Origin: an uncultured Pseudomonadota bacterium
GTDB lineage: Bacteria; Pseudomonadota; Alphaproteobacteria; RF32; CAG-239
Length of the DNA stretch: 64,000 nt
Assembly (NCBI GenBank): GCA_902788365.1
Contig: CADAJN010000003.1
Location: forward strand, 58,656-122,655
Direction of reading: 5' to 3'
How positions within the stretch are numbered: position 1 is the first letter of the stretch; every line of letters starts with the position of its first letter. Shown piece after piece: positions 1 through 64,000 of this stretch. The notes below the pieces were generated by a model. That model was given only the letters and a program-made list of their open reading frames with translations. It had not been told where the DNA came from and ran no database searches. The position numbers and the translations under genes are program-made.

Positions 1-18197: not shown

Positions 18198-21100
18198 TTA
18201 TGCTTCCGGCTCATCACCAGCGGCAGCCAAAGCCTTCTGCTCTTGCGCTTGTTGCTTCATCTCCATGATTTCTTTATCATTTTGAGCAGCCACACGACGC
18301 AAAGCACGCAAAACGTTACCTGTTCCGGCCGGAATCAGACGACCAACAATCACGTTTTCTTTAAGACCGCGCAAATCGTCAACTTTACCTTCAACCGCCG
18401 CTTCAGTCAACACGCGAGTTGTTTCTTGGAACGATGCGGCTGAAATGAACGACTTGGTCTGCAAGCTGGCCTTTGTAATACCCAGCAGAACCGGATCGGC
18501 TGTTGCAGTTTGTCCGCCTTCTTTGAACGTTTTTTCGTTTTCAGCTTCAAAGACATCGCGGTCAACCTGTTCGCCCACCAAGAATGTCGTATCGCCGGCC
18601 GAAGTAATTTCAACCTTTTTCAGCATTTGCGAAACCACAACTTCAATGTGCTTATCGTTGATGTTCACACCTTGCAGGCGATACACGGCTTGCACTTCTT
18701 GCACTAAGTATTCGGCCAATTTTTCCACGCCTAACACGCGCAAAATATCATGCGGTGCCGGTGTGCCGTCAACCAGCAAATCACCCTTTTTAACTTGGTC
18801 GCCGTCTTGAACCACCAAGCGACGTCCCTTCGGAATAAGGTATTCCACCGGATTGCCTTCGGCCGGAATAACCGTAATACGTTGTTTTGCCTTATAGTCT
18901 TTGCCGAATTCCACCATACCGTCAATATCGGCAATAATTGCCGGATCTTTCGGACGACGGGCTTCAAACAGCTCGGCCACACGCGGCAAACCACCGGTAA
19001 TATCTTTTGTTTTGGTGCTTTCCACCGGAATACGAGCAATAATATCACCGACTTTGATTTCATCACCGTTATCAACGTTCAACACTGCGTCCGGAGACAG
19101 ATAATAACGAACTTCCTTATCCGTGCCGTCATAGGTGACCGGCTTACCTTTAGCGTCTTTCAGCGTAATGCTCGGCTTCAAGCTGGCATTTGCCGTCGGA
19201 CCGGATTGCCAGTCAATCACCGTCTTTGAGCTGATACCGGTTGTTTCATCAATTGATTCTTTAACCGAAACGTTTTGAATGAGATCAATCAGTTGAGCCT
19301 TACCGGCTTTTTCCGAAATCACCGGATTCATGAACGGGTCCCACTCGGCAATCTTCTGTCCTTTGGTCACTTCCGCGCCTTCGTTAACCAAAACTTTGGC
19401 GCCATACGGCACATGGTGACGCGACTTTTCACGCCCTTGGTTGTCGGCAATCACAATATCGCAGTTACGCGATAAAATAATCAAATGACCATCCGAATTG
19501 GTAACTGTATGACCGTTCTCTAACTTCAAAATACCGGCAAACGGCACTTCAATGTTTGATTGTTCGGCCGATTTAGAAGCCGCACCACCGATGTGGAAGG
19601 TTCTAAGTGTTAACTGTGTGCCCGGTTCACCAATGGATTGAGCCGCAATCACGCCCACAGCTTCACCGATGCTGACCGGTGTTCCTCTGGCCAAGTCACG
19701 ACCGTAACAAGCGGCGCAAACACCGTGTTCGCTTTCGCAAGTCAATACCGAACGAATTTTAACCTGTTCAACACCGGCTTTTTCAACCACTGCCACATCG
19801 TCTTCGTCAATCAATTTACCTTTATGAACAAGAACTTCGCCGGTTTCCGGATTCAAAATATCTTCTTGTGCCGTGCGGCCTAAAATACGCTCGCCGATAG
19901 AGGCAATAACGTTACCGCCGTCAACTACCGGACGCACGATAATACCACGTTCAGTGCCACAATCGGTTTCGTTAATCACCACATCTTGTCCCACGTCAAC
20001 CAAACGACGTGTTAAGTAACCGGCGTTTGCCGTTTTCAAAGCCGTATCGGCCAAACCTTTACGCGCACCGTGGGTTGAGTTAAAGTATTCCGACACTGTC
20101 AAACCTTCTTTAAAGTTTGAAATAATCGGTTGCTCAATAATTTCGCCCGACGGCTTAGCCATCAAGCCGCGCATACCGGCCAACTGACGCATTTGTGCCG
20201 CACTACCGCGGGCGCCCGAGTCAGCCATCATAAATACCGAGTTATAAACACCGTGATCCGGCTTAGAAATGTTTTTCATCATCTCATCGGCAACTTTATC
20301 GGTGCAAGATGCCCAAATATCAACCACTTTGTTGTATTTTTCGCCCTTGGTAATCAAACCATTTTGATATTGCTGTTCAAATTCCTTCACTTGCGCTGAA
20401 GTTTCATCAATCAACTTTTGTTTTGCAGCCGGCACAATCAAATCATCTTTACCAAACGAAATGCCCGACAAACATGCATATTTATAACCGAGGCTCATAA
20501 TGCGATCGGCCATGATACAAGTTTCTTTACCGCCGCAAACACGATAAACTTCATCAATAATTTGCGAAATTTGCTTTTTCTTCACCAAACGGTTCACAAG
20601 TGCAAACGGCACGCCTTCGTGCTTCGGCAAAACTTCGGAAACAATCAAACGACCCGGTGTGGTGTCCACAATGCCTTTGGTCCATTTGCCGTCTTCACCC
20701 ACATATTCCATACGGCATTTAATGCGTGCATGCAAATCAACCGCTTTGGCGTTCAAAGCCAGCATACATTCTTCCGGATTGGCATAAATACTGCCCTCAC
20801 CGGTCATGTCTTCCGCATCATAGGTTAAGTAATAAATACCGAGCACCATATCTTGCGACGGCACAATAATCGGCTTACCCGAAGCCGGCGATAACACGTT
20901 GTTTGATGACATCATCAAAATACGTGCTTCCAATTGTGCTTCAATAGAAAGCGGCACGTGAACAGCCATTTGGTCACCGTCAAAGTCGGCGTTGAAAGCC
21001 GTGCAGGCCAACGGGTGCAAGTGAATGGCTTTACCTTCTACCAACACCGGCTCATAGGCTTGAATACCCAAGCGGTGCAACGTCGGAGCACGGTTCAAAA

Positions 21101-22373
21101 GCACCGGATGTTCTCTGATGACTTCTTCCAAAATATCCCAAACTTCCGGACGCTCTTTTTCCACCATGCGCTTGGCTTGTTTAATGGTTGTTGCCATACC
21201 ATACATTTCCAGTTTGGCATAAACAAATGGCTTAAACAATTCCAGCGCCATTTTCTTCGGCAAACCGCATTGTTGCATTTTCAGTTCCGGACCAACCGTA
21301 ATCACCGAACGGCCGGAATAGTCCACACGTTTACCAAGTAAGTTTTGACGGAAACGACCTTGCTTACCTTTTAACATATCGGCCAAAGACTTAAGCGGGC
21401 GCTTATTCGTGCCTGTAATAGCTCTGCCGCGACGACCGTTATCAAACAATGCATCAACCGATTCTTGCAACATACGTTTTTCGTTGCGGATAATGATATC
21501 CGGCGCATGCAATTCCAACAGTCTCTTTAAACGGTTGTTACGGTTAATCACACGACGATATAAATCGTTCAAATCAGATGTGGCAAAACGACCACCGTCT
21601 AACGGTACTAACGGACGCAAATCAGGCGGAATAACCGGTAAAACCGTCAAAATCATCCATTCCGGCTTAGCCTGAGATGAAATAAACGCTTCTACCAATT
21701 TCAAACGTTTCACTAACTTTTTGCGCTTAGCTTCCGAAGTTGTTTCTTTAAGTTCGGCACGCATTGTCTTAGCTTCTGCTTCCAAATCAATGCCGGCCAA
21801 AATTTCGCGTAAAGCCTCAGCTCCGATGCCGGCTCTGAATGAATCTTCGCCGTATTTATCAATGGCATCTTGATATTCGTCTTCGCTCAAAAGCTGATTG
21901 ATTTGCAAATCGGTCAAACCCGGTTCAATCACAATATAGCTTTCAAAATACAGCACGCGTTCCAAAGCCTTTTCCTGAATATCGGTCAGCGTTGCAATAC
22001 GTGACGGCAATGATTTCAAAAACCAAATATGTGCCACCGGTGCAGCCAATTCAATGTGCCCCATGCGTTCACGACGCACTTTGGAAAGTGTTACTTCCAC
22101 ACCGCACTTTTCGCAGACAATACCGCGATATTTCATACGTTTATATTTACCGCACAAGCATTCATAGTCTTTAATCGGGCCAAAAATACGTGCACAGAAC
22201 AAACCGTCTTTTTCCGGCTTAAACGTGCGATAGTTAATGGTTTCAGGCTTTTTCACTTCACCATACGACCACGAACGAATTTGTTCAGGAGACGCAATGG
22301 AAATTTTGAGTGCATCAAAATTATCCGCAGCGACTTGTTGCTGATCAAACATATTCATTATTTCATTATTCAT
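18198..22373 (-). CDS. rpoC: DNA-directed RNA polymerase subunit beta'
   Basis: 1391 aa. [12 protein letters not shown] catalytic motif and zinc-finger cysteines. Unambiguous. Confidence 0.97.
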
Positions 22374-22391
22374 TCTCTATCACTCCTAAAC

Positions 22392-25300
22392 TTATTCTTC
22401 GCCCAACATTTCAACGTTCAAGCACAAAGACTTAATTTCTTTAACCAAAACGTTGAATGATTCCGGAATACCGGTATCAAAGCTGTCTTCACCGCGAACA
22501 ATCGCTTCATAAACCTTGGTTCTGCCGGCGACGTCATCGGACTTAATCGTCAACATTTCTTGCAATGTATAAGCCGCGCCGTAAGCTTGCAATGCCCACA
22601 CTTCCATTTCACCGAAGCGTTGACCGCCGAATTGTGCCTTACCGCCTAACGGTTGTTGTGTTACCAAACCGTAAGGACCAACCGAACGAGCGTGCATCTT
22701 TTCATCAACAATGTGGTGCAGCTTGATCATATACATCACGCCCACTGTCACTTTGCGGTCAAACTTCTCTCCGGTTCTGCCGTCATACAAATCAATCTGA
22801 CCCGATGTCGGTAAACCTGCCAACGAGAGCATATTGTTAATATCATCACCCGAAGCACCATCAAATACCGGCGTTGCCATCGGCACACCGTTTTTCAGGT
22901 TAGAAATCATTTCCATCTTTTCATCTTCGTTCAATGTTTCTACCTGATTTTTGTATTGTTTGGCACCGTAAATTTCTTTCAGGCGCTTATTGAGTTCGGC
23001 TGCAGTTTTTTCACCGCGTTTATATTGCTCGCACATTTCATTGAGTTGTGCACCCAATTCTTTAGCGGCCCAACCGAGGTGTGTTTCCAAAATTTGTCCC
23101 ACGTTCATACGAGAAGGCACACCGAGCGGGTTTAACACCACATCAACCGGCGTTCCGTCTTCCATATATGGCATATCGGCCAACGGTAACACGCGTGAAA
23201 CCGTACCCTTGTTACCATGACGACCGGCCATCTTATCGCCGGTTTGCATTTTACGTTTGGTTGCAATAAATACCTTCACCAATTTCAAAACACCCGGCAA
23301 TAAATCATCGCCGCGTTGAACCTTTTCAACTTTGTCAGCATAGTGCTTTTGAATGTTTTCCATACGTGCATCAAATGCGGCATTAAGTTCTTCAATTTGC
23401 GACATCACATCGTCTTTTTTAACCACGATTTTACGCCATTGTGATGACGGCACACCGGCCAAAGCCTCAGCCGTAATTTTGCTGTTCTTCGCAATGCCTT
23501 TCGGCGCATCAACCACGGTCTGACCAATCAACATATTCTGCAAACGAGCTTCATAGCTGCCGCGAATAATGGCAATTTCATCATCACGGTCTTTTGCCAA
23601 AGTTGAGATTTCTTCTTGTTCAATGGCTAATGCACGCTCATCTTTTTCTACACCGCGACGAGAGAAAATACGCACATCAACCACAATACCGTCAATACCC
23701 GGCTGAGCGCGTAACGATGTATCACGCACATCGCTGGCTTTCTCGCCGAAAATGGCACGCAGCAATTTTTCTTCCGGTGTCACCGGTGATTCGCCTTTCG
23801 GCGTCACCTTACCAACCAGAATGTCGCCCGCTTTCACATGGGCACCCACATAAACAATACCGGCTTCATCCAAGTTGCGCAAAGCATCTTCACCAACGTT
23901 CGGAATATCGCGCGTAATTTCTTCTTGACCAAGCTTGGTATCGCGCGCCATCACTTCAAATTCTTCAATATGCAATGATGTCAACACATCTTCACGCGAA
24001 ATACGTTCCGAAAGCAAAATAGCATCTTCGTAGTTCAAACCGTTCCACGGCATAAATGCCACGAGTAAGTTTTTACCCAAAGCCAATTCGCCCAAGTTTG
24101 TGCACGGACCGTCGGCAATAATATCGCCCTTTTTAATATGGTCCCCCACTTTAACGAGCGGCACTTGGTTAATGCACGTATTTTGGTTAGAACGGCGGAA
24201 TTTAGAAAGTTTGTAAATTTCAACACCAACATCATGCGCCGTGCTGTCATCCGAACGAATAACGATTCGGTTAGCATCAACCGCGTTCACCACACCATCA
24301 TACTTAGCCACCAATGTTGCGCCGGAATCTTTAGCCACCGTTGCTTCAATACCGGTACCGACCAGCGGAGCTTCAGAACGCAACAACGGCACACCTTGGC
24401 GTTGCATGTTTGACCCCATCAACGCGCGGTTTGCGTCATCGTTTTCCAAAAACGGAATCAAAGCAGCCGCCACCGAAACCAACTGTTTCGGCGAAACGTC
24501 AATGTAGTTAATGTCTTCAGGTTTGTCAAATTCCACTTCGCCACCACGACGGCAGGTAATCAAATCATTTTCAAAATGACCTTTTTCATCAACCTTGGCG
24601 TTTGCTTCGGCAATAACCACTTTACCTTCGTCATCAGCCGTCAAATATTTTACTTCATCGGTTACAACACCATTAACAACCTTACGATACGGGCATTCAA
24701 TAAAGCCATATTTATTTACGCGCGCATACGTAGAAAGTGAGTTAATCAAACCAATGTTCGGACCTTCCGGCGATTCAATCGGGCAGATACGACCATAGTG
24801 CGTCGGGTGCACGTCGCGCACCTCAAAGCCGGCTCTGTCACGGCTCAAACCACCCGGACCTAATGCCGACAAACGACGCTTGTGCGTAATTTCTGACAAC
24901 GGGTTGTTCTGGTCCATAAATTGTGACAACTGTGAAGAACCGAAGAACTCACGAATAACCGAAGCAATCGGTTTAGCGTTTACCAAATCTTGTGGCTTCA
25001 CATTGTTCAAAATTTCGGCACTCATTTTTTCTCTGATGGCGCGTTCCATTCTGAGCAAGCCCATACGATATTGGTTTTCCATCAATTCGCCGACCGAACG
25101 CACACGACGGTTGCCAAGGTGGTCAATATCGTCCACCATACCTTTACCGTCACGAATGTTAATCAATTTCTTGATAATTCTTAAGATATCGTCTTTGCGT
25201 AAAACGCGCATGGTATCCGGCGCCTCTTCAAATGATATGTCTAAAGACGCATTCATCTTCACACGACCGACAGCCGATAAATCGTAGCGTTCCGAATCAA

Positions 25301-26555
25301 AGAACAATTGCTTAAACAAAGCATCAGCCGCTTCTAACGTAGCCGGTTCGCCCGGTCTCATTACACGATAAATATCAAACAGTGCTTCTTGGCGATTGCT
25401 GTTTTTGTCGGCAGCCAAAGTGTTGCGCATATACGGACCGACATTCAAGCCGTCAATATATAACGTTTCAACGGTTTTAATTTTATTTTCGGCCAATTTA
25501 TCAAGCAACTCTTCATTGATTTCGTCACCGGCTTCGGCAATCACTTCTCCTGTTTTGGCAATAACAATATTTTTCGCCAAGAATTTGCCATACATTTGGT
25601 CTTTGGATACCACAAAATATTCCAAACCCTCATCAGCCAGTTTTTGCGCGCTTCTCGGTGTTAATTTTTTGCCGGCATCCCAAACCGTTTCGCCGGTTTT
25701 GGCATTAACCAAAGCAAAGTCAAACTTTACGCCGCGCATACGGCTCGGTTCAAACTTCATCTTCCAAGCTTTTTTGTCTGCCAAATAAATTTCGGTATCA
25801 TAGAAGTAATTAAGAATTTCTTCTTTGCTCATACCTTCAATTTCTTCCGGCGGTAAATCCGGATTTTTTGCCAATTTTTCTTCTGTTTCTTTAGAAGGCA
25901 ACGAATATAAAATAGATGTTACCGGCAATTTGCGACGACGGTCAATGCGCGCATACAACAAATCTTTGGCATCAAATTCAAAATCAAGCCACGAACCGCG
26001 ATACGGAATAACGCGTGCCGAAAACAGCTTTTTACCCGAAGAAACGGTTTTGCCGCCATCGCTGTCATAAAATACGCCCGGCGAACGATGCATTTGCGAA
26101 ACCACCACGCGCTCCGTGCCGTTGAAAATAAATGTGCCTTTTTCCGTCATAAGCGGAATGTCACCCATATATACATCTTGTTCTTTAATGTCATGAATAG
26201 ATTTGGCTCCGGTCGTTTCATCGGTATCAAAAACCACCAAACGCAAAGTCGCACGAATAGGCGCGGCATAGGTCATATCGCGTCTGATGCACTCTTCTTC
26301 ATCATATTTCGGGGTTTCCAACACATATTTTACAAATTCCAGCTCACCGTTATCCGAAAAGTCTTTAATCGGAAAAATGGAGCGGAAAACTTCTTCCAAA
26401 CCAAATTCACAATGCTCACCATAAGCATCTATGTTATTGATAAATCCGGAATAAGAACCTGTTTGAATATCAATTAAATTCGGCATATCCATCACGGCCT
26501 CGATTCGGCCGAAATTTTTCCTTACACGTTTTTTGCTCGTATAAGTCTCTTTCAT
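22392..26555 (-). CDS. rpoB: DNA-directed RNA polymerase subunit beta
   Basis: About 1387 aa with canonical RpoB motifs. Start placed at [15 protein letters not shown], which has an AAGGA RBS. Confidence 0.97.
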
Positions 26556-26810
26556 TGATTTTTTCCTTCTAAAACATTGATTCTGCGACAATTCTTATGA
26601 AATAAACTCAATCCCGTCAACAGAAGGTTAAACAACACTTTTTTTGTTATATGAATCGGCCACACCATCGGTAATTACGCCATCTCAGCCAGATTCGTGA
26701 AATAATTTTTTATTGTGGAATTTTATACCCACTTTAAACTGCGCGGAGTATAATTCTTTTTTGCTTGTTTTGCAACTGTTTTTTAAGTTATATGAATTTA
26801 GGTTTTATTT

Positions 26811-27150
26811 AAAAAAACTCGGATAGCGTGCGTTATGACGACGTGCAGATAGAAATTCGGCCGAGATACCACGGTCAGAGCCGTGGTATGACAATCAATT
26901 ATAAAAACTCGGATAGCGTGTGTTATGACACAGTGAATTTTAAGCGACGTGTACAAAAGAGGTACACGAGCGAAAAATTTACAAGTCAGAACCAGCTAAA
27001 CGAGTTTTACACGAGTTTAGAAACTCGGATGATGAGCTTAATACGCCGTTGTTTTAGAGCCTTCGGCGCTGCTTACGCAGTGGACGACGTGTAGAAAACT
27101 GCTACACGAGGAGAAAAACAACAAGTAGTAAGCCATTAGACGAGTTTCTT
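26811..27150. repeat. Cluster B of palindromic extragenic elements (3 units, one partial) between the ettA stop and the rpoB start
   Basis: Same termini and central hairpin family (GTGTACAAAAGAGGTACAC / GTGTAGAAAACTGCTACAC). The right terminus contains the ettA stop codon. Confidence 0.8.
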
Positions 27151-28812
27151 ATACCGGATGCGGTGCGGATTACACGCATCCTCTCCCAAACGGGCTTTTT
27201 TGTCTTTTTCATAGTCCTCAAAATTGCCCTCAAACCACTCCACATGCCCGTCATCTTCATAGGCCAAAATATGGGTTGCCAAACGGTCTAAAAACCAGCG
27301 GTCGTGTGAGGTCACCAAAACACAGCCTGGATAGTTGTTAATGCCTTCTTCCAAAGAACGCAGCGTATCAACATCCAAATCATTGGTCGGTTCGTCCAAA
27401 AGAATAACATTAGCGCCCTTTCTGAGCATTTTTGCCAAATGCACGCGATTACGCTCACCACCCGAAAGCTGCCCGACTTTCTTTTGCTGATCGGCACCTT
27501 TAAAATTGAACTGACCGACATAAGCGCGCGACGAAACTTCATTTTTACCGAGTTGAATCATATCCATGCCGTCGGAAATTTCCTCCCACACATTTTTATC
27601 CGGATTCAATTCATCACGCGACTGATCTACATAGCCTAAATCTACCGTCTCGCCGATTCGGATAGTGCCGGAATCCGGCTTTTCCTGACCGGTAATCATG
27701 CGAAATAATGTGGTTTTACCGGCGCCGTTCGGACCGATAATACCGACAATGGCACCTTTTGGAATTTTGAACGACAAATCATCAATAAGCACGCGATCAC
27801 CGAATGCTTTGCTGATGTGTTCGGCTTCAATAACCAAATCACCCAAACGCTCGGTCATCGGAATATTGATATGTGCGGTTGAAATTTTTTCACGCGTTGC
27901 TTGCGACAACAACTCATCATACGCGTTAATACGTGCCTTAGATTTTGCCTGACGCGCTTTCGGATTCTTTCTGATCCACTCCAACTCATTGGCAAGCGTG
28001 CGCTGACGGGCGTTTTCTTCACGCGCTTCTTGTTCCAAGCGCTTAGATTTCTGCTCTAACCATGATGTGTAATTGCCCTCATACGGAATCCCCTGCCCGC
28101 GGTCAAGCTCCAAAATCCAGCCGGTTACATTATCCAAGAAATAGCGGTCGTGCGTAACCATTACCACCGTGCCCTTATAATCGCGCAAGTGGTGTTCCAG
28201 CCACGCCACCGATTCGGCATCTAAGTGGTTGGTCGGCTCATCTAAAAGCAACATGTCCGGTTGTTGTAATAACAAACGACACAATGCCACGCGGCGTTTT
28301 TCTCCGCCGGAAAGTTTGGTTACATCAGCATCGGCCGGCGGACAACGCAAAGCATCAAGCGCAATTTGAATTGTGCGTTCCAAATCCCAACCGTTACAAG
28401 CGTCAATTTTTTCCTGCAATTCAGCTTGCTCGGCAATCAAATCATTCATTTCATCGTCGCTCATCGGCTCGGCAAATTTGGCTGAAACTTCCTCAAAACG
28501 CTGCAAAAGAGCCTGCGTTTCGCTCAAACCGGACATCACATTTTCCATCACGTTTTTGGAAGGATCCAGCTTTGGTTCCTGTTCCAGATAGCCGACTTTT
28601 ACTCCTTCGGCCGCCCAGGCCTCGCCGTTAAATTCCTTGTCAACCCCGGCCATAATTTTCAAAAGCGTTGATTTTCCGGCACCATTCACACCCAAAACGC
28701 CGATTTTTGCTCCCGGTAAAAATGACAATGTGATATCCTTAAAAAGCTCGCGCCCACCCGGCAAAACTTTAGTCAAGTTCTGCATCACAAAAACATATTG
28801 ATAAGCTGGCAT
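27136..28812 (-). CDS. ettA: ABC-F ATPase EttA (energy-dependent translational throttle)
   Basis: 558 aa. Two ABC domains with Walker A motifs GVNGAGKST and GPNGAGKTT. EttA-like N-terminus. Confidence 0.9.
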
Positions 28813-28827
28813 AAAATTGTAACTCCT

Positions 28828-29382
28828 TTATTCAAACTGATTGGCATATTTACTGTAATTCGCATCTTTCAGCGGAATCTTTTTAGCATTTTTACTGTTT
28901 TTTTCCGCTTCTGCAAGAGATTTTTTATATGCCGCATCAGCTTTGGCAAATGCATACGGATCTTTTTGGTATAATTTTTTAACATCGTAAGGCTTACGTG
29001 GTGTAATAACGGTGCCGTCATAAAGCTTTATGCGCCCGTCGGAATATAAAGTGCTGCTAAAAATTTTTTGACTGCCGAAAGATTGATTGATTTCGGCACA
29101 ACTGGCAAATTTTTCGTCTTCTAAGGCCATAAAGGCATCTACTTTGCCGCGATTATAGGCTTGCAAGCCCTCATTTTGCATATCGGCATTTTTAGCTTTA
29201 CCGATTAAAATAGCCCGCGCCAACATTTCAAAATCATCATATTTGCCGGCCCGACAAGCCAATCCTTGGCCGGCAACCGTGCCCAAACTGTAGATTTCTT
29301 CATAATACGAAACAACACGTGCGGCCTGCGCTGAAGAAAACCACGCCGTTAAAACCCAAACAACACTCAAAAACTTTTTCAT
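28828..29382 (-). CDS. Secreted hypothetical protein
   Basis: Signal peptide MKKFLSVVWVLTAWFSSAQA. 16 bp upstream of ettA on the same strand. Confidence 0.5.
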   Translation of the reverse strand: MKKFLSVVWVLTAWFSSAQAARVVSYYEEIYSLGTVAGQGLACRAGKYDDFEMLARAILIGKAKNADMQNEGLQAYNRGKVDAFMALEDEKFASCAEINQSFGSQKIFSSTLYSDGRIKLYDGTVITPRKPYDVKKLYQKDPYAFAKADAAYKKSLAEAEKNSKNAKKIPLKDANYSKYANQFE

Positions 29383-29466
29383 TTATTTTTCTCCCATAGA
29401 TACTCTCAGCTATACGCCATAAAAATAAAATATCTCTTAATTTTTGCGCCGATATTAAAAAAAGAG

Positions 29467-29495
29467 GTTGACAAATGCTTTGAAATAGCTTATTT
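29467..29495 (+). promoter_or_regulatory. Candidate sigma70 promoter for rpmJ
   Basis: TTGACA-17 bp-TATTTT, about 35 bp upstream of the rpmJ RBS. Confidence 0.4.
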
Positions 29496-29527
29496 TGCGC
29501 TCAACATTAAAGTAAAAGGATAAGAAA

Positions 29528-29653
29528 ATGAAGTGCTATAGTTCGTTAAAATCTAAAAAAATTCGCGACTTGAACTGCAAAATCGTGCGTCGTAAAGGTC
29601 GTGTGTATGTGATTAACAAAAAGAATCCGAAGCTCAAAGCGCGTCAGGGTTAA
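29528..29653 (+). CDS. rpmJ: 50S ribosomal protein L36
   Basis: Translates to [41 protein letters not shown] (41 aa). AGGA RBS. Missed by the ORF track (under 60 aa). Confidence 0.85.
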
Positions 29654-29667
29654 TTTTTTGAGTCAGT

Positions 29668-29700
29668 TTTTTTTGAACCTGCCATCCGGCAGGTTTTTTT
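29668..29700 (+). terminator. Rho-independent terminator after rpmJ
   Basis: CCTGCC-atcc-GGCAGG followed by T9. Confidence 0.65.
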
Positions 29701-29787
29701 TATGCCCTTTTATAAAAGACAAATAAAAAAGCTCTTGGGGTTTCTAATCAGAAACAACCAAGAGCATTTTGCAAAACTTGCGACCAC

Positions 29788-30066
29788 TTATTTCTTTGCT
29801 GGGATAAGCAAGAAAATCTCATCCTTCAAGTTCTTTAGAAGTGCTTTCTTATGCGGTTGCCGGGCACAGAGCGTGGATACTGTGCTTTCAAGCTGTGCCT
29901 TGAAAGAGCTCTTCTTACCGCACTCGCGTGCCAGATACATTTTCTTGCTGGGCACATTGGTGCTCTTTGAATCAAGTAATTCAGTCAGTACGCCTGAAAT
30001 ACCATTACGCGAAAGTTCCTCACGAAAATCAACGCAAAAAGCGTGGTCTAACTTAAGATCACTCAT
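29788..30066 (-). CDS. Hypothetical small protein (strand uncertain; overlapping +strand ORF 29702..30097)
   Basis: The minus-strand frame has more protein-like composition. No motif. Confidence 0.3.
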   Translation of the reverse strand: MSDLKLDHAFCVDFREELSRNGISGVLTELLDSKSTNVPSKKMYLARECGKKSSFKAQLESTVSTLCARQPHKKALLKNLKDEIFLLIPAKK

Positions 30067-30219
30067 AATTGTAAAAAAGATTAATTGTAAATATTAATTA
30101 TAAAAAAACTTCGTTTAATATAACTGTTTTTACCACACATTGCAAGTAAAAAATGACAAAAAAGCAAAAATATTCGTTGACAAGCGCGGTTTTTTGTGCC
30201 ATTTAACATAAAAGTCAAG

Positions 30220-30296
30220 GCGCTCTTAGCTCAGCAGGATAGAGCAACAGCCTTCTAAGCTGTGGGTCGGGCGTTCGAATCGCCCAGAGCGCGCCA
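30220..30296 (+). tRNA. tRNA-Arg (anticodon TCT)
   Basis: GCGCTCTTAGCTCAGCAGGATAGAGCAACAGCCTTCTAAGCTGTGGGTCGGGCGTTCGAATCGCCCAGAGCGCGCCA. Clean cloverleaf. Confidence 0.9.
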
Positions 30297-30336
30297 ATAT
30301 AAAAAAGCCACCCTTATGGTGGTTTTTTTATATTAA
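30281..30336 (+). repeat. tRNA-Arg 3' end plus terminator hairpin; direct repeat copy 1 (att-like)
   Basis: CGCCCAGAGCGCGCCAATATAAAAAAGCCACCCTTATGGTGGTTTTTTTATA; copy 2 at 30466-30521. Confidence 0.7.
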
Positions 30337-30465
30337 CGTAATCAGGCGGCAAAGAACGACCGACAGGCGTTCGGAGCTCAAAGAACGACCGACAGGCGTT
30401 CGGAGCTGAGGTGATGCCGCGCTCTTGTGCGGCTATCGCCGTAAGCCGTTGCGTAGCAACACTTC

Positions 30466-30521
30466 GCCCAGAGCGCGCCAATATAAAAAAACCACCCTTA
30501 TGGTGGTTTTTTTATACCCTT
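30466..30521 (+). repeat. Direct repeat copy 2 of the tRNA-Arg 3' end (17 nt) plus terminator
   Basis: Near-identical to 30281-30336. The intervening 170 bp holds a tandem 29-bp repeat (CAAAGAACGACCGACAGGCGTTCGGAGCT, 2 copies). Confidence 0.7.
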
Positions 30522-30557
30522 TATTTGCACCGGCAAGTGCTTTATCCGCACCACGCA

Positions 30558-30884
30558 TTACAAATGCAACACCTCTAAAGTTTTTTGCAAATTCTCATGA
30601 TTTGGCAAAAACGCATTCTGTGTTGCAAATTGCGCCGACATTTCGTATAAATAAAGTAAGTTAAACAAGCGCACGGAAGGCGTCAAGCCGATTTTTTTGT
30701 CGCGATTTTGATCAATCAGTTCCAACAGATTTTTACGCTTAATCTTTTCCAAATAGCAAATATTATCCAAAACAGTCCATTCAGCCTTAGCCAATCGCAT
30801 GGTCGTCTTACGATCGTAAATAGAAATTACCCTACTCGTTAGTATCGTCATATTGCCTCCATTTTTGATTGTATTTTTATACAT
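30558..30884 (-). CDS. Possible ribbon-helix-helix (CopG/Arc-like) small DNA-binding protein
   Basis: Beta-strand plus helix pattern KTTMRLAKAEWTVLDNICYLEKIKRKNLLELI. Tentative. Confidence 0.35.
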   Translation of the reverse strand: MYKNTIKNGGNMTILTSRVISIYDRKTTMRLAKAEWTVLDNICYLEKIKRKNLLELIDQNRDKKIGLTPSVRLFNLLYLYEMSAQFATQNAFLPNHENLQKTLEVLHL

Positions 30885-31145
30885 TACTTTACTAAGGATT
30901 TATATAATTTCAATCGTTAAGTGCTTCAAAAACAAAGCTTAAAAAGAAATATGCATATAACCGTTTGATTTATATAAAAAAGTTTGATTAAAAAAATTGT
31001 GTATATTTTTACGAGTAAAATAAAAGAAATAACACTTTATATAGTTTTAAATATCTTGTTATAAGGCAAAATTTGTTTTTAAAAAGCGATAACCCTTTTG
31101 AACATGCGGCATTTTTAGGGTGCGACATACCAAAAGGGTTACAAG

Positions 31146-31523
31146 CTAGTTAGAAATTTTCTTCCGTTTTTTAATCGGAATTTTGTGCATAGTCTCCGGA
31201 TGAAAATCAGACGGCATCAGCTCGATGAGCATCAACGCGCGATCTCCACTAATCTGTCGGCTCAGCAAAAAGAACGTATTCTCGCCCTCATACTGCAAGG
31301 CTGCTCCCACAAGAATAGGCCATTCGGCGACGTTTCCGGTCTTTTCAACCACCTTACCGGTGCGCAAATCACGATACTTGCCATTTGCAACGACACAAGG
31401 AACAATCTCCTTGATATTGCGATGGCCATAGTCCAAAACCTGCGGAATTGAATTGAATCCGCTGATGTGTCCAAAAAACACCAGGTTCACCACTTTGTCC
31501 GAAGACAGAACTTTTTTAACCAT
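31146..31523 (-). CDS. Hypothetical protein (125 aa)
   Basis: ORF with reasonable composition in the AT-rich islet. No motif. Confidence 0.4.
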   Translation of the reverse strand: MVKKVLSSDKVVNLVFFGHISGFNSIPQVLDYGHRNIKEIVPCVVANGKYRDLRTGKVVEKTGNVAEWPILVGAALQYEGENTFFLLSRQISGDRALMLIELMPSDFHPETMHKIPIKKRKKISN

Positions 31524-31646
31524 AATTGTATAAAATTAAAAATAGCGATTTGGCTAAGTTTATACCCTATTTTTGTTCTTTTGTCAACTATTTTTTATTT
31601 GTTTGTTAAAATATTTTTACTTTTTGCAATATACCCAACAAAAAAA

Positions 31647-31676
31647 GCCTCCTGAAAAGGAGGCTTTGTTTTACTT
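31647..31676. terminator. Bidirectional terminator
   Basis: AGCCTCC-tgaaaa-GGAGGCT flanked by A6 and TTGTTTT. Confidence 0.6.
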
Positions 31677-31687
31677 ACTACATATTC

Positions 31688-31918
31688 TTAATGATCTCTT
31701 TCAATGAAGTCAGTCGCACCATAGATTAAATTCTGATAAGCGGCATTAACGCGTTGGTCGTAAGTTTTGCGTTCACCGGCTTTTTCGTCTGTCGTTTTAA
31801 ATGTATTTTTATCATCTTTCGGTGTTGCAAGCACAGCCGCATCTTGAACAGACATACCTTTCTTTTCTTCAAGTAAAGCTTTTTGCTCTTTAACGTGTTT
31901 AACTGCATTATTTGCCAT
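31688..31918 (-). CDS. Hypothetical small protein (76 aa)
   Basis: ORF with a terminator immediately downstream. Confidence 0.35.
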   Translation of the reverse strand: MANNAVKHVKEQKALLEEKKGMSVQDAAVLATPKDDKNTFKTTDEKAGERKTYDQRVNAAYQNLIYGATDFIERDH

Positions 31919-32053
31919 AATCGCTCTCCTTATGTTGTTTTACTGTATTAAGGATACGCCCTTTGCCACTTTTGTCAATATAAATTTTGGCACAAAAAAA
32001 TCCGGCGTTTGTGTAAACGTCGGATTTTTTTATAAGTTCATTCAGCTGATCAT

Positions 32054-32419
32054 TCAGCTGAAAACAGGTGTTCCCGTAGTAACCACCGGTGAGAAGTGGC
32101 CTTGCTCGTATCGTGTTGTCTGGTCTATTGAGCCAACACGGCACCTCTTGCTTTTCCCGAAGCCACGAACGATACGACTGTTGAAATCCTCAAGGGCAAT
32201 CTCGGCACGAGCTTCCTCTGGGGTGTAGGCGCATTCTTTTGTCAGGTGTTCAAAGACTTGCTTGTCGTAGGCCTTCTTGGCGTTAATTGCTCCCTCGTGT
32301 ACCTGCTGGCCAAAAAGCTTTGCAGCAATCTTGCCAAGCTGAATTTCTTCCACTGTTAATTCTCTCTGCTCTTTGACTTCCTTCAAGAAGTGGAGCACTG
32401 TTCTGGGATCCATATCCAT
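32054..32419 (-). CDS. Hypothetical protein (start set at MDMDPRT)
   Basis: ORF. Its 3' third lies in an unusually GC-rich segment with a TTCAGCTGA direct repeat. Confidence 0.3.
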   Translation of the reverse strand: MDMDPRTVLHFLKEVKEQRELTVEEIQLGKIAAKLFGQQVHEGAINAKKAYDKQVFEHLTKECAYTPEEARAEIALEDFNSRIVRGFGKSKRCRVGSIDQTTRYEQGHFSPVVTTGTPVFS

Positions 32420-32530
32420 AATATACAAATGTTTAAAAAAGTTAATAATTAATATTTGTCTAAAATATAGCACACCGTTTTCTTTTTGTCAACGGTTAAA
32501 ATGAATTTTTTTATTATTTATGTGAAAAAA

Positions 32531-33232
32531 TCAGTAATATTTCCAAACAATAGCGCAATCGTTGGCCGAATCGCAGTTGCACGCCACATTTGCCTGTGCC
32601 ATTGGCAACGGCACACCGGTTATACCGCCGACACACGCTGTAACTGAGCCGGCTGTTGCTTGTGCGCCGGTGCAAGCAATACTGTTTTCCTGAAATTCTA
32701 AGCCGTCCGAACCGATAATATCGGTCAGTTCATCTGTGTTAGCCGAATCCTGCTCGGTCGGTTTACCGCTCACTCTTAAACCGATAAGCCCTGATGACGG
32801 GCCGGCATTCCAATCATAAGTCGCCACTGTCACGCACGCCTCGCGCGGCAATCCCGTATATTTGATTAAAAAAGCCTTTTGATCATTTCTAATGCCCGAA
32901 ACACTATAGCCGATTTGACCGGCCGCCACCGTAATTTGCCCGTTAAACGGATTACGAATCTGCTGACTTTCGCTATCCGCCGACACATCTGTCGGCAAAA
33001 GCGATTTTTGCTCAATCAGCACCTGATTGTTCAGCTCGGCATAAGAGGTTTGCTCGGCATAATGCCGGCGAATATTATCAGACAATGCCAAAACCTGATC
33101 AATAACCTGATTGGCCTTATAGCGCATCACCGCTTTGGAATAACCGGCAAATGCACCGAGCGTCAGCAAAATGGCAATCGCCAAAATGCTTAAAATTTCA
33201 AGTGTTGAACGACCGGTTTCATTTTTATCCAT
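32531..33232 (-). CDS. Type IV pilin-like protein, paralogue of 6185-6859
   Basis: Leader MDKNETG followed by RSTLEILSILAIAILLTLGAF (E+5). GGAG RBS. Shares LPREACVTVATYDW and the Cys-rich C-terminus with the first pilin. Confidence 0.65.
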   Translation of the reverse strand: MDKNETGRSTLEILSILAIAILLTLGAFAGYSKAVMRYKANQVIDQVLALSDNIRRHYAEQTSYAELNNQVLIEQKSLLPTDVSADSESQQIRNPFNGQITVAAGQIGYSVSGIRNDQKAFLIKYTGLPREACVTVATYDWNAGPSSGLIGLRVSGKPTEQDSANTDELTDIIGSDGLEFQENSIACTGAQATAGSVTACVGGITGVPLPMAQANVACNCDSANDCAIVWKYY

Positions 33233-33467
33233 TTTTTTCTCCATGGTTTTCGGATAACCATAATCTGTTGTCAGTATAACGATTTTCTGTAGCGAATCAA
33301 GCTCAAACGCAAGATTATCCCTATTGACAAGATTCGTTTTATAAATCAGATACGGCATTATCGGACTTGCGCCCGAAGATTGTTACGTCGTGCTAATCTA
33401 TTCTTATAAAAGAAGAAGCGGTAGATGCCTTGACCGCGCAAAGCGCGGAGGCATGACTTGTTATTTA

Positions 33468-33665
33468 AAAACCTCGGATAATGAGCTTAATACGAAGAAA
33501 GTTTTCTCACGCGGTGTAGATAATACTACATAAGTGAAGAGGCATACAAGTAGACACCAGCTAGACGAGGTTAAAACCTCGGATAGCGTGCGTGATTACG
33601 CCGTAATTTTTAGACGCCGCGTAGATAATGCTACGCAAGGAAAAAAATTACAAGTAAGCACCAGC
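33468..33665. repeat. Cluster C of palindromic extragenic elements (2 units; unit 2 overlaps the kdsB 3' end)
   Basis: AAAACCTCGGATAATGAGC...CAAGTAGACACCAGCTAGACGAGGTT, then AAAACCTCGGATAGCGTGCG...ACAAGTAAGCACCAGC. Confidence 0.8.
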
Positions 33666-34437
33666 TTTTGATGTATGGCAGGGAATTGGCCAAATCCTCT
33701 TCCGTGTTAATGTCTGCCGGAGCTTCTTTAACCAGCTTAATATTATCAACCAACATTGCACGCACTTCCATGCCGTTTTCCAAAGCACGCAACTGCTCTA
33801 AAGCCTCACGCTTTTCCAAAACACCGGTCGGCAGTGAAACCATTTTTTGTAACGACGCCGCTTTAAACACATAAATACCGATGTGATAATATAAATCCTG
33901 ATTCGGGCATTTTTCCGGATTACGCGTATATGGTGCCGTAGCGCGAGTAAAATACAAACAGCGCGCTTCTTTTTCGCCCTCTTTCAAACCCATAATGATT
34001 TTGACCACATTCGGGTTGTTTTTATCTTCTTCCGAAGTAATCAGCATACCGCAAGTGGCAATATCGCAACCGGTGCGCTCTACCATTTCAATCAGAGGCA
34101 GCGTTACTTTCGGGTCCACATTGATGTTGTCGCCCTGAAAATCAACAACAATATCATATTTTGTGCCTTCCGGATCCAAAATTTTAAGCGCCGCGGCAAT
34201 ACGGTCGGTGCCGCTCGGCAGATTCGGATCAGTTAAAATCGCCGTAGCGCCGAATTTTTTACATTCATCAACAATGGCCTGATCGCCGGCTGCAATCGCA
34301 ATATCGGTATTTAACGCAGCCTTTACGTTTTCATATACGCGTTGCACCATGGTTTTGCCGTTTATCACGCGCAGTGGTTTATTCGGCAAACGTGTAGCGG
34401 CTAAACGCACCGGCATTAAAGTAATAACTCTGCTCAT
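33631..34437 (-). CDS. kdsB: 3-deoxy-manno-octulosonate cytidylyltransferase
   Basis: PVRLAATRLPNKPL N-terminus and overall KdsB similarity. The last 11 codons (SWCLLVIFFLA) and the stop are encoded by repeat unit C2. Confidence 0.85.
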   Translation of the reverse strand: MSRVITLMPVRLAATRLPNKPLRVINGKTMVQRVYENVKAALNTDIAIAAGDQAIVDECKKFGATAILTDPNLPSGTDRIAAALKILDPEGTKYDIVVDFQGDNINVDPKVTLPLIEMVERTGCDIATCGMLITSEEDKNNPNVVKIIMGLKEGEKEARCLYFTRATAPYTRNPEKCPNQDLYYHIGIYVFKAASLQKMVSLPTGVLEKREALEQLRALENGMEVRAMLVDNIKLVKEAPADINTEEDLANSLPYIKSWCLLVIFFLA

Positions 34438-34453
34438 TTTAGTCTCCTTTTAA

Positions 34454-34885
34454 TTAGTCAATTTGATATTGCGGATTTTTCATCTGAATTAAAAATTCGG
34501 CTTTGATTTTGGCAATGGTTTGCGCTTTTTCTGCTGGTGTATACTTGGCTGTAGCATTATTCCACACCGTTGTCGGCCAATCCGGATCGCCGGCCTTGCG
34601 GCACACCACATGCACATGCAGTTGCGGTGTCATATTGCCGATCATTGCCACATTATCCTGATCGCACGGAAACAGCTTAAACATCACACTTTCAGCCAGC
34701 GCAATTTCACGCATGAGCTGCAAGCGCTCGTCCATGGTCAGGTTAGTCATATTTTTAACACCCTCTTTCATCGGCACCAAAAAAATCCACGGATAATACT
34801 TATTGTCTTCAAACAATACGCGGCACAATTTCAAATCAAGCACAAAATCTTTAGCCGCCAATCCTGCCACCAATTCAAAAGCCAT
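34454..34885 (-). CDS. HIT-family hydrolase
   Basis: Histidine triad LHVHVV. Confidence 0.7.
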   Translation of the reverse strand: MAFELVAGLAAKDFVLDLKLCRVLFEDNKYYPWIFLVPMKEGVKNMTNLTMDERLQLMREIALAESVMFKLFPCDQDNVAMIGNMTPQLHVHVVCRKAGDPDWPTTVWNNATAKYTPAEKAQTIAKIKAEFLIQMKNPQYQID

Positions 34886-35866
34886 TTATATTCCTCCCAC
34901 GCTTTTAATCTGTATGACTTGTTTTACATCAATATTTTCTTTTGCGCAAAGACTTTCAACCGTCTGCCCACCGCTAATTGCCTCTGCCGTTACACCGGTT
35001 TCAACGCACAAAATCGGCGCAATTCCGGCATTTATACCGCCTTTAATATCGGTGCGCACTGTATCGCCGATCATACATGTTTTGTTTTTTTCAACCGTGA
35101 TACCGTTTTGATGTAAAATTTCAAACACATAATCATAAATATTACGATGCGGCTTGCCAAACTCCAAAACCTCGCTTCCTTTTTGCCGCAACATTTCGGC
35201 AATCATACCGTTACGCACCACAAATACGGCACCGGAATTTGCCACCAGCGGATGGCCTTCTTTAGCGGTCCAATCCGGATTAGCGTTAAGTGTCGGTAGT
35301 TTGCGCCGCACCGCTTCATCAACAATTTGTTCAAACGGTGCCGGCGTTAATGTATCCCACACCGTAATCTGCCCGTTTTCATCTTGCGCCACCGGCCAAT
35401 ATTCGCTCATATATTGCGGATATTGCGCCACATCGCCGGTGAACATAAACGGCACACCGATATAAACAAAATTAGCCTCATCTAACGTTGGCACCTGCAT
35501 ATATTTTGTATTAGCAAAAGCCTTGCTGTGCGGTTTTCCAATAACATAATATTTTTGCGGATTCGGAGATGAAGAAAAACTGATTTGACCGCTTTGCAAG
35601 CGCTGTTTAAGCAAATCGCCGGAGCTTATCAAATATTGATAATGAACCCCCTGTTTAAGACCGCGTTTGTCGTATGAAGCAACCAAATCAGAACTCAATG
35701 CCGAAGAATTTGATACCACAACAACGGTTTTACCGGAGCGCACCAAGTCAGCCATCACCTCACGACTGCCGGCGTAAAATCCGTTACCTTCCCAAAATAC
35801 GCCATACGCGTCAAAAATAAAAATATCATACGCCTCTGCCACGGCACGCAAACCGTTATAAATCAC
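34886..35866 (-). CDS. HAD-superfamily hydrolase (subfamily IIA-like)
   Basis: DAYGVFW N-terminal HAD motif I variant. C-terminal MIGDTVRTDIKGG is motif IV. Confidence 0.65.
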   Translation of the reverse strand: MIYNGLRAVAEAYDIFIFDAYGVFWEGNGFYAGSREVMADLVRSGKTVVVVSNSSALSSDLVASYDKRGLKQGVHYQYLISSGDLLKQRLQSGQISFSSSPNPQKYYVIGKPHSKAFANTKYMQVPTLDEANFVYIGVPFMFTGDVAQYPQYMSEYWPVAQDENGQITVWDTLTPAPFEQIVDEAVRRKLPTLNANPDWTAKEGHPLVANSGAVFVVRNGMIAEMLRQKGSEVLEFGKPHRNIYDYVFEILHQNGITVEKNKTCMIGDTVRTDIKGGINAGIAPILCVETGVTAEAISGGQTVESLCAKENIDVKQVIQIKSVGGI

Positions 35867-36929
35867 CTTTTGCCTCCATCATTAAAGTGTGCCGCACCTG
35901 ATACGGCAACTTTATTTTTTGATAATCCGAATTCTGCGCCGTAAAATCGGCCCAATCCTTAGCTTTAAAATGTGTTTTTTGCCGTATTTCCGGAACCACC
36001 CAAACCGTTTGACCGGCCAAAATAAACTCTTTTTGCCCAAGGGTCGCGCTTGTAAAGGGTAAGCGTCGCATTCTGGAAACCAAACGCAACACCCTTTCGG
36101 CACGCGGCATATATTTTTGCCGACTTAAACGCGCCAAAATCCGAAATTGTATTTCCGCATGCCAACTCAAAAAATCGCTGAATCTAAAATAAAAAACATG
36201 GCGACCATAGCAATGCACCGATGATTCCATAATCGCTTCAACCTGCGTTTCAATATAATCTTCGGCACTTTGTAAACAACGCGTGGCTATGCAAATTTTT
36301 TCAACAGAAATGCCGCTTTTTTGTTGCAAAAGGGGCAAAAATGCACGCATTTTATTGCGCTCAAAGCGTTTATCGCTATTGGATTCGTCCGTAATCCATG
36401 CCACGTTTTTAGTCTGTAAATATGCTTGCAATTCTTGCGGTCGCCAACTTAAAAGCGGACGCAAAATTTTCAAACCCTGCCACTTGCTAAGCTCACGCAT
36501 AGCACATAATCCCTCTAAACCACTGCCTCGCCGCAATCTGAGCAAAAAGGTTTCGGCTTGATCCTGACTGTGATGAGCCACAAATAAACACCTGATTTGA
36601 TGCGCTTCACACCAATCTTTAAGCAAACCATAGCGCGCCTCTCGCGCGGCCGCTTCCACATTGGCTTGCGGTTTGGCACCAAACCACTCCAAAATATGAT
36701 GTTCAATACCGAATTTTTGCATAACTTCAGCCACATATTGCGCTTCTTGCGATGAATTAGGGCGCAAATGATGATCTACCGTCAGCGCCACAATGCGCCG
36801 GCCGAAAACAGCTAATTGCTCTTGAAGCATCAACGCCAGTGCCATAGAATCAGCACCGCCGGAAACTCCGACGGCTAAGACATTATCTTCAATATGATGT
36901 TTTTGCAAAAATGCCTGCACGGTTAACAA
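35856..36929 (-). CDS. tilS: tRNA(Ile)-lysidine synthetase
   Basis: PP-loop AVGVSGGADSMALALML. Confidence 0.8.
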   Translation of the reverse strand: MLTVQAFLQKHHIEDNVLAVGVSGGADSMALALMLQEQLAVFGRRIVALTVDHHLRPNSSQEAQYVAEVMQKFGIEHHILEWFGAKPQANVEAAAREARYGLLKDWCEAHQIRCLFVAHHSQDQAETFLLRLRRGSGLEGLCAMRELSKWQGLKILRPLLSWRPQELQAYLQTKNVAWITDESNSDKRFERNKMRAFLPLLQQKSGISVEKICIATRCLQSAEDYIETQVEAIMESSVHCYGRHVFYFRFSDFLSWHAEIQFRILARLSRQKYMPRAERVLRLVSRMRRLPFTSATLGQKEFILAGQTVWVVPEIRQKTHFKAKDWADFTAQNSDYQKIKLPYQVRHTLMMEAKGDL

Positions 36930-37843
36930 CCCAATCGCTTAGCCTCATTAGCGGCTTTTTTCTTCAAATCGGCCTCTGCTTTTGGAAATTCTTCATCAAA
37001 ACTGTTAAACACAATGCATGCATTCTTGGTTTCTTTTAAATTAGCTAAAATCACACCCAAACGATATAAACTGTCAGCTGCTTTATTGCCGTTTTTATAT
37101 TTTTCGTAACCGTTCTTAAATGCTACTTTGGCTTTTTGCGGATGCCCTTGTTTGACATATACTTCACCTAACCAATATTGAGCATTACCGGCCAATTTAT
37201 GCTTTGGCGCTTCTTTTAAAATGCGTTCAAATGCGAGCTCGGCTTCGTCAAAATAGCCGCCGTTATAGGCTTGCATGGCTGCAGCATACATTTCATCTGC
37301 CTTAATATTTTGCGCCGTTGACGCGGCTTTTACCTCAGTTTTTTCAGGCTCGGCCGCTTCGTCCGATTTCTCAGACTCGCTTTGTAACGGCTTTAACTCA
37401 TCAGTTTTAATATTATCGCCCACCACGGCTTTTGCGCCGCCTGTTGCCACCGGTGCATTATAAGTTTGCGGAATGGTCACGGTTGAATTTGTCAGATTGC
37501 TCGGAATCGGTCGGCCTTCTAAAATTTTAAAGCGAATTTCAATATCACGATTCAGCTTATCCAATTTTTGTTCAAGCTGACGCATTTTGTGCTCAATTTC
37601 ATCCTGACGACCGTTATATTGACGCATAGTTTCTTCCCACGCCGTCAATTTCTTCTGTATATCTGCCGTTGCATCAGATTTTTGTTGTTCGGCATTATCA
37701 TTATTGCGATACATTTGTCGCTGTAAAACTTGTAATTCTTCTCTGATATTGGCCAACTCGCTTTCCATACCGGCACCGGCGGCCTGCACCGGCATTCCGG
37801 ATAATCCCCACAACAAGGCCGATAAAACTAATACACGCTTCAT
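36923..37843 (-). CDS. cpoB: Tol-Pal system protein CpoB/YbgF (coiled coil plus TPR)
   Basis: Signal peptide, long coiled-coil region and a C-terminal TPR-like segment. Immediately upstream of pal. Confidence 0.7.
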   Translation of the reverse strand: MKRVLVLSALLWGLSGMPVQAAGAGMESELANIREELQVLQRQMYRNNDNAEQQKSDATADIQKKLTAWEETMRQYNGRQDEIEHKMRQLEQKLDKLNRDIEIRFKILEGRPIPSNLTNSTVTIPQTYNAPVATGGAKAVVGDNIKTDELKPLQSESEKSDEAAEPEKTEVKAASTAQNIKADEMYAAAMQAYNGGYFDEAELAFERILKEAPKHKLAGNAQYWLGEVYVKQGHPQKAKVAFKNGYEKYKNGNKAADSLYRLGVILANLKETKNACIVFNSFDEEFPKAEADLKKKAANEAKRLGC

Positions 37844-37904
37844 TTATTTCTCCTTAGATTAATTTGCGTTAAATATAGAATATTTTTTTATAAATCACAA
37901 GCGC

Positions 37905-37940
37905 AAAAAAAACGCATCTGAAATAACAGATGCGTTTTTC
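37905..37940. terminator. Bidirectional terminator downstream of pal
   Basis: ACGCATCTG-aaataa-CAGATGCGT followed by T5. Confidence 0.65.
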
Positions 37941-37964
37941 CAAATTTCCGACTTGTGCCAAAAA

Positions 37965-38429
37965 TTATTCAACAGTGCTCAACACTGTAACGGCACGACG
38001 GTTTTGAGCCCAAGCTGCTTCGTTGCTGCCGAATACAGCCGGTCTTTCTTTACCGTAAGAAATTGTAGAAATTCTGTGTTCTGCAATACCTTGAGATACC
38101 AAGTATTGTTTAACGGCGTTAGCACGGCGTTCACCTAATGCTAAGTTGTATTCACGAGTGCCGCGTTCATCGCAATAACCTTGAACGATTACGTTAGCAT
38201 CTTCGTGATTCTTCAACCAGTTAACTTGGGTATCCAAAGCGGCAACAGCTTCAGCAGACAAAGCAGAGCTGTCAAAAGCAAAGAATACAGTATCTGTAGA
38301 ATTTTCAGCAAAATTGCGAGCTAATCTGGATTCGCAGTCAGCACCGCTGAACAAACCGCCGTCCATACCGAACATAGAGCAGCCTGACAAAGCAACTAAA
38401 GCTACGAACAAACTTAAAAGTTTTTTCAT
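37965..38429 (-). CDS. pal: Peptidoglycan-associated lipoprotein Pal (OmpA-like domain)
   Basis: Lipobox LSGCS. OmpA-C motif YCDERGTREYNLALGERRANAV. Confidence 0.9.
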   Translation of the reverse strand: MKKLLSLFVALVALSGCSMFGMDGGLFSGADCESRLARNFAENSTDTVFFAFDSSALSAEAVAALDTQVNWLKNHEDANVIVQGYCDERGTREYNLALGERRANAVKQYLVSQGIAEHRISTISYGKERPAVFGSNEAAWAQNRRAVTVLSTVE

Positions 38430-38635
38430 TTTATTTTCTCCATATGGTTTTTTACATTTATGTATTTCAACTAATACAGTCTTAAATTAAGAAATATTTG
38501 TAAATTTTTCAATAAGAAAAATAAAAAAAATAGCAATAAAGTTAAAAATTGTGCATTATTTTTTATCTTTTAGTTCTAAATAACAGAATATACATTGTTT
38601 TTTTTAAATTTGGGAAAATACCCGCAAAGGTGTTT

Positions 38636-40396
38636 TTATTGGTTTTTATAAGCGGCTTTAACAATATTTTTTTGTTTTTCAATATCAAAATCTACCTGCA
38701 CATTAAGTTGTGGTGCCACCGAAGTGATAATATTTTTGGTAATTGGCACCGCATTCCAGCCGGCTTCGGTATGACCGAACGTTTCTTTACTGCCTTTCGG
38801 ATCATCAACCACCACCAAAAGTGCATACTGCGGATTAGACTCCGGAAAACCGGAAATAAATGTGGAAATACTCTTTTTATGATTATAGTGCCCGTTTTCC
38901 AATTTATCGGCCGTGCCGGTTTTGCCGAACACCTGATAGCCCTCAACATTAGCACGTCGTCCGGTGCCGCGCACCACCACTGCACGCAACAAATGCCGCA
39001 TGGATTCGGAGGTTTTTTCCGATACCACACGTCGCCCTTCACGATGCTTTTGCAGCAAAAGACTCGGTTCAAAATACATACCGCCGTTAACTACCGCCGC
39101 AAATGCGCTGATAATATGCATCGGCGTTGTTGAAATACCATATCCGTAGCTGATTGTTGCCATGGTATGATTGGTCCAGCGATTGGCATTCAAAAACAAC
39201 GGCCGAGCCACTTCCGGCAGTTCAAGCGCCGAAAGTTCCTTATCCATATTGATGCGTTGAAAAAATTGACGTTGAAACTTTTTACCCACCTGCATAACTT
39301 CTAGCGTTGAACCGATATTTGACGATTCTACCAAAATATCTTCCGGCGTTAACATTTTATGCGAGCCGTGCGGATCGGAAACGCGCGCCTTTCCAAAATA
39401 AACCGGTCTTGATGTATCAAATCTGTCAGTTACTTTCACTTTGCCGCTTTCCAAGCATAAGGCGGTATTAAACACCTTAAATACCGAGCCAGCTTCATAT
39501 ACGCCTTTAGTGGCAAAATTAAACATTTCGCGCTCGCCGACTTTAATATTTTCATTCGGATCAAAATCAGGCACCGAAGTCAAAGCTACAATTTGACCGG
39601 ATTTTACGTCCATCAAAATTGCTGCTGCACCTTCGGCATTAAATTGCTTAACCCCCTCAATTAAAGCATCGCGAATCGTATTTTGAATACCTAAATCCAC
39701 TGATAAATACAGTGGCTTGGTTGAGGTTGTCAATCGTTCGTTCATATATTTTTCCAAACCGGAAATTCCGACATTATCAATATTAGTATTGCCAAGCACA
39801 TGCGCAAACAAATTTTTATGCGGATAAATACGCTTTTCAAAATTTTCAAATTCCAGAGCCGGAATTCCTAAATTATTGACTTGCGATTGCTGCGCCGGCG
39901 ACAAATTACGCTTTAAATACACAAATGTGGTTTTACGGGTCAGTAAATCATAAAATCGTTCAAACGACACTTCCGGAAAAATGTAATTGAGTTTTTCTGC
40001 CACGTCACGCGGATTTTTTATCTTTTTGGCGTTGGCATAAAGATTAACCGTCGGCAACGATGTGGCTATAATTTCGCCGTTACGATCCAAAATGTCGGCA
40101 CGCTTCACCGGATTCTTCAAATGCAAAAATTCTTCTTCGGCCAACTGTTCGGAAGCAATTGCCGTATCAATATTGATGCCTTTACTTAAACAAACATAAC
40201 TGACGCGCGCGCACAATATAATATATGCCAAAACAAAACAACATAACGAAAAAATAATGCGCTGACGACAAATTAGAACATTATCGCTTTCTGTGGTATA
40301 GGTTTTGTGCGTCAGACCGCAAGAGATTTTCACCTCTTGCCCCGGCAGATAAAATCTGTCTGCATTTTTCTTTGAAAAACCTATCTTCAAACCCAT
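38636..40396 (-). CDS. ftsI: Peptidoglycan D,D-transpeptidase FtsI (PBP3-like)
   Basis: 586 aa with SxxK (SVFK), SSN and KTG(T) motifs. Lies within mraZ-rsmH-ftsL-ftsI. Confidence 0.9.
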   Translation of the reverse strand: MGLKIGFSKKNADRFYLPGQEVKISCGLTHKTYTTESDNVLICRQRIIFSLCCFVLAYIILCARVSYVCLSKGINIDTAIASEQLAEEEFLHLKNPVKRADILDRNGEIIATSLPTVNLYANAKKIKNPRDVAEKLNYIFPEVSFERFYDLLTRKTTFVYLKRNLSPAQQSQVNNLGIPALEFENFEKRIYPHKNLFAHVLGNTNIDNVGISGLEKYMNERLTTSTKPLYLSVDLGIQNTIRDALIEGVKQFNAEGAAAILMDVKSGQIVALTSVPDFDPNENIKVGEREMFNFATKGVYEAGSVFKVFNTALCLESGKVKVTDRFDTSRPVYFGKARVSDPHGSHKMLTPEDILVESSNIGSTLEVMQVGKKFQRQFFQRINMDKELSALELPEVARPLFLNANRWTNHTMATISYGYGISTTPMHIISAFAAVVNGGMYFEPSLLLQKHREGRRVVSEKTSESMRHLLRAVVVRGTGRRANVEGYQVFGKTGTADKLENGHYNHKKSISTFISGFPESNPQYALLVVVDDPKGSKETFGHTEAGWNAVPITKNIITSVAPQLNVQVDFDIEKQKNIVKAAYKNQ

Positions 40397-40398
40397 TT

Positions 40399-40761
40399 CT
40401 ATCTCTTAACAGCTTTAACAAATGTTGTTAAACCCTTATTATCGGTTTTACGCGGTTGTGCGGCGTTTCCGTCCTCGTAGTTAAACTGTAATACAGAATA
40501 GTTAATAATTTGTTCAGGCTTGGCATTTTCCAGCGATAATTGTTCATATGCCAATTTGCGTAGGCGTTCTGGCGTATTATAATGGCTCCACTCTGCCTTT
40601 AAAACGTGAATATTTTCAATATCTTTCTGTATATTTGTATTAATAGTTGCCAAACGGCGCTCCAAACGTTGCACCTTATTTTTCAGCACCGAAGAACCCA
40701 GTGCAACTGTAAGAGTCAGTGTCAACCATAAAATGACCATCGCTGTTTTAATGTTGCTCAA
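40399..40761 (-). CDS. ftsL: Cell division protein FtsL-like
   Basis: 120 aa with a single N-terminal TM plus coiled coil, positioned between rsmH and ftsI. Confidence 0.6.
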   Translation of the reverse strand: MSNIKTAMVILWLTLTLTVALGSSVLKNKVQRLERRLATINTNIQKDIENIHVLKAEWSHYNTPERLRKLAYEQLSLENAKPEQIINYSVLQFNYEDGNAAQPRKTDNKGLTTFVKAVKR

Positions 40762-40765
40762 TTTA

Positions 40766-41677
40766 TTACCTCCTTATTGCATATCTGAGTTTTGCCGAGC
40801 GCGAACGCGGATTTCGTGCACATTCTTCTGCTGTCGGCATTATTGCCTTAGATGTTTCCGCAAACAAGCTGTTATCGGCCACCAGAGCCGGTGCATATTT
40901 TGAAACCCGAACTTTCTGCGAGCCGTTTTCTTTCATAAATGTTTTGACAATGCGGTCTTCTAACGAATGAAAATCTACCACCACCAATCGCCCGCCCGAA
41001 AGCAAACGACCTGCGGCACCTTGCAAACCACGTTCTAATTCGCCGAGTTCATCATTCACGGCGATTCTGAGTGCCTGAAAAGTCCGTGTTGCCGGATCAA
41101 TTTCACCGCCATGCTTATGCAAAACCGTATAAATGATTTCCGCTAACTCGGTTGTGGTTTCAATCGTTTTTTTGCGCCGATATTCAACAATTTTTTGCGC
41201 AATTTGCCGCGATTTACGTTCTTCGCCGTATTGATAAATTAAATCAGCCAAATCTTTTTCAGCGTATGTATTCACAATATCGGCCGCACTCAAACCTTCG
41301 CACGACATACGCATATCTAAAGCTGCCTCTTTGGCAAACGAAAAACCGCGTTCGGCATCATCAAATTGCATTGAAGAAACACCGATATCAAACACTGCAC
41401 CATTGATTTTTTCGTTGACCAAATCGGTAAAATCGCCGAATTGACCGCTTCTAAATTCAAACCGCGCACCATACATATTTTTCAATTCATTGGCGCGAAT
41501 CCGCACATTCGGATCACGATCAAGTGCGATTACTTTGCAATCTGCCGCATCTAAAATGGCTTGGGTGTAACCGCCGTTACCGAATGTGGCATCAACATAA
41601 ATCTCGCCTTTTTGCGGGTTTAAATATTGCAAAACCTCGGAAAGCATCACCGGAATATGTCGCTCTCTTTGTGCCAT
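40766..41677 (-). CDS. rsmH: 16S rRNA (cytosine1402-N4)-methyltransferase
   Basis: HIPVMLSEVL...DATFGNGGYT SAM-binding motif. Confidence 0.9.
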   Translation of the reverse strand: MAQRERHIPVMLSEVLQYLNPQKGEIYVDATFGNGGYTQAILDAADCKVIALDRDPNVRIRANELKNMYGARFEFRSGQFGDFTDLVNEKINGAVFDIGVSSMQFDDAERGFSFAKEAALDMRMSCEGLSAADIVNTYAEKDLADLIYQYGEERKSRQIAQKIVEYRRKKTIETTTELAEIIYTVLHKHGGEIDPATRTFQALRIAVNDELGELERGLQGAAGRLLSGGRLVVVDFHSLEDRIVKTFMKENGSQKVRVSKYAPALVADNSLFAETSKAIMPTAEECARNPRSRSAKLRYAIRR

Positions 41678-42144
41678 TATTGCTCGTCCTTTGCTGCTTT
41701 AAGAACCGGCCGATGCGCCATAACCTCGGCTCGGATACGTGCTTCTTCCTTAGCCCAATTTTCCGGATTCCAAATTTGAAATTTACGACCTTTTCCGACA
41801 AACACCGCCGTATCACTAATTTGTGCATGCCGCAATAATTTTTCGGTCAAAACAATGCGCCCGGTGCTGTCAAACGTAAAACGCTTGGCATCTCCGAAAA
41901 TCAAGTTGGTCAAATTGTCTTGGGTTTCCGAAAAAAAGTCGGTGGCATTTTCAATGTCGGTTGCCAGTTTATCCAACGTTTCCTCCAAACATCCCTCTAT
42001 GCACGGCGCCGATAAGCTGCGATAACAAACAATCTCTGTTGATAATTCTTTAACAATTGCGCGGTAATCTGACGGCAAAGAAACGCGACCTTTGGCGTCT
42101 ACTTTGTTGAAAATCGTATCCATAAACAGAAAGATTTTGCGCAT
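41677..42144 (-). CDS. mraZ: Transcriptional regulator MraZ
   Basis: Two DxxxR-type repeats (KVDAKGRVSLPSDYR / FDSTGRIVLTEKL). First gene of the dcw cluster. AAGGA RBS. Confidence 0.88.
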   Translation of the reverse strand: MRKIFLFMDTIFNKVDAKGRVSLPSDYRAIVKELSTEIVCYRSLSAPCIEGCLEETLDKLATDIENATDFFSETQDNLTNLIFGDAKRFTFDSTGRIVLTEKLLRHAQISDTAVFVGKGRKFQIWNPENWAKEEARIRAEVMAHRPVLKAAKDEQ

Positions 42145-42175
42145 TTTGGGTTCCTTTGGATTCGTTTTATTATTT

Positions 42176-42212
42176 ATGGTATATCATGGTATTTTATGGG
42201 ATTCAATGGTAT
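42176..42212. promoter_or_regulatory. Candidate MraZ operator: four TGG(T/G)A repeats with exact 10-bp periodicity
   Basis: TGG at 42177, 42187, 42197 and 42207, about 33-67 bp upstream of the mraZ start. E. coli MraZ binds a 10-bp-periodic TGGGN direct-repeat array. Confidence 0.4.
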
Positions 42213-42449
42213 TTTTTAGGATTTTATTAACTGTTCTTGCAATGTTCTGTTTTAACGATATAAAATAAATATATTTTTTAACGTAAAATCATATAGTTAA
42301 GTGGAAATTAAAATTTTTTATAAAAAATTCACAGTGCTAAGGATTATTTAAGCATTTACTTCTATGAAGCCGCCATTTTTGACCGACTCGGGATTTAAAA
42401 AAAATAAACCCGCATGTTCTTTTACAAACACACGGGGAACAACAGTCTC

Positions 42450-42899
42450 TTAAGCAAAACACCAGCGGATAATTTGCCAAATACTGCCGGCAAGAACGGT
42501 AAATAAGACACAAATAATACCGATAACTATTATGGCAAATAAAAATACCATCTTGCCAAGCAGATAAAAGATATAAGCACTAACCAAAACAACCGCATAC
42601 GCCAAAATATAATCAGCAAAGGGCGGTATATCGGCAAGCAATATACCTTTCATTGTCGGATAAACAGCAAATGCAGCGCCAATTATCAGAACAAAAATCA
42701 TTCGAGAGATAATTTGCAGAATCCGCTCTTCTTTAGGGTAGGTCAGTTTAATCATCAACGGGTTGCTTTGCTTACTCGGGTCCTCATCAATTTCCTTGAG
42801 ATGCCAGATACCCATATGCACGATTCCCATTATGAAACTCGCCACTAAAATAAATTTCCACACTAAACCAATGTGGTCTGCAATCGATTGTATAGCCAT
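42450..42899 (-). CDS. Hypothetical membrane protein (149 aa, 4 TM)
   Basis: Hydrophobic segments. No motif. Confidence 0.45.
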   Translation of the reverse strand: MAIQSIADHIGLVWKFILVASFIMGIVHMGIWHLKEIDEDPSKQSNPLMIKLTYPKEERILQIISRMIFVLIIGAAFAVYPTMKGILLADIPPFADYILAYAVVLVSAYIFYLLGKMVFLFAIIVIGIICVLFTVLAGSIWQIIRWCFA

Positions 42900-43015
42900 A
42901 ATTGTAAAATTAAAAAGTAAGTAAATTATAATGAAATCGAATTTAGTATAGACAAAAAACAGAGAAATGTCAAGATGAAAGTTACTTCATATGGTGAGTA
43001 TAATCACTGCATTAT

Positions 43016-43124
43016 AAGAACTCGGATAGCATGCGTAGATACGCCGTATCCCTCTTCACGCCGTGTACAAAAAAAGGTACATAAGTGAAGAGGGATACAA
43101 GTAGATACCAGCTAGACGAGGTTT
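43016..43124. repeat. Palindromic extragenic element D (single unit) abutting the ppiase stop codon
   Basis: AACTCGGATAGC...GTATCCCTCTTCAC/GTGAAGAGGGATAC perfect arms...CAAGTAGATACCAGCTAGACGAGGTTTT. Confidence 0.85.
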
Positions 43125-43736
43125 TTAGATATCGGCAATGACTTCTATTGAAATAATCCGATCCGGCGACGACACCATCCCGTTTGAACCGCTGCCGCGC
43201 TTAATCAAATCCACAAATTCCATGCCCTCAATAACTTGTCCCCAAATAGTATATTGACCGTCAAGCCAAGGACAATCGCCAAAGCAAATAAAAAATTGGC
43301 TGTCGGCAGAATCCGGATCCATTGCCCGTGCCATAGATACTGTGCCACGCTTGTGCTGCAAACGATTAAACTCAGCTTTGAGTTTTTTACCGCTACCGCC
43401 AGTGCCGTCACCGCGCGGACAACCGGTTTGTGCCATAAAACCGTCAATTACGCGATGAAACTTCAAACCGTTATAAAAACCTTGCCGAACCAGCTCTTTA
43501 ATACGCGCCACATGCTTTGGTGCCACATCCGGCAACAATTCAATAATCACATCGCCGTCTTTAGTTTTCAGCAGCAGAGCATTTTCAGCATCTTTCACCG
43601 CGTATGAATGTTTAATTTTCTTGGCACGGCTCTGGCTCATGCCTATTTTTTTGGTTTCCTTATTTTCAAGTTTTTGTGTGCTCGGTTTTGAAATATTTTT
43701 AGTTTCGGATTTTTGCAATAAATCAGTCATTTTCAA
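43125..43736 (-). CDS. Cyclophilin-type peptidyl-prolyl cis-trans isomerase with a Lys-rich N-terminal extension
   Basis: FHRVIDGFMAQTGCPRGDGTGGSG cyclophilin signature. Confidence 0.85.
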   Translation of the reverse strand: MKMTDLLQKSETKNISKPSTQKLENKETKKIGMSQSRAKKIKHSYAVKDAENALLLKTKDGDVIIELLPDVAPKHVARIKELVRQGFYNGLKFHRVIDGFMAQTGCPRGDGTGGSGKKLKAEFNRLQHKRGTVSMARAMDPDSADSQFFICFGDCPWLDGQYTIWGQVIEGMEFVDLIKRGSGSNGMVSSPDRIISIEVIADI

Positions 43737-43774
43737 TTCCTTTCGTTATCTTTTTTTATTTATTTAGGAAATAT

Positions 43775-44728
43775 TTAATCGTGATTCAAGACATAGTCCA
43801 CTCTTTCTTCGGCCGAAAGATTTTTCGGATAATCTTTATCAATTTTTTTGATGGCATTTATTAAGCCGCGACCGTTGGCAATTTGAATAGCCAGTCCGGG
43901 ACGTGCATTTAATTCCAACATCATCGGCCCACGGTCTTTGTCAAGCACAATATCGGCACCTAAATACCCCAATCCCGTCAGCTCGTATGCTTGAGCTCCA
44001 ATCAGCAGATGTTCGCGCCAAAACGGCACTTTTAAGCCCATCAAATCAGCGCCTGTATCCGGATGATGGGTAATCGGTTGATTGTGGCACACCGCTTGCA
44101 GTGTATTACCTGTGCGAATATCCAGACCAACACCTACTGCGCCTTGGTGCAAATTGGCACGGCCGCCCGATTCTTTGGTAGCCAGCCTCATCATTGCCAG
44201 TGCCGGATAGCCCTTATAGACAATTACGCGCACGTCCGGAATACCCTGAAAGCTGTAATCCTTAAACACATCACTGAAATGCACTAATTCTTCCACCAGC
44301 GCCACATCATATTGGCCACCTAAACTGTATAAGCCGCTCAAAATATTTGAAACGTGCTGATAAACCTCACGAAAACGCAACTCTTTGCCAGAAGCGGTTG
44401 TATAATGCCCATCTTGATATTTTTTAATTACCAAAACACCTTTACCCTGACTGCCGTGCGCCGGCTTAACCACAAACTCTTTATGTCCGCGCACAATTTT
44501 CGGCAAATCAATCACTTCATATTGGTGTTCTATGACCCCAATCATGTGTGGTGTGTTAATATCTATGCTGTTGGCCAGTTGCTTGGTTTTAACCTTATCA
44601 TCTACCAACGGATACAATGAACGCTTATTATAATGTGCAATGATTTTATAATTACGTGCATTCATACCCAAGACACCGGCTTGATGAAATTTGCGCGCAT
44701 ACGAAAAATAGTGCAGCCACTCAAACAT
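43775..44728 (-). CDS. Alpha-L-glutamate ligase-like (RimK-related ATP-grasp) protein
   Basis: ATP-grasp fold motifs (VVKPAHGSQGKGV...ELNARPG). Conserved partner of the two following genes. Confidence 0.75.
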   Translation of the reverse strand: MFEWLHYFSYARKFHQAGVLGMNARNYKIIAHYNKRSLYPLVDDKVKTKQLANSIDINTPHMIGVIEHQYEVIDLPKIVRGHKEFVVKPAHGSQGKGVLVIKKYQDGHYTTASGKELRFREVYQHVSNILSGLYSLGGQYDVALVEELVHFSDVFKDYSFQGIPDVRVIVYKGYPALAMMRLATKESGGRANLHQGAVGVGLDIRTGNTLQAVCHNQPITHHPDTGADLMGLKVPFWREHLLIGAQAYELTGLGYLGADIVLDKDRGPMMLELNARPGLAIQIANGRGLINAIKKIDKDYPKNLSAEERVDYVLNHD

Positions 44729-44730
44729 CT

Positions 44731-46263
44731 TTATTTATCCTTTACAAGTGCGGCAAAGCGCTTAATTTCGGTTAAACGATAGCCCGTATATGTGCCGAGC
44801 AACATCACAATCGCCAAAATCACAAAGTTCCACTCGTTAAACGCAAACATAATATGGCGAATATACGAACTGCTGACGACCAAATATGTCACAACCGCCA
44901 CAAATAACGTGTTAACAATTTGCTTAATGGCATTTCTGGCGCCGTCTTCTTCCCATGTAATGCAAGCACGTTCAATAATCCATGCCGTAATAATAATCGG
45001 GAAAAATGCCGCCGATGCAATAACACGCCAATCAGCCTGATAACCAAACACCGTCAGCACCTGCATGATGATAATTACAAAAATGACCACTGCGGAAATT
45101 CTCGGCACCAACAATAAATTGAGCCGCGTTAGCAAAGTGCGGATTAAAAGACCGAGCATAACAATAACGCTAAAGCAAATAAATCCTGCCCAAAATCCGG
45201 TTTTAATCAGCGACATGGCAATCAGCATCGGTGTAAATGTTCCCATAGTGGAAATACCGACCACGTTACGCAACAACACCACCAATAAAATACCCAGCGG
45301 AAAAATCATCAACCATTTAAGGGCGTTTTGTTCCAATGACGGCAAATCATAAATAGTCCAATTAAACAAACGACTGTTTTCATACTTAGCGCGACGACCA
45401 GCCATTTTAAACGATGAAATCACTGATTTTGCCACCGCAAATTTGACTTCGGAATTAACCCCACCGCTTACATCCAAAAGCGAAACGCCGCCGCGTTGAA
45501 AAATAACAAAGTTTTTCGGTAAACCATCTTCGCCGGTTTCTATGTCATAAATCTTCCATTTACTGCCTTCATACACCTCCAACATCAAATCCGCGCGCGA
45601 AGAATGTTTCTTTTCCGCTAATTTCACGCCGCGCACAATACGCGCCGGAATTCCTTTTACCGAAAGCAAATAAATAATCTTATCCGCCATAATTTTCGGC
45701 GATTTTTTTACCGGCAAAAAAGCATCTACCTGCGGCGCTAATTCTTCCTCATTAAGCAGTTCAATGATGCGCCTTGCGGCACTGCCTTCTTTGGCATCGG
45801 CCAGCGTCCAAATTTCGTTAATCATCGCCTCTTGCAATTCATCATTAAACGCCGGCTTTTTAATTTTCGGCGGTGTTTTTTCCCAAACCTTACCGGTCAC
45901 ATCTTCGTTATCGTAAATCATAATGCGATAATAGACATTCTGTTTGTTTTTACGCCCTTTAGAACGCATGGTAATACGATGATTTTTATCGTCTTTTTGC
46001 ACTTCATAACCTTTAGCCACGGTATCTTCGCTCAAAATTTTATATTCCTTGGCAATACTTGGCGTAGAAAGTGAAACTTCTATCGGTTCACCGGTCGGCT
46101 GAAAAGACACATGGGCATCAATAGTCCACACATCTGATTTTTCAGTCGGTTTAAAACTGAAGCCCCAAACCGTGATTTTATAATATGTTGCCCAAACGGC
46201 AAAAATTGTTGTTAACAGCAAAAACAGCGTTAACAAACCTCTGACAGAAAGAATCTTTTTCAT
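44731..46263 (-). CDS. 7TM protein fused to an inactive transglutaminase-like periplasmic domain
   Basis: N-terminal soluble domain of about 300 aa, then 7 hydrophobic helices. 2-bp gap to the RimK-like gene. Confidence 0.55.
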   Translation of the reverse strand: MKKILSVRGLLTLFLLLTTIFAVWATYYKITVWGFSFKPTEKSDVWTIDAHVSFQPTGEPIEVSLSTPSIAKEYKILSEDTVAKGYEVQKDDKNHRITMRSKGRKNKQNVYYRIMIYDNEDVTGKVWEKTPPKIKKPAFNDELQEAMINEIWTLADAKEGSAARRIIELLNEEELAPQVDAFLPVKKSPKIMADKIIYLLSVKGIPARIVRGVKLAEKKHSSRADLMLEVYEGSKWKIYDIETGEDGLPKNFVIFQRGGVSLLDVSGGVNSEVKFAVAKSVISSFKMAGRRAKYENSRLFNWTIYDLPSLEQNALKWLMIFPLGILLVVLLRNVVGISTMGTFTPMLIAMSLIKTGFWAGFICFSVIVMLGLLIRTLLTRLNLLLVPRISAVVIFVIIIMQVLTVFGYQADWRVIASAAFFPIIITAWIIERACITWEEDGARNAIKQIVNTLFVAVVTYLVVSSSYIRHIMFAFNEWNFVILAIVMLLGTYTGYRLTEIKRFAALVKDK

Positions 46264-46281
46264 TTGTAACAGTCCCGATAA

Positions 46282-46812
46282 TTATTTTAAAGTATTTGAA
46301 AGCGAAACGTCAACAATGGCACGACCGGCCAAAATATTGCGTCCGACTAATGTCTGATATTCAAACTTTTCACGCTCGGCAATCGTAAAATCAGCCTTAA
46401 ACGTTTTACCGCCCATTTTCACATCCATTTCTACCATCGGCCGACGCTCGTCTTCAATAATGCGTTTAACACGAATACGCTTGACAATCGGCTTTTCAAA
46501 CGTGTATTTTTCTTTGGTTTCGCGGTTGACAATCGTGAAAGACACCCAACGCTCGCCGTCACGCTCAAAGCGCTTAATATCTTCGGCATCCAATGAGGAC
46601 GTGGTTGCACCGGTATCTATGCGCGACATAAAAGCCGACTTCATCGGCGGCAAATAAATGCGTTCCACCGCACCGATCACGTTATTAGGCATAACGGTAA
46701 CCACTTTAGGTTCTTGTGCTGAATGCGGTGCAATAGCCGGCACAATTTGCGTATTTTCTTTGGCACACGCCGCCAAACCCAAAAGACATAACAAATTTAA
46801 CAATTTGCGCAT
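46282..46812 (-). CDS. Retropepsin-like aspartic protease lipoprotein ('ATP-dependent zinc protease' family, DUF785-like)
   Basis: Lipobox LGLAAC. D-T-G motif in RIDTGATTSSL. Start set at MRKLLNLL. Confidence 0.65.
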   Translation of the reverse strand: MRKLLNLLCLLGLAACAKENTQIVPAIAPHSAQEPKVVTVMPNNVIGAVERIYLPPMKSAFMSRIDTGATTSSLDAEDIKRFERDGERWVSFTIVNRETKEKYTFEKPIVKRIRVKRIIEDERRPMVEMDVKMGGKTFKADFTIAEREKFEYQTLVGRNILAGRAIVDVSLSNTLK

Positions 46813-46939
46813 TTTTAACCTTTCGCTTTGTTCAATTTCAGTTATGTCACATAATCTACTTTTTTTAAATAAAGTCCAGTAAAAAAAAATATCCGCCGAC
46901 AATTTTTTTATTGCCGACGGATGGTAAAAACAGGATTTT

Positions 46940-48088
46940 TTAGAAAAATACGGTCAAACGCAAGGAGGTTGCCGTGCCGTAATCGGATTTTTGATTTTGT
47001 GCCGGATGAATGTAAAATTGTAAATCCGGCGTTAATGTAGCCCATTTTGAAATGCCCCACGCCCAATAAGCTTCCAAAACCTGCTCGGCACTGTGATAAA
47101 TCGATGCGCCGACCGCGTCTTCATCTATTTCATTATATGAATATGAAAAACCGATTTGGTCAAGTTCGTTGCGGTCAAGCGGATTATTGATAACACTGCC
47201 TAACACATACGAGCGGTTAATTTCTGCTATGTGGCCGTTTACCCCGTTTACGCGTCCGAAAAGAGCCCATTTTTTTCCGATGTTTTGCTGCATATTGAGC
47301 GACCAACCGGTCGTTGATTGCGGTTGCAAACTCACATACGGTTGGTTATAGACCAACACTGAATATTGCCCCTGCCCGAGTCTTTTGATTGTCGGATTGT
47401 AGCCGATTTGTCCGAATGTGGTAAAATGCCCGTCATCTAAGCGATTAAAGCGAATGCTCGGCGCATTGATATTGGTGGCATCCAAAAAGCCGGCAATAAA
47501 TTGCCAATTTCCCGGCTCGGCTTGCACATAAGCACCTAAGCCGGCATCAGAATATGTGGCACTGGCATTTTGCGCCGAAGCATAGTTCAAAAAATTAACC
47601 TGCTGATTGTTATCATAATCTGTGCCGTCAAAATTATATAAACTGTATTGTCCGACGCCGAATGTCAGCCAATTATATTTGGCCGGTAATTGATATGTGT
47701 AATACAAATCGGCAAATTCCTGCTCATCACCGCCAAAATCGTTAATTGGCGTAACAAAACCCGAATTGGCTTGAATATCATTGGCATTGTGATTACCATA
47801 ATAAATACTGTAATATGATGCATTTAAAACGCCGGTACCGTATTCGTTATCAAAGGTTGTCCATGTGATTGACGGTGCCAAATATGATTGAAAGGCATTG
47901 GCATCTCCACTCGGCGAAGTGCGCTGCAATAAAGCGGAATAAGTCAAATTATAACTAAAACCGTAACGATTACTGAGATAATTTTTGAATGCTGTGTATT
48001 CATCACCCAAAGTGCGCGATTCCGCTTGCGCCGCCGAAATCGGCCCCAATAAACCGATTAAAATATACAACCATTTTTTCATTTTCAT
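46940..48088 (-). CDS. Outer-membrane beta-barrel porin (OprB-like, tentative)
   Basis: Signal peptide, alternating beta-strand pattern and a C-terminal ...LRLTVFF. Confidence 0.55.
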   Translation of the reverse strand: MKMKKWLYILIGLLGPISAAQAESRTLGDEYTAFKNYLSNRYGFSYNLTYSALLQRTSPSGDANAFQSYLAPSITWTTFDNEYGTGVLNASYYSIYYGNHNANDIQANSGFVTPINDFGGDEQEFADLYYTYQLPAKYNWLTFGVGQYSLYNFDGTDYDNNQQVNFLNYASAQNASATYSDAGLGAYVQAEPGNWQFIAGFLDATNINAPSIRFNRLDDGHFTTFGQIGYNPTIKRLGQGQYSVLVYNQPYVSLQPQSTTGWSLNMQQNIGKKWALFGRVNGVNGHIAEINRSYVLGSVINNPLDRNELDQIGFSYSYNEIDEDAVGASIYHSAEQVLEAYWAWGISKWATLTPDLQFYIHPAQNQKSDYGTATSLRLTVFF

Positions 48089-48190
48089 ATCCTTTCGTTT
48101 TTATGCTTACGGATATGATATATATAACCGAAAAAACAAAATAAAAGGGGCAGAAAAAAGGATATATTTTTCCAACACCTGTTCAGGCCT

Positions 48191-48294
48191 AAACCTCGGC
48201 TAGCGTGCGTGATTACGCAGTGAATTTGGAGCGTGGTGTAGATAAAGCTACACGAGCGAGAAATTTACAAGTCAGAACCAGCTAGACGAGGTTT
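48191..48294. repeat. Palindromic extragenic element E (single unit) abutting the gcrA stop codon
   Basis: AAACCTCGGCTAGCGTG...GTGTAGATAAAGCTACAC...ACAAGTCAGAACCAGCTAGACGAGGTTTT. Confidence 0.85.
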
Positions 48295-48726
48295 TTATTT
48301 GCGAGTGGCTTTGACATAGGCCATCATCGCATGCTCATCACAATATGTTTGACCGGAACGCACTTTCTTGCCGCAAAAAGAAAAGTCATCATCACGCGGA
48401 TCACCAAGCGGCCATCTGCAAGTATGGCTATCTAAATCAACCAAACGAACCTTATCGGTGGCATCTGATGTAACGGATGCCGCAGCACTTTTAGCCGGTT
48501 TAATTTCACGCACCGGTAACAATTCTTGAACCGGCGCGGCTTCTTTTTCTGTCTCAATTTCTTCTTTCTTTTTAATCGGCGACGGACGTGCCGTCAAACA
48601 CAGACGGTGCACTTTTCCGACAATAGAATTTTTAGACACGCCCAATTTTTTTGCAATTTCGTTGGCTGTTAAGCCCTCTATCCACATTTGGCGTAAATCT
48701 TCCACCATTTTTTCGGTCCAAGCCAT
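48295..48726 (-). CDS. gcrA: Cell-cycle regulator GcrA
   Basis: MAWTEKMVEDLRQMWIEGLTANEIAKKLGVSKNSIVGKVHRL N-terminal domain, and conserved C-terminal HTCRWPLGDP...FCG. Confidence 0.9.
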   Translation of the reverse strand: MAWTEKMVEDLRQMWIEGLTANEIAKKLGVSKNSIVGKVHRLCLTARPSPIKKKEEIETEKEAAPVQELLPVREIKPAKSAAASVTSDATDKVRLVDLDSHTCRWPLGDPRDDDFSFCGKKVRSGQTYCDEHAMMAYVKATRK

Positions 48727-48855
48727 TTCAAACTCCTGCTATTAAAAATTTATGCAAGTTTACAAAAATATTTATGGCAAGTCCAGCAATATTTTGCAAA
48801 CTTTTTAATTTTTTTTTATCTTTTAAATATATAATGGTGCGAAGGAGATTAAACC

Positions 48856-50097
48856 ATGCGTTTATTGATTTTACTTTGTCTGTTTTTGCTGACAAGACCG
48901 TGTGCGGCACAACTCAGTGAGTATAATCATTTGTATGATGTGGACGCAGATGAAAAAATTCCGCTCGTTTGGCGCTTGGAAAAAGAATATAAGCAAAAAC
49001 ATTCGCTTTATGATTGGCGATATGATTTTAATTGGGCAATGCCCAAACAATTTGATACCGATTTTCAACAAAACATTACCGATTTCGGTGCCATTGAAAA
49101 ACGTTTGGAAAATCCGGATGAAGAAAGCCTTTTGCGCGACATCAAACGCATGCCTAAAGAGTTTTATCCTTATATAGGACCGATGTTGCACACCGTGCGC
49201 GGTCTGTCGGGCAAAATTTTGGATTTACCGGGGATTAAAGAAACCAAAAACCAATTTCCGGCACACATTGCTTCGGTGTTTAAGGATAAGCCTTATATTG
49301 AATATGCTTCTCCGGAATTATATATTTTTCTGATGCCGGAATTATGGGGAGAAGGTGCCTCGGCGATTGAATATCCCAAAATCAAACGCCAAAAAAAATT
49401 GCCGCTTAGAATGCGCATTAACCCGAAATTTATTGAGGCACTTAAAAAGAATGTGCCGATAGAAAATTATACCAACGGTCATCGCCCGCCTAAACCGGAT
49501 ATGGGTGTTCGTCACTTTTATGCCGACAAAAACACACCGTTATCGGGAGCTGATGTTAAAGCTTTTTTAGGCACTATTGACGGTCTGAAAGACTTTTTAC
49601 ATCAAAATGATAATGAAATTCAGCTGATTTTGATAGATTCGTTATTAAATTACTGGGATGAAAAAAACGGCACACATCGCTATGTCTCTTTTTTAAAAGG
49701 TGCGGTTAATCCATGTCAAACCATTGCCCGTAAGATTAAATGGAAAGGTATGCGCTCCGAATTTCAAGAATATATCGGCAAGCAGGGCTTTGGTCTGGAC
49801 GATTGGGCTTATACCTGTGACAAAACCTTAAAGGCCTATCGCGTGGCCACCATGCCCAATGCCTACATTACGGGACTGAGAATGCTCAAAAAAGGCTATT
49901 TGTATGAAATGTGGAAATATATGGATTTTACCGAAGAAGAACGGCAAATTCAAAAATACTTCATTGAAGCGTCAATTCATTTATACGATTCTACGGTTGA
50001 AAACGTCAATGCCGTTACCCCTTTCCGCCGCGAATTACAAAAAGCATGGATTGAGCTTGGCGACCATTACGGTGGCACACCGCTGATTATTCCGTAA
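48856..50097 (+). CDS. Secreted hypothetical protein (413 aa)
   Basis: Signal peptide MRLLILLCLFLLTRPCAAQ. AT-rich. No motif. Confidence 0.5.
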   Translation: MRLLILLCLFLLTRPCAAQLSEYNHLYDVDADEKIPLVWRLEKEYKQKHSLYDWRYDFNWAMPKQFDTDFQQNITDFGAIEKRLENPDEESLLRDIKRMPKEFYPYIGPMLHTVRGLSGKILDLPGIKETKNQFPAHIASVFKDKPYIEYASPELYIFLMPELWGEGASAIEYPKIKRQKKLPLRMRINPKFIEALKKNVPIENYTNGHRPPKPDMGVRHFYADKNTPLSGADVKAFLGTIDGLKDFLHQNDNEIQLILIDSLLNYWDEKNGTHRYVSFLKGAVNPCQTIARKIKWKGMRSEFQEYIGKQGFGLDDWAYTCDKTLKAYRVATMPNAYITGLRMLKKGYLYEMWKYMDFTEEERQIQKYFIEASIHLYDSTVENVNAVTPFRRELQKAWIELGDHYGGTPLIIP

Positions 50098-50176
50098 TTT
50101 TTGAAAAAAACTGTTGCATTTTATAAATAGAATCTGTATAACCTTTTTAAAATTAACACTTATAAGGGTAATAAAA

Positions 50177-50641
50177 ATGGCAAGAGTTACTGTTGAAGAC
50201 TGTATTGATAAAATTCCTAACCGCTATGACTTGGTTTTAATTGCGGCGCAACGTGCGCGCGATATTTCGGCCGGTGCCCATTTGTGCGTTGACCGTGATA
50301 ATGATAAAAATTCGGTTGTGGCGTTACGTGAAATTGCCGAAAATCGCGTCAGCATTGAAGATTTACAACGCTCTTTAGTGATGGGACTGCAAAAATACGT
50401 TGAAACGGAAGAGCCGGAAGATGAAGAAGTTGAAATCGTTTCGGCCGCGAAAGAATTGGCTGATTTGGATGAAACTTTCTCCAGCGATATGATTAGCGAT
50501 GAAGATTTGTCAAGCACCATGCAAATTCACGGTGAAGATGAAGACGAAGATGCTTTGGATTTAGATTCCGACACTGATTTCGGCTTTGATGATGATACCG
50601 ATTTGGGCGATGATTTTGACAGCGATGATGATTTAGATTAA
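50177..50641 (+). CDS. rpoZ: RNA polymerase omega subunit with a long acidic C-terminal tail
   Basis: [30 protein letters not shown] core. About 75-aa D/E-rich extension. Upstream of spoT. Confidence 0.85.
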
Positions 50642-50667
50642 AAATTATAAAATTAACTTTTATTAAA

Positions 50668-50712
50668 GCAAAACATCTTATATAATAGACAAGTGTTTTG
50701 CTTTTTTTATCG
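50668..50712 (+). terminator. Rho-independent terminator after rpoZ
   Basis: GCAAAACA-N22-TGTTTTGC followed by T7. Confidence 0.5.
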
Positions 50713-50730
50713 CTAAATTAAGGAAAATAA

Positions 50731-52866
50731 ATGTTACGACAATACGAACTGGTAGATTTGGTAAAGTCTTACGATCCTTACGCGGACGAAGATGCCTTAA
50801 ATCGTGCCTATGTATTTGCCCTAAAAAAACATGGTTCTCAGTTGCGCACTTCGGGCGACCCGTATTATTCGCATCCGATTGAAGTTGCCGGTATTTTAAC
50901 CAAATACAAATTGGATTGTGCGTCCATAATTGCCGCACTGTTACATGATACGGTAGAAGATACCGACACCACTCTGGAAGAAATTAAAGATTTGTTTGGC
51001 GAGCAAGTGGCACAGTTGGTTGACGGCTTAACCAAACTTGCCATGATTGAGCATAAATCAGGCTCCAGCAAGCAAGCCGAAAACTTTCGCAAACTTTTGC
51101 TGGCAATGTCGGAAGATATTCGCGTATTACTGATAAAACTGGCCGACCGCCTGCACAACATGCGCACCCTGCACTTTTGTCCGGCCGACAAACGCGCTCG
51201 TATTGCCCGCGAAACATTGGACATTTATGCGCCTCTGGCCGAGCGCATCGGTATGGAAGAAGTTAAATCGGAAATGGATGAAATTGCCTTTGCCGAACTT
51301 TACAAAGAAGCACACGATTCTATTGTGGCACGCCTTAACTTTTTACGCGAACAAGGCAGTAACGTTGTGCCGAAAATTATTGCTCAGCTTGAAAAAGATA
51401 TGTCTGATAACGGCATTAACTGCACCGTTACCGGCCGCGAAAAAACGCCGTATTCAATTTGGCGCAAAATGCAGCTCAAAAACGCTTCGTTTGAACAGCT
51501 TTCCGATATTATGGCCTTTCGCATTTGCGTTGATACGGTTGCCGATTGTTATCAGGCTTTGGGTATCATTCACAGCAAATATCACATGGTACCACGCCGT
51601 TTTAAAGACTATATTTCCACACCGAAACCAAACGGTTATCAATCGTTGCACACCGGCGTTATCGGTCCTGAAGATGTGCGTATTGAAGTGCAAATTCGCA
51701 CCTTTGAAATGCACGAAGTGAATGAAAAAGGTGTGGCCGCCCACTGGGCATATAAGCAATCGCAACGCACCGAGGGTAAAAACTTTCGCTGGATTCGCGA
51801 ACTTTTGGAAATTTTGGATCAGGCGCAAAATCCGGACGAATTTTTGGAAAACACCAAACTTGAGATGTATAATGATCAGGTGTTTTGCTTTACGCCGAAA
51901 GGCGATTTAATCGGCCTGCCGGTCGGCTCAACGCCGGTTGACTTTGCTTATGCTGTGCACTCAAATGTGGGCGATACCTGCGTCGGTGCAAAAATCAACG
52001 GCGAAATCAAACCACTGCGCACCATATTGCAAAACGGTGATCAAGTTGAAGTTTTAACCGCCAAAAATCAGCATCCTTCGTTGGAATGGGACAGATTTGT
52101 CGTTACCGGCAAGGCCAAAGCCGCCATCCGTCGTTATGTGCGTATTAACAAGCGCGAACAATTTATTACTTTGGGCAAAGAAATTTTGGAAAAATTGTTT
52201 AAATCGGAGGATCAGAGCTTTACCGAAAAAGAGCTGGTGGCGGTTATTCCGAATTTTGAAGCCGAAACCATTGATGACATTTATGCCAAAGTCGGCGAAG
52301 GGCTGATTACCGGTTGGGAAGTTTTGCGTGCCGTGCATCCGGCTTATAAACAGAACAAGCTTGAAAAAATGGTCAACTCCATCAAGTTACCGGTATTCAA
52401 GAAAAACACCAAACGCGATTCGCTTAAGATTAAAGGCTTGATTGAAGGCATGGCTGTGCATTTTGCCGGCTGTTGCCACCCGTTGCCGGGTGATAAAATC
52501 GTTGGCATTGTAACCACCGGTAAAGGGGTAACAATTCACACGGCCGATTGTCCGTCACTCAAAAATTATGAACAGGAACCGGAACGCTGGCTTGATGTGG
52601 ATTGGGGTGATGAAGCCGAAAATGAAAAGCACGTGGCGCGCTTAAAATTAATGCTCAGCAACGAACCCGGCGCCCTCGCCGATGTAGCTAACATTGTTGC
52701 CAAAGCCGAAGCCAACATTATGAATCTGAACATCACATATCGCACCATGAGCTATTATGAAATTTTGCTGGACTTGGAAGTTAAAAATGTTGACCAGTTA
52801 AACGCACTGATTTTGGCACTCAAATCATCTAAACTCATCAGCTATGTGGCACGCGCCACCAAATAA
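50731..52866 (+). CDS. spoT: Bifunctional (p)ppGpp synthetase/hydrolase (RelA/SpoT homologue)
   Basis: HD hydrolase (HD at ...LLHDTVEDT), synthetase, TGS and ACT domains. 711 aa. Confidence 0.95.
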   Translation: MLRQYELVDLVKSYDPYADEDALNRAYVFALKKHGSQLRTSGDPYYSHPIEVAGILTKYKLDCASIIAALLHDTVEDTDTTLEEIKDLFGEQVAQLVDGLTKLAMIEHKSGSSKQAENFRKLLLAMSEDIRVLLIKLADRLHNMRTLHFCPADKRARIARETLDIYAPLAERIGMEEVKSEMDEIAFAELYKEAHDSIVARLNFLREQGSNVVPKIIAQLEKDMSDNGINCTVTGREKTPYSIWRKMQLKNASFEQLSDIMAFRICVDTVADCYQALGIIHSKYHMVPRRFKDYISTPKPNGYQSLHTGVIGPEDVRIEVQIRTFEMHEVNEKGVAAHWAYKQSQRTEGKNFRWIRELLEILDQAQNPDEFLENTKLEMYNDQVFCFTPKGDLIGLPVGSTPVDFAYAVHSNVGDTCVGAKINGEIKPLRTILQNGDQVEVLTAKNQHPSLEWDRFVVTGKAKAAIRRYVRINKREQFITLGKEILEKLFKSEDQSFTEKELVAVIPNFEAETIDDIYAKVGEGLITGWEVLRAVHPAYKQNKLEKMVNSIKLPVFKKNTKRDSLKIKGLIEGMAVHFAGCCHPLPGDKIVGIVTTGKGVTIHTADCPSLKNYEQEPERWLDVDWGDEAENEKHVARLKLMLSNEPGALADVANIVAKAEANIMNLNITYRTMSYYEILLDLEVKNVDQLNALILALKSSKLISYVARATK

Positions 52867-52877
52867 GGAATAAAAAA

Positions 52878-53270
52878 ATGATTGCAGGAATGGGTTGCGA
52901 CATTGTTAATATTCGGCGAATTGAAAAATCTGCGGCTTTTTTGACGCATTTTCAAAACAAAATTCTCGGTCCTGAAGAACAGGCCGAAGTGGCAAAAGAA
53001 AACATCAAAACCGAAAAAGAACAGGCCTGTCTGCTCGCCAAATATTATGCCGGTAAAGAAGCCTTTGCCAAAGCACTCGGCACCGGATTCATTGACGGCA
53101 TTTTCTTAAAAGATATTCAAATTTTGCATGATAAACGCGGCAAACCGGAGCTGCATATTTCCGGTAATGCCTTACAATATCTGCAAAAAATGTCTGCATC
53201 TTTGCAAACCCATATCAGCTTGAGCGACGATTATCCTTTTGCCGAAGCCGTTGTTATTATTGAATCTTAA
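52878..53270 (+). CDS. acpS: Holo-[acyl-carrier-protein] synthase
   Basis: MIAGMGCDIVNIRRIEK N-terminus. 130 aa. Confidence 0.85.
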   Translation: MIAGMGCDIVNIRRIEKSAAFLTHFQNKILGPEEQAEVAKENIKTEKEQACLLAKYYAGKEAFAKALGTGFIDGIFLKDIQILHDKRGKPELHISGNALQYLQKMSASLQTHISLSDDYPFAEAVVIIES

Positions 53271-53366
53271 ACCACCAATATTTTGCATTTTATTGCTAAA
53301 AAATTGTATCATTTTAAATTTTTTTGCGTTATGATGACGCAAATTAGTTTTTTTGTGAGGATAAAA

Positions 53367-54374
53367 ATGAAAAAAATTGCCATTATCGGCGTTACAACCA
53401 GCGCCGGCCGCGAACTCTTAAACATGTTGGAAGAAAACGGTTTTGCCGCAGATAACATTTTTGCCGTTGAAACGGATAGCCCGCTCGGCACGCAAATTTC
53501 ATATGGCGAAGATGTGGATATGGATGTATATAATCTCAAAGATTTTGACTTTGCATCGGCAGAAATTGCCGTTTTCATGACCACACCGGAACTGACCAAA
53601 CACTATGTGCCGCGCGCACTGGCCAAAGGAGCTCGTGTCATTGACGGCACCGGTGCTTATGCCTTAGAAGCCGAAGTGCCGCTTATTATTTGCGGCTTAA
53701 ATGATGAGCAAATCAATGATAACGCCAAAGTGGTAGCTTTGCCATCACCACAGGTTACACAAATTTTATTGCCGCTCAAAAACGTGGCTGCCAAAAACAA
53801 AATCAAACGCATGGTCATTAACACTTATATGGCCGTATCACTTTACGGCAAAGAAGCCATGGACGAATTGTTTAATCAAACCCGCAAAATTTTTATGAAT
53901 GAGCCGTTGGTAGACGACGAAAACATTTTTCACAAGCAAATTGCTTTTAACGTTTTACCGCAAGTCGGAGAATTTATCGGTGATGAAACCAAGTATGAAT
54001 GGGCAATGAATGTTGAAATCAAAAAAATCTTAGACCCGAATATTAAAATTCACGCCAACTGTGCTTTTGTGCCGGCATTTATCGGTATCGGTGCGTTTGT
54101 TAATGTGGAATGTGCCCGCGCCGTTGATGTTGACGATGTGCGTAACATTATGCGCGAAACCAAAGGTGTTGTGGTGTTTGATAAGCACGTTGATTGCGGC
54201 TATGTATCATTAAACGATGCGCAAAGCGAAAGCGATGTTTATGTCAGCCGTCTGCGTCAAGATGTTTCAGTTAACAACGGCTTTAGTTTTTGGTGTGCGG
54301 CAGATGATTTGCGCGCCGGCACAGCCTTAAATGCTTATAATATTCTGCAACTCTATCTGAATAGGAAAAACTAA
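53367..54374 (+). CDS. Aspartate-semialdehyde dehydrogenase family protein (divergent NAD(P)-binding motif)
   Basis: Start at MKKIAIIGVTTSAGREL (GTGAGG RBS). ANCAFVP active-site Cys region. C-terminal dimerisation domain. Confidence 0.65.
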   Translation: MKKIAIIGVTTSAGRELLNMLEENGFAADNIFAVETDSPLGTQISYGEDVDMDVYNLKDFDFASAEIAVFMTTPELTKHYVPRALAKGARVIDGTGAYALEAEVPLIICGLNDEQINDNAKVVALPSPQVTQILLPLKNVAAKNKIKRMVINTYMAVSLYGKEAMDELFNQTRKIFMNEPLVDDENIFHKQIAFNVLPQVGEFIGDETKYEWAMNVEIKKILDPNIKIHANCAFVPAFIGIGAFVNVECARAVDVDDVRNIMRETKGVVVFDKHVDCGYVSLNDAQSESDVYVSRLRQDVSVNNGFSFWCAADDLRAGTALNAYNILQLYLNRKN

Positions 54375-56800
54375 TGCACCATCTGTTTTCTAAAATCTTT
54401 GCACTGTTTTTAACTGTTGCCGTTTTGTTTAGCAGTTCAACGGTTTTTGCGGCCGATGCAACCAAAGCCGCACCGCAGCCGACACCGGCTAAAACAAGTA
54501 TTTTGCCGCAATCGGCAGATTTTAATACCGTAACCACGCAAATTGAAAAAATCCGCAAAAGCCTGGCAAAACCGTCTGTTTCTAAGGAAAAAATTGAGGA
54601 ATACACTTCTTATCTGACCCGCACCGAAGCCGCTATTATGGAAAATCGGCGTGAAATGGAAAAGCAGGTGAAATCTCTGCAAAAACAAATTGACGCCCTA
54701 GGTGAAGGCGGCGAAACGGAAGACGCTTTTATCACTAAGCAACGTGATGAATTGATGCAAAAGTTAGCAACGCAAGACCGCATACTTAAAGAAGCTGATT
54801 TGATGATTGTGCAAATAGAAGACTTAACCGTGCACATTTTAAATGTCCGTAATCAGAAAATATACGGAGAATTGATTACCAAACATTCGGCATTTATAAA
54901 CCCGTTGGTCTTTTTTAACGGTATTAAAGCTTATGTCGTTTATTTTTGGGATGTTACCAAATCGCCGGTTGAGTGGTATCAGAATTTGCCACAAGAGCAG
55001 CGTTCCTATGCACTTTTCAGCATTGTTGTAATGTTTATCATTTTAATGCTAGCGGTTGGACTGGCCGTATTTTTGCGCCGCCTGATTTTGCGCAACTGGG
55101 GCTATAAAGAAGATATTGCCGAACCGAGCTTTAACCGCAAAGTTGTTGCCGCCATTGCCGTGGCCGTGGCACGCGGTTTGATTTCCATGTTCTTGGTCGG
55201 CGGCTGTATTTTGTGGATGGTCAGCACCAAAATTTTTGAAAACAGCCTTTTGGAAAAAATTCTGATGACCACTGCATATATCACCATGTTGGCCATTGTA
55301 GAAACCACAGTTTCGCGAGTGACTTTTGCTCCGCATTATCCGCAATGGCGCTTAGTTAATATTGCCAGTGAAAAAGCCGCTCGCTTTACACGCATGATTT
55401 TCACCTTCATTTTACTCAATGCCATGGCAACAATTCAACTTCTTGTGGCACAATACGCCGAATATCCGATAGACGCTATTCATTTTGCCATGATTATTGC
55501 TTGCGCCGTCAAAGCCTTTTTCCTCATGTGGTTTACTAAAGTGGCATTTGATACATATAAATCGGAAACTTCCGAAGAAGCCGGTGAAATTGAAGAAAAT
55601 GAAGACCATGGCTTTAAAATGATTATTTTCAGCCACATCTTTTGCTTTGGCACACTTTTGCTGTCATTGCTCGGTTATCCGGAATTGTCATTGTTCATCT
55701 TTAACCATATCATCTTATCATTGATTTTGTGCGGTTTATTTGAAGTTTTACGTCGTTCCTTCATTGATATTTTGCGCAAGCTCATACTTTCCGGCCCTTG
55801 GGCTAAGGGCTTTCATCACTATAAAAAAACGGCCGAAAAGGTTGATTTTTGGTTACGTGCCATTATCAATCCGGCCATGGCTCTGGCTTTGATTTTTGTA
55901 TTATTGACATTCTGGGGGTTGCCGGGAGATTTGATGCTGGCTGCCCTCAAAAAATTGTTGTTTGGGTTTAAAATCGGCGGCATTCAAATTTCATTGCTTG
56001 CCATTATGCTCGGCATCGGTGTCTTTTTCGGCTCGCTTGCCTTAATGCGCATCATCAAAAACAAACTGGCCACCAATGTTTTGGCTAAAATAGATATGGA
56101 TGACGGCATTCGCCATTCGCTGATTTCGGGTTTCAGCTTTATCGGCTTTATTATGGCGGCGCTTTTGGCAATTATTGCCGTCGGCATAGATTTAACTAAC
56201 CTTGCTTTCATCGCCGGTGCTTTATCGGTCGGTATCGGTTTCGGCCTGCAAGATGTAATTAAAAACTTAGTTGCCGGTATCATTATTTTATTTGAACGCC
56301 CGTTCCGTGTCGGCGACTGGGTGGTTTTAGGCGGCGTTGAAGGAAAAATTCAGCAAATAAACATTCGCTCTACCGAACTGTTGAGCTTTGATAAAACCAG
56401 CGTAATTATTCCGAATGCTACGCTGATTTCTTCAACCGTAACCAATAAAACACATGATGACAATATGTCGCGACAAAATGTTACGGTTGGCGTGGCTTAC
56501 GGCTCGGACGTAGAAAAAGTCAGCAAAATTTTATTGGAATGCGCCGCTGAGCATAAATTGGTGATGAAAAATCCGGCGCCGTATGTGTTGTTTAAGGATT
56601 TCGGTGCCAGCAGCCTGGATTTTGAATTACGTTTTTATGTAAAAGACATTAACTCCGGTTGGACGGCGCCGAGCGATTTGCGCTATATGATAAATAAGCG
56701 CTTTATTGAGGAAGGTATTGAAATTCCGTTCCCGCAAGTGGTGGTTCACAACGGCGACGCCAATACGGAAAAAACAATACCTATTGAGGGAAATATATAA
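54374..56800 (+). CDS. Mechanosensitive channel, MscK/KefA-like (MscS family) with a periplasmic N-terminal coiled-coil domain
   Basis: 808 aa. MscS core FERPFRVGDWVVLGGVEGKIQQINIRSTEL. Confidence 0.85.
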   Translation: MHHLFSKIFALFLTVAVLFSSSTVFAADATKAAPQPTPAKTSILPQSADFNTVTTQIEKIRKSLAKPSVSKEKIEEYTSYLTRTEAAIMENRREMEKQVKSLQKQIDALGEGGETEDAFITKQRDELMQKLATQDRILKEADLMIVQIEDLTVHILNVRNQKIYGELITKHSAFINPLVFFNGIKAYVVYFWDVTKSPVEWYQNLPQEQRSYALFSIVVMFIILMLAVGLAVFLRRLILRNWGYKEDIAEPSFNRKVVAAIAVAVARGLISMFLVGGCILWMVSTKIFENSLLEKILMTTAYITMLAIVETTVSRVTFAPHYPQWRLVNIASEKAARFTRMIFTFILLNAMATIQLLVAQYAEYPIDAIHFAMIIACAVKAFFLMWFTKVAFDTYKSETSEEAGEIEENEDHGFKMIIFSHIFCFGTLLLSLLGYPELSLFIFNHIILSLILCGLFEVLRRSFIDILRKLILSGPWAKGFHHYKKTAEKVDFWLRAIINPAMALALIFVLLTFWGLPGDLMLAALKKLLFGFKIGGIQISLLAIMLGIGVFFGSLALMRIIKNKLATNVLAKIDMDDGIRHSLISGFSFIGFIMAALLAIIAVGIDLTNLAFIAGALSVGIGFGLQDVIKNLVAGIIILFERPFRVGDWVVLGGVEGKIQQINIRSTELLSFDKTSVIIPNATLISSTVTNKTHDDNMSRQNVTVGVAYGSDVEKVSKILLECAAEHKLVMKNPAPYVLFKDFGASSLDFELRFYVKDINSGWTAPSDLRYMINKRFIEEGIEIPFPQVVVHNGDANTEKTIPIEGNI

Positions 56801-56958
56801 AAAAACCGCCCCTTTCGGAGCGGATTTCTTATTGGTGCCGATTAGGAGATGGCGCTGCGCTTTCGCTTGCGGATCTTCTCTGCATTGCGACGCTTGCCGC
56901 AATGCTACTCGATTCCGACGCCCGTCGGGCATTCTTCTCCCCTTCCGATAATCAATAA
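56801..56958 (-). repeat. tRNA-Thr-linked 158-bp unit, copy 2: terminator, TTGGTGCCG, GC-rich structured body, CGATAATCAAT
   Basis: Near-identical tandem copy of 56959-57116. Each unit carries an approximately 17-nt copy of the tRNA-Thr 3' end. Confidence 0.75.
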
Positions 56959-57116
56959 AAAAACCGCCCCTTTCGGAGCGGATTTCTTATTGGTGCCGGT
57001 TAGGAGATGGCGCTGCGCTTTCGCTTGCGGATCTTCTCTGCATTGCGACGCTTGCCGCAATGCTACTCGATTCCGACGCCCGTCGGGCGTTCTTCTCCCC
57101 TTCCGATAACCAATAA
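56959..57116 (-). repeat. tRNA-Thr-linked 158-bp unit, copy 1
   Basis: AAAAAAACCGCCCCTTTCGGAGCGGATTTCTTATTGGTGCCGGTTAGGAGATGGCGCTGCGCTTTCGCTTGCGG...internal hairpin GCATTGCG/CGCAATGC. Confidence 0.75.
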
Positions 57117-57148
57117 AAAAACCGCCCCTTTCAGAGCGGAGTTTTTAT

Positions 57149-57224
<76 letters not shown>

Positions 57225-57395
57225 ATAGCAAAAACATACATAACCCACTTTTTCATATTTTGCAAGCAAAAAAATACCCGCGTTTCACAAAAAATTTTGC
57301 TCTTTTAACATTTTTGCCAAAAAAACTTGACTTCATTTCCAAAAAAATGTATTCTTAATCCAATCATTTATTACTTACATATAACTTTCAATATT

Positions 57396-57671
57396 ATGAA
57401 CAAGATTTCTATTAAAGACGTTAGAAGTGCGATTGTGTATGTGTGCCAAAATGATGGGCTTCATCTGCAGGACATCAGCGATGAGAAGCTCGCTCGGCTG
57501 GACCTTGTTAAGGACTTGAACATCGGCAATGTTCGACTTGTTAACGTGGCAACCGAACTGCAACGCACCCACAATTTCAACCTGCCGTGGGAGGTGCTCC
57601 GCACCCGCGAGGACAACACCGTCGGCACATTCTTGAAGGTCATCAATCAGTATTTATCATCTGAATGCTGA
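57396..57671 (+). CDS. Hypothetical small protein (91 aa), GC-richer than its surroundings
   Basis: Start MNKISIKD. Followed by a hairpin terminator at 57697-57730. Confidence 0.4.
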   Translation: MNKISIKDVRSAIVYVCQNDGLHLQDISDEKLARLDLVKDLNIGNVRLVNVATELQRTHNFNLPWEVLRTREDNTVGTFLKVINQYLSSEC

Positions 57672-57797
57672 TAGTATGATTACAGTTTTTAACCTCTTAC
57701 ACAAAAGACCGCTCCTTTGTGACCGGTCTTTTAACTTTTTAAACCTTTTTCTTTTTAACTTACCCAAGTAAATTGACGCATATTTCCCTATCATTGC

Positions 57798-58319
57798 TTA
57801 TTTGTAACGCCCCCGATTTTGATAAATTTGCACAAAAGTCCAACCGGTTAAAACTACGCAAGCGACAGCCGACGGATATGCCTGCACATAAAAATTATGA
57901 ATAAACCATAAAAGCAGATTAGAAACCAAAGCCCAACGCATTTGTTGTTCGTTTTTTGTTGTATACATAAAAATAGTATAACTGGCAGAGGCAATAATGG
58001 GAAATAGGCCGATAATACCGAGATTATTAACATAAAGCCCGATAGCCACGTTTATAATTAGCAGAATATAGGTGATATTTTTAGTTAGTTTGCCTTTATA
58101 AGATAAAATATTACGAATAAGGCAAAACACACTGATGACCAGCGCCGCATATGCCGAAAGCGCAATGCAAGCTGCAATTCCGAAAAGCGGATCGCCGATT
58201 TGCCAATACATAAAATCTTTTTTGTTTTTCTTAATAACCGACACAGCAATACAAATTGCCGACAATAGAGAAAATATATTTCCGATAATTAGGTATGCCG
58301 GCATTGTTTCAAATCTCAT
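57798..58319 (-). CDS. Small polytopic inner-membrane protein (YgjV-like, tentative). Paralogue of 59640-60140
   Basis: About 5 TM segments. Shares a QQMR-containing segment with the paralogue. Confidence 0.45.
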   Translation of the reverse strand: MRFETMPAYLIIGNIFSLLSAICIAVSVIKKNKKDFMYWQIGDPLFGIAACIALSAYAALVISVFCLIRNILSYKGKLTKNITYILLIINVAIGLYVNNLGIIGLFPIIASASYTIFMYTTKNEQQMRWALVSNLLLWFIHNFYVQAYPSAVACVVLTGWTFVQIYQNRGRYK

Positions 58320-58635
58320 TTATATCAAGCAAAGGAATTATATTTACAACAGGTTCCTCATACGGGTGAATTTCTTTTATGGCTGAAATTGTTTTGTTTA
58401 AATTTTCTTTTAAGCAGATAACTTCTACTTTCATTTCCGGCTCTTGACTTATTTTATCGTGTTTGCCTAAATACGGTTTTGCCGCATCTAACGGACGCCA
58501 AGTTCCTGTAACTTCGCTATATGATAAACAAGAATCATAATTTCCTATGTGTCCGGCATCAACTTTTTGCAAAGTTGTTTGTAGTTGTTTCAAATGCGTT
58601 TTCGGAATAAAAATTTCTAATTTATATTTTTCCAT
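58309..58635 (-). CDS. Small conserved hypothetical protein (possible Nif3/YqfO insert-domain-like)
   Basis: VDAGHIGNYDSCLSYSEVTGTWRPL...IKEIHPYEEPVVNIIPL resembles the stand-alone metal-binding domain. Tentative. Confidence 0.35.
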   Translation of the reverse strand: MEKYKLEIFIPKTHLKQLQTTLQKVDAGHIGNYDSCLSYSEVTGTWRPLDAAKPYLGKHDKISQEPEMKVEVICLKENLNKTISAIKEIHPYEEPVVNIIPLLDINEI

Positions 58636-58826
58636 ATTTTGTTCCTTTTCTATGTTAGAATAAACTAATACAGAAGAAAATCAATAGGTTTATTAAAAAA
58701 TTCGATAGTTGATGAGAAAGTGCTATTTTCAGAAAATAAACAATCGGACTGAAAATTATGAAAATTTTAAGAAATTAAGCTACAAATTAGAAGAAGTAAG
58801 TGAAATTATATACTTGAAAGAATAAC

Positions 58827-59591
58827 ATGGAAACGCAAATTAATATTTGTATTAAATTGAATCTTCCTGATATTCCTTATAAAAACAAATTAGCTTTTAT
58901 TTGTCATGGAATAACCGGATATAAAGAGCAGGATGTTATTTTACAAGTTGTTTCATCTCTAAAATCACAAGGATATACCATTATTAGTTTTGATTGTCGC
59001 AACTCCAGAGGTAAAAGTTTTAACAATCATCAATGTGCCACCATAACTGATTTTTGTGATGATTTAAAAACAGTAATAGATTGGGCAAAGAATCAAAGTT
59101 TTTATACAAATTCCTTTATATTAGCCGGTCATTCTTTAGGAGTAGCTACTATATTAGATTATGCCATTAAGAACTCTAACCAAATAAATGCTATTATCTC
59201 TATTGCAGGAGTTTTCAGCGGGCAGGATTTGTTAAATAATACCCAAGAATTTACTCCTGAATTCTTAAATTCCTTAAAAAGACATGGAATCACTCGTTGT
59301 AATGGAAAAGTTGAATGTTATTTGGATTTCAAATATTTAGAAGATGCTCAAAATTATGACTTTTACCAGGGTATAGAAAAATTTAATAAACCTATTCTTT
59401 TAATAACTGGTGACAAAGATATCGCATCAACACCTCAAAATAATCAAGATTTCTTTAATCAGATAAAAGGGAAGAAAGAACTGCATATATTAAAGAATTG
59501 CTCTCATATATATGAAACAAAAGATAATCAAAACGACTTAGACAATATAATATCTAGTTTCATATCTACAATAAGGTCAGATAATTTATGA
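58827..59591 (+). CDS. Alpha/beta-fold hydrolase
   Basis: Nucleophile elbow GHSLG. FICHGITG oxyanion region. C-terminal His in NCSHIYE. Confidence 0.7.
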   Translation: METQINICIKLNLPDIPYKNKLAFICHGITGYKEQDVILQVVSSLKSQGYTIISFDCRNSRGKSFNNHQCATITDFCDDLKTVIDWAKNQSFYTNSFILAGHSLGVATILDYAIKNSNQINAIISIAGVFSGQDLLNNTQEFTPEFLNSLKRHGITRCNGKVECYLDFKYLEDAQNYDFYQGIEKFNKPILLITGDKDIASTPQNNQDFFNQIKGKKELHILKNCSHIYETKDNQNDLDNIISSFISTIRSDNL

Positions 59592-59639
59592 ATTTCTTAA
59601 TTATTATTTTTTATAATTTCTGCATTTAGGAGAAATTAT

Positions 59640-60140
59640 ATGATTTGGCTCGGATATTTTTTTACTATTCTTAATTACGCCTGCTATTGCTTAAGTCGTT
59701 TTATGAAACACAAAAAAATGATGCTGTTGCTGGATTTATTAGCAAAAGTTTTTACGGCACTTGGACTATATTTTTTAGATTCATTAAGCGGTGCATATAT
59801 TTTTATGGCAGTATTCTTTATGTTGATAATTGCCAACATAAAAGAACGATTAAATAAAAGATGGCTTTTTGGATATATCTTTTTTCAGAGTTTATATCTT
59901 GCCATTTTGTTTTATACTTACGCCGGAATTTCATCAATTTTAGTTGTAACAACTGTATCAATCACGCTGTTTTGTATTTGGTGGCTACCTCCTCAACAAA
60001 TGCGTATTGTCGGCGGATTAAATTGCTTCACATATCTGGCTTATCAAATAAGTATAAAAAATTGGGCAGGATTGTTAGAGATTTTAGTGATTTTAAGTAA
60101 TCTGTTTTCATTTTTAAAATATAGAAAATCAAATAATTGA
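59640..60140 (+). CDS. Small polytopic inner-membrane protein, paralogue of 57798-58319
   Basis: 166 aa, about 5 TM segments. Confidence 0.45.
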   Translation: MIWLGYFFTILNYACYCLSRFMKHKKMMLLLDLLAKVFTALGLYFLDSLSGAYIFMAVFFMLIIANIKERLNKRWLFGYIFFQSLYLAILFYTYAGISSILVVTTVSITLFCIWWLPPQQMRIVGGLNCFTYLAYQISIKNWAGLLEILVILSNLFSFLKYRKSNN

Positions 60141-60553
60141 TGAAAAAATAAATAGTGTCATGCCTATTTTGCCAACAGGCAAAATTCAAGGCATCTTCAA
60201 ATTAAAAAAATTAGTGCTTCGCAAAGACCAGATTCCTTGATGACCTGACGCGCAGCGCAGGTCAAGGAATGACATAAAAAAATAAAAAGTCCGATAAATT
60301 TAGGAAAAAATGCAGTTTTGATGAACGACACAATCGGACTTGGTAAGAGCACGTTCCAACAAAAGCAAAAACCCGCCTCAAGGGCGGGTTTCTTGCATTG
60401 GTGCGCTTTTGCTATGCGACTATCGGACTGAAAATGCGCAAGAATATAGAGAACTGGGATATAAAATAGAGAAAGTATTGGAAAATATCTAAAAGCATAT
60501 TGAAAGAAAATTTGTAGTTTTGTATTCTGAACAAATGTTTTAGGAGATTAATT

Positions 60554-64000: not shown

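Follow-up and report, generated by a model that had tools for sequence, protein, structure and literature searches.

Palindromic repeats placed directly after stop codons in an uncultured gut alphaproteobacterium, and their probable accidental fusion to kdsB and ettA

We analysed a stretch of 64,000 nucleotides (hereafter the window) from an uncultured gut-type alphaproteobacterium and identified in it a family of repeats, imperfect palindromes of about 105 nt, located directly 3' of stop codons. In our judgement it is probable that small rearrangements at the gene/repeat junction, which can arise because the repeat abuts the stop, fuse open reading frames (ORFs) to the repeat, and that these fusions are incidental by-products of its location. 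Two conserved genes of the window, kdsB and ettA, end in such fusions. The repeat family appears to be undescribed; its effect on gene ends appears to be of a known kind.

A profile was built from the hand- and MAFFT-aligned units of the window and searched back over it, which resulted in exactly 11 units in five arrays, all on the minus strand. Each array starts 0-3 nt past a stop codon or overlaps it, the ORF in question being at least 143 aa long, and all share one orientation. The genes concerned, all on the minus strand, are rpoC, ettA, kdsB, a cyclophilin-type PPIase gene and gcrA. By a rough estimate, the chance of finding five out of five arrays at stops in one orientation is about 6e-7.

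Units occur singly or as head-to-tail arrays. The largest array (17767-18197, minus strand) starts directly after the rpoC stop TAA (18198-18200) and holds four units in the order A-B-A-B. It consists of a 215-nt block, with one unit each of subtypes A and B, that has been tandem-duplicated with 96 % identity, which shows that arrays grow by block duplication. The array after ettA (26810-27150, minus strand) has three units, namely e3 (27016-27150; profile E=2.2e-18), which contains an internal insert of about 24 nt, e2 (26900-27007) and the partial unit e1 (26810-26900). Two units follow kdsB (33465-33666, minus strand): k2 (33571-33666; profile E=6.7e-24) and k1 (33465-33572). The two remaining arrays are single minus-strand units at 43013-43126 and 48190-48296, which lie directly after, and overlap, the TAA of the PPIase gene (43125-43736) and of gcrA (48295-48726) respectively. 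As to gene order, ettA lies directly upstream of rpoB (22392-26591), which is followed by rpoC (18198-22373); the rpoBC pair is bracketed by repeat arrays, with three units upstream (window 26592-27135 region) and four downstream.

Read in the sense of the mRNA, a unit runs from the tip (A)AAACCTCGTCTAR through an outer arm and a variable middle stem to a conserved central hairpin (GTGTAS-loop-STACAC) and then through the complementary arms of the distal half to the last bases YTATCCGAG(G)TTT(T); the ends of the family can be written AAACCTCGTCTAR...YTATCCGAGGTTT. Hand and MAFFT alignment gives units of about 105 nt and moderate G+C, which fold into long imperfect hairpins with z-scores of -1.7 to -9. 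Covariation was assessed over 28 distinct units, taken from both the window and related contigs: 92 % of cells pair, with compensatory changes in 15 of 25 pairs, a result that in a palindromic element does not discriminate between RNA and DNA as the relevant form. These values were matched by none of 500 shuffles, and pairing in slid controls is 26-50 %. A strand test that set G-U against A-C combinations on the mRNA-sense strand gave 30:17, short of significance (p = 0.08). The terminal inverted repeats AAACCTCG...CGAGGTTT pair in 91 % of cells, the units are without coding capacity, and the distal end that follows the hairpin is U-rich (GAGGUUUUU). Comparison with Rfam returned only tRNAs for the window at gathering thresholds and no match at E<=1 for the rpoC array. 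A consensus scan, which cannot score hairpins of this length, called no canonical intrinsic terminator on the gene strand within the ettA and kdsB arrays or immediately beyond them.

The reading frames of the repeat differ in how they are closed. The TAR of the tip is invariant and lies in frame 1 in 18 of 18 units, where it stops translation after 2 codons; any frame-1 fusion will thus end in ...LV and stop. In frames 2 and 3 the positions of stops vary and some frames are open across the entire unit. The idea that the repeat carries a stop codon in all three frames was rejected, the invariant stop being confined to frame 1.

Two units, k1 (33465-33572; weak fold, z = -1.7) and a2 (17875-17973), are chimeric, with middle-stem halves that come from different subtypes and do not pair. 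They suggest recombination between units at the conserved central hairpin. The insert of e3 (window 27052-27078) is a G+C-rich sequence of about 24-26 nt, CACTGCGTAAGCAGCGCCGAAGGCTCTAA, that forms a side hairpin, and the sub-variant that carries it is also present in two related contigs (L093:1852-1986 and L115:4218-4356).

To extend the gene census beyond the window, metagenomic contigs were scanned with a pattern, yielding 26 loci of which 19 are true members and 7, lacking a profile match, were left out. The window, these 19 loci and the related loci L001, L008 and L013 together represent 15 distinct genes. For 13 of the 15, the stop of an ORF (131-1392 codons) is located either inside the tip or 0-13 nt ahead of it, and in each of these cases the same end of the repeat faces the gene, so the orientation is fixed. 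In L108 the stop is 29 nt away, and the arrays of L093 and L099 have no obvious ORF. Further ORFs end inside the tip in L107 (...GFKLV and stop) and L115 (...RKKLV and stop); judging by resemblance, the former is a putative RlmE and the latter a putative RecR. A 440-aa protein ends ...QKKLS and stop in L103 and ...QKKLG and stop in L117.

Solo tips (GAAACTCGACTAA / GAAACTCGTCTAA) are found between the stop region of a gene and a full unit in four loci (L101:3750-3790, L108:9181-9215, L117:611-640 and L118:2721-2750), and in L101, L117 and L118 the solo tip contains the end of a 131-codon ORF (...IEKLD and stop). Such tips may be what is left of lost units, or they may point to a target site that resembles the tip.

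The kdsB ORF (33631-34437, minus strand) encodes 268 aa, the first 257 of them native and the last eleven (residues 258-268, SWCLLVIFFLA) encoded by the repeat. Its C-terminus reads ...LPYIK, then SWCLLVIFFLA and stop, an end that is written ...SLPYIKSWCLLVIFFLA or ...EEDLANSLPYIKSWCLLVIFFLA, each followed by the stop. An earlier note on this DNA had described the ORF as entering this unit, which it called C2, with this very tail, and both the sequence and the translation are right (profile match 33571-33666). The overlap exists, but its length with the stop counted is 36 nt (33631-33666, minus strand; 11 codons plus TAG, all inside k2), one more than the 35 nt that the note gave. The TAG sits in the 5' arm of the central hairpin of k2 (GCGUAG/CUACGC). 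NCBIfam models for KdsB (CMP-Kdo synthetase) match the ORF only to residue ~251.

The note was also correct that repeat sequence provides the end and the stop of KdsB, and likewise the stop of EttA. The KdsB extension is specific to the lineage. The tail, which is hydrophobic, is absent in all 120 best orthologues (73-96 % identity, at most 96 % query coverage), and the full-length proteins among these 120 measure 257-260 aa and have their C-terminus at ...IK or no more than one residue from it. In the nearest KdsB cluster, which has 477 members, the listed full-length members are all 257 aa (40 read, 15 listed). The exact 268-aa product has no record among about 15 billion proteins. The predicted 11-residue tail is unique to the window sequence; it is read in frame 2, and a near-identical frame-2 peptide, SSSWCLLVNFSLV and stop, can be read from unit L107c.

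Loci from related lineages reveal how the kdsB gene end is normally arranged. A tblastn search within 10 kb of ettA loci found kdsB in L001-L006 only, and the other kdsB loci were taken individually. Every orthologue has a native stop at the position of the junction, and this stop is missing in the window. The closest kdsB relative retrieved, L119 (97 % amino-acid and 91.7 % nucleotide identity), is identical to the window in the last 30 nt of the gene and then reads ATCAAA TAA followed directly by AAAACCTCGTCTAATGG. The corresponding junction is AAA TAG and AAACTCGTCTAGC in L001-L006 and L098, TAA and AACTCGTTTAGCTGG in L120, and TAA plus 7 nt, then the repeat, in L121. An intact kdsB stop followed by the repeat is therefore found in four related lineages (L001/L098, L119, L120 and L121). 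In the window, ATCAAA is joined to AGCTGGTG (the unit continues AGCTGGTGCTTAC), and both the stop and the initial ~11 nt of the tip are missing. The profile match of k2 accordingly stops at model position 99 of 111: the gene-proximal tip AAACCTCGTCT, about 11 nt, is lacking and its distal partner CCGAGGTTT is kept. With the stop and the tip gone, translation runs on for 11 codons to the TAG in the central hairpin.

No repeat follows kdsB in four other lineages (L088-L091), where AAA TAA or AAA TAG leads into ordinary 3' flanks, some with a hairpin and a T-run. Where units do follow kdsB (L001, L119, L120, L121 and the window), they belong to different subtypes. We had considered that this reflects a very fast turnover of units between relatives of 96-97 % amino-acid identity; that view was softened, as nucleotide identities of 78-92 % correspond to separate species-level lineages.

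The change at ettA is smaller. The ORF (27136-28812, minus strand) encodes 558 aa and ends ...RIRYKKLV and stop where orthologues have YKKLER and stop; EttA models match it end to end, to position 552 of 552. The best 120 orthologues are 559-563 aa long, most of them 559, and most end ...YKKLER, an ending that is found also where no repeat follows ettA. In the window the 3' end of the gene overlaps the tip of unit e3 (27136-27150, minus strand; AAG AAA CTC GTC TAA), which agrees with the final 12-15 nt of ettA; AAACTCGTCTAATGG is the tip sequence of other copies. The earlier note had attributed the last three codons and the stop (KLV and stop) to the element. Because orthologues without the repeat already end ...KKLER, the K and the L are native and only the V and the stop are new; some of the residues attributed to the element are thus present in EttA proteins from loci that lack it. 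Compared to its orthologues, the EttA of the window has exchanged ER and stop for V and stop and is one residue shorter.

The junction can be placed by comparison with relatives. In L007, a 93 %-identical relative, ettA ends TAT AAG AAA CTG GAA CGC TGA, and no repeat is found in the 68 nt up to the end of the contig. The repeat is also absent after ettA in L008-L012 and L014, which have ordinary 3' flanks, and L013 reads CGC TAG followed by AAAAACCTCG, which corresponds to a repeat following an intact stop. The window reads TAT AAG AAA CTC GTC TAA TGG, with GTC TAA in place of GAA CGC TGA. The native gene end and the tip have 8 nt (AAGAAACT) in common, in which the junction is located; the bases derived from the repeat are the final C of CTC, then GTC and TAA. 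Elsewhere, the tip sequence is AAGAAACTCGTCTAR in L115, and the window copy at 43013 has TATAAGAACTCGG at its other end.

We propose that a deletion of 13-15 nt at the gene/repeat junction, following the insertion of the repeat, would account for the end of kdsB. This is the simplest reading, and we infer the order of insertion and then deletion indirectly because the closest relative has only ~92 % nucleotide identity in kdsB. At ettA, a microhomology-mediated deletion or insertion may have removed GAA CGC TGA. Both fusions are probably junction accidents, neutral or mildly harmful, rather than selected captures. The observation that the same tip ends unrelated ORFs in related contigs fits a by-product of the location of the repeat.

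The earlier note had proposed instead that essential genes captured the element in frame, as described for Rickettsia palindromic elements (RPEs), the best-known repeats inside ORFs (PMC10969869). On this explanation a mobile palindromic element inserts in frame into essential genes and its own reading frame is retained as protein. RPEs lie within ORFs in frame, are flanked on either side by coding sequence of the host, and specify a conserved peptide (PMC10969869). The resemblance is real: both families are palindromic repeats in alphaproteobacteria, of ~100-150 nt for the class and ~105 nt here, both are partly translated, and the kdsB and ettA ORFs do contain in-frame codons derived from the repeat. 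The comparison fails in the arrangement. Nothing host-coding follows the repeat, and the native C-terminus is either complete up to the junction (KdsB ...PYIK) or shortened (EttA, 558 vs 559 aa). Relatives carry the repeat outside the ORF, past an intact stop. None of the 11 window units lies inside a gene, all being extragenic or overlapping the extreme 3' end only. A position outside genes is the default for this family, and translation is confined to junction accidents. Nor is there a conserved encoded peptide, as frame 1 closes after 2 codons in all 18 units and frames 2 and 3 stop at variable positions. We also found no sign of selection for capture. Capture of the RPE kind is accordingly hard to credit for either gene.

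Two other explanations concern kdsB. A unit already lacking its tip may have inserted directly into the kdsB stop, or the first unit may have been replaced by recombination with another array. The different subtypes after kdsB (L001, L119, L120, L121 and the window) would be compatible with independent insertions, the chimeric units k1 and a2 demonstrate that recombination between units occurs, and the presence of the repeat does not track kdsB identity, since L001 (82 % nucleotide identity) has it and L088 (likewise 82 %) does not. However, k2 keeps CCGAGGTTT, the partner of the missing tip, as would be expected of a full unit that lost one end later, and every other gene-adjacent copy retains its tip. 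We consider this course of events unlikely. The second explanation is that assembly or sequencing went wrong at the junction, in a stretch rich in repeats, and that the real gene ends ...IK and stop. Repeats are classic sites of misassembly, the tail is found in no homologue, and the 268-aa product is without a protein record; the last point says little, because the closest kdsB lineage retrieved is at ~92 % nucleotide identity. A clean loss of 13-15 nt with collinear flanks is untypical of the collapse of a 105-nt repeat, and fusions of a like kind are present in the independent assemblies L107 and L115, which makes an artefact very unlikely. Loss of the stop and the tip from a full unit lying after kdsB remains our preferred reading.

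Among published phenomena, the nearest match comes from enterobacteria, in which ERIC/RU repeats have become fused to gene 3' ends. RU-1/ERIC is fused to the 3' end of ECA3499 (an amidase), where the stop is lost and an extension of ~35 aa results, and an RU-2 overlap of 16 nt adds 4 aa to the ABC ATPase ECA4072 (Delihas 2007, PMC2759123); such gene-end fusions have been summarised by Delihas 2011 (PMC3184786). What the window shares with those cases is an intergenic palindromic repeat that reaches into a conserved gene at its 3' end, the loss of the regular stop, and an extension by between a few and ~35 lineage-specific residues that closes at a stop inside the repeat: KdsB gains 11 aa absent from 120 orthologues, and EttA has V and stop for ER and stop. 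One published case, with its 16-nt overlap, also involves an ABC ATPase. The repeat of the window belongs to a different family from a different host clade, shows no evident relationship to theirs in sequence, and is tied to stops far more tightly and directionally than has been described for ERIC.

Other known families share single features with the repeat. REPs are G+C-rich imperfect palindromes of 21-65 nt (PMC3184786); according to Liang, Rudd and Deutscher (2015), as cited in PMC12306157, many E. coli REPs start within 15 nt of a stop, and those less than 16 nt from it lower translation of the upstream gene. REPs and BIMEs are palindromes that lie outside genes at their 3' ends, run in the direction of the transcript and often form mosaic arrays; likewise, the five arrays of the window comprise 1-4 units of mixed subtypes, all directly 3' of genes. 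In size and composition they differ, the window units being hairpins of ~105 nt with moderate G+C in head-to-tail arrays. REPINs consist of two inverted REPs that form a hairpin of ~100 nt and are mobilised by RAYT (PMC3116915, PMC3337134). The window family resembles them in size, in its long imperfect hairpin, whose two inverted arms show compensatory changes, and in its confinement to one clade. None of the 18 window ORFs scanned against Pfam matched a transposase family, and a DNA-level search for pairs of repeat tips (below) identified no RAYT gene.

Terminator-like MITEs of the SPRITE (S. pneumoniae) type and Correia elements are similar in having terminal inverted repeats without coding capacity, in co-transcription with neighbouring genes, presumed for the window family, and in a hairpin followed by a U-rich stretch, here GAGGUUUUU. 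In contrast to them, the copies compared here show no consistent target-site duplication. A TA duplication is possible at 43013-43126 and 48190-48296 and is not seen in L001/L098 or in L095-type copies; as a general rule it was dropped, because it fits these two single-unit copies only. A search of the window and related loci for proximal/distal tip pairs 0.4-4 kb apart found a single pair, 3.9 kb apart, in L099, and otherwise no IS-sized partner with the same ends.

Given the fixed orientation, the covariation and the U-rich distal end GAGGUUUUU, we infer that the repeat is co-transcribed with the upstream gene as a 3' hairpin. In this putative role, suggested by the sequence, it may act on the transcript as a 3'-UTR hairpin, that is as a terminator, a 3'-end stabiliser or a modulator of translation termination. 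A ribosome terminating at a stop that touches the repeat would have to open the outer helix, and the kdsB ribosome would melt both the outer and the middle stems of the first unit to reach its TAG.

It is conceivable, though we regard it as doubtful, that the family is a dedicated gene-end module whose insertion or retention is aimed just past the stop in one orientation, whose invariant TAR serves as a back-stop, and which acts as terminator, 3'-end stabiliser and termination modulator for housekeeping genes. The genes so served would be rpoC, ettA, kdsB, the PPIase gene and gcrA. Targeting could rely on a site that resembles the tip itself, such as AAGAAACT at the native end of ettA or the solo tips after stops in L101, L108, L117 and L118. 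If true, a small repeat directed to stop codons would represent a new targeting behaviour.

Whatever its role, a long-hairpin repeat that hugs stops in one orientation across genes and lineages is of greater interest than the two fusions. For annotation, conserved proteins of this clade whose C-termini differ by a few to about a dozen residues can owe this simply to junction accidents with the repeat, and such differences should not be taken as functional innovation or as RPE-like domain insertion. This uncultured gut alphaproteobacterial clade may also offer a natural test case for the influence of 3'-proximal hairpins on termination, mRNA stability and translation termination.

The window contains other repeats. 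Just distal to the kdsB array, a hairpin-containing sequence of 52 nt, GATGCCTTGACCGCGCAAAGCGCGGAGGCATG, is located at 33421-33472, and an inverted copy that is 79 % complementary to it is found 32 kb away at 1337-1388. It is possibly a second small repeat family or a type of terminator.

Several repeats adjoin tRNA genes. Three copies of ~155-177 nt, 63-84 % identical and unrelated to the stop-codon repeat, are located at 9069-9503 after tRNA-Pro (8936-9012). The 3' end of tRNA-Arg and its terminator hairpin are duplicated 184 nt downstream with 98 % identity (30280-30332 and 30464-30516), and a perfect tandem repeat of 29 nt x2 (30350-30407) lies between the two copies of this att-like duplication. 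A unit of 158 nt is repeated 2.3 times at 56797-57166 with 97 % identity, adjoining tRNA-Thr (57149-57224); each copy contains a hairpin and ~20 nt of the tRNA-Thr 3' end. Beyond these repeats (57300-64000), G+C drops to 30-34 %. Taken together, the tRNA-Thr repeats and the low G+C suggest att-like scars of an island integrated at the tRNA. Six ORFs of this region were scanned; no integrase was found among them, and the proteins recognised include two YgjV-like membrane proteins, an alpha/beta hydrolase and a weak HD-domain protein. The low-G+C region also holds blocks of 48-141 nt at 58703, 60293, 61663 and 62906 (and 60408/63192), spaced ~1.2-2.8 kb apart. Each of them ends in the hairpin AAAACCGCTCCTTTCGGAACGGTTTT, and they are possibly the repeated intergenic module of a gene cassette array.

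Follow-up and report, generated by a model that had tools for sequence, protein, structure and literature searches.

An rloA-rloB-rloC operon in an uncultured gut/rumen alphaproteobacterium and its putative role in polyglutamate turnover at the cell envelope

Identification of the operon

The three genes described here are an ordinary copy of the rloA-rloB-rloC operon in the genome of an uncultured gut/rumen alphaproteobacterium (Table 1), and the locus does not depart in kind from the known rlo system. The operon and its genetics are already known from Pseudomonas aeruginosa, in which rloABC (PA14_41690/41710/41730, equivalent to PA1768-PA1767-PA1766) was named and characterized in 2025 (Lormand et al., mBio, PMC12239564); the present locus is its alphaproteobacterial copy. 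We designated the genes rloA, rloB, and rloC because all three proteins matched the corresponding Pfam and NCBIfam models, because the best PDB matches of the protease were the RloA crystal structures 9g58 and 9g59, and because the gene order is that of PA1768-PA1767-PA1766. The designation is further supported by conservation of the trio order in 80 related loci, as far as the contigs reach, and in 5 distant loci with different flanking genes. A preliminary description of this DNA considered the neighborhood to be functionally uncharacterized, a statement that is outdated now that the operon has been genetically characterized in P. aeruginosa (PMC12239564) and NCBIfam models for RloA and RloB exist. 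Taken as a whole, the locus is best explained, with a probability of roughly 55%, as an rloABC orthologue in which RloC makes, RloB presents, and RloA trims polyglutamate.

The genes are co-directional and, as previously described, tightly packed, with intergenic gaps of exactly 18 bp (positions 46264 to 46281) and 2 bp (positions 44729 to 44730) in the open reading frame listing. Transcription proceeds from the retropepsin gene through the gene for the 7TM protein to the ATP-grasp gene, which is opposite to the order in which the genes were first listed. The open reading frame of rloA extends from 46282 to 46902 if a TTG start is assumed, with an in-frame ATG at 46812. The ATG is the better start because it is preceded by an AAAGG ribosome-binding site and because the TTG lies inside a terminator-like hairpin (46922 to 46891). 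The end coordinate given in the preliminary description, which corresponds to this ATG, is therefore preferred.

The hairpin, located between rloA and an upstream porin gene, has a predicted 13-bp stem with 6 G-C pairs followed by T9, and it may delimit the rlo transcription unit on its upstream side. A sigma-70 promoter scan of the stretch from the predicted terminator to the rloA start revealed nothing convincing, and Rfam and tRNA scans returned nothing within or beside the operon. No genes for RimK, RimB, or a second RloA paralogue were found within the window, i.e., the whole 64-kb stretch of DNA that was analyzed. None of the three proteins matched PADLOC anti-phage defense models at an E value of 0.001 or better.

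Table 1. Positions of the rlo genes and adjacent features in the analyzed DNA
Feature	Position	Strand	Description
rloA	46282..46812	-	Retropepsin-like aspartic peptidase, predicted lipoprotein, 176 aa; PF05618, E 1.2e-33
rloB	44731..46263	-	Inner-membrane protein, 510 aa; N-terminal anchor helix, Cys-free transglutaminase-fold periplasmic domain, 7TM; PF14400 + PF14402
rloC	43775..44728	-	Cytoplasmic ATP-grasp protein, "alpha-L-glutamate ligase-like" family, 317 aa; PF14397, TIGR02291
Terminator-like hairpin	46891..46922	-	Predicted; consensus scan and direct sequence reading
Cyclophilin-type peptidyl-prolyl isomerase	43125..43730	-	PF00160, E 1.8e-45
OprB-family porin-like gene	46940..48088	-	PF04966, E 3e-13

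Features of the three proteins

The catalytic motif of RloA, D66-T-G-A69, is intact, in agreement with the aspartic-protease motif reported previously. RloA comprises a signal peptide, the lipobox LAAC (Cys16), a tether of ~27 residues, and a protease domain (residues 44 to 176). The signal, MRKLLNLLCLLGLAAC, has a basic N terminus, a hydrophobic core, and the lipobox cysteine. Judged by sequence pattern, almost all of the 78 related RloA genes that were inspected have an equivalent export signal ending in Cys, which supports at that level the earlier designation of the protein as a lipoprotein. RloA scored 107, 78, 72, and 67 bits against the NCBIfam models for RloA3, RloA2, RloA1, and RimB, respectively, all under their narrow cut-offs.

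Structures of RloA have been solved (PDB 9G58 and 9G59; PMC12239564), and both matched the window protein with E values of ~1e-15 (best, 1.8e-15). Together with Legionella pneumophila Lpg0085 (2pma; E 1e-9) they place RloA in the same protease fold family, the matches extending over the DTG motif and the C-terminal arginines. All three structures differ from the window protein in that they are of soluble constructs and have a longer flap. In the alignments with 9g58 and 9g59, R64, which sits two residues before D66, R123/R124, and R147 correspond to the polyglutamate-coordinating residues K46, R114, and R137 of P. aeruginosa RloA. No placement was possible for R92, which is part of the variable flap.

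A disulfide-forming pair of cysteines is reported to be conserved in periplasmic RloA orthologues (PMC12239564). The mature RloA of the window has no such pair, its sole cysteine being the putatively lipidated Cys16, and the pair is also missing in most relatives and in the operon-linked RloA proteins of Vibrio, Aliiruegeria, Sulfurovum, and Burkholderiales. Thus, the disulfide is not universal in the RloA family. Vibrio, Burkholderiales, and another genome also have operon-linked RloA proteins with a lipobox and no Cys pair. These features are therefore variants within the family, and we rejected the possibility that the lipid anchor and the missing disulfide are traits unique to this locus. 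We also rejected "ATP-dependent zinc protease," a former name of PF05618, because RloA lacks a zinc-binding His motif, its single histidine (H30) being in the tether outside the protease domain, and because the solved relatives are aspartic peptidases with the retropepsin fold.

RloB matched PF14400 (E 5.8e-27) and PF14402 (E 2.4e-81) in profile searches and also matched the NCBIfam RloB model, with a score under the narrow cut-off. An N-terminal anchor helix precedes a periplasmic domain (residues ~28 to 305), which is followed by seven transmembrane helices (~309 to 492) and a basic cytoplasmic tail. The earlier account of an inactive transglutaminase-like domain fused to 7 TM helices was accurate, with the anchor helix to be added to the seven. 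The transglutaminase-fold domain lacks the Cys-His-Asp catalytic triad of active transglutaminase-like enzymes such as TgpA, and there are no cysteines between residues 23 and 318. Only W46, P68, W236, and G267 of this domain are nearly invariant across the family. Of 61 highly conserved columns in RloB, 50 are in the 7TM part and 10 in the periplasmic domain, which is the least conserved part of the protein. By the positive-inside rule, the loops that carry the conserved charged residues (R332, R375, R388, E431, R432, E439, R496, E499, and R502) are cytoplasmic. A search of PDB with the single RloB sequence gave nothing useful, a profile of 87 sequences gave only a marginal match to TgpA (E 0.02), and no homology of RloB to transporters was corroborated.

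RloC matched PF14397 (E 5.9e-88) and TIGR02291 (427.8 bits; curated cut-off, 314.2), in agreement with its initial description as an ATP-grasp protein like alpha-L-glutamate ligases. Domain searches thus bore out both the ATP-grasp and the retropepsin assignments, on which the preliminary description had made its proposal depend. PF14397, the best Pfam match of RloC, is named the "sugar-transfer associated ATP-grasp" family. RloC did not reach the cut-offs of the RimK family model TIGR00768 (44.5 bits versus 143.4) or the S6-glutamate ligase model NF007764 (26.5 bits versus 331). Only ~40 residues precede the ATP-grasp core, and residue 43 of RloC aligns with residue 98 of RimK in weak local matches to solved RimK structures. 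Therefore, the RimK-type N-terminal domain is missing in RloC. The nucleotide- and Mg-binding motifs (VVK88P, G92-S-x-G-x-G97, R190-A-N-L-H-Q-G, D259, and E272-L-N274) are all intact in RloC and do not vary among six distant orthologues. RloC, in which no hydrophobic segment was found, is 49 to 55% identical to orthologues from other classes, a higher level of conservation than that of RloA or RloB.

Conservation of the gene cluster

Among 80 related gut/rumen alphaproteobacterial genomes, the order rloA-rloB-rloC was retained in every one whose contig was long enough for the trio to be scored, with median gaps of ~24 and 2 nt. The same order was found in 5/5 distant loci, in Vibrio, Aliiruegeria (Rhodobacterales), Burkholderiales, Sulfurovum, and one further genome, and the flanking genes differ in each of these. 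The association of the three genes is far above chance, in line with the statement in the preliminary description that the neighborhood is conserved.

The genes on either side have a different distribution. The cyclophilin gene, whose product has a Lys/Ser/Thr-rich N-terminal extension of ~50 residues before the cyclophilin domain starts at residue 54, begins 44 nt past the rloC stop codon, and the intervening sequence contains no terminator-like site. The gap between the two genes is no more than 100 nt in 65 of 74 related loci, and the cyclophilin gene is absent from all five distant loci. It is possibly co-transcribed with rloABC as a lineage-specific neighbor outside the conserved core. 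Among the related loci, 63 have a porin gene in the same orientation upstream of rloA, and in 22 of these the two genes are separated by an insertion larger than 1 kb. The porin appears to be a separate transcript and another lineage-specific neighbor. We rejected it as a part of the module on the basis of the terminator-like hairpin before rloA, the frequent insertions, and its absence from the distant loci. Adjacency alone proves little, because other flanking genes (those for GcrA, a 413-aa open reading frame, and rpoZ) are also syntenic in the related group. The operon is 1.6 kb upstream of mraZ-rsmH-ftsL-ftsI, and this adjacency to a division/cell-wall cluster is kept in a minority of the related loci.

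Comparison with known systems

The domains of the Rlo proteins were reportedly first linked in a comparative genomics study by Iyer et al. in 2009. The window locus and the P. aeruginosa operon share the three protein families, gene order, tight packing, the DTGA site, the basic channel residues, a transglutaminase domain without catalytic residues, and an RloC predicted to be cytoplasmic. They differ in that the host of the former is an alphaproteobacterium and Pseudomonas is a gammaproteobacterium. Furthermore, PA1768 carries a type I export signal according to its annotation, but RloA of the window is predicted to be a lipoprotein; the latter also lacks the disulfide and has a flap that is ~8 residues shorter, as estimated from alignment gaps. 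RloA and RloB of the window are below the narrow NCBIfam cut-offs, and in the window a cyclophilin gene closely follows rloC.

The RimABK or RimB-RimK system for polyglutamylation of ribosomal protein S6 combines an ATP-grasp glutamate ligase and a polyglutamate-trimming retropepsin-like peptidase that are homologous to RloC and RloA. RimK makes poly-alpha-L-glutamate, also in free form, and its partner RimB trims it (Little et al., JBC 2025, PMC11957791). However, the Rim system has no membrane component, and its two proteins reside in the cytoplasm. Furthermore, neither RloC nor RloA reaches the cut-off of its Rim counterpart, and RloC is also without the N-terminal domain of RimK. Shewanella HM2192, compared here by annotation, has the same inactive transglutaminase plus 7TM architecture as RloB. 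Its disruption alters the output and size of membrane vesicles, which are over-produced (J Bacteriol 2025, PMC12096838), and it is the only gene of the rlo type that was studied there.

The logic of the Rlo system is also similar to that of Gram-positive poly-gamma-glutamate synthesis, in which a membrane-associated, ATP-dependent glutamate polymerase/export complex (PgsBCA/CapBCA) is paired with extracytoplasmic depolymerases (PgdS/CapD). The proteins are unrelated, PgsB being Mur-ligase-like, and the linkage is gamma rather than alpha; the searches that we ran revealed no homology between the Rlo proteins and these systems.

Possible function of the operon

We infer that RloC makes polyglutamate while docked on RloB and that RloB exports or presents it. 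RloC, a cytoplasmic ATP-grasp protein without the usual N-terminal acceptor-binding domain, would act where the 7TM region of RloB presents its conserved, charged face to the cytoplasm and build a glutamate-rich (poly-alpha-glutamate) chain there, either free or on an envelope component. RloB would pass or present this anionic product to the periplasm, its dead transglutaminase-fold domain serving as a binding or scaffold module. RloA, a dimer of the retropepsin-like type whose substrate channel is basic, would cut the polyglutamate and limit its level, in this organism from a putative lipid tether. Loss of RloA would then cause the RloB/RloC product to accumulate and damage the envelope.

Part of the basis for this proposal comes from P. 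aeruginosa rather than from the window, i.e., the cleavage of polyglutamate by RloA in vitro and the epistasis of rloB and rloC to rloA (PMC12239564). P. aeruginosa RloA cuts runs of at least 8 glutamates (8E and 10E substrates) in a manner that requires R114 and R137 (PMC12239564), and equivalents of these residues (R123/R124 and R147) are present here, as are R64 and D66. A triple rloA mutant dies in low-salt medium and is rescued by deletion of rloB or rloC (PMC12239564). The related RimK makes, and RimB trims, the same type of polymer. Additional points in favor are that RloC, the most conserved protein, retains all of its ATP/Mg motifs but not the RimK-type N-domain, and that conservation in RloB is concentrated in the 7TM part with charged residues on the cytoplasmic side. 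These considerations support the earlier idea of a peptide ligation or processing pathway at the envelope. However, the natural substrate of RloA is open according to the authors who described it (PMC12239564). Because the Pfam family of RloC is named for sugar transfer, a glycan or a precursor of the cell wall might serve as its acceptor instead of a peptide. All of the phenotypes come from Pseudomonas, and the specificity of RloA might differ here, given its shorter flap and lack of a disulfide.

The Pseudomonas genetics fit equally well with a sensor role for RloB. In that case the 7TM protein would be a receptor, and binding of a ligand in the periplasm, perhaps an acidic peptide, to its inactive transglutaminase domain would be signaled through the membrane and activate RloC on a cytoplasmic target. 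RloA would destroy the ligand, and without RloA, RloB and RloC would be permanently active and harmful, which accounts for the rescue of the rloA triple mutant by deletion of either gene. An extracytoplasmic noncatalytic domain joined to seven transmembrane helices, with the strongest conservation on the cytoplasmic face, is a suitable architecture for a receptor, and the lack of corroborated transporter homology for RloB also agrees with this explanation. Nevertheless, we consider it doubtful. It calls for a cytoplasmic target, and none is known, as well as for an independently made acidic ligand, which P. aeruginosa does not encode (PMC12239564). Furthermore, a specific ligand sensor would not be expected to have its ligand-binding domain as the least conserved part of the protein (10/61 columns). 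The name of the best Pfam match of RloC also fits another reading, in which RloB holds a lipid-linked precursor (a peptidoglycan, exopolysaccharide, or periplasmic-glucan intermediate) and RloC couples an amino acid to a carboxylate of this precursor. RloA would act after export to remove or edit the peptide. The phenotypes in Pseudomonas include effects on cell shape, sensitivity to beta-lactams, and survival under hypo-osmotic conditions, and peptidoglycan homeostasis was raised as a possibility by Lormand et al. (PMC12239564). The over-production of vesicles by the Shewanella mutant (PMC12096838) and the location of the window operon near the division/cell-wall cluster point in the same direction. 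This modification of a glycan or cell-wall precursor is nonetheless unlikely. No glycosyltransferase or flippase gene is beside the trio in the window or in the five distant loci, only a minority of related loci adjoin the division/cell-wall cluster, and the requirement of RloA for at least 8 consecutive glutamates in vitro suggests a polymer rather than a single added residue.

Cytoplasmic polyglutamylation of S6 of the RimK/RimB type is highly improbable as the function of the operon. There is homology between RloC and RimK and between RloA and RimB, and RloA can cut polyglutamylated RpsF in vitro (PMC12239564). However, RloC was far below both ligase cut-offs given above, RloA scored 67.1 bits versus a cut-off of 200 on the RimB model NF052261, and, unlike the cytoplasmic RimB, RloA has an export signal with a lipobox. 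In addition, the gene that separates rloA from rloC specifies a membrane protein, and rimB had no genetic interaction with rloA in P. aeruginosa (PMC12239564).

Implications

In P. aeruginosa the rlo operon affects hypo-osmotic survival, biofilm formation, antibiotic (beta-lactam) sensitivity, and cell shape (PMC12239564). The three-gene core is fixed across a whole group of uncultured gut/rumen Alphaproteobacteria, and the presence of the trio also in Rhodobacterales, Burkholderiales, Vibrio, and Campylobacterota indicates a general Gram-negative envelope function rather than a Pseudomonas peculiarity. The comparison narrows the focus to the cytoplasmic face of the RloB 7TM region and to RloC, the most conserved component, which lacks the usual acceptor-binding N-domain. 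We tentatively suggest that RloB and RloC may represent a previously unrecognized type of membrane-coupled synthase/exporter that places poly-alpha-glutamate, or a polyglutamylated envelope molecule, in the Gram-negative periplasm, where it would be a tunable polyanion that RloA depolymerizes. In the gut lineage the protease would then be lipid-tethered, and a cyclophilin co-transcribed with the other genes would be a fourth component specific to this lineage.

Identity of the three-gene module

The preliminary description recognized a RimK-like ligase, a 7TM-transglutaminase-like protein, and a retropepsin-like lipoprotein, and Pfam and NCBIfam confirmed all three domain assignments (PF14397 and TIGR02291, PF14400 with PF14402, and PF05618, respectively). 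[quoted passage not shown] We consider the locus to be an orthologue of rloABC, with a probability of about 0.9. The module thus belongs to an operon type that already has a name and a phenotype established in Pseudomonas, and its earlier designation as functionally uncharacterized is therefore out of date. In the literature collection that was searched, no later work on Rlo was found.

In the Pseudomonas RloA structures (PDB 9G58 and 9G59), the protein forms a dimer of the retropepsin type, and its substrate channel is basic. In vitro, RloA cleaved substrates containing runs of 8 or 10 glutamates; R114 and R137 were required there as well as in vivo. A mutant lacking all three RloA paralogues died in salt-free medium and had biofilm, beta-lactam, and cell-shape defects, but was rescued by deletion of rloB or rloC (PMC12239564).

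Gene organization

The three co-directional genes, with intergenic gaps of 18 bp (rloA-rloB) and 2 bp (rloB-rloC), matched their earlier placement exactly in the ORF listing. The protease gene is transcribed first, the opposite of the order in which the genes had been listed. AAAGG precedes the ATG at 46812, and a strong terminator-like hairpin extends over the alternative start, the TTG at 46902. Thus, 46812, the end coordinate previously assigned to the module, is the right rloA start. The same hairpin lies between the porin stop codon and rloA, and therefore the porin gene is most likely a separate transcript. The G+C content of the rlo region (0.42 to 0.43) is in line with the rest of the window.

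Features of the rlo locus and its surroundings
Feature	Position	Strand	Remarks
mraZ-rsmH-ftsL-ftsI	38636-42144	-	Start of division/cell-wall cluster; 1.6 kb downstream of rlo operon
149-aa protein	42450-42899	-	About four hydrophobic segments; no Pfam family; between cyclophilin gene and mraZ
Promoter-like site	42973-42945		11/12 matches; just upstream of 149-aa protein gene
Cyclophilin-type PPIase	43730→43125	-	Pfam domain from residue 54
rloC	44728→43775	-	317 aa
rloB	46263→44731	-	510 aa
rloA	46812→46282	-	176 aa from ATG
Terminator-like hairpin	46922-46891		13-bp stem, then T9; between porin gene (stop 46940) and rloA
OprB-family porin-like gene	46940-48088	-	Matches Pfam only weakly (E 3e-13); immediately upstream of rloA
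GcrA gene	48295-48726
413-aa ORF	48856-50097	+	Hydrophobic N-terminus; no Pfam family
RNA polymerase omega subunit	50114-50641	+	175 aa; Rpb6 domain only residues 29-81
tRNA-Thr	57149-57224	-	Just before low-G+C stretch
Low-G+C stretch	about 57150-64000		Drop from ~0.42 to 0.30-0.34 from ~58 kb to window end

Properties of the three proteins

RloA matched PF05618 (E 1.2e-33) and scored highest against the NCBIfam RloA3 model (107 bits), followed by RloA2 (78), RloA1 (72), and RimB (67). These scores, like that of RloB, are under the cut-offs of the narrow NCBIfam models (210 to 280 bits for RloA and 900 bits for RloB), as expected of a distant orthologue. The best PDB matches were the two RloA structures (E 1.8e-15 and 5.9e-15) and Legionella Lpg0085 (E 1e-9). 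The active site is D66-T-G-A. R64, a basic residue two positions before D66, R123/R124, and R147 align with K46, R114, and R137, which coordinate polyglutamate in Pseudomonas RloA (PMC12239564). The spacing after the aspartate indicates a flap about 8 residues shorter than that of the Pseudomonas enzyme. The N-terminus, MRKLLNLLCLLGLAAC, ends in a lipobox. Inspection of the mature protein found no other cysteine, and thus the disulfide of the Pseudomonas periplasmic enzymes (PMC12239564) is absent. The old "zinc protease" label was ruled out because the single histidine is outside the protease domain.

RloB matched PF14400 (E 5.8e-27), PF14402 (E 2.4e-81), and, end to end, the NCBIfam RloB model (290 bits; profile positions 9 to 508 of 508). 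An N-terminal anchor helix is followed by a periplasmic region of ~280 residues, with no cysteine anywhere in it, and seven C-terminal hydrophobic segments. The AlphaFold2 model, built with 72 homologues, was of moderate confidence (pLDDT 75.8, pTM 0.56). Among 87 sequences of 25 to 50% identity, 61 columns were conserved (85% or more); 50 of these fall within the 7TM region, and the periplasmic domain contains only 10. The loops bearing the conserved charged residues (R332, R375, R388, E431, R432, E439, R496, E499, and R502) had a mean K+R of 1.4 to 3.8, versus 0.4 to 0.7 in the alternate loops, and the positive-inside rule therefore places these residues on the cytoplasmic side.

RloC matched PF14397 (E 5.9e-88) more strongly than RimK and other ATP-grasp families, and scored above the curated threshold for TIGR02291, "alpha-L-glutamate ligase-like protein" (427.8 versus 314.2 bits). 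Its nucleotide/metal motifs are intact (K88, glycine-rich loop 92-97, R190-A-N-L-H-Q-G, D259, and E272-x-N274). Alignment to solved RimK pairs RloC residue 43 with RimK residue 98, and alignment to the RimK-family models places it at about position 84 to 101, which indicates that RloC does not have the N-terminal domain that normally helps RimK bind its acceptor.

Conservation and genomic neighborhood

Many close RloB homologues were found in unnamed Alphaproteobacteria MAGs. When one genome per species was scanned, relatives were recovered in 303 species, and the best 80 were almost all gut, rumen, or fecal Alphaproteobacteria MAGs (roe deer, yak, sheep, horse, human, and chicken), among them "Acetobacter sp. 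CAG:977" and Candidatus Scatocola. The window further contains the gene for the alphaproteobacterial cell-cycle regulator GcrA. Among 1.84 billion cluster representatives, searched exhaustively, 1,738 were RloB relatives with an E value of at most 0.001, 405 of them with at most 1e-30, and a profile search found homologues in Pseudomonadales, Vibrio, Burkholderiales, Steroidobacteraceae, Aliiruegeria (Rhodobacterales), and Sulfurovum.

The neighborhood had been described as conserved, and the trio indeed kept its order and orientation in all 80 related loci, wherever the contig reaches, with median gaps of ~24 nt (rloA-rloB) and 2 nt (rloB-rloC). The order PF05618, PF14400/PF14402, PF14397, with gaps or overlaps of a few bases, also recurred in five of five distant loci. 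The flanking genes of these loci are entirely different, which argues that the three-gene core is the conserved unit. Identity between window and distant copies was 49 to 55% for RloC, 34 to 41% for RloB, and 35 to 45% for RloA.

The RloA lipobox is retained throughout the gut alphaproteobacterial group. It is not confined to this group: the RloA proteins encoded in the operons of Vibrio salinus, a Burkholderiales MAG, and one further genome carry a lipobox-type signal too, and the Cys pair is missing from all five distant RloA proteins. The proposal that the lipobox and absent Cys pair are unique to the window locus was thus rejected; both are family variants. In L081 (Vibrio salinus, 4216-4983), L083 (the further genome, 4245-4967), and L085 (the Burkholderiales MAG, 4192-5001), linkers of 60 to 110 residues, partly coiled-coil-like or Pro/Thr/Gln-rich, join the lipobox-type signal to the protease domain; the window tether of ~27 residues is far shorter.

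The cyclophilin gene, whose product has a Lys/Ser/Thr-rich N-terminal extension of ~50 residues, begins 44 nt past rloC with no terminator-like site between them. In 65 of 74 related loci, no more than 100 nt separates the two genes, but none of the five distant loci has the cyclophilin gene. The porin gene is a common but inconstant neighbor in related genomes: it precedes rloA in the same orientation in 63 related loci, 22 of which have a >1-kb insertion. Further flanking genes are also syntenic in the gut alphaproteobacterial group, so neighborhood alone is no proof of a functional link to either gene. Adjacency to the mraZ cluster is probably not meaningful because only a minority of related loci keep it.

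Elsewhere in the window, the 413-aa ORF is kept beside the GcrA gene in many related loci (45 to 86% identity), and the Rpb6 domain of the omega subunit is followed by a long C-terminal tail that is very acidic and rich in Asp and Glu. The low-G+C stretch, which encodes two YgjV-like membrane proteins, an alpha/beta hydrolase, an HD-domain protein, and two ORFs without a Pfam family, is possibly an acquired island beside the tRNA gene.

Possible mechanism

The rescue by rloB or rloC deletion in Pseudomonas suggests that RloB and RloC generate something harmful without RloA. The ATP-grasp relative RimK makes poly-alpha-L-glutamate, which its partner retropepsin, RimB, trims. RloC, without its own acceptor domain, may work on the cytoplasmic face of RloB; a glutamate-rich product would be passed or presented to the periplasm, where a lipid-tethered RloA dimer would trim it. 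The polyglutamate specificity of RloA, the RimK/RimB activities, the RloB 7TM conservation, and the cytoplasmic-side charged residues support this scheme, to which, as a whole, we give slightly less than an even chance. The same rloB/rloC epistasis would be accounted for if RloB instead senses a periplasmic ligand and activates RloC, with RloA destroying the ligand, a model that also fits. A second rival, with RloC as a glycan or cell-wall amidoligase, agrees with the name of its Pfam family and with the envelope phenotypes, but no glycosyltransferase gene was present at any locus inspected. The model scores, the export signal, and the membrane protein encoded between RloA and RloC rule out a ribosomal function of the RimK type.

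The earlier suggestion that the module ligates or processes peptides at the envelope is in keeping with present views. The window copy is a new rloABC member, with minor variations, from an uncultured gut/rumen alphaproteobacterial lineage.

Follow-up and report, generated by a model that had tools for sequence, protein, structure and literature searches.

At the locus described here, which lies in a 64,000-nucleotide stretch of DNA (hereafter called the window), a tRNA-Thr(CGT) gene is followed on its own strand by a terminator (T1), a 124-nt unit (unit 1), a second terminator (T2), a second 124-nt unit (unit 2) and a third terminator (T3). Tandem Repeats Finder reports the region 56797-57166 as a repeat with a period of 158 bp, 2.3 copies, 97% matches, no indels and a score of 698, and each 158-nt period comprises an intrinsic terminator, a GC-rich body of 106 nt and a tail of 18 nt that repeats the tRNA 3' end (Table 1). 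The source of the unit tails is ATCTCCTAACCGGCACCA, the last 18 nt of tRNA-Thr(CGT), which occurs within three mismatches at three places (the tRNA itself and the two tails) and never in shuffled sequences; the run of exact identity, counted back from the tRNA's 3' terminus, is 18 nt. Intrinsic terminators were called by the terminator scan on the minus strand at 57139-57122, 56981-56964 and 56823-56806, the T1 hairpin having one G-C pair fewer than those of T2 and T3, and the terminator word recurs within three mismatches at 56802, 56960, 57118, 61738 and 62980 (none in shuffles). A scan of the locus sequence detected no promoter-like site inside the Thr units or between the tRNA and the units. 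The central observation of an earlier, sequence-only reading of this DNA, that tandem 158-bp units follow tRNA-Thr and that each combines the tRNA 3' end with a terminator, is confirmed by these three approaches (Tandem Repeats Finder, 18-mer search and terminator scan), and its account of the internal hairpins and of CGATAA(T/C)CAAT holds as well.

On the far side of the array, T3 adjoins the stop codon (56798-56800) of a convergent plus-strand gene (54374-56800) for an 808-aa mechanosensitive channel and is, as predicted from its sequence, sufficiently symmetric to terminate that gene as well. The channel protein is encoded on metagenome scaffolds in ENA. The neighbouring genes include one for GcrA, which points to Alphaproteobacteria, and those channel homologs for which a source is named are labelled as MAG Alphaproteobacteria, with one Pseudomonadota exception among the close ones.

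Table 1. Features of the tRNA-Thr(CGT) locus and of related modules in the window (coordinates are those of the window).
Feature	Position	Strand	Support
tRNA-Thr(CGT), encoded CCA	57149..57224	-	ARAGORN; Rfam tRNA model 65.3 bits
Terminator T1: AU-rich spacer, hairpin CCGCTCTGAAAGGGGCGG, T7 tract	57115..57148	-	terminator scan
Unit 1, 124 nt	56991..57114	-	tail 18/18 to tRNA-Thr(CGT) 3' end
Unit 1 head: diverged inverted copy of tRNA 3' part	57114-57092	-	
Unit 1 hairpin 1; 3' strand GGGCGTCGGAATC is the tRNA T-arm copy	57091-57076	-	
Unit 1 hairpin P3, then motif CAAGCGAAAGCGCAGCGCC	57040-57063	-	
Unit 1 tail	56991-57008	-	18/18, 0 mismatches
Terminator T2: hairpin CCGCTCCGAAAGGGGCGG, GAAA loop, T7 tract	56957..56990	-	terminator scan
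Unit 2, 124 nt, 3 differences vs unit 1	56833..56956	-	
Unit 2 tail	56833-56850	-	17/18, 1 mismatch
Terminator T3; hairpin identical to T2	56799..56832	-	terminator scan
Junction module without unit: GCGCACCAAT and one terminator	60364..60406	-	
Stub: tail remnant GGCGGCACCA (61770-61779) and terminator	61736..61779	-	
Orphan unit, type-B body	63012..63147	-	
Terminators flanking the orphan unit	63148-63181 and 62979-63009	-	
Stub GCGCACCAAT preceding the orphan unit	63182-63191	-	
tRNA-Val unit	5155-5002	-	
tRNA-Pro units, three, diverged	about 9050-9516		

Repeats of this kind are known from Escherichia coli as tRNA-linked repeats (TLRs), which were reported first by Egan & Landy (1978) and then by Rudd (1999), as summarised in a later paper (PMC8144298). 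They are defined by their position directly behind a tRNA or rRNA gene and by a 3' stretch of 18-19 bp identical to the 3' end of that gene, they number 22 at ten loci in E. coli, with one to five per locus, and those linked to tRNAs have no known function, nor does this paper propose where they came from (PMC8144298). The sequence-only reading had not mentioned this class or its E. coli TLR/RtT representatives. The units described here start 34 nt after the CCA of tRNA-Thr(CGT) and on the same strand, their tails match its 3' end at 18/18 and 17/18 positions, and there are two of them, with further units at other tRNA loci in the window. By definition and by architecture, they can therefore be assigned firmly to the TLRs.

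The likeness to E. coli RtT/rttR (RF00391) extends to the details. These too are tandem units directly behind a tRNA gene and on its strand, with a tail of 18-19 nt, an inverted head, a T-arm copy, a head-tail closing helix around internal hairpins and the short motifs GAGAAG, TC(G/A)AGCG and GCGCAGCGC; in the tyrT-tyrV locus, four RtT units each end in ATCCTTCCCCCACCACCA, and the tyrT RtT head, GGGGAAGGAT, is the reverse complement of the 3' part of tRNA-Tyr. Unlike RtT, which has a period of 178 nt, the array described here has a strong intrinsic terminator in every unit, an alphaproteobacterial host and a tRNA-Thr. RrA, RrB and RrF, found between T1 and T2 of rrnA, rrnB and rrnD, follow the same succession of stable-RNA gene, terminator, body, 18-nt copy and terminator (in rrnB: 5S, T1, body, the 18-nt repeat AACTGCCAGGCATCAAAT and T2), but they are single units behind 5S rRNA with no sequence similarity to ours, and a covariance model derived from the window did not detect them. 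Experimentally, these RNAs are produced when T1 is read through, and they end a few nt downstream of the 18-nt motif; in RrB, the two termini are each found 3 nt beyond such a motif, which has been attributed to RNase E (PMC8144298). The RrA, RrB and RrF RNAs bind Hfq and CsrA through GGA loops, and the TLR RNAs of E. coli are discrete, abundant and protein-bound (PMC8144298). Another small RNA from the 3' trailer of a tRNA transcript is 3'ETS-leuZ, which the same paper describes as freed by RNase E from the glyW-cysT-leuZ trailer (PMC8144298); unlike the units, it carries no copy of a tRNA 3' end, is not tandem and, instead of following the operon terminator, is located upstream of it.

What unites these units is an anatomical rule, namely that each is built from pieces of its own tRNA. 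From 5' to 3', (i) the head corresponds to tRNA positions ~49-76 in diverged, reverse-complement form, with a TGG opposite the CCA, (ii) hairpin 1 has a 3' strand copied directly from the 5' strand of the T-stem and from the T-loop (for example, GTAGGTTCGGAGTC in the unit for GTAGGTTCGAATCC in tRNA-Gln), (iii) a GC-rich insert follows hairpin 1 and (iv) the tail corresponds to tRNA positions 59-76, the block of identity from T-loop to CCA being 17-19 nt. When 16 units were scored against nine tRNAs, the cognate tRNA came out best for 13 of the 16 tails, 12 of the 16 heads and 12 of the 16 T-arm copies, as compared with about 2 of 16 expected by chance, and the remainder consists mostly of ties of Thr(CGT) with Arg(TCT), two tRNAs with a common T-arm. 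E. coli RtT follows this rule of construction as well. In every predicted fold, head and tail form a closing helix that encloses two to four hairpins. The sequence-only reading had taken the 3' end of tRNA-Thr as a target, a view that finds no support, given the occurrence of the same architecture, each time with pieces of the local tRNA, behind tRNA-Val, tRNA-Pro, tRNA-Arg(TCT), tRNA-Arg(ACG), tRNA-Gln and E. coli tRNA-Tyr.

Two simpler readings of the units were considered and rejected. They are not decayed tandem tRNA genes, since the head contains the complement of the CCA and of the T-stem 3' strand, which are absent from the 5' ends of tRNAs. A protein-coding reading could start from an ATG found in unit 2 and in a copy on a related contig (a C-to-T change), which stands behind a Shine-Dalgarno-like GGGGAG and whose frame matches the E. 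coli tpr frame across GCGCAGCGC; it was dismissed because unit 1 has ACG at this place and 158 is not a multiple of 3.

The window as a whole holds eight units in 64 kb, and four of its five tRNA genes carry them, tRNA-Gly being the only one without a unit behind it. The six units beyond tRNA-Thr(CGT) are linked to tRNA-Val (one), tRNA-Pro (three) and tRNA-Arg(TCT) (one, with an exact tail of 17 nt and a 98% identical terminator), together with one orphan. In rumen MAGs, units were found behind tRNA-Arg(ACG) (with an exact 18-nt tail), tRNA-Pro and tRNA-Gln. Scanning genome contigs with GTTCGNANTCAAGCGAAAGGC returned seven loci, three of which are real relatives, all in rumen Alphaproteobacteria MAGs (from goat, roe-deer and reindeer); the other four were set aside as chance matches, two lying in dense, coding-looking sequence and two judged solely by their unrelated taxa and the lack of an adjacent tRNA. 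Scanning metagenome contigs with GCAAGCGAAAGCGCAGCGCC returned one real locus out of 21 (contig L014), the others having the 20-mer match only, without a tRNA.

The GC-rich bodies fall into three types: A (Val, Pro, Arg(ACG) and Gln), B (Arg(TCT) and Thr(GGT)) and C (Thr(CGT)). Sequence profiles (nhmmer) of the three types detected neither one another nor E. coli RtT, and a profile search among all DNA compared found the Thr(CGT)-type body at this locus only, which leaves the idea of a multi-copy body unsupported. In Smith-Waterman comparisons against dinucleotide shuffles, unit 1 gave p=0.007 with the tRNA-Val unit (Val1), p=0.007-0.07 with type A overall and p=0.9 with the orphan unit. Short motifs had been reported as common to the Thr units and the tRNA-Pro units; they exist, and the layout is related, the sequence similarity of unit 1 to the second tRNA-Pro unit being marginal (p=0.027). 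Type A compared with RtT copy 4 gave p=0.01-0.09, pairwise similarity to E. coli is marginal (p=0.01-0.12 against shuffles), and type B showed none in the shuffle test.

A covariance model of type A, built only from Val/Pro/Arg/Gln-linked units, ranked the two Thr units first and second, and in register, within 56500-57400 (9.1 and 7.1 bits; E=0.014 and 0.053). In the E. coli locus, its top four places went to the four RtT copies (15.6-7.7 bits, E=4e-4 to 0.08). Much of this score comes from the tRNA-derived ends, for which reason common descent of the bodies with E. coli TLRs is not established. At gathering threshold, Rfam found only the five tRNAs and no RtT in the whole window. Its RtT model (RF00391), which hard-codes tRNA-Tyr ends, gave no match to the Thr units at E<=10 and a best score in the window of 15.2 bits (tRNA-Pro unit 3) against a gathering score of 45 bits, E. 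coli RtT controls reaching 133-138 bits. Permissive Rfam matches were discarded as terminator look-alikes (Thr, Leu and Trp leaders, and miRNA hairpins), along with one sub-threshold RtT.

The modules near 61.74 and 63 kb lead to a second tRNA-Thr gene. The sister contig L002 is the same as the window up to about 58.84 kb and then diverges; it contains a tRNA-Thr(GGT) gene (20486-20560) with the 3' end ...CAGCGGCACCA (...TTATCAGCGGCACCA), placed just past the end of the window and followed by a terminator and by a unit that matches the orphan region at 81% identity across 360 nt. Hairpin 1 of the orphan unit (GGACTTACG/CGTAAGTCC) copies the T-arm of tRNA-Thr(GGT), and its tail, TCAGCGGCACCA, is the last 12 nt of the same tRNA. 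Judging from these matches, the copies at 61.74 and 62.98-63.19 kb are derived from tRNA-Thr(GGT), not from tRNA-Thr(CGT). The TGGTGCCGC matches at 61.77 and 63.01 kb, which the sequence-only reading had taken as copies of the Thr(CGT) end, are thereby explained by another tRNA-Thr gene, the very origin it had itself named as counting against its proposal. The related copy that it had reported near 63 kb has the same module order, at 62979-63191, but a different type of body, and the terminator with a TGGTGCCGCC stub was found where the table places it.

Comparison with the related contig L014, whose channel ortholog is 96% identical to that of the window, bears out the suspected polymorphism between strains. 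Behind tRNA-Thr(CGT), L014 has one unit and a 37-nt fragment that is fused to the stop codon of the channel gene (1.3 units vs two in the window). Its homology with window positions 61778-60397 (96.7% over 1.38 kb) begins exactly at the 61.74-kb stub, and directly upstream of the stub-homologous sequence it carries a complete tRNA-Thr(GGT)-linked unit. Since homology resumes exactly at the stub after strain-specific DNA, the window having extra genes from there to the tRNA, this stub does look, from the alignment, like the relic of a recombination junction, and to that extent the sequence-only reading is supported. At the orthologous site near 60.4 kb, which has no unit in the window, L014 carries GCGCACCAAT followed by a type-B unit between two terminators, and all three terminators of this filled and empty pair differ from one another. 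More broadly, the 7.7-kb stretch from tRNA-Thr(GGT) to tRNA-Thr(CGT) differs from L014 in gene content, and tail-plus-terminator modules sit at its gene boundaries (around 60.40, 61.77, 63.0 and ~64.7 kb).

Variation is also seen at tRNA-Pro, where contig L005 has, as its first unit, a mosaic made up of parts of the window's Pro units 1 and 2. Farther away, relatives with a channel ortholog 69-72% identical have no units near the tRNAs sampled, and among them an identical tRNA-Val is followed by a terminator alone; behind channel orthologs at 69-81% identity, this tRNA-Thr arrangement is absent and no units were found. Such patchy presence implies that, on an evolutionary time scale, the units can be done without, and it suits an element that is dispensable or selfish.

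The pattern of substitution points to a constraint at the level of RNA. Only three of 124 positions differ between units 1 and 2: a G-to-A change in the head, a C-to-T change in the tail and a C-to-U change in hairpin 1, the last of which turns a C-G pair into U.G. The head and tail changes face each other in a single pair of the closing helix UUGGUUA:UAACCGG (the minimum free energy helix when the 3' ACCA is left single-stranded), so that the head of unit 2 tracks its own distant tail and not the nearer unit 1 tail across the terminator. A second register of the closing helix exists, in which the paired changes are not compensatory, and the compensation is therefore suggestive rather than proven. 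The L014 copy has the same U.G change and four further base changes, all inside one tetraloop, and the head (ATGGCGGG) and tail (CCCGCCAT) of tRNA-Pro unit 1 have drifted jointly from tRNA-Pro. In a model-fitted alignment of nine type-A units, 89% of the cells are paired (79% in shuffles), double changes affect eight pairs and 18 cells (values reached by 1/500 and 0/500 shuffles, respectively) and the covariation score is 0.243, as compared with 0.107 for shuffled and 0.03-0.05 for slid controls. G.U cells outnumber A.C cells by 11 to 2 in helices P2-P4, and folding is more favourable for the tRNA-sense than for the antisense strand in 16 of 17 units (by energies that carry no control for base composition). 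Altogether, the substitutions preserve the fold of the sense strand.

The reading that we favour, and hold to be probable on the strength of sequence and of analogy with E. coli, is that these are TLRs of the E. coli kind, that is, structured RNAs that would be transcribed by read-through, processed in the manner of tRNAs and multiplied by unequal recombination. By comparison with RrB and from the anatomy of the locus, the units would be transcribed from the tRNA-Thr promoter whenever the polymerase reads through T1, the terminator with one G-C pair fewer. The tail copy, which is followed by the AU-rich AUAAGAAAU, might then be cut and trimmed like a tRNA 3' end (by RNase E and exonucleases), and as a cut at each tail copy would chop the read-through transcript once per period, the predicted products are stable, end-clamped structured RNAs of about 125-158 nt, one per period. 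The two copies would stem from unequal crossing-over at the 54-nt direct repeats of tail plus terminator, whose identity to one another is 93-98%; since the tandem copies are themselves 97% identical, the duplication would be recent. Unequal recombination could also gain, lose and shuffle units between strains, and the single unit with a 37-nt fragment in L014 and the tRNA-Pro mosaic in L005 fit such crossovers.

How well would the units be accounted for in other ways? The sequence-only reading had proposed small non-autonomous elements or serial att-site relics. In the case of such relics, an integrase acting on the T-loop-to-3'-end block of tRNA genes would have inserted small elements that each supplied a new tRNA 3' end, the bodies would be remnants of these elements and the tails displaced halves of attB. 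The 17-19-nt block from T-loop to CCA speaks for relics of this kind, the att cores of tRNA-integrating elements having a similar T-loop-to-3'-end identity length, and so does the variable 7.7-kb stretch, with modules at its gene boundaries and a stub at a strain-specific breakpoint. As in the attL/attR pairs of tRNA-integrating islands and prophages, T-loop-to-3'-end direct repeats accompany strain-variable DNA here; they bracket it at the 61.74-kb stub and at the filled/empty site, whereas at Thr(CGT) they enclose a body of only 106 nt. Unlike those pairs, however, this locus offers an insert of ~106 nt, an inverted tRNA copy and RNA-type covariation, and no integrase, transposase or recombinase is found by Pfam assignment in the flanking window genes, the 7.7-kb stretch or the sister contig. 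Conservative site-specific recombination does not yield an inverted head and a T-arm copy apart from it, and substitutions that preserve an RNA fold are not what such relics call for. The different terminators at the polymorphic unit and its empty site are better matched by gene conversion among paralogous modules than by precise excision. Moreover, the same architecture stands behind the 5S rRNA of E. coli and, to our knowledge, 5S rRNA is not an attB. Serial att relics are thus quite unlikely.

A MITE-like non-autonomous element that carries a terminator and lands at tRNA 3' ends or terminators would make sense of the terminal inverted repeats formed by head and tail, of a terminator-plus-unit indel between strains at a site without a tRNA gene, and of eight units in 64 kb that are patchy among related species. 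It is, however, hard to square with terminal repeats that differ for every tRNA, which leave no single end for a transposase to bind, with a Thr(CGT)-type body confined to one locus and three body types that lack significant mutual similarity, or with a locus that has no transposase nearby and no target-site duplication beyond the tRNA end itself, and we regard it as very unlikely. A functionless by-product of DNA metabolism, in which quasi-palindrome template switching around the bidirectional terminator writes the head, slippage or unequal crossover makes the direct copies and the hairpins persist because palindromes self-correct, is also unlikely, even if several features point its way. The 3' end of tRNA-Pro makes up, with its terminator and the head that follows, a single long and almost perfect palindrome, which takes in the non-functional spacer ACACAT/ATGTGT; the layout runs in a zig-zag, from a forward tRNA through an inverted head to a forward T-arm copy; the tandem duplication is recent and relatives dispense with units; and paired changes in two arms are also made by template-switch correction. 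Against it stand the excess of G.U over A.C on the tRNA strand and the C-to-U change in Thr hairpin 1, a tolerance of G.U that speaks for pairing in RNA and not in DNA, as well as the co-variation of the unit 2 head with a distant tail in place of a nearer one, the GC-rich inserts between the tRNA pieces (which it leaves unexplained) and the E. coli TLR RNAs themselves, discrete and protein-bound as they are. Each of these alternatives explains part of the evidence, and none explains both RNA-type covariation and tRNA-specific ends at eight different tRNAs, although the units may have had a selfish or by-product origin.

With read-through-transcribed, tRNA-style processed TLRs as the preferred reading, there is one further proposal concerning their origin, improbable at present, namely that TLRs are a recurrent copy-back product of the 3' end of any stable-RNA gene rather than one conserved RNA gene. 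The terminated or read-through 3' end would fold back on the terminator hairpin and be extended by template switching or reverse transcription, so that the last ~28 nt of the tRNA would be copied first in inverted and then in direct orientation, enclosing unrelated GC-rich inserts. If true, this would explain why the dissimilar bodies A, B and C and those of E. coli share a tRNA-specific head, T-arm copy and tail, and it would make the tail-plus-terminator modules recombination sites that shuffle gene cassettes between two tRNA-Thr genes.

In conclusion, whereas the literature searched gives no examples of TLR/RtT outside Gammaproteobacteria (Enterobacterales and Pasteurellaceae only), an uncultured alphaproteobacterium of the rumen/gut here shows the TLR architecture at high density, with three body types and with polymorphism between strains. 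The rule that each unit takes its head, hairpin 1 and tail from its own tRNA, which is made explicit here, is also true of E. coli RtT. For annotation, it follows that such modules should not be called att sites, tRNA pseudogenes or mobile elements. The main value of these units is that they take the TLR architecture beyond its gammaproteobacterial examples and provide testable handles on the origin and processing of TLRs.

Units resembling E. coli RtT, which end in a copy of the 3' end of their own tRNA, are not restricted to tRNA-Thr(CGT), since further tRNA genes of the window are followed by such tRNA-linked units (see the table). Compensatory hairpin changes are seen among the three copies linked to tRNA-Pro, where the tRNA 3' end, the terminator and the next head form a near-perfect palindrome (~88 nt) that Rfam mistakenly calls a miRNA precursor. 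Behind tRNA-Arg(TCT), the tail is exact over 17 nt, the terminator is 98% identical and hairpin 1 occurs twice, forming a 29-bp tandem repeat without mismatch. According to Rfam alignments, tRNA-Thr(CGT) and tRNA-Pro(CGG) have one non-standard T-stem pair apiece, and related contigs (L014, and L005 from a rumen alphaproteobacterial MAG) show the sequences of these tRNAs unchanged.

Through a C-to-T change of hairpin 1, unit 2 behind tRNA-Thr(CGT) and the L014 copy gain an ATG that stands 4 nt downstream of a Shine-Dalgarno-like GGGGAG. The resulting arginine-rich frame contains GCG CAG CGC, read in the same frame as in the protamine-like tpr ORF inside E. coli RtT. Coding is nevertheless unlikely because unit 1 has ACG and no ATG.

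As for more distant relatives, tRNA-Thr(CGT) adjoins the mechanosensitive-channel gene in opposite orientation where the channel ortholog is 81% identical. A relative at 72% identity carries a tRNA-Val(TAC) of the same sequence as in the window, which has a plain terminator behind it and lacks a unit.

Coordinates of tRNA genes, units and repeats
Feature	Location	Strand
tRNA-Thr(CGT)	window 57149-57224	
tRNA-Pro(CGG)	window 8936-9012	
tRNA-Val-linked unit (n=1)	window 5002-5155	-
tRNA-Pro-linked units (n=3, diverged copies)	window 9050-9516	+
tRNA-Arg(TCT)-linked unit	window 30332-30480	+
Its duplicated hairpin 1	window 30350-30407	
Frame from unit 2 ATG	window 56932 downward; L014 from about 5252	- (window)
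tRNA sites, distant relatives	L031 about 3704-3818; L032 17504-17620	
~106-nt unit family	window 17769-18185, 26809-27148, 33463-33677, 43012-43123, 48186-48294	
Sites in tRNA-Thr interval	window 58693-58750, 60289-60566, 61660-61796, 62859-63350; L002 (sister contig) up to ~window-equivalent 64.9 kb	

A separate family of ~106-nt units, unrelated to the tRNA-linked ones, has four tandem copies at 17.8 kb and others dispersed. In each, the arms of a long inverted repeat match perfectly (e.g. GAAAGTTTTCTCAC / GTGAGAAAACTTTC) and enclose a second hairpin (GTGTAG...CTACAT). The family has no Rfam match at gathering threshold.

The interval of 7.7 kb that separates tRNA-Thr(GGT) from tRNA-Thr(CGT) contains accessory genes of small size (YgjV-like, alpha/beta hydrolase, GNAT acetyltransferases, a weak HD-domain match and two without family match), between which lies a repeated module with the inverted repeat GTCCGAT...(~45 nt)...ATCGGAC, whose AGTCCGAT is identical to the tRNA-Thr(GGT) T-loop region. 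A CACCA stub and terminator are also present in several of these modules. No recombinase was seen in this interval, the gene content of which differs between L014 and the window, and which looks like a cassette-shuffling hotspot.
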